The notes under the pieces were generated by a model, which was not told where the DNA came from, made no database searches, and was given only the letters and a program-made list of their open reading frames with translations. 35,491 bases of DNA from an uncultured Bacilli bacterium. GTDB lineage: Bacteria; Bacillota_I; Bacilli_A; RF39; UBA660. The stretch lies in assembly GCA_944351315.1 (NCBI GenBank), contig CALVPL010000034.1, forward strand, positions 1 through 35,491. The letters run 5' to 3'. Below, piece by piece: positions 1 through 35,491 of the stretch (position 1 is its first letter; every line of letters begins with the position of its first letter). The position numbers and the translations under genes are program-made.

Positions 1-969
1 CGTTATTATGCGATGGATCGTGATAAAAATTTTGATCGTACGAAAAAGTATTATGATTTGCTGGTTAAAGGTGAGGGATTATTTGCTTCTAGTATTCCTT
101 TAATGATTCAAAAGTGCTATGGAAATAATATTACAGATGAATTTTTACCTCCAATTAAAACGAAAGATTTTCAAGCAATTCGTGATGGAGATGCTGTTTT
201 GTGGATGAATTACCGAACCGATCGTGCTAAACAAATTGTTAGTTCTTTTGTTCAAAATTCTTTTGAAGACTTTGCGATAGTTCCTATGCCTAATTTAAGA
301 GTTTATTCTTTTTTGCCAATTGATTCTAAGATTAAAACTCGTAATTTTTTGGAAAGACCTAAAATTACAAATCCATTAGGAGTTTATTTTGCAGATCTAG
401 GATTAACACAAGCTAGAATTGCCGAGACAGAAAAATATGCTCATGTTACTTATTTTTTTGATGCTGAAAGTAATGCTTCTTTAAGTGGGTGTCAGAAATT
501 TTTGATTCCTTCTCCTAAGGTAGCTACTTATGATTTAAAACCGGAGATGAGTGCAATTGAAGTTACCAAGAAATGTGTAGCTTGTCTGGAAAAAGATTAT
601 GATTTTATTTTAGTGAATTATGCCAATCCGGATATGGTTGGTCATACAGGAAATTTAGATGCAACGGTTAAAGCCTGTGTAACGGTTGATTTATGTTTGA
701 AGATGCTTTATGAAAAAGCAGAAGAAAATTTTTATACTTTAATTGTTTTAGCAGATCATGGTAATGCCGATCAAATGCTTGATGCTCAAGGTCATCCTGT
801 AACTACTCATACTACTAGCTTAGTTCCTTTTCTTATTACAGATGAAAAAGTTGTTTTAAAAGAAAAAGGTGATTTGACGAATGTTGCTCCAACTATTTTA
901 GAGTATATGGATATTACTGTCCCAAAAGAAATGAGAGAATCTGGAAGTTTATTTGTGCATAAAAATTAG
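1..969 (+). CDS. gpmI: 2,3-bisphosphoglycerate-independent phosphoglycerate mutase, C-terminal part (5' end upstream of window)
   Basis: The frame is open from nt 1. The translation carries iPGM-type motifs ('NYANPDMVGHTGN', 'LADHGNADQM'). Stop TAG at 967-969. Confidence 0.85.
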   Translation, partial: RYYAMDRDKNFDRTKKYYDLLVKGEGLFASSIPLMIQKCYGNNITDEFLPPIKTKDFQAIRDGDAVLWMNYRTDRAKQIVSSFVQNSFEDFAIVPMPNLRVYSFLPIDSKIKTRNFLERPKITNPLGVYFADLGLTQARIAETEKYAHVTYFFDAESNASLSGCQKFLIPSPKVATYDLKPEMSAIEVTKKCVACLEKDYDFILVNYANPDMVGHTGNLDATVKACVTVDLCLKMLYEKAEENFYTLIVLADHGNADQMLDAQGHPVTTHTTSLVPFLITDEKVVLKEKGDLTNVAPTILEYMDITVPKEMRESGSLFVHKN

Positions 970-990
970 GAAATATTTTTTCCTTTTTTT
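968..990 (+). terminator. Rho-independent terminator after gpmI
   Basis: Stem AGGAAA (968-973) / TTTCCT (979-984) followed by a T-run (985-990). Confidence 0.6.
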
Positions 991-1034
991 CTTGTCTATT
1001 TTTTGTCATAAATCTTCTTTTTTATTTAGAGCTT

Positions 1035-1043
1035 TGTTATAAT
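1035..1043 (+). promoter_or_regulatory. Extended -10 promoter element (TGtTATAAT) for the pcrA operon
   Basis: TGTTATAAT lies 19 nt upstream of ATG 1062. The -35 region is weak and T-rich. Confidence 0.4.
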
Positions 1044-1061
1044 GTTTATGAGGTAATAGAC

Positions 1062-3146
1062 ATGATTGATTTAACAAGTTTGAATGATTTACAAAAAGAA
1101 GCTGTTTTGCATAAAGATGGTCCTTGTTTAGTTATTGCGGGAGCAGGAAGTGGTAAAACAAAAGTTTTAACGACGCGAATTGCAAAACTAATAGAAAGTG
1201 GTATTGATTCTTATCATATTTTAGCGATTACTTTTACGAATAAAGCTGCTAAAGAAATGAAAGAAAGATTGGAAAAAATTGTTTCAGAAAATGATGCATT
1301 TGTCGGAACTTTTCACTCTTTTGGAATGCGAATTATTCGTGAGAATGTTTTAAAGCTTGGCATGGAAAGAAATTTTACTATTTTAGATAGTGATGATGTT
1401 TTAAGTTTAATAAAAAAGATTTTAAAAGAAAAAGGATATGATACTAAAGAAGTATCTCCTTCTTATATTCGGAATCGAATTAGTTTTATTAAGAATGAAA
1501 TGTTAACTAATGCTGAAATTGAGAAATTCTTTCAAAGCGATATGGAGAAAATTGCTTATGAGGTATATTTGGAGTACAATTTGAAGTTAAAACAAAATAA
1601 CTCAGTAGATTTTGATGATTTATTAAGACTTCCTGTATTGCTTTTTCAGGAACATCCTGAGGTACTCGATCATTATCAAGATAAATTTCAATACATTTTA
1701 ATTGATGAGTATCAAGATACGAATGAAGTGCAATATAAATTGGTGAAATTATTGGCTCGAAAATATCAAAATTTATTTGTTGTAGGCGATCCAGATCAAT
1801 CTATTTATCAGTTTCGAGGAGCAAATTATAAAAACATTTTGAATTTTGAAAGAGATTATCCAAATGCGAAAGTTGTTTCTTTAGAAGATAATTATCGAAG
1901 CACAAAAATGATTTTGGATGCTGCAAATAGTGTTATAAAAAATAATAAAGAACGTAAAGAAAAGAATTTAAGAAGTCATCATGGAGATGGATTAAAAATT
2001 AAATATATGCGAGCTTATGATGAAAAAAATGAAATTTCTTTAGTTATTTCTGAAATTAGAAAATTATTTGAATTAGGATATAAAAATAAGGATATTGCAG
2101 TTTTTTACAGAACAAATGCACAAGCCAGAGTTGTTGAAGAACAATTTTTAAAAGCTAATATTCCTTATAAAGTTGTCGGAAGTTATTATTTTTATGCTCG
2201 TAAGGAAATTAAAGATTTGATTTGTTATTTGCGACTTATTTTAAATGCTCATGATAATGTTTCTTTAGAAAGAGTTATTAATGTTCCTAAAAGAGGAATT
2301 GGTAATTCGAGTATTTCTAAGCTTGTAAGTGAAGCTCAAGAAAGAAATGTGAGTATGTTTGAAGTTTTACATACTCCGAAAGAACTTGAATTTAAACAAT
2401 TGATTTTAGATTTACAAAAATTTAGTGAGTCTTCTTCTTTAACTGAATTAGTAGATGCTGTATTAGAAAAAACAGGAATAAAAGAAGAGCTTTCAAAAGA
2501 TCCTTCTTTAGAAAGTGAGCTTAGATTAGATAACTTAATGGAGTTTCGGAGTATTACTAAAACTTATGAAGATACGACAGGAAGTGTTGATTTAGGAGAT
2601 TTTTTAGAAGAGATTAGTTTAGTTGCGGATATTTCTGAACATAAAAATACGGATGATGTAGTTACTTTAATGACGATGCATAGTGCTAAAGGGCTTGAAT
2701 TTCCAGTTGTTTTTTTAGTCGGAATGGAAGATGGAATTTTTCCTCATCAAAATAGTTTTAATGAGGAAGGTGGAATTGAAGAAGAACGACGTTTATGTTA
2801 TGTCGCGATTACAAGAGCTAAAGAAAGATTATATTTATCCAATGCGAAATCAAGAATGATGTATGGGCAAATTAATCGAAATATTCCAAGTCGGTTTATT
2901 GAAGAGATAGATGGTAATTTAATTGAAAAAGAGTTTTCAGAACCTACAGAAAATATTATTCATAAAGAAGATATGTATACTGAAGAAGATGTTTCTTATC
3001 AAATTGGAGATGTGGTTATGCATACGATTTATGGTCGTGGTGTTGTTGTCGGAGTCGATTCTTCGTTAGTTACGATTGCTTTTAGTAAACAGTATGGAAT
3101 TCGAAAATTGATGAAAAATCATAAAAGTTTAAAGAAAGTGTCGTGA
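1062..3146 (+). CDS. pcrA: ATP-dependent DNA helicase PcrA/UvrD (superfamily 1)
   Basis: Motifs 'AGAGSGKT', 'TFTNKAAKEM', 'DEYQDTN', 'VGDPDQSIYQFRGA', 'TMHSAKGLEFPVVF', 'RRLCYVAITRAK'. SD GAGGT sits 7 nt before the ATG. TGA stop. Confidence 0.95.
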   Translation: MIDLTSLNDLQKEAVLHKDGPCLVIAGAGSGKTKVLTTRIAKLIESGIDSYHILAITFTNKAAKEMKERLEKIVSENDAFVGTFHSFGMRIIRENVLKLGMERNFTILDSDDVLSLIKKILKEKGYDTKEVSPSYIRNRISFIKNEMLTNAEIEKFFQSDMEKIAYEVYLEYNLKLKQNNSVDFDDLLRLPVLLFQEHPEVLDHYQDKFQYILIDEYQDTNEVQYKLVKLLARKYQNLFVVGDPDQSIYQFRGANYKNILNFERDYPNAKVVSLEDNYRSTKMILDAANSVIKNNKERKEKNLRSHHGDGLKIKYMRAYDEKNEISLVISEIRKLFELGYKNKDIAVFYRTNAQARVVEEQFLKANIPYKVVGSYYFYARKEIKDLICYLRLILNAHDNVSLERVINVPKRGIGNSSISKLVSEAQERNVSMFEVLHTPKELEFKQLILDLQKFSESSSLTELVDAVLEKTGIKEELSKDPSLESELRLDNLMEFRSITKTYEDTTGSVDLGDFLEEISLVADISEHKNTDDVVTLMTMHSAKGLEFPVVFLVGMEDGIFPHQNSFNEEGGIEEERRLCYVAITRAKERLYLSNAKSRMMYGQINRNIPSRFIEEIDGNLIEKEFSEPTENIIHKEDMYTEEDVSYQIGDVVMHTIYGRGVVVGVDSSLVTIAFSKQYGIRKLMKNHKSLKKVS

Positions 3147-3150
3147 GTTT

Positions 3151-3510
3151 ATGCAAGAAAATTCTTTTTTAGAAAATGTTTTAACACGAATATATCGTCG
3201 TGGTTCTTCTTATTTAACAGTGGTTCAAAAAGTTGTTCCTACTGGATATATGACTATTCATACTATTTTTGATAATACTTTTAATTTTACTTTATATCCT
3301 GCGATTCATGAAGAGTTATCGGATGTTATTTCTTTTTGTTTACGTTTTCAAAAAAGCAAACAACTTTATTGTTCTTTTATAGAAAAAGAAGAAATGGTTG
3401 ATGAAAAACTTCATTATAAAAAATTATGGGAAGCTAAGGGCGAAAGTATTGAGGAAGCTTTGGTTTTATTAGAAGAAAAAATTCAAATGGAGAAAGGTTT
3501 GGGAAGATAA
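3151..3510 (+). CDS. Hypothetical protein, 119 aa
   Basis: ORF starts 4 nt after the pcrA stop, and its stop overlaps the next start (TAATG). No recognisable motif. Confidence 0.65.
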   Translation: MQENSFLENVLTRIYRRGSSYLTVVQKVVPTGYMTIHTIFDNTFNFTLYPAIHEELSDVISFCLRFQKSKQLYCSFIEKEEMVDEKLHYKKLWEAKGESIEEALVLLEEKIQMEKGLGR

Positions 3511-4418
3511 TGCAAGATTTAACACTTGTTGTCATGGCGGCTGGAATGGGCAGTCGTTTTGGTGGATTAAAACAAATTACACCAGTAGATTTAGAAGGAA
3601 ATTTTTTAATTGATTATTCTATATATGACGCTATAAAAGCTGGATTTTCTAAAGTTGTTTTTATTATTAAAGAAGAGAATTTGGAGGATTTTCGTAATAC
3701 TATTGGAAAACGTTTGGAAAATAAAATTTCTGTAAGTTATGTTTTTCAACGATTAGAAGATGTTCCTGAATTCGTAAAGATTCCTGAAACTCGAGTAAAA
3801 CCTTGGGGAACTGTTCAGGCTCTTTTGGCTGCTAAAAACGAAATTCAAGGACCATTCGCGGTTATTAATGCTGATGATTTTTATGGTTTTGATTCTTATA
3901 AAATCGTAGCTCAATATTTGAAAAATTCTTTAAATGAAAATGAACATATTGCTATTCCTTATCCGATAAGTCGTGTTTGTAGTGCTCATGGCTCTGTAAA
4001 ACGAGGAGTACTGTTTTATCATGAAAATCAAGTTCTTAAGATTTTAGAATGTAATGTTGAATATCAAAATGAAAAATATTTAGCTCAACCATTGGATGGA
4101 AGTGAATCTTTTCTTATCGAGAGTGATCATCCGGTTTCAATGAATATGTTTGGATTTAAAACTTCTATTTTGGAAAAATTGGAAGAATATTTTGTTCGAT
4201 TTATGAAAGAAAATGAAAATTCTTTAGAAAATAAAGAAGCTTTGTTACCAATATTTTTAGAAGATGCTTTGTTAAAAAAAGAAATTTCTTTAACTTATCA
4301 ACTTAGTAAAGGAACTTGGATTGGAATGACTTATAAAGAAGATTTACAAGAAGTCCAAGAAAAAATTGAGGAATTAAAAAGAAATCAAGAATATCCTATT
4401 CATTTATGGCAAAAATAA
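3510..4418 (+). CDS. Sugar-phosphate nucleotidyltransferase family protein
   Basis: N-terminal 'VVMAAGMGSRFGGLKQ' (G-x-G-x-R...K NTP-transferase signature), plus 'KPWGT' and 'INADDFYG'. Confidence 0.75.
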   Translation: MQDLTLVVMAAGMGSRFGGLKQITPVDLEGNFLIDYSIYDAIKAGFSKVVFIIKEENLEDFRNTIGKRLENKISVSYVFQRLEDVPEFVKIPETRVKPWGTVQALLAAKNEIQGPFAVINADDFYGFDSYKIVAQYLKNSLNENEHIAIPYPISRVCSAHGSVKRGVLFYHENQVLKILECNVEYQNEKYLAQPLDGSESFLIESDHPVSMNMFGFKTSILEKLEEYFVRFMKENENSLENKEALLPIFLEDALLKKEISLTYQLSKGTWIGMTYKEDLQEVQEKIEELKRNQEYPIHLWQK

Positions 4419-6443
<2,025 letters not shown>

Positions 6444-6449
6444 AATTTT

Positions 6450-7337
6450 ATGAATGGAGAGGCTCAAAAAAATTTACAAATGCTTCAAGATTTTTTTAAA
6501 CAAGATGAAGAAATTAAAAAAATATTGGTAAACATATTGCAAGCAAGAGATTCATTGGTTGGAACATATCAAATGCAAAGATTTTTGCGGTTGCTTGATC
6601 GAGCTAGTGATCAATTTCAAAAAGTTTTTCAGAATTTTCTACCTTTATTAGAACTTTCTTCTGAAGAACATACCAATTTATTTAAAAATTTTGTTTCTTA
6701 TTTTTTTCAAAAATTGCAAGAAGATTTACAGAAGTGTGATTGTACGGAAATGGGTATTTATACGGTGGTTACAAAACGTTTTTCTTCTTTAAAACCAGAA
6801 TTTTTAGATATAGTTTATCAAAATTGTGTTGCCAATAAAGTTGCTTTTGATTTTAAAAAAATTGAAGAGACTTGTACTTCAATTAATGAGCTTTTACATT
6901 TTTACCATGCTTATATTATTAATAAACTAAATTATTCTAAAGTTTTTCCAATTGTGTTTGAAAAAAATAATATTGTACTTTGTGGAAAAGAAACAACTTT
7001 TTCTAAAAATGTTTTTGATAAGTTTCCAGTAGATTTAAAAAGTAGATATGTTCGAATTCTTTCTTATGATGAAAATTTTGTTTATGCTATTGTCCGAGAT
7101 TATGGGCACGCTACTTCTTTAAAGATTAAAAAAGATCATGAACAAGTATATGTGGAATATTTTATTCCAACCGTTACAAATTTTGAAAAAATTCAAGAGT
7201 TACCTGGTCTTAATCGAGTGTCTAAATATGATGATACGGGATGGGCAACGGGATCTTTTAGAGGAAATTTAGAAGATTTAGAAGAGTTTATTCAAAAAAT
7301 TCCTACAGATTTTGATATAAAAAAAGTTTTTAAATGA
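6450..7337 (+). CDS. Hypothetical protein, 295 aa, co-transcribed with ligA
   Basis: Long ORF 6 nt after the ligA stop. No recognisable motif. Confidence 0.7.
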   Translation: MNGEAQKNLQMLQDFFKQDEEIKKILVNILQARDSLVGTYQMQRFLRLLDRASDQFQKVFQNFLPLLELSSEEHTNLFKNFVSYFFQKLQEDLQKCDCTEMGIYTVVTKRFSSLKPEFLDIVYQNCVANKVAFDFKKIEETCTSINELLHFYHAYIINKLNYSKVFPIVFEKNNIVLCGKETTFSKNVFDKFPVDLKSRYVRILSYDENFVYAIVRDYGHATSLKIKKDHEQVYVEYFIPTVTNFEKIQELPGLNRVSKYDDTGWATGSFRGNLEDLEEFIQKIPTDFDIKKVFK

Positions 7338-7376
7338 AAAATACCAGTTTTAAACCAATGTTATTAACTTAAGAGA

Positions 7377-7404
7377 AGATAGATTTTAAAAATCTGTCTT
7401 TTTT
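7377..7404 (+). terminator. Rho-independent terminator of the pcrA-ligA operon
   Basis: 10-bp stem AGATAGATTT / AAATCTGTCT (one G-U pair), 3-nt loop, then TTTTT. Confidence 0.75.
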
Positions 7405-7408
7405 GATT

Positions 7409-7518
7409 TATGTTGAACTTTTTATAATGGAAGTCTTTATTTAATGGACTTCTTTTTAAAAGTTCAACATAACTAAAAGTTCAACATAAATCAAATTATG
7501 TGGAAATCCACATAATTT
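7409..7518. repeat. Cluster of nested inverted repeats and a tandem 16-mer
   Basis: 13-bp inverted repeat ATGTTGAACTTTT (7410-7422) / AAAAGTTCAACAT (7458-7470) encloses a GAAGTC/GACTTC hairpin (7430-7435 / 7447-7452). TAAAAGTTCAACATAA occurs twice in tandem (7457-7472, 7474-7489). A perfect 12-bp-arm palindrome AAATTATGTGGA-aa-TCCACATAATTT lies at 7493-7518. Confidence 0.85.
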
Positions 7519-7522
7519 TGTT

Positions 7523-7547
7523 AAAAAAAATATCCATTTTCTGGATA
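7523..7547 (-). terminator. Rho-independent terminator of trmB
   Basis: On the - strand: stem TATCCA/TGGATA (7531-7536 / 7542-7547) directly after the trmB stop, followed by a U8 run (A8 on the + strand, 7523-7530). Confidence 0.75.
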
Positions 7548-7549
7548 AA

Positions 7550-8188
7550 TTAATCTTCGAAACGAGCATCTACATAATAGATAGGTCGTCCTTCTTTAAA
7601 ATATTGTTTTTCATAGTTTGTCATAATGTTTGGAATAGGATTTTCATCATGATGAAGATCTAAGCTTATTCTTTTAAATGTGTACCAATAATTTGACAAG
7701 GATTCAAGAGAATAGGCAAAAAATCCTTTGTTATCAGTTTTTAAAATAATATGTTTTTGTTTTTTAAAGATTTTATCGTATTTTTTTAGAAAGTTTACGT
7801 GTGTAAATCTTTTCTTTTCGTCAATTTTTTTAGGCCAAGGATCACAGAAAGTTAGATATATTGTGTCAATTTCTTTTTGAAAAATATTATCCACTTCTTC
7901 GGCATTACAATTTATTAGTTTTAAGTTGGAGAGATTTTTATTAGTTAAATTTTCTACTGCTCGAACCATTTGAGAGTCGATTGCTTCTAAACCAATAAAA
8001 TTTATATTTGGATAGGTTTTAGCCATATCAATGATGAAATCGCCTCTTCCCATTCCTAATTCTAAAAAAATAGGATTTTTATTTTTAAATAGGGTATTCC
8101 ATTTTCCTTTATATTCTTTAGGATTGTTTACAACATAAGGACAATTTTTGACAATTTTATCTGCATTTTTAATTTTTATATATTCCAT
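7550..8188 (-). CDS. trmB: tRNA (guanine46-N7)-methyltransferase
   Basis: 212 aa with SAM-binding 'FLELGMGRGDF' and TrmB-type 'FCDPWPKK'. GGAG SD lies 8 nt before the ATG. Confidence 0.9.
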   Translation of the reverse strand: MEYIKIKNADKIVKNCPYVVNNPKEYKGKWNTLFKNKNPIFLELGMGRGDFIIDMAKTYPNINFIGLEAIDSQMVRAVENLTNKNLSNLKLINCNAEEVDNIFQKEIDTIYLTFCDPWPKKIDEKKRFTHVNFLKKYDKIFKKQKHIILKTDNKGFFAYSLESLSNYWYTFKRISLDLHHDENPIPNIMTNYEKQYFKEGRPIYYVDARFED

Positions 8189-8212
8189 AGTATGTTCTCC
8201 GTTTCTTTTCTT

Positions 8213-8240
8213 ATTATATCATAAGCTTTCTTTATTTGAA
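8213..8240 (-). promoter_or_regulatory. Sigma-A-type promoter for trmB
   Basis: On the - strand: TTCAAA, 16-nt spacer, then TGaTATAAT (extended -10). Confidence 0.5.
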
Positions 8241-8262
8241 AAATATTTTATTCGTGGGTTAG

Positions 8263-8291
8263 TTGTAATATTTTGGCTTGTATGATAGAAT
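8263..8291 (+). promoter_or_regulatory. Sigma-A-type promoter for the four-gene unknown operon
   Basis: TTGTAA (8263-8268), 17-nt spacer, TGaTAGAAT (8283-8291). This places the track's TTG start (8273) inside the promoter. Confidence 0.55.
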
Positions 8292-8317
8292 TTAATTATA
8301 ATAAGATTTGGGGTGTT

Positions 8318-9682
8318 ATGGTGAATATATCATTTGAAAATTCATGGAATAAATTTGAAGATTTTATTCATGAATATATGCAAGGATTACAAACTCAAAA
8401 AAGTCTTTTAGAAAAAAGTATAAGAAGTGAAAAGGTTATAAGTGCTGCGAGTCAAGATAGAACTATCGCTTCTGTTTTAAAAGCTAAAGAAGTTTTACTT
8501 TCTTTAGATGCTACTTTAAAAGTAGACATTGATATGCTTGAATTTTTTGAAAGCAATCAAGCAAGTTTGCTTTCTCAAGTGCAAGGTATTTTAAATAAAA
8601 TTTTTACATCTCAGGTTTTTCAGAATTCTGCAAAAAATTCGTTGGAAAATCAAAAAAAATTACAAGTTTTTGAAGCTAATATTTTGGAATGTCAAAAAAT
8701 TTTAGAGGGCAACGAATATTCCTTTCCTTATTTAACTAGCTTATTGGAAGTAAGTTCTTTAACAGAAAAAGAGAAACTGCAAATTTTAAGTAAAGTGGTT
8801 TATGAGTCTAGTCCTAAAATAGAAATTGAACAATCTTTACCGTTAAAGAAAACAGAAGTATCTAAGACTTTTTCGGTCGAAAGTATGTTGCCAATTTATC
8901 AAGAATTGTTAAATAAATCGAATTTGCTTTCTCATAAATATTATTATTTGTTAGAAGGAAAGAATAGCAGTCAATTAGAATATTTAAAAGCTGTGGTTTC
9001 TATTGTTCAAGATCATGAAGTTTCGCCTGAAGATTTTCAATACATTGAAGAGAAAATGTGTGTTTGTCTTTTAGAAATTTTTGATACTAAAAAAATACTT
9101 GAAGAATTTATGAAAACAATTCCAGATTTTAAAAATGTTTCTGAACAAACAAAAGATAGTTTGGAGTATTATTTGGAGTGTTTAAAAGATGCTATTTCAC
9201 AAATTGATGCTTTAGCTCCTAGATTAAAGACTCAAGACATTGCTTCTCAACCGGCTGATAATCTTATTTTCTTAATGAATGATCATAATTTACCAATGTT
9301 TCATTTAGAAGATTTTTCGGCAGAAGAAAAGAATCGAATTGCCAATTTACTTCGAGGATTATTACAAGGCAAGAAAGATTATGAACGAGGAGTAAAGCAT
9401 AGTAAACTTTTATCTGAACAAAAATTAGATTTTGATGTCTTTCTTAATAAAAATGGTGATATTGCGGTTTCATATGTGCTTTTATCTAATATGAATTTTT
9501 TGATTCTTACATTTGATCGTAAAAAAGATATTTATGATGCATCTTTGTATCTTTTAAAAAAATATCAAGGGAAAATTTCTTCTTTACAATCTGAAAATTT
9601 CTTTTCGTTACTTGGTGAACAAGAACCTTTTAAACAAGAATTGTTTTCACAACTTGGAATTGAAAGAGGGCAGGTATTATGA
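8318..9682 (+). CDS. Hypothetical protein A (454 aa from ATG 8318), helical N-terminal region plus distinct C-terminal module
   Basis: Long ORF. ATG 8318 is preceded by GGGGTG; the upstream TTG 8273 lies within the predicted promoter. No P-loop, transmembrane or catalytic motif seen. Confidence 0.8.
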   Translation: MVNISFENSWNKFEDFIHEYMQGLQTQKSLLEKSIRSEKVISAASQDRTIASVLKAKEVLLSLDATLKVDIDMLEFFESNQASLLSQVQGILNKIFTSQVFQNSAKNSLENQKKLQVFEANILECQKILEGNEYSFPYLTSLLEVSSLTEKEKLQILSKVVYESSPKIEIEQSLPLKKTEVSKTFSVESMLPIYQELLNKSNLLSHKYYYLLEGKNSSQLEYLKAVVSIVQDHEVSPEDFQYIEEKMCVCLLEIFDTKKILEEFMKTIPDFKNVSEQTKDSLEYYLECLKDAISQIDALAPRLKTQDIASQPADNLIFLMNDHNLPMFHLEDFSAEEKNRIANLLRGLLQGKKDYERGVKHSKLLSEQKLDFDVFLNKNGDIAVSYVLLSNMNFLILTFDRKKDIYDASLYLLKKYQGKISSLQSENFFSLLGEQEPFKQELFSQLGIERGQVL

Positions 9683-9882
9683 GGAGTAAAATGAATGATT
9701 TTTTTCAAAAAATAAAAAAGGATTGCTTTGAATTAATTGCCTTAAAGAAAGTAGATATTGGTGAGTTATCTTTTTTGTTAGGTATAAGTGAAAAGAAATT
9801 TTATCAAAATTTTACACATTGTATTGAAGACTTAACCTTTTATTTAAAAACCTATGACTTACTAGTAGAGTGGGGTGAATAA
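9679..9882 (+). CDS. Small HTH-like protein B (67 aa; alternative start ATG 9691)
   Basis: ATGA overlap with the upstream stop. The segment 'IGELSFLLGISEKKFYQNF' resembles a TetR/Xre-type helix-turn-helix. Confidence 0.65.
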   Translation: MRSKMNDFFQKIKKDCFELIALKKVDIGELSFLLGISEKKFYQNFTHCIEDLTFYLKTYDLLVEWGE

Positions 9883-11749
9883 GTTGGAAGAAGTTTTACG
9901 TTATCATATAGAATATTTGTATAAAAAATTAAATGCTTTTAGACTTATAGAGGATGAGACAAAACTAAAAGAAATGAAAAAAGAGACGAGGGTATTTACT
10001 GAACTTTTAGATGATTTAGAGAAGAATATTGAAAATATAAGTTATTTAGATATTGATTCTGTGTTATCAAAACTTTATTCTTCTCAGAAATTAGATAAAG
10101 TTTTAGAAGAACTTCGACTTGTCAAAATTGTTTTGGAAGCAAAAAATCAAAAACATTTTCCTATAGATCTTTCAGAAGAACAAAATATTTTTTTACAAGA
10201 CTTATTATTTAGAATTCATGATCAAGAAAGACAACATCTTGAACAAATTCCGTTTATTTCTCAAGAAATAGAAAAGAAAAAAGAAGAAAAAGAAGCTATT
10301 GAGGATAAAATTATTAATTTATCTATAATTTTAGAGAAAATTTTAGATCCAGATAATTTAGAATTTTTAACTCAAGAGGAATTTGTAGATTTTTATGATT
10401 GTATTTTAAATAAAGAAATTCCTTATGAAAAAAGAAAGGAAGCACTAATTTCTTGGAAAAATTATAATGATAAACGAAGTCTTTTAGATAAGAAAGTTAT
10501 CGAAAGAATAGATATGGCAAGTATAAGAGAGTGTTTTAGAGAATATGGTCTTTTAGATTCTGTTGAAAAATATTTACAAAAATATGAAAAGGAAATTCTT
10601 TATCATGGAGATATTTCTAATATTCGAGGAATTCTTTCTTATTTGCAAGAAGAAGATTTAGTTCATCATAAACCTAATTTGTTGTCTTCCTTTACACCTT
10701 TAAATTTGTTAACTATGTGTATTTATGGAACAGTTTCTTCAGTAAAAGAACGTTATGAACAACTTTCTGAAAATAAAGATTTGCTTGATATTTATTTTTC
10801 AACACCTAGTGTTTGGATTCGTAATATAAGTGGAAGAAGAAAACATACCTCTGGAATAAAAAGAGAAACACATCCTGATAAATCTAGTTTTACTTTAATG
10901 ACGATGGCTCATTTAATTAGTTTTGAGGAAATGTTCCAAAATGAAAAATTATTACAAGAATTGGGATTTTCTGTTTCCTTAAAAGAAGGTAAAGGAATCG
11001 CGGCTATCAAAATGCCAACTTATCGTCTTCATGAAAATATTGATATATTAACTAAATATGATATTTTGAATCTTGATAACACGGAAAATTTTCCCGTTTC
11101 TACTTTATCTTTTTCGGACTTAGTTACTAAGTGTGATTGGGCTATTGAGGTGGGATGGTTAAATCCTCTTGAAAAACAATTTGGAAATTATATTCAAAAT
11201 TATCCTAGTAAATTACAAGTGAAAATTGATTTTTTTGCTGTTCTTTATAAACTAAAAAATGAAATGCCTGCTGATGAGTATTATCGAACTGTTTTTTCAG
11301 AAAATGGAAAATTAAATAAAGCTTTCTATCAAAATGGTTATCTACAAGTTTCACAAGGAAAGAGTTTTGCCGATTTTTTAGGAAATACGTTTGTAGATTT
11401 TGCTCATTGTAGTTATCTTCCTAATTATTCAAGTTTTGAGCAAATTATAGTTCAAAATTTTCAACTGGATTATGATTTATCTATTTTTAATGATTCATTA
11501 ATAAAGAAATTAGAGACTTATCATCATGTGAACGATCATGATTTTCAGTATGTTTTTGGAAATGTGGCTGTTTCTCGTTTTAAAGTGTTACGAATTTATT
11601 CGATTTTAAAAAAACAAGAAAATATTGATTTAGAAGAAGCTTTATTATTTGCAATAACTTATAATTCTTTATTGAGTGAACAGAGTTTGCAAGTGATTTT
11701 AGGTCAACTTGGAATGAAAAAAGGAGAAGTAACTTATGGAATATCTTAA
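9875..11749 (+). CDS. Hypothetical protein C (624 aa; alternative start TTG 9884)
   Basis: Long ORF overlapping the stop of B by 8 nt. The N-terminal ~200 aa is rich in Leu/Glu/Lys. No recognisable enzymatic motif. Confidence 0.8.
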   Translation: MNKLEEVLRYHIEYLYKKLNAFRLIEDETKLKEMKKETRVFTELLDDLEKNIENISYLDIDSVLSKLYSSQKLDKVLEELRLVKIVLEAKNQKHFPIDLSEEQNIFLQDLLFRIHDQERQHLEQIPFISQEIEKKKEEKEAIEDKIINLSIILEKILDPDNLEFLTQEEFVDFYDCILNKEIPYEKRKEALISWKNYNDKRSLLDKKVIERIDMASIRECFREYGLLDSVEKYLQKYEKEILYHGDISNIRGILSYLQEEDLVHHKPNLLSSFTPLNLLTMCIYGTVSSVKERYEQLSENKDLLDIYFSTPSVWIRNISGRRKHTSGIKRETHPDKSSFTLMTMAHLISFEEMFQNEKLLQELGFSVSLKEGKGIAAIKMPTYRLHENIDILTKYDILNLDNTENFPVSTLSFSDLVTKCDWAIEVGWLNPLEKQFGNYIQNYPSKLQVKIDFFAVLYKLKNEMPADEYYRTVFSENGKLNKAFYQNGYLQVSQGKSFADFLGNTFVDFAHCSYLPNYSSFEQIIVQNFQLDYDLSIFNDSLIKKLETYHHVNDHDFQYVFGNVAVSRFKVLRIYSILKKQENIDLEEALLFAITYNSLLSEQSLQVILGQLGMKKGEVTYGIS

Positions 11750-12017
11750 AAACTTTTTGACATTAGAGGAGTATGAGCAATTTGTTTCCCAACTTACGGA
11801 TGAAGATGTTAGTTTATTTTTAACTCATGAAGAAAATGTTCTTTTAGTCTTAAAGTATTTTAAGAGCTTAGAATTGAATCTATTTGATCTTTTACTTTAT
11901 AAATATCCCATTGTTTTTGATCGTTTAGATTCAATTAAAGAAAAAATAGAAAATCATCCAAATATAATTCCTTTATTAAAAGAAGATGTTTCTAATTTTG
12001 ATTTAATCGGGTTATAA
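11736..12017 (+). CDS. Hypothetical protein D (93 aa)
   Basis: ATG preceded by AAGGAG (9-nt spacing). Overlaps the end of C by 14 nt. Confidence 0.65.
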   Translation: MEYLKNFLTLEEYEQFVSQLTDEDVSLFLTHEENVLLVLKYFKSLELNLFDLLLYKYPIVFDRLDSIKEKIENHPNIIPLLKEDVSNFDLIGL

Positions 12018-12022
12018 AAAAA

Positions 12023-12051
12023 TTGACAATTTCTAAAAGAAATAGTATAGT
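12023..12051 (+). promoter_or_regulatory. Sigma-A consensus-like promoter for the lysS leader
   Basis: TTGACA (12023-12028), 17-nt spacer, TATAGT (12046-12051). Confidence 0.7.
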
Positions 12052-12060
12052 AATTCCAAG

Positions 12061-12273
12061 AAATGCGTTGAAAACTAGAGTAGTTATAGACATTTTTTTA
12101 AAGAGAGATGAGGGTTGGTGGAACTCATTAAAAAATCTATAATGAATAAAAGAGTGGGAGCATGATCGTAATTCTGCGTTAAAGAAAGAAAGAGCATGGC
12201 AACATGAATTAAGGTGGTACCGCGGATTTAACAGTTATTCGTCCTTAGATGGATGGATAACTGTTTTATATTT
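12061..12273 (+). promoter_or_regulatory. T-box leader riboswitch (lysine specifier) with intrinsic terminator
   Basis: Stem I has a K-turn base (AUGC-GUU-GA... / ...GA-GCAU) and the specifier-loop 5' element AGAGUA (12077-12082). An AGAGAG bulge and a GGUGGAA distal loop are present (12102-12124). The specifier-loop 3' side reads GAAUAAAAG, with AAA at about 12148-12151. The canonical T-box sequence AAUUAAGGUGGUACCGCG lies at 12207-12224. A 15-bp terminator stem (12230-12265) is followed by a U-rich tract. Confidence 0.88.
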
Positions 12274-12290
12274 AAAGAAAAGAGGTAAAT

Positions 12291-12542
12291 ATGGAAAAAC
12301 CAATTTGTAAAGTTGCATTGGGTATTAAAGTTTTTGCGATTTGTTTTTTGGCGGTTGGAATAGTTCTTCTTGTGCTTTTAGGAATTTTAGGCCTTGTTTC
12401 AATCATCAATGTATTCATTGGAATTATTGTAGATATTGCATCTTTTTTGTTATTATATGGCTATGCACATATTATTCAAGGGGTACAAGATCTTGTTTAT
12501 TTAAAAGAATTGGAGTATGAAGAAGAGGAGGAAGAAAAATGA
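12291..12542 (+). CDS. Small membrane protein (83 aa, two hydrophobic helices, poly-Glu tail)
   Basis: SD AGAGGT precedes the ATG. There are two long hydrophobic stretches. The stop overlaps the lysS start (ATGA). The terminal Glu codons GAGGAGG (12525-12531) double as the lysS SD. Confidence 0.6.
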   Translation: MEKPICKVALGIKVFAICFLAVGIVLLVLLGILGLVSIINVFIGIIVDIASFLLLYGYAHIIQGVQDLVYLKELEYEEEEEEK

Positions 12543-14008
12543 GAGAATTTAGTGAACAAGAATTAGTAAGGAGAGAGAAGTTAAAAAATATTAAAAATCC
12601 ATATCCTGAGAGATTTGAAGTAAATACAGAAATTTCTCAAGCTAGAGAATTAGAAGATGGCACAACAGGTGTTCGTGTTGCTGGGCGAATTGTTTTAATG
12701 CGTAAAATGGGAAAGATGAGTTTTTTAACTATCGGAGATATTACAGGAAGAATTCAAATTTCTGTTAAGATGGATATGATTGGGGAAGAAGCTTATCAAG
12801 ATTTTAAACAAAATTTTGATTTAGGTGATTTTATTGGTGTAGATGGAGAAGTCTTTACTACTCATACCGGTGAGAAAACTATTCGAGCTAGTGAGATTAC
12901 TTTTTTAGGAAAAGCATTAAAGCCACTTCCTGAAAAATTTCATGGATTGGAAGATCAAGAACTTATTTATCGTGAACGTTATGTTGATTTGATTATGAAT
13001 GAAGAAGAGAAAAAGAAGTTTTTATTTCGTAGTGCGTTTATTCGCGAATTAAGAAATTATTTAAATGAACAAGGATATATTGAAATTGAAACCCCAATTT
13101 TAAATAATAAACCAAGTGGTGCAACTGCTAAACCTTTTGTTACACATCATAATGCTTTAGATATTGATCTATATTTACGAATTGCTCCAGAAACTTATTT
13201 AAAAAGAGCTATTGTTGGTGGATTTACGAAAGTTTTTGAGATTGCTCGTTGTTTTAGAAATGAAGGTATGGATACTACACATCTACAAGATTTTACGATG
13301 ATTGAAGGATATGGTGCTTACTTAAATTATAAAGATAACATGATTTTTTTAAGAGAAATGCTTCAAAATATTGTTCAAAAGCTTTTTGGGACTTTATGTA
13401 TCCAAGTTGGTGATAAAATGGTTGATTTAAGTGGAGAATGGCCAAGTGTTAGTTTTAGAGAACTTATTTTAAAATATGCTAATATTGATATTTATGAAGA
13501 AGATACTAAAGAAAAGCTTTTAAACAAAATTAAAGAATTGAAAATTGAAATAGATTCTGAAACACCTTTAGAAAATTTAGGATATGGAAATTTAGTGGAT
13601 CAACTTTATAAAAAAGTTGCCAGACCTTATTTAGTTAATCCAGTGTTTTTAGTAGAGCATCCAATTAGTTTATCTCCTTTAGCTAGAGCAAGCGATGAAA
13701 ATCCGAATTTAACTGATCGTTTTCAATTAGTTATTAATGGAGCAGAAATCATCAATGCATATTCTGAACTTGTCGATCCTCAAGAACAAGAAAGAAGATT
13801 AGAGGAACAAGCAAGATTAAAAGCAAATGGAGATGAGGAAGCTATGCCTATGGATTATGATTATATAAGTGCCATGGAGTATGGAATGCCTCCTATTAGT
13901 GGTTGGGGTATGGGAATTGATCGACTCATTCAACTTTTAACTGCTAGTGATAATATAAAAGATGTTGTTTTATTTCCATTAATGAAACCGAAAGATGAGA
14001 ACAAGTAA
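12539..14008 (+). CDS. lysS: Lysyl-tRNA synthetase, class II
   Basis: 489 aa with an N-terminal OB region and class II motifs ('CFRNEGMD', 'GWGMGIDRL'). Sits downstream of a Lys T-box. Confidence 0.95.
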   Translation: MREFSEQELVRREKLKNIKNPYPERFEVNTEISQARELEDGTTGVRVAGRIVLMRKMGKMSFLTIGDITGRIQISVKMDMIGEEAYQDFKQNFDLGDFIGVDGEVFTTHTGEKTIRASEITFLGKALKPLPEKFHGLEDQELIYRERYVDLIMNEEEKKKFLFRSAFIRELRNYLNEQGYIEIETPILNNKPSGATAKPFVTHHNALDIDLYLRIAPETYLKRAIVGGFTKVFEIARCFRNEGMDTTHLQDFTMIEGYGAYLNYKDNMIFLREMLQNIVQKLFGTLCIQVGDKMVDLSGEWPSVSFRELILKYANIDIYEEDTKEKLLNKIKELKIEIDSETPLENLGYGNLVDQLYKKVARPYLVNPVFLVEHPISLSPLARASDENPNLTDRFQLVINGAEIINAYSELVDPQEQERRLEEQARLKANGDEEAMPMDYDYISAMEYGMPPISGWGMGIDRLIQLLTASDNIKDVVLFPLMKPKDENK

Positions 14009-14026
14009 TTTGCTTGTTCTTTTTTT
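13998..14026 (+). terminator. Rho-independent terminator of lysS
   Basis: Stem AGAACAAG / CTTGTTCT overlaps the stop codon and is followed by T6. Confidence 0.8.
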
Positions 14027-14093
14027 AGTTTTGTTTCTTTCACAAAATTTTCATAAAAAAAATTGCTAATTTTCTTTATTTTATGGGGATTTG

Positions 14094-14102
14094 TGCTATA
14101 AT
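14094..14102 (+). promoter_or_regulatory. Extended -10 element (TGcTATAAT) for the transporter gene
   Basis: TGCTATAAT lies 20 nt upstream of ATG 14123. No clear -35. Confidence 0.4.
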
Positions 14103-14122
14103 TTTGTTTGGAGGAGGATGAA

Positions 14123-15613
14123 ATGAAGAAATTGTTTAAAGAACACGATTTGGTAAAACTTGTATCAATAGTATTACTTGTTATTATTGTGATGTCTTGG
14201 TTTATTCCATATGGTACTTTTGGTAGTAGTGCTACATTTTCTGAAGGTAGTGTAACTCCAATTGGACTTGTACATATCATTTATGGATTTATTTATGCAC
14301 TTCAAAACTATGCGATTCAATTTGTATTCATTATTTTGATCGGTATGTTTTATGGTGTTGCTACTAAGACAGAAGGTTATAAAGCTTTAGTTTCTAGAAT
14401 GGCTAATGCTTGTAAAAAAATTGAAATTGTAGCTGCATTAGTTATTTCCTTTATTATTTGCTTATTAGCCTCATTCTTAAATAACACTTATGTACTCTTA
14501 TTATTTATGCCTTTCTTAGTTTCTGTATTGAGAAGAATGGGCTTAGATAAAATAAGTTCATTTGCCATTACTTTTGGTTCTATTTTAGTTGGTGTTTTAG
14601 GAGCTACTTATGGAACAGAAGGTTTTATTGGATTTGTTGAATATTTAGGATACAGTGGTGGCGAAGTTTCTATTGCTACAGAGCTTATTGTTCGTGCAGG
14701 TGTCTTATTACTTGCTTATATCTTATTTAGTTTCTTTAATGTTATTTATATTAAAAAACTTTTGGAAAAGCAAACAGATAAAGCTGAAGTTAAGGTTATC
14801 GATGATAAATTTGCAGTAGAAGAACCTAAGAAAAAGAATACAAAAATTTGGTCAACTGTTATTTTGATGGCTATTTTAGTTATTTTTGCAATTTTAGGAT
14901 TTATTACATGGAATGCTACGGCAAATGGAACAGAAGTATGGGGAATTACTATTTTCGATGATTTCCATGAATTCCTTATGGGATTAACTATTGGAAGTAA
15001 TGATTTTGCCGTTTTTGATGCATTATTTGGCGGAGCATTAGCGAACTTTACTGCTGAATTGTTTCCACCATTAGGAAATTGGTATTTGTTTACTTATTCA
15101 ATAGTTATTATTTTTGTAATGATTGTTATGGCAATTATTTCAAAAATGAAATTATCTGAATTTATTTCTAACATTGGTGAAGGATTCAAAAAAGTTATTC
15201 GTCCAGCTATGCTTTTAGTTTTAGCATATATGGCCTTTATCTTCTTATATTGGGTACCAATTATTCCAACAATTATTAATGAAATTGGTAAATTAACAGC
15301 AGGATTTAATCCATTCGTTGCTACTTTACAAGCATTTGTTGGAGCTTTCTTCAATTCCGATTTTGCTTATTTAGGATTTAGTTTAAGTTCTTATTTAGCA
15401 GGATTTAGTGGTGCTGAAGGAAACTTAATGGTTGTTATCTATACAACTATTTATGGTTTTGTACAACTTATTACACCAATCAGTGTCTTCTTATTATTTG
15501 GTCTTTCTTATATGAATATTCCTTATAAGAAATGGATTAAATATATTTGGAAGTTCTTTGTAGGTATGTTAGTTTGCTTATTAGTAATCTTTACATTACT
15601 TGCTTATTTATAA
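14123..15613 (+). CDS. Polytopic membrane transporter, YfcC / C4-dicarboxylate-anaerobic-carrier-like
   Basis: About 10 or more hydrophobic segments. The N-terminal layout ('LVSIVLLVIIVMSWFIPYGTF...') resembles YfcC-family proteins as I recall them. GGAGGAGG SD lies 5 nt before ATG 14123. Confidence 0.55.
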   Translation: MKKLFKEHDLVKLVSIVLLVIIVMSWFIPYGTFGSSATFSEGSVTPIGLVHIIYGFIYALQNYAIQFVFIILIGMFYGVATKTEGYKALVSRMANACKKIEIVAALVISFIICLLASFLNNTYVLLLFMPFLVSVLRRMGLDKISSFAITFGSILVGVLGATYGTEGFIGFVEYLGYSGGEVSIATELIVRAGVLLLAYILFSFFNVIYIKKLLEKQTDKAEVKVIDDKFAVEEPKKKNTKIWSTVILMAILVIFAILGFITWNATANGTEVWGITIFDDFHEFLMGLTIGSNDFAVFDALFGGALANFTAELFPPLGNWYLFTYSIVIIFVMIVMAIISKMKLSEFISNIGEGFKKVIRPAMLLVLAYMAFIFLYWVPIIPTIINEIGKLTAGFNPFVATLQAFVGAFFNSDFAYLGFSLSSYLAGFSGAEGNLMVVIYTTIYGFVQLITPISVFLLFGLSYMNIPYKKWIKYIWKFFVGMLVCLLVIFTLLAYL

Positions 15614-15638
15614 GATTGCCTTTTGGTGATCTTTTTTT
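15614..15638 (+). terminator. Weak intrinsic terminator/attenuator after the transporter
   Basis: 7-bp stem GATTGCC/GGTGATC (two G-U pairs) followed by T7. Confidence 0.45.
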
Positions 15639-15652
15639 AGGAGGAAAATAAA

Positions 15653-16078
15653 ATGGAATATAAAAAATTTGGAAATCATTATGTCATTCGCATGGAAAAA
15701 GGCGAAGAAGTCATGGAAAAATTAAAAGAATTATGTTTGAAAGAAGATATTCGTTTAGGAAGTATTTCTGGACTAGGAGCTGCCGGTGAGGTTGAAATTG
15801 GTTTATTTAATACCGAAAGTAAAGAATATAAAACGACTGTGATGAAAGGAATGTTTGAAATTACTTCTTTAATTGGAAATATTACCCGTAAAGATGATGA
15901 AGTTTACTTACATTGCCATATTAATTTTAGCGATGCTTCCTTACATACTTATGGAGGTCATTTAGTTCGAGTAATTATTTCAGCGACTGGTGAGATTGTT
16001 ATTACCAAAATTGATGGAGAAGTTGAACGTCATTTTGATGACAATATCGGCTTAAATTTATTTGATTTTTCTAAATAA
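15653..16078 (+). CDS. PPC (DUF296) domain protein
   Basis: 141 aa. The pattern 'YVIRMEKGEEVMEKLKELC...IRLGSISGLGA...LIGNI...LHCHINFSD...GGHL' is typical of PPC/DUF296 domains. Confidence 0.7.
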   Translation: MEYKKFGNHYVIRMEKGEEVMEKLKELCLKEDIRLGSISGLGAAGEVEIGLFNTESKEYKTTVMKGMFEITSLIGNITRKDDEVYLHCHINFSDASLHTYGGHLVRVIISATGEIVITKIDGEVERHFDDNIGLNLFDFSK

Positions 16079-16142
16079 TTTTGTATAAAAATTCTTCTAT
16101 TTTACCATAACAAACATAGAGTAAAATAAGGAGGATTTTTTT

Positions 16143-18287
16143 ATGTTTCATAATTATGGTTTTGAAGTTGCAAATATTTTAAAAAAAGCAGAAAATATTC
16201 GATATGAATGTAAACATCCTTATGTCGGCACAGAACATATGTTACTTGCTTTACTTTTAGAAGAGAATGAAACTACTCATGTGTTTGAGAGTTTTGGAGT
16301 GAATTATTCTTCTTTTAAATCCTTGCTACTCGATATTGTCGGTCAGGCTTCTTCTTATCAAGAATTGAATTTATATACTCCTATGTTAAAAAAAGTTTTG
16401 GAAATTGCTAATATGGAAGCTATGGATTTAAATCATGGAGTAGTAAAACCTGTTTATTTAGCTTTAGCTTTACTGGAAGAAGGAGAAGGCATCGCGGTTC
16501 GTTTGCTTTTACAAATGGATGTTTCTTTAGATGAATTGTACCTTTCTTTAAAACAACTTATTATACCTAAAAGTAAAAAGAATAAAAATCTAGAAATTTT
16601 TAAAATTGGTGTTTCTATGAATCAAAATATCGGAAGAGAGAAAGTCATTGTTGGCCGAGAAAAAGAAATTGATTTTATGATTGAAACTTTACTTAGAAAA
16701 CAAAAAAATAATCCTTTACTTATTGGAAAAGCTGGTGTTGGAAAAACGGCATTAGTTGAAGAATTAGCTAGACGAATTAAATATCATGAAGTTCCTAAAG
16801 AATTAGAGGGAATGGAAATTGTTCTTTTAGAAATGGGTGCTTTGGTTGCAGGTACAAAATATCGTGGGGAATTTGAAGAACGTCTTAATAAAATTATTAA
16901 AGAAGTGCTTCATGAAAAAAACATCATTTTATTTATTGATGAGATTCATTCAATGGTGAATGCTGGTGGGGCTGAAGGAGCGATTGCCGCTTCAGATATT
17001 TTGAAACCTTATTTGGCTCGTGGAGAAATTAAAATCATTGGAGCAACAACCTTGGCAGAATATCACGAGTTTTTAGAAAGAGATAAAGCATTAGATCGAC
17101 GTTTTGAAAAAATTATGATTGAAGAACCTTCTTTAGAAATGATGCAAACTATTTTAGATGCGGTGGTTCCTTCATTTGAAAAATATTATGATATTTTCAT
17201 TAGTGAAGAAAATAAAAAAGATTTTTTATATTTTAGTAATTCTTATTTGTTTACTAAAAGCAATCCCGATAAAACGATTGATTTAATTGATTCTGTATGT
17301 GCACGAAAGAAAGTTAAAGAAGCTCGTTTATATTCTTCTAAGAATAGGGATACTTTAGAAAAAATTCAACGAAAAAAAGAACGAAGTTTAAAAAAAGGAG
17401 ATTTTGCTACTGCTTTAAAAGAAGCCATGGATGAAGAAAAATTTAAAAAGGAGTTAACAGAATCTGCCAATTTTACTCGATTAACTTTAACTCACGAAGA
17501 TATTTTGGAAATGATTGAAACTAAAACAAATTTTTGGCTCCAAAAAGATGAGCGAGTTTTATTAGAAAAATTGAAAGACAATTTACTTAGTAATCTTTTG
17601 GGACAAGATGAAGTTTTAGTAAAGCTTGTGGATTCTTTAAATTTGAATTGTCAAAAAAATATGAGCTTTTTATTTGTTGGAGGAAGTGGAGTTGGTAAAA
17701 CTGAAACGGTTAAGATTGTCAGTGATACGTTAAAGACTTATTTTATTCGAATTGATATGAGTGAGTATAATACGATTGAAAGTGTTCATAAGTTGATTGG
17801 TTCGCCATCTTATTATGCGGGTTATAAAGAACCTTATGTTTTTCAAAAAGTAAAGGAACATCCTTATGCTACAATTTTATTTGATGAAATTGAAAAGGCT
17901 CATCCTAAAGTATTAAATTTATTGTTACAAATTTTAGATGAATCTTTTATTACCGATTCTTTTGGGGAAGTTATTCGTTTTGATCACACTTTTATCTTTT
18001 TAACGAGTAATGTTATTGGCCGAGATCCAATTGGTTTTGAAAATTCTAAGAAAGCATCTTTTGATGGCTTTTTCTCAAAAGAATTTGTCGGACGTATTGA
18101 TGAAGTGTTGCGATTTAAACCAATTACTAAGGAAGTAGCTTTAGAATACATTCATAAAAATTTAAAAAATAAAGATGTTTTAGAAGAACAACTCTTGCAT
18201 GATGCGGAAGTTGAAAAATATGGATTACGGAATTTAAAAAATTTGATTCAAAAATATAATAAAAAAGTCTCTTTATTAAATAATTAG
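16143..18287 (+). CDS. ClpC-like AAA+ unfoldase (compact, 714 aa)
   Basis: Double Clp_N repeat ('YVGTEHMLLALLLEE', 'VKPVYLALALLEE'). D1 Walker A 'GKAGVGKTA' and Walker B 'ILFIDEIH'. UVR-like linker. D2 Walker A 'GGSGVGKTE' and Walker B 'ILFDEIEKAH'. 'PIGF' ClpP-docking-like loop. Confidence 0.85.
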   Translation: MFHNYGFEVANILKKAENIRYECKHPYVGTEHMLLALLLEENETTHVFESFGVNYSSFKSLLLDIVGQASSYQELNLYTPMLKKVLEIANMEAMDLNHGVVKPVYLALALLEEGEGIAVRLLLQMDVSLDELYLSLKQLIIPKSKKNKNLEIFKIGVSMNQNIGREKVIVGREKEIDFMIETLLRKQKNNPLLIGKAGVGKTALVEELARRIKYHEVPKELEGMEIVLLEMGALVAGTKYRGEFEERLNKIIKEVLHEKNIILFIDEIHSMVNAGGAEGAIAASDILKPYLARGEIKIIGATTLAEYHEFLERDKALDRRFEKIMIEEPSLEMMQTILDAVVPSFEKYYDIFISEENKKDFLYFSNSYLFTKSNPDKTIDLIDSVCARKKVKEARLYSSKNRDTLEKIQRKKERSLKKGDFATALKEAMDEEKFKKELTESANFTRLTLTHEDILEMIETKTNFWLQKDERVLLEKLKDNLLSNLLGQDEVLVKLVDSLNLNCQKNMSFLFVGGSGVGKTETVKIVSDTLKTYFIRIDMSEYNTIESVHKLIGSPSYYAGYKEPYVFQKVKEHPYATILFDEIEKAHPKVLNLLLQILDESFITDSFGEVIRFDHTFIFLTSNVIGRDPIGFENSKKASFDGFFSKEFVGRIDEVLRFKPITKEVALEYIHKNLKNKDVLEEQLLHDAEVEKYGLRNLKNLIQKYNKKVSLLNN

Positions 18288-18322
18288 AGGCTTTTTTGTT
18301 CATATTAGTAGTAGGTGATGGT

Positions 18323-19066
18323 ATGTCAAAGTCTTACAGTGTCATTAATTTTGGGTTGATAAGTATTCCAGTAGAGTATTCTTCCGCGGTGATTAACAAC
18401 GATATTTCTTTTCATCAACTCCATAAAAAGTGTTTAGAGCGAATTAAATACCAAAAATATTGTCCACATTGTCATAAAGTTTTAAAAGAAAGTGAAATTG
18501 TTAAAGGAATAGTTCATGAGGATGAAGAATTGGTTGTTTTTGAGAAAAAAGAATTAGATGCTTTAAAACCTGAAAATGATGGGGATATTGAGATTGTTTC
18601 ATTTGTTCCTTTAAAAGAAATTGATCCTAAATATATGCAGAAAAATTATTTTTTAATCCCAGCTAAGAAAGGTAAAGCTTACTATTTATTATTAGAGGCT
18701 TTAAAAAAAATGAAATTAGTTGGACTATGTAAAATGATTTTTCATAATAAATTTTATTATGCTATTTTAAGAAGTACAGAGGATTCTTTTTTACTGACAA
18801 CACTTTTTTTTGAAGAGGAAATGCAAGAGGTTCCAAGTTTGAAAATTCCAAAACTTACGAGTAAAGAATTGGAATTAGCTACTTTACTCGTTAAAAAGAT
18901 GCAAGGTCATTTTGAACCCGAAAACTATCACGATGAATATCAAGAAACTGTTTTAAAAGCTATTGATTTAAAAGCCAAGGGAAAAGGGATTCGTAAATCT
19001 AAAAAGAAAACTACTAAGGAACTTTCTAGCTTAATGCAAGCTTTAGAAAAAAGTTTAAAAGCATGA
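18323..19066 (+). CDS. ku: Ku DNA end-binding protein (NHEJ)
   Basis: 'INFGLISIPVEYSSAV', 'FHQLHKKC..RIKYQKYCPHC', and a basic C-terminal tail. ATG 18323 follows AGGTGA. Confidence 0.85.
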   Translation: MSKSYSVINFGLISIPVEYSSAVINNDISFHQLHKKCLERIKYQKYCPHCHKVLKESEIVKGIVHEDEELVVFEKKELDALKPENDGDIEIVSFVPLKEIDPKYMQKNYFLIPAKKGKAYYLLLEALKKMKLVGLCKMIFHNKFYYAILRSTEDSFLLTTLFFEEEMQEVPSLKIPKLTSKELELATLLVKKMQGHFEPENYHDEYQETVLKAIDLKAKGKGIRKSKKKTTKELSSLMQALEKSLKA

Positions 19067-19950
19067 GATTGTTTTTACAATCTTTTAAACCAATGCTTTT
19101 ATCTGAAAAAAAAGAACCTTTTGATTCTAAAAAATATTTTTATGAATTAAAATTTGATGGAATGCGTGCTTTACTTTTTGTTAGTCCTCATTCTTTTAAA
19201 ATTCTTAATCGTCATGAACAAGATGTTACTTATAAATTTCCTGAATTAAAAGAAATTCAAAAAAATGTAATGTCAACTGTTATTTTTGATGGAGAAATTG
19301 TGTGTTTTGATCAAGAAAAAACTAGTTTTGCTTTTTTACAAAAACGTTTTTCTTTAAAAAAAACCTTAAGTATTCAAAAAGCTCTTTTACATTATCCTGT
19401 TTCTTATATTTGTTTCGATATTTTATATGAGAATAAATCTTTAATCGATTTACCTTTAAGTGAACGCAAGAAAATTTTAGCAAAATATCCAAATACTTCT
19501 TATTTTGCAAAATCTCCTGTTTTTTCGGAAGGGAAAAAGTTGTTTTTGCAAGTGAAAAAAATGGGACTTGAAGGAATTGTTGCTAAAAGAAAAGACAGTT
19601 TGTATGAAATAAATTCTCGAACAAGTTCGTGGATAAAAATTAAAAATATTCAACGAGAAGAATTTTTAATTGGGGGATATAAAATAGAAAAACAAAATGT
19701 TTCATTGTATTTAGGAGAAAGACAAGAGAAAAAGATTTATTTTGTTGGTAAGGTTTCTGTTTCGAAAGAAAAGTTTTTAAAAATGAATATTAAAGATTTA
19801 AAAAAAGAAAAATCACCTTTTTGGAATTTTTCTTCTAAAGAAGTTTTGTATGTAAAACCTGTGATTTTTTGTTATGTAGAATTTTTAGAGAAAAGTAAAA
19901 CTGGAAAATTAAGACATCCCGTTTTTCGAGGCTTAGTCAATTTTGACTAA
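19063..19950 (+). CDS. ligD: ATP-dependent DNA ligase, LigD ligase domain only
   Basis: Motif I 'ELKFDGMRA', 'FDGEIV', 'CFDILY', 'EGIVAKRKDSLY', 'WIKIK'. ATGA overlap with ku. At 295 aa there is no room for polymerase or phosphoesterase domains. Confidence 0.85.
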   Translation: MRLFLQSFKPMLLSEKKEPFDSKKYFYELKFDGMRALLFVSPHSFKILNRHEQDVTYKFPELKEIQKNVMSTVIFDGEIVCFDQEKTSFAFLQKRFSLKKTLSIQKALLHYPVSYICFDILYENKSLIDLPLSERKKILAKYPNTSYFAKSPVFSEGKKLFLQVKKMGLEGIVAKRKDSLYEINSRTSSWIKIKNIQREEFLIGGYKIEKQNVSLYLGERQEKKIYFVGKVSVSKEKFLKMNIKDLKKEKSPFWNFSSKEVLYVKPVIFCYVEFLEKSKTGKLRHPVFRGLVNFD

Positions 19951-19959
19951 GTTTTTTTT
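19933..19959 (+). terminator. Rho-independent terminator after ligD
   Basis: Stem TTAGTCA/TGACTAA overlaps the stop and is followed by G+T8. Confidence 0.75.
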
Positions 19960-20041
19960 GGTGAAAAAATTTATCTAATGAATGAAAAAGATTTGAAGGT
20001 GTTAAATTTTCTTGATATATGAAAAATATGTGAATTTTTGC

Positions 20042-20070
20042 TTGCAAAATCGGATTCTTTATAGTAGAAT
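20042..20070 (+). promoter_or_regulatory. Sigma-A-type promoter of the S10 operon
   Basis: TTGCAA (20042-20047), 17-nt spacer, TAGAAT (20065-20070). Confidence 0.6.
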
Positions 20071-20194
20071 TGTTTTCGTATGACGGCGAGGATGTGTGAA
20101 GTTACCGATACACTTGGCGGGGTTGCTGATGTGTAACGGAGAATTTGCATGGAGCAAGTCTATACAAGATATAGGCGAAAGGAGGACATATGTT
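20071..20194 (+). promoter_or_regulatory. About 120-nt 5' leader of the S10 operon, possibly structured
   Basis: Visibly more G+C-rich than the flanks. The ORFs drawn here on both strands (20096 +, 20059 -) are artefacts. SD AAAGGAGGA lies at 20178-20186. Confidence 0.4.
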
Positions 20195-20503
20195 ATGTCA
20201 AAGAGTAAGGTTCGTATCAATTTGAAAGCTTTTGATTCTAAAGTTTTAGATTTAGCAGCTGGTAAAATTGTAGAAACTGTCAAAAGATTAGGAGGTACTG
20301 TTTCTGGCCCTGTTCCTCTTCCAACTGAAATTGAAAGAGTTACAGTTTTAAGAGCTGTACACAAATACAAAGACTCTCGTGAGCAATTTGAAAGTCGTAC
20401 TCATAAGAGACTTATTGATATTTTGGATCCTAGCAAAGAAGTTGTTGATGCTTTAACAAGACTTGATTTACCAAGTGGCGTTGATATTAACATCAAATTA
20501 TAA
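20195..20503 (+). CDS. rpsJ: 30S ribosomal protein S10 (uS10)
   Basis: '[19 protein letters not shown]...' from ATG 20195 after a strong SD. The track's upstream extension is leader sequence. Confidence 0.95.
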
Positions 20504-20526
20504 TAATAAGGAAAGGAAAAAGGAAA

Positions 20527-21294
20527 ATGAAAGGAATCTTAGGACGTAAGGTTGGAATGACTCAAGTTTTCAGTAAAGATGGAAAATTAATTCCTGTTAC
20601 AGTTGTTAGTGTTCCTGCTAACACAGTAATGCAAATTAAAACTAAAGATACTGATGGCTATGATGCAATTCAACTTGGCGTAGTAGACAAGAAAGAAAAA
20701 AATTCTAGTCGTGCAAGTGTTGGACACGCGAAAAAAGCTAACACTACTCCTAAGCGCTTCTTGAAAGAAATTCGCGATTGTGAAGGAAATTATCAAGTAG
20801 GAGATCAAATAAGTGCTGATACTTTTGAAGTTGGAGATATTGTTGATGTTACTGGAACAAGTAAAGGAAAAGGTTTTGCTGGTTCTATCAAAAGACATGG
20901 ACAACATCGTGGACCTACTACTCATGGTTCTAATTATCATCGTGGCCCTGGATCATTAGGAACTATGTTACCAAAAAGAGTATTAAAGGGTAAAAATTTA
21001 CCAGGACATATGGGTGCTGAAACTGTTACTGTTCAAAACCTTGAAATTATTGAAGTAAATCCAGCTGAAGAATATATTTTAGTAAGCGGAAATGTACCTG
21101 GTGCAAAAAATTCACTTGTACTTATTCGCAGTGCAGTGAAAAATACAGTTAAGAAAAATCCAAAAGAAATTATTTCTTATGTGGAAGAAACTGTAGTCGA
21201 TGAAGTAGAAGAAGTAAATCCTACTACTGAGACTGAACCAGTAACTGAAGAAGCTTCTTCAGTAGAAGAAACTGCTGAAGAGAAAGCAGAATAG
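20527..21294 (+). CDS. rplC: 50S ribosomal protein L3 (uL3) with acidic C-terminal tail
   Basis: '[15 protein letters not shown]', '[12 protein letters not shown]'. Conserved operon position. Confidence 0.97.
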
Positions 21295-21316
21295 AATCAT
21301 AGAAAGGAAATGTAAA

Positions 21317-21946
21317 ATGGCAAAGATTGAAGTTAAAAATTTAGATGCTCAAAAAGTGCGCGACATCACTTTAAATGATTCTATTTGGACTAATCCAGTT
21401 CATGAAGATGCTTTAAAGAAGATGGTTCGCTTACAAATGGCTGCTACACGTCAAGGAACTCATAAAACAAAAAATCGTAGTGAAGTTTCTGGTGGTGGAA
21501 GAAAGCCTTGGAGACAAAAAGGAACAGGACGTGCTCGTCAAGGTTCTACTAGAGCTACTCAATGGGTTGGCGGTGGCATTGCTCACGGTGTACAACCTCG
21601 CGATTATGGATTTAAAATTAATCGTAAAGAAAGAGTTTTAGCTCTTAAAAGTGCATTAGCAGATAAATTTGCTAATAAAGCTGTTGTTGTTTTTGAATCT
21701 TTAGATCTTCCTAGTTTGAAAACTAAAGAAATTAAAAACATGATTAAAAATGCTAATTTAGAAGGCAAGATTTTATTTGTAACCGCTGAAGATTGTGAAA
21801 ATCTTTATATGGCTTGTCGTAATTTAGGATATGCTTATCATATTCTAGCAGATGAAATTAATGTGTTAGACATTTTAAATGCAGATACATTAGTTCTTGA
21901 TGAAGCTGCAGTGAAATTTATCGAGGAGGGTATGTTAAATGCGTAA
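21317..21946 (+). CDS. rplD: 50S ribosomal protein L4 (uL4)
   Basis: 'GGGRKPWRQKGTGRARQGS'. Conserved operon position. Confidence 0.97.
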   Translation: MAKIEVKNLDAQKVRDITLNDSIWTNPVHEDALKKMVRLQMAATRQGTHKTKNRSEVSGGGRKPWRQKGTGRARQGSTRATQWVGGGIAHGVQPRDYGFKINRKERVLALKSALADKFANKAVVVFESLDLPSLKTKEIKNMIKNANLEGKILFVTAEDCENLYMACRNLGYAYHILADEINVLDILNADTLVLDEAAVKFIEEGMLNA

Positions 21947-22211
21947 TCCAGATATTATTTTAGGACCAGTTATTACTGAAAAAAGTGTTATGGCTCAACA
22001 AAATGGTGTATATGTTTTTAAAGTAGACAAGAAAGCTACAAAAACACAAATTAAAAGCGAAATTGAACGTCATTTTGGAGTTAAGGTTTTAAATGTTAAT
22101 ACCTTAAATACTAAGCCAAAAGATCGTCGTGTAGGTAGATATACTGGTAAAACAAAAACTTATAAGAAAGCAATTGTAACCTTAGCACAAGGTTCATCAA
22201 TTGAAATGTAG
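21939..22211 (+). CDS. rplW: 50S ribosomal protein L23 (uL23)
   Basis: '[10 protein letters not shown]...[15 protein letters not shown]'. Overlaps the rplD end by 8 nt. Confidence 0.95.
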
Positions 22212-22225
22212 GGAGGGAAACAGTT

Positions 22226-23056
22226 ATGGCAATTAAAAAATATAAACCAACGACAAATGGACGTCGTGGAATGTCAACTTTAGCTAATGAAGAAATTACA
22301 ACTTCTACTCCTACAAAATCTTTATTAAAAAAAGCTCGTAAGACTGGAGGACGTAACAATCAAGGTAAACTTACTGTTCGTCATATTGGTGGAGGAGCTA
22401 AAAGAAAATATCGTGTTATTGACTTTAAGAGAAATAAAGTTGGTGTAACTGGTAGAGTTGCAACCATCGAATATGATCCAAATCGTAATGCGAATATTGC
22501 GCTTATTAACTATTTAGATGGAGAAAAAAGATATATCATTGCTCCTAAAGGTTTAAAGGTAGGAATGATTATTGAAAACGGTGCAGATGCAGATATTAAA
22601 GTTGGTAATGCTTTACCTCTTCAAAATATTCCTGTAGGTACTGTTGTTCATTGTATTGAACTTAATCCTGGAAGTGGAGCAAGTTTATGCCGTAGTGCCG
22701 GAACTTCTGCTCAAATTTTAGGAAGAGAAGATAAATATGTTTTAGTTCGTTTACAATCTGGTGAAACAAGAAAGATTTTAGGTACTTGTATGGCTACTAT
22801 TGGTGTAGTTGGCAACGAAGATTATGAACTTGTTAACATCGGTAAAGCTGGACGTACTAGACATATGGGAATTCGTCCTACAAACCGTGGTTCTGTTATG
22901 AACCCTAATGATCACCCACATGGTGGTGGTGAAGGACGTGCTCCAGTTGGACGTAAGAGTCCGATGACACCTTGGGGTAAACCTGCTCTTGGTTATAAAA
23001 CTAGAAAAAATAAAAAGGCTTCTGACAAACTTATTGTTAGTCGTAGAAAGAAATAA
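22226..23056 (+). CDS. rplB: 50S ribosomal protein L2 (uL2)
   Basis: '[14 protein letters not shown]', '[13 protein letters not shown]'. Confidence 0.98.
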
Positions 23057-23068
23057 TAGGAGGGAAAT

Positions 23069-23332
23069 ATGGCAAGAAGTTTAAAAAAAGGACCTTTCGC
23101 TGATAAGCATTTATTAGATAAGGTTGAAAAATTAAATAAAGATAATAAAAAAGAAGTTATTAAAACATATTCTCGTCGTTCTACAATTTTCCCTAGCTTT
23201 GTTGGTCATACATTTGCTGTTCATAACGGAAAAGAATTTATTCCAGTTTATGTTACAGAAGAAATGGTAGGTCATAAATTAGGTGAATTTGCGGCTACAC
23301 GTAAGTTCGGCGGACACGCAGGTCAGAAGTAG
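23069..23332 (+). CDS. rpsS: 30S ribosomal protein S19 (uS19)
   Basis: '[10 protein letters not shown]', '[13 protein letters not shown]'. Confidence 0.97.
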
Positions 23333-23342
23333 GAGGTAGTAC

Positions 23343-23693
23343 ATGGAAACATATGCAATTCATAAAAGTGCTATGGTAGCCCCAAGAAAAGCAAGAATGA
23401 CTTTAGACTTAATTCGTGGAAAAGACATTCAAGCTGCTCGTGCTATCTTAGATACTACAAATACAAAATCAAGTCGTTTAATTCGTAAAGTTTTAGAAAG
23501 TGCTGTTGCAAATGCTGTAAATAACAATGGTGCTAAAGAAACAGATTTATTTATCTCTGAATGTTATATTAATCCAGGACCTGTGTTAAAACGTATTAAG
23601 TTTGCCAGTCGTGGAAATGTAGATAGAAGAGATAAGAGAACTAGTCATATTTTAGTTCGTGTAAGTGATGAGAAAAAAGGAGGCAACAAATAA
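23343..23693 (+). CDS. rplV: 50S ribosomal protein L22 (uL22)
   Basis: '[15 protein letters not shown]'. Conserved operon position. Confidence 0.95.
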
Positions 23694-24376
23694 TGGGACA
23701 AAAAGTAAATCCTATTGGTTATCGTTTAGGTGTCAATAAAGATTGGGATTCTAGATGGTATGCAAATAAAAAAGATTTTGGAACAACTTTAAATAAAGAC
23801 TTAAAAATTCGTGAATATTTAAAGAAAAATCTTAAAGATGCAGCTGTTGCTTCTATCGTTATTGAACGTAAGAAAAATCGCGTAGATGTAACAATCAATA
23901 CTGCGAAACCTGGTGTAATCATCGGTCGTGGTGGAGAAGATATCGATAAACTTCGTAAAGCTTTAGCTCGTGAAGTTCATGAAGATGTTTATGTATCTAT
24001 CGTTGATGTTTCTAAACAAGCAGATTTAAATGCTCAATTAGTTGCAGATAATATTGCAATGCAAATTGAAAATCGTGCACCTTTTAGAAGTGCTCAAAAA
24101 AGAGCAATTAGAAACACTATGAAAGCTGGAGCAAAAGGAATTAAAACTTTAGTTTCTGGTCGTTTAGGTGGTGTTGAAATGGCTCGTAGTGAAGGATATA
24201 CAGAAGGTACTGTGCCACTTCATACAATTCGTGCTGACATTGATTATGCTCAATCTGAAGCAGATACAACTTATGGTAAGATCGGTGTTAAAGTATGGAT
24301 TTATAAAGGGGAAATTCTTCCTGGTAAGAAAAATGTAAAGGAGCGTGACCAACATGTTGATGCCAAAAAGAACTAA
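23693..24376 (+). CDS. rpsC: 30S ribosomal protein S3 (uS3)
   Basis: '[24 protein letters not shown]'. Confidence 0.97.
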
Positions 24377-24770
24377 ATATCGTAAACCACATCGTTTATC
24401 TTATGAAGGTCATGCAAAAGGAAATACTGAATTACATTTTGGTGAGTATGGATTAAAAGCTTTAGAAGGTAATTATGTAAGTGCTCGTCAAATTGAAGCA
24501 GCTCGTATTGCGATGACTCGTTTTATGAAACGTGGTGGAAAAGTTTATATCAATATTTTCCCTCATTTAGCTAGAACGAAAAAACCTTTAGAAACTCGTC
24601 AAGGTAAAGGTAAAGGTAACGTTGAAGAATGGGTTGCTGTTGTTAAAGAAGGAAAAATTATGTTTGAAGTTGCAGGTGTTGATGAAGCTACAGCTCGTGA
24701 AGCACTTCGTCTTGCTTCTCACAAATTACCTGTAAAATGTAAATTTGTTAAAAAGGAAGGTGAAAACTAA
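24354..24770 (+). CDS. rplP: 50S ribosomal protein L16 (uL16)
   Basis: '[11 protein letters not shown]' from ATG 24354, with AAAGGAG upstream. Overlaps the rpsC end. Confidence 0.95.
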
Positions 24771-24982
24771 TGACTGCTCAAGAAATTCGCAAGTTATCTA
24801 ATGAAGAAATTTTAGAAAAGATTAAAGCTGGAAAAAGTGAATTATTAGATATGCGTATGCAAAATGCAAGAGGTGCATTAGAAAAACCTTCAAAAATTAA
24901 TGCTTTAAAGAAAGATATTGCACGAATGATGACAATTTTAAAAGAAAGAGAAATTGATTCTCAAGTAGGAGGTAACAAATAA
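24770..24982 (+). CDS. rpmC: 50S ribosomal protein L29 (uL29)
   Basis: 70-aa helical protein, '[14 protein letters not shown]...LDMRMQ'. Conserved operon position. Confidence 0.93.
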
Positions 24983-25242
24983 TGGCACAAGAAAAGAAAC
25001 AAGAACTTGTTGGTAAAGTTGTAAGTGCGAAAAGCGATAAAACTATTACCGTATTAGTTGAAACTCATAAAAAACATCCATTATATGGCAAGAGAGTTAA
25101 ATACTCAAAAAAATATGCTGCACATGATGAAAAAAATGTAGCTAAAGTAGGAGATACAGTTAGAATTAGAGCCACAAGACCATTATCTAAAACAAAAAGA
25201 TATGAACTTGTTGATGTTTTAATTGAAGCTGTTATTTTGTAG
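24982..25242 (+). CDS. rpsQ: 30S ribosomal protein S17 (uS17)
   Basis: '[18 protein letters not shown]...HPLYGKRV'. Confidence 0.95.
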
Positions 25243-25252
25243 GAGGTAACTC

Positions 25253-25621
25253 ATGATAATGCAAGAATCAAGACTTAAAGTTGCCGATAATACTGGTGCT
25301 CGTGAAGTACTTGTTATTCGCCCTTTAGGTGGAAGTAAAAGAAAAACTGCTAATATTGGAGATGTTGTAGTTTGTACGGTAAAGAAAGCCATTCCAAATG
25401 GTACTCTAAAAAAAGGAAAAGTTGTTAAAGCTGTCATTGTAAGAAGTGTTGAAGGTGTTCGTCGTGCTGATGGAAGTTATATTAAATTTGATGATAATGC
25501 ATGCGTTATTATTAAAGATGATAAAACACCAGTTGGTACTCGTGTATTAGGTCCAGTTGCAAGAGAGCTTCGTGAAAAAGATTACATGAAGATTGTCTCT
25601 TTAGCTAGTGAAGTTATTTAG
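25253..25621 (+). CDS. rplN: 50S ribosomal protein L14 (uL14)
   Basis: '[19 protein letters not shown]'. Confidence 0.97.
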
Positions 25622-25630
25622 GAGGTATTT

Positions 25631-25894
25631 ATGAAGATTAAAACAAATGATCAAGTACTTGTTTTAGCTGGTAAAGATAAAGGTAAAACAGGTCGTGTAT
25701 TAAGAGTTCTTAGAAAAGAAGAACGCGTTGTTGTTGAAGGCGTAAATATTGTAAAGAAACATCAAAAACCTAATAATGCGAATGAAAATGGTGGTATTTT
25801 CGAAATAGAAGCACCTATTCATGTTTCTAACGTTAAAAAAATAGAAGAAACAAGCAAGACGAAAAAAGAATCAAAGAAAGATAAGAAAGATTAA
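25631..25894 (+). CDS. rplX: 50S ribosomal protein L24 (uL24), Lys-rich C-terminal tail
   Basis: '[20 protein letters not shown]', '[11 protein letters not shown]'. Confidence 0.95.
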
Positions 25895-25905
25895 GGTGGG
25901 AATTT

Positions 25906-26445
25906 ATGAGTACATTTAAAGAATTATATAAAAAGGAAATTATTCCTGCATTAATGAATGAATTTCATTACAAGTCAGTTATGCAAGTTCCTAAATTAGA
26001 AAAAATTGTCATTAATATCGGTGTTGGTGAAGGCCATAACGATGAAAAATTTATTGATGCTGCATTAAAAGATCTTGAGACAATTACTGGTCAAAAAGCT
26101 GTTGTAACTAAAGCTCATAAATCTATTGCAGGATTTAAAATTCGTGAAGGACAACCTATTGGTGTAAAAACTACATTAAGAGGTGAAAAAATGTATGTTT
26201 TCTTTGAAAAATTAGTGAAAGTTGCTTTACCTCGTGTACGTGATTTTAGAGGTGTTAGCAAAACTGCATTTGATGGACATGGAAATTATACATTAGGCAT
26301 TAAAGAACAATTAATTTTTCCAGAAATTGAATACGATAATATTTTAAAAATTCGTGGTATGGACGTTGTATTTGTTACAACTGCTCAAACGAATGAAGAA
26401 GCTAAGGCATTACTTGCACATTTCAATATGCCTTTCAAGGGTTAG
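25906..26445 (+). CDS. rplE: 50S ribosomal protein L5 (uL5)
   Basis: '[18 protein letters not shown]', '[11 protein letters not shown]'. Confidence 0.97.
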
Positions 26446-26454
26446 GAGGACACT

Positions 26455-26640
26455 ATGGCAAAAACTAGTTTAAAAGTAAAACAATCTCGCAAACCAAAAT
26501 TTAGTACACGTGCGTACACTCGTTGCGAAAGATGTGGAAGACCTCATGGTGTTCTACGTAAATATCATTTATGCCGTATTTGCTTTAGAGAATTAGCAAA
26601 TGAAGGAAAAATTCCTGGCGTAAAGAAAGCAAGTTGGTAG
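26455..26640 (+). CDS. rpsN: 30S ribosomal protein S14, zinc-binding type Z (uS14)
   Basis: 61 aa with 'CERCGRPHG...CRICFRE' (CxxC...CxxC). Confidence 0.96.
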
Positions 26641-26656
26641 GAAGGAGGAATTTACA

Positions 26657-27052
26657 ATGGTACAAGATAAAATAGCAGATATGCTTACAAGAATTCGTAA
26701 TGCAAATCAACTTAAATATGATACAGTTGAAGTTATTGGTACAAAGATGACTTTAGGCATTGCTGAAATTTTAAAAAGAGAAGGTTATATCAGTGATTTT
26801 GTTTATGAAAAAGGAACAAATGGCGATAAACTTACTTTAACTTTAAAATATGGTGATCGTAAAGAAAGAGTTATTACTGGTTTAAAACGCATTAGTAAGT
26901 CTGGTTTACGAGTTTATGCTAAAGCTCAAGAAATTCCTCATGTTCTTAATGGACTTGGAATTGCAATTATATCCACTTCAAAAGGATTAATGACAGATAA
27001 AGAAGCTAGAGAGGCTAAGTTAGGAGGCGAAGTTCTTGCCTATATTTGGTAA
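26657..27052 (+). CDS. rpsH: 30S ribosomal protein S8 (uS8)
   Basis: '[12 protein letters not shown]', C-terminal 'GGEVLAYIW'. Confidence 0.97.
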
Positions 27053-27060
27053 GCAAATTT

Positions 27061-27600
27061 ATGAGTAGAATTGGAAAACGTAAATTACAAATCCCAACTG
27101 GTGTTGAAGCAACTTTAAATGATAACATTTTAACTGTTAAAAGTGGTAAAGGAAGTTTAACTTTAGCTATTGATCCTTTAATTGAAGTTGTAGTTCAAGA
27201 TGGAGTTATTGAAACAAATAAAAAAGAGGAAAGTCCTCGTGCGAATGTCGTACAAGGTACGATGAATTCTCTTATTAATAACATGTTAATTGGTGTTAGT
27301 GAGGGATATAAAAAAGGTCTTGAAATTGTCGGTGTAGGTTATCGTTTCAATGTTCAAGGAAATAAATTAAATATCAGTGCTGGTTTCTCTCATCCAGTTG
27401 TTGTAACTGCTCCAGAGGGAATCAATATTGTTTCTGTAAGTAATACAGAAATTAGTATTGAAGGTATTGATAAACAAAAAGTAACTGAATTTGCGGCTAA
27501 AATTCGTGAAATAAGAAGCCCAGAACCTTATAAAGGTAAAGGAATTCGTTATAAAGGCGAACATATACGTCGTAAAGAAGGTAAGAAAGCGGCTAAGTAG
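27061..27600 (+). CDS. rplF: 50S ribosomal protein L6 (uL6)
   Basis: '[16 protein letters not shown]' from ATG 27061. The track's start at 27046 overlaps rpsH. Confidence 0.95.
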
Positions 27601-27608
27601 GTGATGAT

Positions 27609-27962
27609 ATGATAAAGAAAGAATCAAGAAATGTAATGCGTCAAAGACGTCATGCAAGAGTACGTAAAAATCTTAGTGGAACTAGTAGTGTTCCAAGACT
27701 AAATGTATTCCGTTCTAATAAAGAAATCTATGCACAAGTTATAGATGACGAGACTGGTACTACTTTAGTTAGCTCTTCTTCTAAAGTATTAAAAATTAAT
27801 GGAAGCAATGTTGAAGGTGCTAAAGCTGTTGGAAAAGATATTGCTTTAAAATGTAAAGATGCAAAAATAACAAAAGTCGTATTTGATAGAGGTGGATATC
27901 TTTATCATGGACGTGTTGCTGCTTTAGCAGATGCTGCACGTGAAAACGGCTTAGAAATATAG
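27609..27962 (+). CDS. rplR: 50S ribosomal protein L18 (uL18)
   Basis: '[15 protein letters not shown]', '[21 protein letters not shown]'. Confidence 0.96.
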
Positions 27963-27974
27963 GAGGGAACGATT

Positions 27975-28481
27975 ATGGCTAGAACACAAAATAATGATTC
28001 AAGAAAAAAATTATTAGAAGAAAAAGTTATTAACCTTAGTCGTGTTACTAAAGTTACTAAAGGTGGTAGACATTTTCGTTTCTCTGCTACAGTAGTTGTT
28101 GGTAACCGTAAAGGATTAGTTGGAATTGGTACTGGAAAAGCAAATGAAGTAAACGATGCTATTTCTAAAGCTAGTAAAGCTGCAAATAAAAATGTTATTC
28201 GTGTAGCAATTCAAGATAATCGTACGATTCCTCATGAAGCTACTGGAAAAGTTGGACGAGCTGTTGTTTTAATTAAACCTGCTATTGCTGGTAAAGGAGT
28301 AATTGCTGGTGGTGCTGCTCGTGCTGTCTTAGAATTAGCGGGTGTTAAAGATATTATTTCTAAGAGTTTAGGAAGTAATTCACAAGTCAATGTTGCTAAG
28401 GCTACTTTAGAAGCATTAAAATCTGTACGTACTCCTGCTAAGATTGCTCAATTACGTGGTAAGAAAGTTGAGGAGTTATAA
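27975..28481 (+). CDS. rpsE: 30S ribosomal protein S5 (uS5)
   Basis: '[27 protein letters not shown]'. Confidence 0.97.
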
Positions 28482-28482
28482 T

Positions 28483-28926
28483 ATGAGATTAGAAAATTTA
28501 CCAAAAACTAAGGAATTAAAAACTGTTAAAAGAGTTGGACGTGGACCTGGTTCTGGAATGGGAAAAACTTCTACTCATGGTCAAAAAGGTCAAAAAGCTA
28601 GAAGCGGTGTAAGTATTTCAGCATGGTTCCAAGGTGGACAATCTCCTTTATATAGAAGAATTCCTAAAAGAGGTTTTAAAAATACTCGTTTTGAAACAAA
28701 ATACGCGGTTATTAATTTAAGTGATTTAGATAAATTCTTTAAAGATGGAGACGTTGTTACTCCAGAAGTTTTAAAGGAAAAAGGAATCATTAAAAAACAA
28801 TTAGATGGCGTGAAAGTTTTAGCAAACGGTAATTTAACGAAAAAGTTAACTGTTAAAGCACAACGTTTTTCAAGTGTTGCTGTTACTAAAATCGAAAATG
28901 CAGGTGGAAATACTGAGGTGATCTAA
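28483..28926 (+). CDS. rplO: 50S ribosomal protein L15 (uL15)
   Basis: 'MRLENL...[26 protein letters not shown]' from ATG 28483, only 1 nt after the rpsE stop. GAGGAG SD lies at 28470-28475. Confidence 0.95.
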
Positions 28927-28927
28927 G

Positions 28928-30202
28928 ATGTCTAAAGGGTCTCTCAAGTTATTTTCTAGTGATGCCAAAGATTTAAGAAAAAGAATTTTATTTACATTAT
29001 TTGTTCTAGGTATTTATGCTTTAGGAACAGGTATTACTATTGTATGGGCCGCACCTTGGTTAGGTTCTTTATACAGCGAGTTAGATTTTCTTGGTGTATT
29101 TAACCTAATGAGCGGCGGGGGTTTTGAAAAGTTTGCTATCTTTGGCCTTGGAGTAACCCCATATATTAATGCATCAATAGTAACTCAACTTTTAACTATG
29201 GATATTATTCCATATTTTAAAGAATTAAAAGAGCAAGGATATGTCGGTAGACAAAAAATTAACCGAATTACTCGGTATTTAGGAATTATTTTAGCTTTTA
29301 TTCAAGCTTATGTATTAACTGTTTTCTTGCTCGGTGTAAATGATGTATCCATGATTCTTAAAATAACCTTAGTTATGACAGCTGGTACTTCTTTCCTTTT
29401 ATGGTTAGGAGATCAGATTACAAATAAAGGAATTGGTAATGGACAATCCTTACTTATCATGGCTAGTATTGTTTTAAGTTTACCAGCAGTTTTTACTGGT
29501 GCTTATAATGTGTTTATTGGTGCTGGTACTTATGCAAACTGGGTTGGAATTATTTTCTTCGCTGCTTATCTAATTATGTATCTACTTGTTATTGTAGGTA
29601 TTGTTTGGATTACTTTAGCTGAAAGAAGAATTCCTATTCAATATGCAAATAAAACAGTAAGTGCATACGGTGCAAAACAATCTTATTTACCATTGCGTAT
29701 TAATTATGCAGGAGTAATGCCAGTTATTTTTGCTTCAATGCTCTTAACTATTCCATCTATTGTTGTAACAATTATTGGAAATCAAAATGCAATTGATTTT
29801 GTAAATAAATATATTATGTATACTTCTGTACCTGGATTTATTCTATATATTGCTTTAATTGTATTCTTTAGTTATTTTTATACATTTATGGCAATGAATC
29901 CTGAGGAAATGAGTAAAGACTTAAATAAAAGTGGAGCTTATATTCCTGGAGTAAGACCTGGTGCTGAAACAACAAAATATATTAGTAATGTCGTTGGAAG
30001 ATTAACTTTAGTTGGATCTTTATTCATTGCTATTTTAGCTGGAATGCCAATTTTAATTTCCAACTTAACTGGTTTACCTCAATCTGTAGCGATTGGTGGT
30101 ACTGGAATTTTAATCGTTGTCGGTGTGGCGATTGAAACTTATAAACAAGTTCAAAGTGGTCTTGTTTCAAGAAAGTATTCAAGTAGGAGAAGAAATTCGT
30201 GA
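28928..30202 (+). CDS. secY: Preprotein translocase subunit SecY
   Basis: 424 aa, 10-TM-like profile. 'GVTPYINASIVTQLL', 'GNGQSLLIM'. Conserved operon position. Confidence 0.96.
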   Translation: MSKGSLKLFSSDAKDLRKRILFTLFVLGIYALGTGITIVWAAPWLGSLYSELDFLGVFNLMSGGGFEKFAIFGLGVTPYINASIVTQLLTMDIIPYFKELKEQGYVGRQKINRITRYLGIILAFIQAYVLTVFLLGVNDVSMILKITLVMTAGTSFLLWLGDQITNKGIGNGQSLLIMASIVLSLPAVFTGAYNVFIGAGTYANWVGIIFFAAYLIMYLLVIVGIVWITLAERRIPIQYANKTVSAYGAKQSYLPLRINYAGVMPVIFASMLLTIPSIVVTIIGNQNAIDFVNKYIMYTSVPGFILYIALIVFFSYFYTFMAMNPEEMSKDLNKSGAYIPGVRPGAETTKYISNVVGRLTLVGSLFIAILAGMPILISNLTGLPQSVAIGGTGILIVVGVAIETYKQVQSGLVSRKYSSRRRNS

Positions 30203-30837
30203 AAAACGTGATTTTTCTTGCTCCTCCTGCCGCTGGCAAGGGAACTTTCAGTGAATTATTAATTCAAAAATATGGTTATCAACATATTTCTTCTGGTGAA
30301 TTATTACGAGATGAAGCTTTAAAAAATAAAGAACTTGCTAAAGAATTAGAAAATGGTCAATTAATTTCAGATGAAGTTGTGATGAAGTTGGTTGTGGATA
30401 AGCTCCATTCCTCTTTTTCAAATTCAAATTTTATCTTAGATGGAATTCCAAGAACTTTTAATCAAGTTCATTTATTGGAACAATATATTCAATTAGATCA
30501 ATTTGTGGTTATTTATATCCATGTGGATAAATCTGTTTTACTAAAAAGAGTTTTAGGAAGAAGGGTTTGTCCAAATTGTGAAAAGAATTATAATGTTTCT
30601 TTTGAAAAATTTCGACCTGAGGTAGAAAATGTTTGTGATGTTTGTTCTTCTTCATTAATTAAAAGGACCGATGATACTGAAGAAGCTTTTTTAAAACGAT
30701 ATCAAACGTATATTGAACGAATTAAACCTATTTTAGAGTATTATCAAAATAAAGGAATTTTATATACGATTTCTAATAATTCAGAAGATCAAACAGAAGC
30801 TTTAAGAAAGTTGGTTGATGTTATACATGACAATTAA
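30199..30837 (+). CDS. adk: Adenylate kinase (zinc-lid type, atypical P-loop)
   Basis: GTG start after AGGAG. 'APPAAGKGT', 'ISSGELLR', 'LDGIPRT', and lid 'CPNCEKNYN...CDVCSSSLIKRTDD'. Confidence 0.92.
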   Translation: MKNVIFLAPPAAGKGTFSELLIQKYGYQHISSGELLRDEALKNKELAKELENGQLISDEVVMKLVVDKLHSSFSNSNFILDGIPRTFNQVHLLEQYIQLDQFVVIYIHVDKSVLLKRVLGRRVCPNCEKNYNVSFEKFRPEVENVCDVCSSSLIKRTDDTEEAFLKRYQTYIERIKPILEYYQNKGILYTISNNSEDQTEALRKLVDVIHDN

Positions 30838-31570
30838 AAGTCCTCGAGAAATTCTTTTAATGAAAGAAGCTGGGCATATTAATTTTCTAGCTCATAAAGA
30901 AATGGAAAAATATATGAAACCAGGAATTACAACTAAGGAAATTGATCAACACATTTATGATTTTGTTACGAAATTAGGGGGTTATCCTTCTTGTTTAGGA
31001 TACGAGGGTTTTCCTGGCAGTGCATGTATAAGTATTAATGATGAAGTGGTTCATGGAATACCTGGTAAAAGAAAGTTAAAAAATGGCGACATTGTAAAAC
31101 TTGATTTTACAGTTCGAAAAGCTGGTTATGAAAGTGATATGACAAGAACCTATTTAATAGGTGATGTTGATCCAGAAGTAAAACAAATGGTTATGGATAC
31201 TGAACAAGCTTTATATCAGGGCTTGAAAGTTATTAAACCTGGTGCTAGAATAGGAGATATTGGGCATGCGATTAGCACTTATGCTCATAATCATGGATTA
31301 TCTGTTGTAGAAGAGTTAGTGGGTCATGGAATTGGAACGGATATGCACGAAGAACCAGATGTTCCAAATTATGGAGAACCAAATACAGGTTTGGTTTTAA
31401 AAGAGGGCATGGTTTTAGCAGTTGAGCCGATGCTTAATTTGGGTAGCAAAGAAGTTGCAATGTTAGAAAATGACTGGACTATAGTAACTATGGATGGTAG
31501 TCCGTCTGCACATTTTGAACATACCGTTTGTGTTACAAAAGACGGGTATGAAATATTAACGGGAGAATAA
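30827..31570 (+). CDS. map: Methionine aminopeptidase type I
   Basis: '[16 protein letters not shown]', metal ligands in 'DFTV...DMTRT', 'GHGIG', 'LAVEPM', 'FEHTV'. Alternative start ATG 30818. Confidence 0.93.
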
Positions 31571-31574
31571 AAAT

Positions 31575-31862
31575 ATGGCGAAAAAAAATGATCGAAAAAG
31601 TAATTTACAAAGTAAAGATGTAGTTAAGTCAAGACCGGTGAGTAATCAAAAGTCTGACAAAATAGAAGTGGAAGGTAAAGTGGTTGATGTTTTAAAAGGC
31701 GGAGACTATATTGTAGAACTTCCTAATGGTTATACTGTAGAGGCCTACGTTTCTGGTAAAATGCGAGTAAATATGATTCGTATCTTACCAGGTGATACAG
31801 TCACCATAGAGCTTTCTCCTTATGATTTAACACGTGGGCGAATTATATGGAATAAAAGATAA
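31575..31862 (+). CDS. infA: Translation initiation factor IF-1 with N-terminal extension
   Basis: Core '[11 protein letters not shown]...VSGKMR...[23 protein letters not shown]'. ATG 31575 has a GGGAG SD. In-frame GTG 31638 would give a canonical length but lacks an SD. Confidence 0.9.
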
Positions 31863-31877
31863 TGGAGGTAAAGAAAT

Positions 31878-31994
31878 ATGAAAGTTAGACCATCTGTAAA
31901 ACCTATTTGCAAAAAATGCAAAAAAATTAAAAGAAACGGAAAAGTTATGATTATTTGTGAAAATCCAAAACACAAACAAACTCAAGGTAAATAA
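31878..31994 (+). CDS. rpmJ: 50S ribosomal protein L36 (bL36)
   Basis: Not in the ORF track. Translation is '[38 protein letters not shown]' after a GGAGG SD. Confidence 0.95.
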
Positions 31995-32011
31995 GGAGCG
32001 TGAATTAAAAA

Positions 32012-32386
32012 ATGGCAAGAATTAAAAATATTGAGTTACCAAGTGAAAAACATATTTGTATTGGACTTACAGCTATTTACGGTATTGGTAGAAGTTTAGC
32101 AAAAACAATTTGTGAAGATGCTGGTGTACCTATTGATCGTAAAGTTAAAGATTTAACAGATGAAGATATTCAAAAACTTCGTAAAGAAGTAGATAAGTAT
32201 ACTGTTGAAGGTGATCTTCGTCGTGATGTTCAAATGAGCATTAAAGAAAAAATGGAAATCAACTCTTACCAAGGAGTTCGTCATAAAAAAGGACTTCCTG
32301 TACGTGGTCAAAGAACAAGCAGAAATGCTCGTACACGTAAGGGTAAAGGTAAAGTAGTTGCTAATAAGAAAAAAGCAGGTAAATAG
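32012..32386 (+). CDS. rpsM: 30S ribosomal protein S13 (uS13)
   Basis: 'MARI...[18 protein letters not shown]', '[17 protein letters not shown]'. Confidence 0.96.
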
Positions 32387-32399
32387 GAGGTAAGTATTT

Positions 32400-32783
32400 A
32401 TGGCATATAATAGAAGAAAAAGAAAAATCAAAAAGAATGTCCCTGAGGCAGTTGCTCATATTCATTCAACTTACAATAATACAATTGTAACAATTACAGA
32501 TAAAGATGGTAATGTTCTTAGTTGGGCTAGTGCTGGAACTATTGGATATAAAGGTTCTAAAAAGAAAACTCCTTTTGCAGCTGGAACAAGTGCTGAAGCA
32601 GCTGGTCGTGCTGCCTTAGATTCAGGTGTTAAAAAAGTTGAAGTTCACGTTAAGGGATTAGGAGCTGGTAGAGAAAACGCGATCCGTCAATTACAAGCTG
32701 TAGGATTAGAAGTTACTAGTATCGTTGATGAAACACCAATTCCTCATAATGGATGTCGTCCACCAAAAAGACCAAGAAATTAA
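32400..32783 (+). CDS. rpsK: 30S ribosomal protein S11 (uS11)
   Basis: '[16 protein letters not shown]', '[15 protein letters not shown]'. Confidence 0.97.
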
Positions 32784-32803
32784 TAGAGGAAGGGGATTAG
32801 AAT

Positions 32804-33748
32804 ATGATTAAATTTGAAAAACCAGATTATAAAATTACTGAATATCAAGAAAATAATCACTATGCAAAATTTGAATTGGAACCTTTAGAAAGAGGTTTTG
32901 GTACTACTATTGGTACAGCACTACGTCGTGTTATGTTATCTAGTATGCCAGGATGTGCTATTACTACTGTAAAAATTGATGGTGTTTTACACGAATTTCA
33001 AAAAATTGATGGCGTATATGAGGATGTAACTGCTATTGTTTTAAATTTAAAGAGTGTTGTTTTAAAAAATCATACAGAAGAAGCTAAGACAATGCGTTTA
33101 GTTGCAAACACACCAGGCCCTGTAACAGCTGGAATGATTGAACATGATCCAGATATTGAAATAGTAAATCCAGATTTTGTCATTTGTAACTTAGTTGAAG
33201 GTGGTAAAATCAGCATGGAACTTACTTGCAATAATGGTAAAGGATATGTTGATTCTAAAGAAAACCAAAAATTATTTGCTGAAGATAAACCAGGTGTTAT
33301 TGCTATTGACTCTTTATATAGTCCAGTTGAAAGAGTAGCTGTTGATGTTGAAAGTGCTCGTGTTGGTCATAATGAAAATTTTGATAAGTTAATTATGGAA
33401 ATTGAAACCAATGGAAGTATTACTCCAGAAGAGTGTATGGCTTTAGCGGCTAAAATTTTAATTGAACATTTTAATATTGTAGCAGATTTAAATTCAATTA
33501 GTGATGTTGCTGGCTTAATGAGTGAAAAGAAAGTAGATACAATTACTAAGACATTAGAAACTCCTATTGAAGAAATTGAGTTCTCTGTACGTGCTTATAA
33601 TTGTTTAAAAAGAGCTGGAATTCATACAGTACAAGATTTAATCAATAAAAAAGAAGTTGAAGTTACGAAGATTCGTAATTTAGGTAAAAAATCTTTAAAA
33701 GAAGTATTAGATAAAGTTGAAGAAATGGGACTTAAGTTCCGCGATTAA
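32804..33748 (+). CDS. rpoA: DNA-directed RNA polymerase subunit alpha
   Basis: 'LERGFGTTIGTALRRVMLSS', and C-terminal domain 'SVRAYNCLKRAGIHTVQDL'. Confidence 0.97.
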   Translation: MIKFEKPDYKITEYQENNHYAKFELEPLERGFGTTIGTALRRVMLSSMPGCAITTVKIDGVLHEFQKIDGVYEDVTAIVLNLKSVVLKNHTEEAKTMRLVANTPGPVTAGMIEHDPDIEIVNPDFVICNLVEGGKISMELTCNNGKGYVDSKENQKLFAEDKPGVIAIDSLYSPVERVAVDVESARVGHNENFDKLIMEIETNGSITPEECMALAAKILIEHFNIVADLNSISDVAGLMSEKKVDTITKTLETPIEEIEFSVRAYNCLKRAGIHTVQDLINKKEVEVTKIRNLGKKSLKEVLDKVEEMGLKFRD

Positions 33749-33762
33749 GGAGGTATTTAAAA

Positions 33763-34104
33763 ATGGCTTATAGAAAACTAAGTAGAGATTCAAAGAAGAG
33801 AAGAAGTATTCTTGCAGGACTCACAAAAACTGTTATTTTAAATGGCAGTGTTGTTACAACTGAAGCTCGTGCTAAAGAAGTTCGTAAATTTGTTGATAAG
33901 TTAATTACCTATGGTAAAAGAGGAACTTTGGTTTCTCGTAGAAAAGCTTTAGCTTTTGTTCATAACGATAACGAAGTAGTAAGTAAAGTATTTAATGAAC
34001 TTGCAACGAAGTATCAAGATCGTAATGGTGGATATACTAGAATCATTAAAATTACTGAACGTGTAGGCGATGATGCTTTACAAGTAAGATTAGAATTAGT
34101 TTAA
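33763..34104 (+). CDS. rplQ: 50S ribosomal protein L17 (bL17)
   Basis: 'MAYRKLSRDSKKRRS', 'GGYTRIIK'. Confidence 0.96.
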   Translation: MAYRKLSRDSKKRRSILAGLTKTVILNGSVVTTEARAKEVRKFVDKLITYGKRGTLVSRRKALAFVHNDNEVVSKVFNELATKYQDRNGGYTRIIKITERVGDDALQVRLELV

Positions 34105-34126
34105 CTCAAGTTTTCTTGAGTTTTTT
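34104..34126 (+). terminator. Rho-independent terminator of the alpha operon
   Basis: Stem ACTCAAG/CTTGAGT with a TTTT loop, followed by T5. Confidence 0.8.
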
Positions 34127-34149
34127 CATGTTTTGAATTTTTAAAATAT

Positions 34150-34178
34150 TTGCAGTTATAAAAATATTTTGTTATACT
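34150..34178 (+). promoter_or_regulatory. Sigma-A-type promoter for trpS
   Basis: TTGCAG (34150-34155), 17-nt spacer, TATACT (34173-34178). Confidence 0.5.
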
Positions 34179-34205
34179 TGGATATATGTGAAAGAAAGTG
34201 AATTT

Positions 34206-35231
34206 ATGGAGAAAAAAACAATTTTAACTGGCATCCGACCTACGGGAAATTTGCATTTTGGTCATTTGTTTGGAGCAGCTCAAAATTGGTTAAAAATGCA
34301 AGATGAATATGATTTTTATTTAGAGATTGCTGATGTTCAAGCTTTAACGGATAATTTTCATAATCCTAGTAAAGTTCACTTAAATGTTTTTGAACTCACA
34401 AGCGATCTATTATCTATTGGGATTGATCCTAATAAAGTGCATATTTTTCTTCAATCTCAAATTCCTGAGATTGCTGAATTGACGGTTTTTTATTCAAATT
34501 TAGTTACGATGGCAAGATTGTATCGTAATCCAACTGTTAAAACAGAAATTGCTCAAAAAAAAGCTTTATTTGGTAATGATGGAGAAAGTGTTACTTATGG
34601 TTTTGTGGGATATCCAGTGAGTCAAGCTGCAGATATTACCGCTTTTAAAGGAGAGTTAATTCCAGTTGGAGAAGATCAACTTCCATTAATTGAACAATGT
34701 CGAGAAATTGTTCGAAAATTTAATTCAATTTATGGTAATGTTTTAAAAGAACCTCTTCCATTTCTTTCTAAGACTCCTAGAATCAAAGGGTTAGATGGTA
34801 ATGAAAAGATGGGAAAAAGTTTAGGAAATGCTATTTTTTTGGTGGATGATGAAGAAGCTATTGCTAAAAAAGTCATGGGAGCTGTAACAGATCCAGAAAA
34901 AATTAAAAAAGATGATCCAGCAAATCCAGAGGTTTGTATGGTATATTATTATCATAAACTTGTAAATCAAGAAAATTTAGAGACAGTTTGTCAAGAATGT
35001 AAAAAGGGATCTCGAGGATGTGTTCAATGTAAAAAAGAACTTATTGGAAAAATGAATGAATTCTTAAAAGAAATCCGCGAAAAGAAACAATATTATCGTG
35101 AACATCCAGAAGAGGTTTTAGCTATTTTACAAAAGGGGACAACGGATGCTCGAAAAGTTGCTATAGAAACAATGAAAGATGTGAAAAAAGCAATGCAAAT
35201 AGATTATTTTGAGGGTGATGATTGTGCGTAA
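34206..35231 (+). CDS. trpS: Tryptophanyl-tRNA synthetase with C-terminal cysteine cluster
   Basis: 'ILTGIRPTGNLHFGH' (HIGH-type) and 'KMGKSLGN' (KMSKS-type). ATG 34206 fits TrpRS N-termini; the track's GTG at 34188 sits at the predicted transcription start. Confidence 0.93.
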   Translation: MEKKTILTGIRPTGNLHFGHLFGAAQNWLKMQDEYDFYLEIADVQALTDNFHNPSKVHLNVFELTSDLLSIGIDPNKVHIFLQSQIPEIAELTVFYSNLVTMARLYRNPTVKTEIAQKKALFGNDGESVTYGFVGYPVSQAADITAFKGELIPVGEDQLPLIEQCREIVRKFNSIYGNVLKEPLPFLSKTPRIKGLDGNEKMGKSLGNAIFLVDDEEAIAKKVMGAVTDPEKIKKDDPANPEVCMVYYYHKLVNQENLETVCQECKKGSRGCVQCKKELIGKMNEFLKEIREKKQYYREHPEEVLAILQKGTTDARKVAIETMKDVKKAMQIDYFEGDDCA

Positions 35232-35250
35232 ACGAGGAGATTTATAGGTT

Positions 35251-35491
35251 ATTCCTTTTAATTCTGAGGAAAACTATCCTATTGATATATTAATAGGACA
35301 AGAACATACTGAAGGATTAATTGATTTTGTTAGGAGAAATTCTTTACCTTTAGATATAAAGATTGACGATTATCATGAAGGTCCTTGTTTATTAGCTTCT
35401 TTAGGTTATATGGTTGTTAAATCTGAAAATGATTCTTCCATTTTGGTTTATTATTTGCCTGAAACGATTAGTGAAAATCAACGTGATTGGT
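35251..35491 (+). CDS. Partial ORF of unknown function (runs off the window; start codon uncertain, possibly ATT)
   Basis: The frame is open from the TAG at 35245-35247 to the window end (about 80 codons). GAGGAG lies at 35234-35239, but there is no ATG/GTG/TTG in frame until far downstream. Confidence 0.35.
   Translation, partial: MPFNSEENYPIDILIGQEHTEGLIDFVRRNSLPLDIKIDDYHEGPCLLASLGYMVVKSENDSSILVYYLPETISENQRDW

Follow-up and report, generated by a model that had tools for sequence, protein, structure and literature searches.

A window of 35,491 nucleotides, the whole stretch of DNA analysed here from an uncultured bacterium of the Bacilli, carries four consecutive genes between trmB and the T-box of lysS. 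An initial annotation, made from the sequence alone, could place none of their products in a family and suggested that they might form an undescribed nucleic-acid-directed regulatory or defence module. The locus raises the question of whether the four genes constitute a genuine unit and, if so, what kind of system they encode.

Organization of the operon

Four same-strand open reading frames are present as described in the initial annotation, and the housekeeping flanks that it named have been recovered, with trmB on the left and the lysS T-box (112 bits) on the right. The main features of the locus are the following:

8263-8291, forward strand: operon promoter, TTGTAA, 17 nt, extended -10 element TG-a-TAGAAT (9 of 12 matches, TG present)
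8318-9682, forward strand: gene A, 454 aa, acidic, pI 5.1
9679-9882, forward strand: gene B, 67 aa, small HTH-like protein
9884-11749, forward strand: gene C, 621 aa from TTG, or 624 aa from GTG at 9875
11736-12017, forward strand: gene D, 93 aa, very acidic, pI 4.4
12023-12051, forward strand: lysS promoter, TTGACA, 17 nt, TATAGT (11 of 12 matches)

The stop codon of A and the start codon of B share an ATGA (9679-9682), and 14 nt are common to the end of C and the start of D. An overlap between B and C exists only with a C start at GTG 9875. TTG 9884, located 1 nt past the B stop, is preferred because of the N-termini of the homologs (MEEVI...) and the spacing from a GGGGTG Shine-Dalgarno sequence. 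The earlier statement that every junction overlaps is thus correct for A/B and C/D, and no longer applies to B/C if the start favoured by the homologs is used. The coupling of B and C is tight whichever start applies. Compared with a relative that is 92-95% identical, dN/dS values of 0.12-0.31 have been obtained across all four genes (0.14 for gene A), and all four are genuine genes under purifying selection. The GC3 of the cassette equals that of its flanks, and its products are all acidic. None of them contains a P-loop, an HExxH motif or a transmembrane segment, and the initial annotation had likewise noted no P-loop or transmembrane segment.

Taken alone, promoter-like matches are no more frequent in this AT-rich stretch than expected by chance (26 against 28.8). 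The assignment of a promoter to the operon is supported by position, since each of the 14 orthologous loci examined, which were drawn from all synteny groups, has a -10 element, mostly of the extended form TGnTAnAAT, 25-35 nt 5' of its first gene. This promoter is of the sigma-A (vegetative) type and not of a sporulation-sigma type. The description of a tightly organised, translationally coupled and co-inherited unit with its own promoter has therefore been borne out. At the other end, the lysS promoter begins 5 nt past the D stop, with no terminator in between, and homology among five related genomes resumes exactly at its -35 element. The lysS promoter is the right boundary of both the cassette and the variable slot in which it lies.

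Family assignment and predicted structure of protein C

Searches of the four proteins against Pfam, NCBIfam, PADLOC, PHROGs and PDB sequences returned no match, and none was found in PADLOC-DB v2.0 at E<=1. Among 78 homologs of C, PADLOC-DB v2.0 yielded scattered single matches with no family in common, Pfam and NCBIfam gave no consistent family, and the housekeeping models of the latter two databases were not matched. The proteins have no profile match to described housekeeping complexes, and C, on which the fold was tested, has no fold match to them. An exhaustive HMM search has placed C in a family of about 250 clusters, whose members are roughly 600 aa long. C itself is acidic, nearly all helical and partly repetitive. 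An AlphaFold model built with 110 homologs predicts, very confidently, a compact single fold (pLDDT 93.7, pTM 0.88), and a Foldseek search with this model against PDB and BFVD gave no significant match (none at E<=0.001 in PDB). The view that no described family fits any of the four proteins has thus held under profile searches with 78-110 homologs and under structure prediction for C.

The segments referred to below are the following, with C residues counted from 9875:

8657-8827, forward strand: A residues 114-170, helical module in common with C residues 138-203
9248-9577, forward strand: A residues ~311-420, C-terminal domain with a strand-helix-strand-strand-strand-helix pattern, assigned by eye
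10052-10549, forward strand: C residues 60-225, N-terminal long-helix module, paralogous to A and A-like proteins
10601-10771, forward strand: C residues 243-299, first D-like unit, weak
10910-11035, forward strand: C residues 346-387, second D-like unit, weaker and suggestive only
11495-11710, forward strand: C residues 541-612, best-conserved domain
11519-11542, forward strand: YHHVNDHD His/Asp cluster of C, in variable columns of the 110-sequence alignment

In the model, the N-terminal module of C comprises helices at residues 70-91, 101-157 and 184-202, and the best-conserved domain consists of a helix, a beta-hairpin and three helices. The latter carries the motif Y559...I-S567-R-x-K570-V-L-R573. 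Y559, S567 and K570 are invariant in 110 sequences, together with the upstream E425, while R568 and R573 are conserved in 88% and 85% of them, respectively. The His/Asp cluster, which had been put forward as the only candidate metal site in this protein, has been discarded, as its columns are not conserved among the 110 homologs. No conserved enzymatic motif has been detected in the proteins of the operon.

Shared modules and the architecture of A, B and D

Protein A consists of a helical N-terminal region, an acidic middle and an alpha/beta-looking C-terminal domain. Profile comparisons suggest that some parts of the cassette are related to one another. The helical module of A aligns with that of C (A 114-170 with C 138-203) at a probability of 72% and an E value of 3.4e-5 in hhalign, and for A-like proteins from the spoIIP synteny group, aligned with C residues 60-225, the values are 94% and 1e-7. 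These alignments show A and A-like proteins to be, at the level of sequence profiles, paralogous to C in the N-terminal helical module. D is conserved at both ends, with M(D/E)YLK... at the start and ...NFDLIGL at the finish, and a D-type gene lies immediately 3' of C in every full locus fetched. An alignment of D proteins matches C 243-299 at a probability of 44% and an E value of 2.4e-4 (21% in an earlier run), with an alternative match to C 346-387 at E 0.0064 and 6%. D weakly resembles a unit of roughly 50 residues, of which the middle part of C contains two copies.

By eye, a helical unit that recalls the mTERF repeat (PF02536), 'EE-V--IL-YL---GI--I-DLL---P-IF', can be made out in D and in two segments of C. 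C is also all-helical and partly repetitive, and one D homolog has a sub-threshold match to mTERF (E 0.022). Characterised mTERFs are basic nucleic-acid binders of organelles, whereas the operon proteins are acidic. Neither the four proteins themselves nor the homologs of C (78) and D (14) gave a match above threshold, and no mTERF structure in PDB was listed by Foldseek with the C model. With that single E value as the best match and no fold match for C, membership in this family has been rejected.

Protein B is found only in the clade of the window, in one further locus (L017) and in the frr synteny group, and is missing in L014, L015, L016, L020 and L022. It has no match among PDB profiles, and its earlier description as HTH-like stands as a suggestion drawn from sub-threshold matches, to PRK00118 (E 0.004) and, in one homolog each of eight, to HTH_19 and HTH_10 (E 0.04).

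Comparison with toxin-antidote loci

A small gene follows each large one, with overlapping or abutting junctions, so that A with B and C with D could be read as two toxin-antidote pairs, either domesticated RelE/HigB toxins with XRE partners or LXG-like toxins with immunity proteins. The first version draws on a resemblance seen by eye between HigB/HigA and the small C-terminal domain of A, which is ATGA-coupled to an HTH-like protein of about 65 aa. An HMM was built from 11 A C-termini and compared with sequences of RelE, HigB, YoeB, YafQ and ParE. All of them scored at most 3.4 bits, equal to shuffled controls, and a RelE/HigB identity of the domain was rejected at the level of sequence. None of seven A homologs has a Pfam match. 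Unlike type II toxin-antitoxin systems, which consist of always-paired small genes, A is a 454-aa protein with a large helical N-terminal part, its pairing with B is not kept across the family, and the C-terminal domain is absent from the A-like proteins found in the spoIIP group (L020, L022).

The second version is favoured by the likeness to LXG toxin and immunity loci of Firmicutes, in which, as with A and C, large proteins (450-620 aa) that begin with long helices are each encoded ahead of a small acidic one. D, being very acidic, is similar to many immunity proteins in this respect. However, no homolog of the cassette proteins matches the Gp49, RelE, HigB or LXG models of Pfam, and no type VII secretion genes occur in any fetched locus. 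The C-terminal domain of C is the best-conserved part of the protein and not a polymorphic one, and each fetched locus holds a single cassette, whose position is syntenic among the members of a group. No relatives of the cassette have been found on plasmids or phages. Assignment to the LXG polymorphic toxins has been rejected, and the reading as two toxin pairs is considered very improbable as a whole.

Genomic distribution and rate of evolution

In several synteny groups, the order A-(B)-C-D is retained even where identity has fallen to 20-30%, and the core of the cassette across lineages consists of an A-like protein, C and D. Co-occurrence in relatives, raised as a question by the initial annotation, thus extends to these three and not to B, which is found in some lineages only. 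Exact copies of B and D are present in dozens of contigs and recur in many metagenomes. Every C-bearing locus fetched has a GC content of 20-31%, and the genes around the cassette have housekeeping or sporulation functions in each locus. The sporulation genes gpr, spoIIP, yabG, yabP and that of the SpoIVB peptidase adjoin the cassette or occur in close relatives. The genomic contexts of the cassette number at least five, with deep synteny beside frr or beside gpr-spoIIP-yqxA.

Surroundings of this kind would be expected to speak for a highly diverged essential complex of housekeeping or sporulation, for instance in replication, division or spore morphogenesis, that is not recognised by searches. 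The neighbourhood in the window is origin-proximal and core (pcrA, ligA, trmB, lysS, clpC and the S10 operon), and the deep synteny and the flank-like composition are in favour of the same explanation. Nonetheless, the cassette is absent from the trmB-lysS slot in genomes whose LysS is 91-94% identical to that of the window, while L008 possesses it with a LysS of 89%. Since closer relatives carry no cassette in this slot, the cassette must be either expendable at this position or able to move. That is unusual for a structural complex of purely cellular function. In addition, gene A is interrupted by a transposon in one lineage (L001), the promoter is of the vegetative type, the profile and fold searches described above gave no housekeeping match, and dN is 5-8 times that of the true housekeeping flanks. 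An essential complex of this kind appears improbable.

The trmB-lysS slot is hypervariable, with sharp boundaries. In sister genomes it is either empty or occupied by a gene for an HExxH protein or for a pilin-like protein of 816 aa. The proteins of the cassette also diverge quickly. Their identity is 36-47% against 83-90% for the flanks (A 36% and C 44%, compared with LigA 90% and LysS 89%), and C is 28-36% identical where Frr is 83-87%. Such fast divergence is also typical of conflict genes. The substitutions are evenly spread, with no hypervariable patch, and the product of the cassette dN/dS and the flank dS, which is saturated, comes close to the observed dN, so that the rate is compatible with steady vertical descent.

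The remaining alternative is an undescribed system against phages or other mobile elements, in which C, with A, would be sensor or effector, D and B would act as regulators or inhibitors, and the whole would be cargo of a core-genome hotspot. A constitutive promoter of its own, tight coupling and the alternation of large and small genes fit this description, as do the divergence, the multiple contexts and the natural interruption of A. As in defence islands, the slot lies between core genes, its content varies among close relatives and its right edge is sharp. However, the other cargo of the slot is not recognisably defensive, and no integrases or defence genes were found in the fetched loci, where the transposon in L001 is the only such element. 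No phage, plasmid or viral-contig relatives of the cassette were found, the C-bearing loci fetched are all low-GC and not spread over phyla, and no nuclease, NTPase, TIR, sirtuin, protease or membrane effector can be recognised. The purifying selection, the even substitutions and the lack of any PADLOC family, both for the four proteins and for the 78 C homologs, also weigh against it. Taking into account the acidic nature of the proteins as well, the idea that the operon is a regulatory or defence module directed by nucleic acids has not found support, and nothing specifically marks the operon as a defence system. A new conflict system, for which the 5-8 times faster evolution and the unrelated cargo in sister genomes leave room, is regarded as unlikely.

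A possible role of the operon

The cassette is a real, conserved four-gene operon of uncultured low-GC Bacilli, whose products match no known family, whether compared by sequence or, for C, by predicted structure. The preferred reading, to which we assign a probability of roughly 0.4, is that the region encodes an accessory, lineage-restricted complex of soluble, acidic, mostly helical proteins without detectable enzyme motifs. The co-made proteins most likely form a hetero-oligomeric complex, and its role would be dispensable and cell-biological rather than defensive.

According to this proposal, the four proteins would be made together from the vegetative-type promoter and then assembled as one hetero-oligomer, built in part from duplicated pieces of a single architecture (the module of A and C, and the unit of D and C). 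A and C might pair through their paralogous N-terminal modules, with D docked on C. B, a minimal HTH-like addition of some lineages, may bind the C-terminal domain of A, the DNA of the operon itself, or both. The cluster formed by E425, Y559, S567 and K570, together with R568 and R573, is predicted to constitute a ligand- or partner-binding site in the C-terminal hairpin-and-helices domain of C. Alternatively, the invariant polar residues could belong to a catalytic site that has escaped recognition, in which case the non-enzyme reading would be weakened. The cassette appears limited to low-GC Bacilli with sporulation genes and evolves quickly under purifying selection, and the observed pattern is compatible with vertical inheritance accompanied by occasional relocation and loss.

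It is conceivable, if doubtful, that the operon encodes a new multi-protein machine, with a fold that has no solved or viral-predicted counterpart, serving as a defence or conflict system that lacks any known enzymatic module or as a cell-biological apparatus peculiar to uncultured, spore-forming low-GC Bacilli. In both cases, E425, Y559, S567 and K570 would represent an undescribed activity or recognition function. If the proposed complex is real, it would establish protein families not described before and, probably, a novel complex in a poorly studied branch of uncultured Bacilli, including about 250 clusters of ~600-aa proteins and their partners with a confidently predicted architecture unmatched in PDB or BFVD. 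The fast divergence in a conserved backbone, the occupancy of the slot and the duplicated-looking parts would then lead to concrete, testable hypotheses.

Organization of the Cassette

ORF calling on the window, which has a GC content of about 29%, recovered the four same-strand ORFs of the initial annotation as described, flanked, as it had also proposed, by trmB on one side and the lysS T-box leader on the other. The features of the region are as follows.

trmB: left flank of the cassette, strand -, flank gene
A: 8318-9682, strand +, ORF of 454 aa
B: 9679-9882, strand +, ORF of 67 aa
C: 9875-11749, strand +, longest ORF, 624 aa
D: 11736-12017, strand +, ORF of 93 aa
lysS T-box leader: right flank of the cassette, 112 bits

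The proposal that every junction overlaps holds for A/B, where the two genes have a common ATGA, and for C/D, where the overlap is 14 nt. The B/C overlap is doubtful, since a TTG at 9884, one base past the B stop, is favoured over the GTG at 9875 as the start of C by the N-termini of homologs (MEEVI...) and by a GGGGTG ribosome-binding site; the coupling of the genes is retained, and residues of C are numbered here from GTG 9875. The 14 nt at 11736-11749 are read in two frames, giving both the C tail YG(L/I)S* and the D start M(D/E)YLK, an arrangement kept by the window clade and by L010, one of the related loci and genomes fetched for comparison (L001-L029; junction compared in L001, L003, L004 and L010). 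In more distant homologs the two genes overlap by 4, 13 or 23 nt or are separated by a short gap. Dual coding with the D start accounts for the conserved YG(L/I)S wherever C and D share these 14 nt (window clade and L010), so that this tail need not be functional there.

The promoter proposed at 8263-8291 exists, although in DNA this rich in AT promoter-like matches are no more frequent than by chance (26 observed vs 28.8 expected). A -10 element, mostly extended TGnTAnAAT, has been detected 25-35 nt 5' of the first gene in 14/14 orthologous loci examined, and this conserved position supports a vegetative sigma-A-type promoter. At the other end of the cassette, the lysS promoter begins 5 nt past the D stop, with no terminator between the two.

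The terminator of the lysS T-box (12230-12265) and lysS itself are separated by an 83-aa ORF (12291-12542), whose product has two helices of strong hydrophobicity and a tail of poly-Glu (EYEEEEEEK); the stop of this ORF overlaps the lysS ATG. Given this position, the T-box would control a small membrane protein as well as lysS in the window genome. The 250-bp insert containing the ORF is missing in all four aligned relatives (L008, L027, L028 and L029).

Distribution and Genomic Contexts

A, B, C and D are real genes. When compared with L006, whose C is 92% identical, dN/dS values of 0.14 (A), 0.12 (B), 0.31 (C) and 0.16 (D) were obtained, and dozens of public contigs carry B and D as exact copies. 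The A-B-C-D cassette, with ORFs intact except for the A of L001/L007, is also present in L001/L007, L002, L003/L008, L004, L005 and L006 (C 44-92% identical), with L009 holding a partial copy that ends at a contig edge, and in L010/L011, L017, L018 and L019, where C is merely 27-30% identical. A word-index search yielded four C relatives; with a 110-sequence C profile it returned close relatives only, low-complexity words having apparently swamped it. An exhaustive HMM search with the four-sequence C profile recovered 250 representatives at E<=1e-3 and 115 at <=1e-10, and most C-family representatives are full-length (560-700 aa). GC content is 20-31% in every C-bearing locus fetched, and the C-family matches have a low-GC amino-acid composition. 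No cassette relatives were found in IMG/VR, INPHARED phages or PLSDB plasmids, on which ground a phage, plasmid or viral origin was rejected. The description of an uncharacterised, tightly organised operon holds and is strengthened.

The cassette has been found in at least five genomic contexts, with further neighbourhoods in L015, L016 and L017.

Genomic contexts of the cassette
trmB/lysS: window, L003/L008
After a Yip1/zinc-ribbon gene: L004, L005, L009
Upstream of rpsF-ssb-rpsR: L001/L007
After frr: L010, L011, L018, L019
After rpsT-gpr-spoIIP-yqxA: L013, L014, L020, L022

The trmB/lysS slot is hypervariable among LysS relatives, as depicted by sister genomes found via LysS.

The trmB/lysS slot or region in sister genomes (LysS identity in brackets)
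L027 (91%): 7814-8692, strand -, unrelated 292-aa HExxH (HELGH) protein
L029 (94%): 6099-8549, 816-aa pilin-like protein (N_methyl, Big_13)
L028 (85%): 1.25 kb of non-coding DNA
L026 (83%): other, B. subtilis-like gene order

The point at which homology among the compared genomes restarts coincides exactly with the -35 element of the promoter of lysS. In L001/L007 (GCA_944363605.1; 1-3190), a Mu/Tn552-like transposon cuts A short near residue 125 and leaves B, C and D intact. This element codes for an rve/Mu-transposase C-terminal protein, together with an AAA_22 ATPase and a DUF6431 protein. In an independent assembly the sequence breaks off at this position of A too (loci concerned: L001/L007 and L002).

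Two more slots with fast-evolving or unrelated ORFs occur along the conserved pcrA-ligA-trmB backbone (window 3151-3510 and 6450-7337). Between pcrA and an NTP-transferase gene, the window carries orf119, with 40% identity to L008; this slot is filled by unrelated ORFs of 150 aa in L027 and 237 aa in L028. In the ligA/trmB slot the window has orf295, which is 36-48% identical to an L008 ORF of 229 aa; the slot is empty in L027 and carries four small ORFs in L029 (94, 139, 71 and 229 aa), one of them an HTH on the opposite strand. Apart from this HTH and a weak match on the L029 229-aa ORF, the ORFs of both slots have no Pfam match. Elsewhere in the window (16143-19950), just 5' of the S10 ribosomal operon, the gene for a ClpC-like double-AAA ATPase immediately precedes the non-homologous end-joining pair of Ku and an ATP-dependent DNA ligase, and this arrangement is kept in L027 and L028.

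Rate of Divergence

The window and L008 have a common synteny from pcrA to lysS, over which PcrA (84%), LigA (90%), TrmB (83%) and LysS (89%) show far higher identities than A (36%), B (49-53%), C (44%) and D (47%). At the DNA level, identity drops at position 8200, from about 0.8 to about 0.55, and recovers at 12000. The same pattern has been detected in the frr group, with identities of 83-87% for Frr, 25-28% for A and 28-36% for C. Cassette dN is 5-8 times that of the flanks, and GC3 is equal in both. Multiplying the cassette's own dN/dS by saturated dS gives roughly the divergence observed, which indicates that steady fast divergence suffices and that allelic replacement by recombination is not required to account for the sharp drop in identity. 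Localised diversifying selection is contradicted by the even spread of substitutions between close cassette variants.

Fast divergence is frequent in conflict genes, and together with the variable slot that the cassette occupies, its dispensability at the trmB/lysS locus and the naturally disrupted A, it would fit a new conflict or defence system. Such a system is nonetheless unlikely, considering the lack of any defence HMM match, effector-type domain, island context or mobile-element relatives, as well as the low GC of all C-bearing loci fetched; on these points, the defence module suggested in the initial annotation finds no specific support. A housekeeping or sporulation complex, which would have to have diverged beyond recognition, is considered improbable.

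Family Searches and Structure of C

A, B, C and D have no match in Pfam, NCBIfam, PADLOC or PHROGs. When 78 C homologs were scanned singly (Pfam, NCBIfam, PADLOC), scattered lone matches with no common family were obtained, and likewise for 7 A, 8 B and 14 D homologs. Searches of the PDB by sequence and by profile, run both for single proteins and for homolog alignments, were empty or returned noise. No P-loop, HExxH or hydrophobic segment occurs in any of the four proteins, in agreement with the earlier reading that they lack a family, a P-loop and a transmembrane segment. The C-terminal domain of A resembles RelE/HigB by eye, an identity that was rejected at sequence level after an HMM test against manually entered toxin sequences scored no better than shuffled controls. 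That the cassette consists of toxin-antidote pairs is very improbable.

An AlphaFold2 model of C with 110 homologs in the alignment reached a mean pLDDT of 93.7 and a pTM of 0.88, and was used instead of an earlier, poor run with 4 sequences (pLDDT 62). The model predicts an N-terminal bundle including a 57-residue helix, a helical middle, and a C-terminus comprising a helix, a beta-hairpin and three helices. At E<=0.001, Foldseek gave no match for this model in PDB (best E 0.37) or BFVD (best E 0.04), the weak TAL-effector, dynein and tape-measure matches being generic long-helix noise. An mTERF identity for C and D is unsupported by Foldseek against PDB and by the Pfam scans of 78 C and 14 D homologs. 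Profile searches and a C model with Foldseek have given no placement in a known family. On the available evidence, which includes a deep-alignment model for C alone, A-D appear to fit no known family or system and may be new in kind.

Across 110 C sequences, E425, Y559, S567 and K570 are invariant, and R568, R573, D421, Y439 and Q103 are 80-89% conserved. The motif Y...ISRxKVLR is located on the C-terminal hairpin and helix. The His/Asp cluster YHHVNDHD, previously put forward as a metal site, is not conserved in this alignment, where its columns are variable, and was rejected as such a site.

Internal Architecture and Interpretation

In the conserved core, an A-like protein is followed by C and then D, with B limited to the window clade, L017 and the frr-linked group. 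In profile-profile comparisons, A residues 114-170 match C residues 138-203 (probability 72%, E 3e-5), and the upstream proteins of the spoIIP-linked group, which are shorter, match C residues 60-225, its N-terminal module (probability 94%, E 1e-7). These matches indicate that the upstream partner, A or A-like, is a paralog of that module. D weakly resembles C residues 243-299 (probability 44%, E 2e-4) and, more weakly still, residues 346-387. All four proteins are acidic (pI 5.1 for A, 5.8 for B, 5.3 for C and 4.4 for D), which argues against classical nucleic-acid binders.

Additional proteins have been observed 3' of D in the spoIIP-linked group: in L013 (10059-11399), one of 446 aa with no Pfam match and no detectable similarity to A, and in L014, a DNA_alkylation-repair-like protein of about 243 aa. 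An ORF 3' of D in L023 has been likened to the latter by size and position alone.

The preferred reading, with a probability of roughly 0.4, is that the cassette would encode an accessory, lineage-specific hetero-oligomeric complex without detectable enzyme motifs, built out of paralogous modules. Novel families are common in uncultured taxa. The points that distinguish this one are the confidently predicted fold of C without a match in PDB or BFVD, a probable origin by modular duplication, and an unusual evolutionary pattern that is directly testable through heterologous expression.
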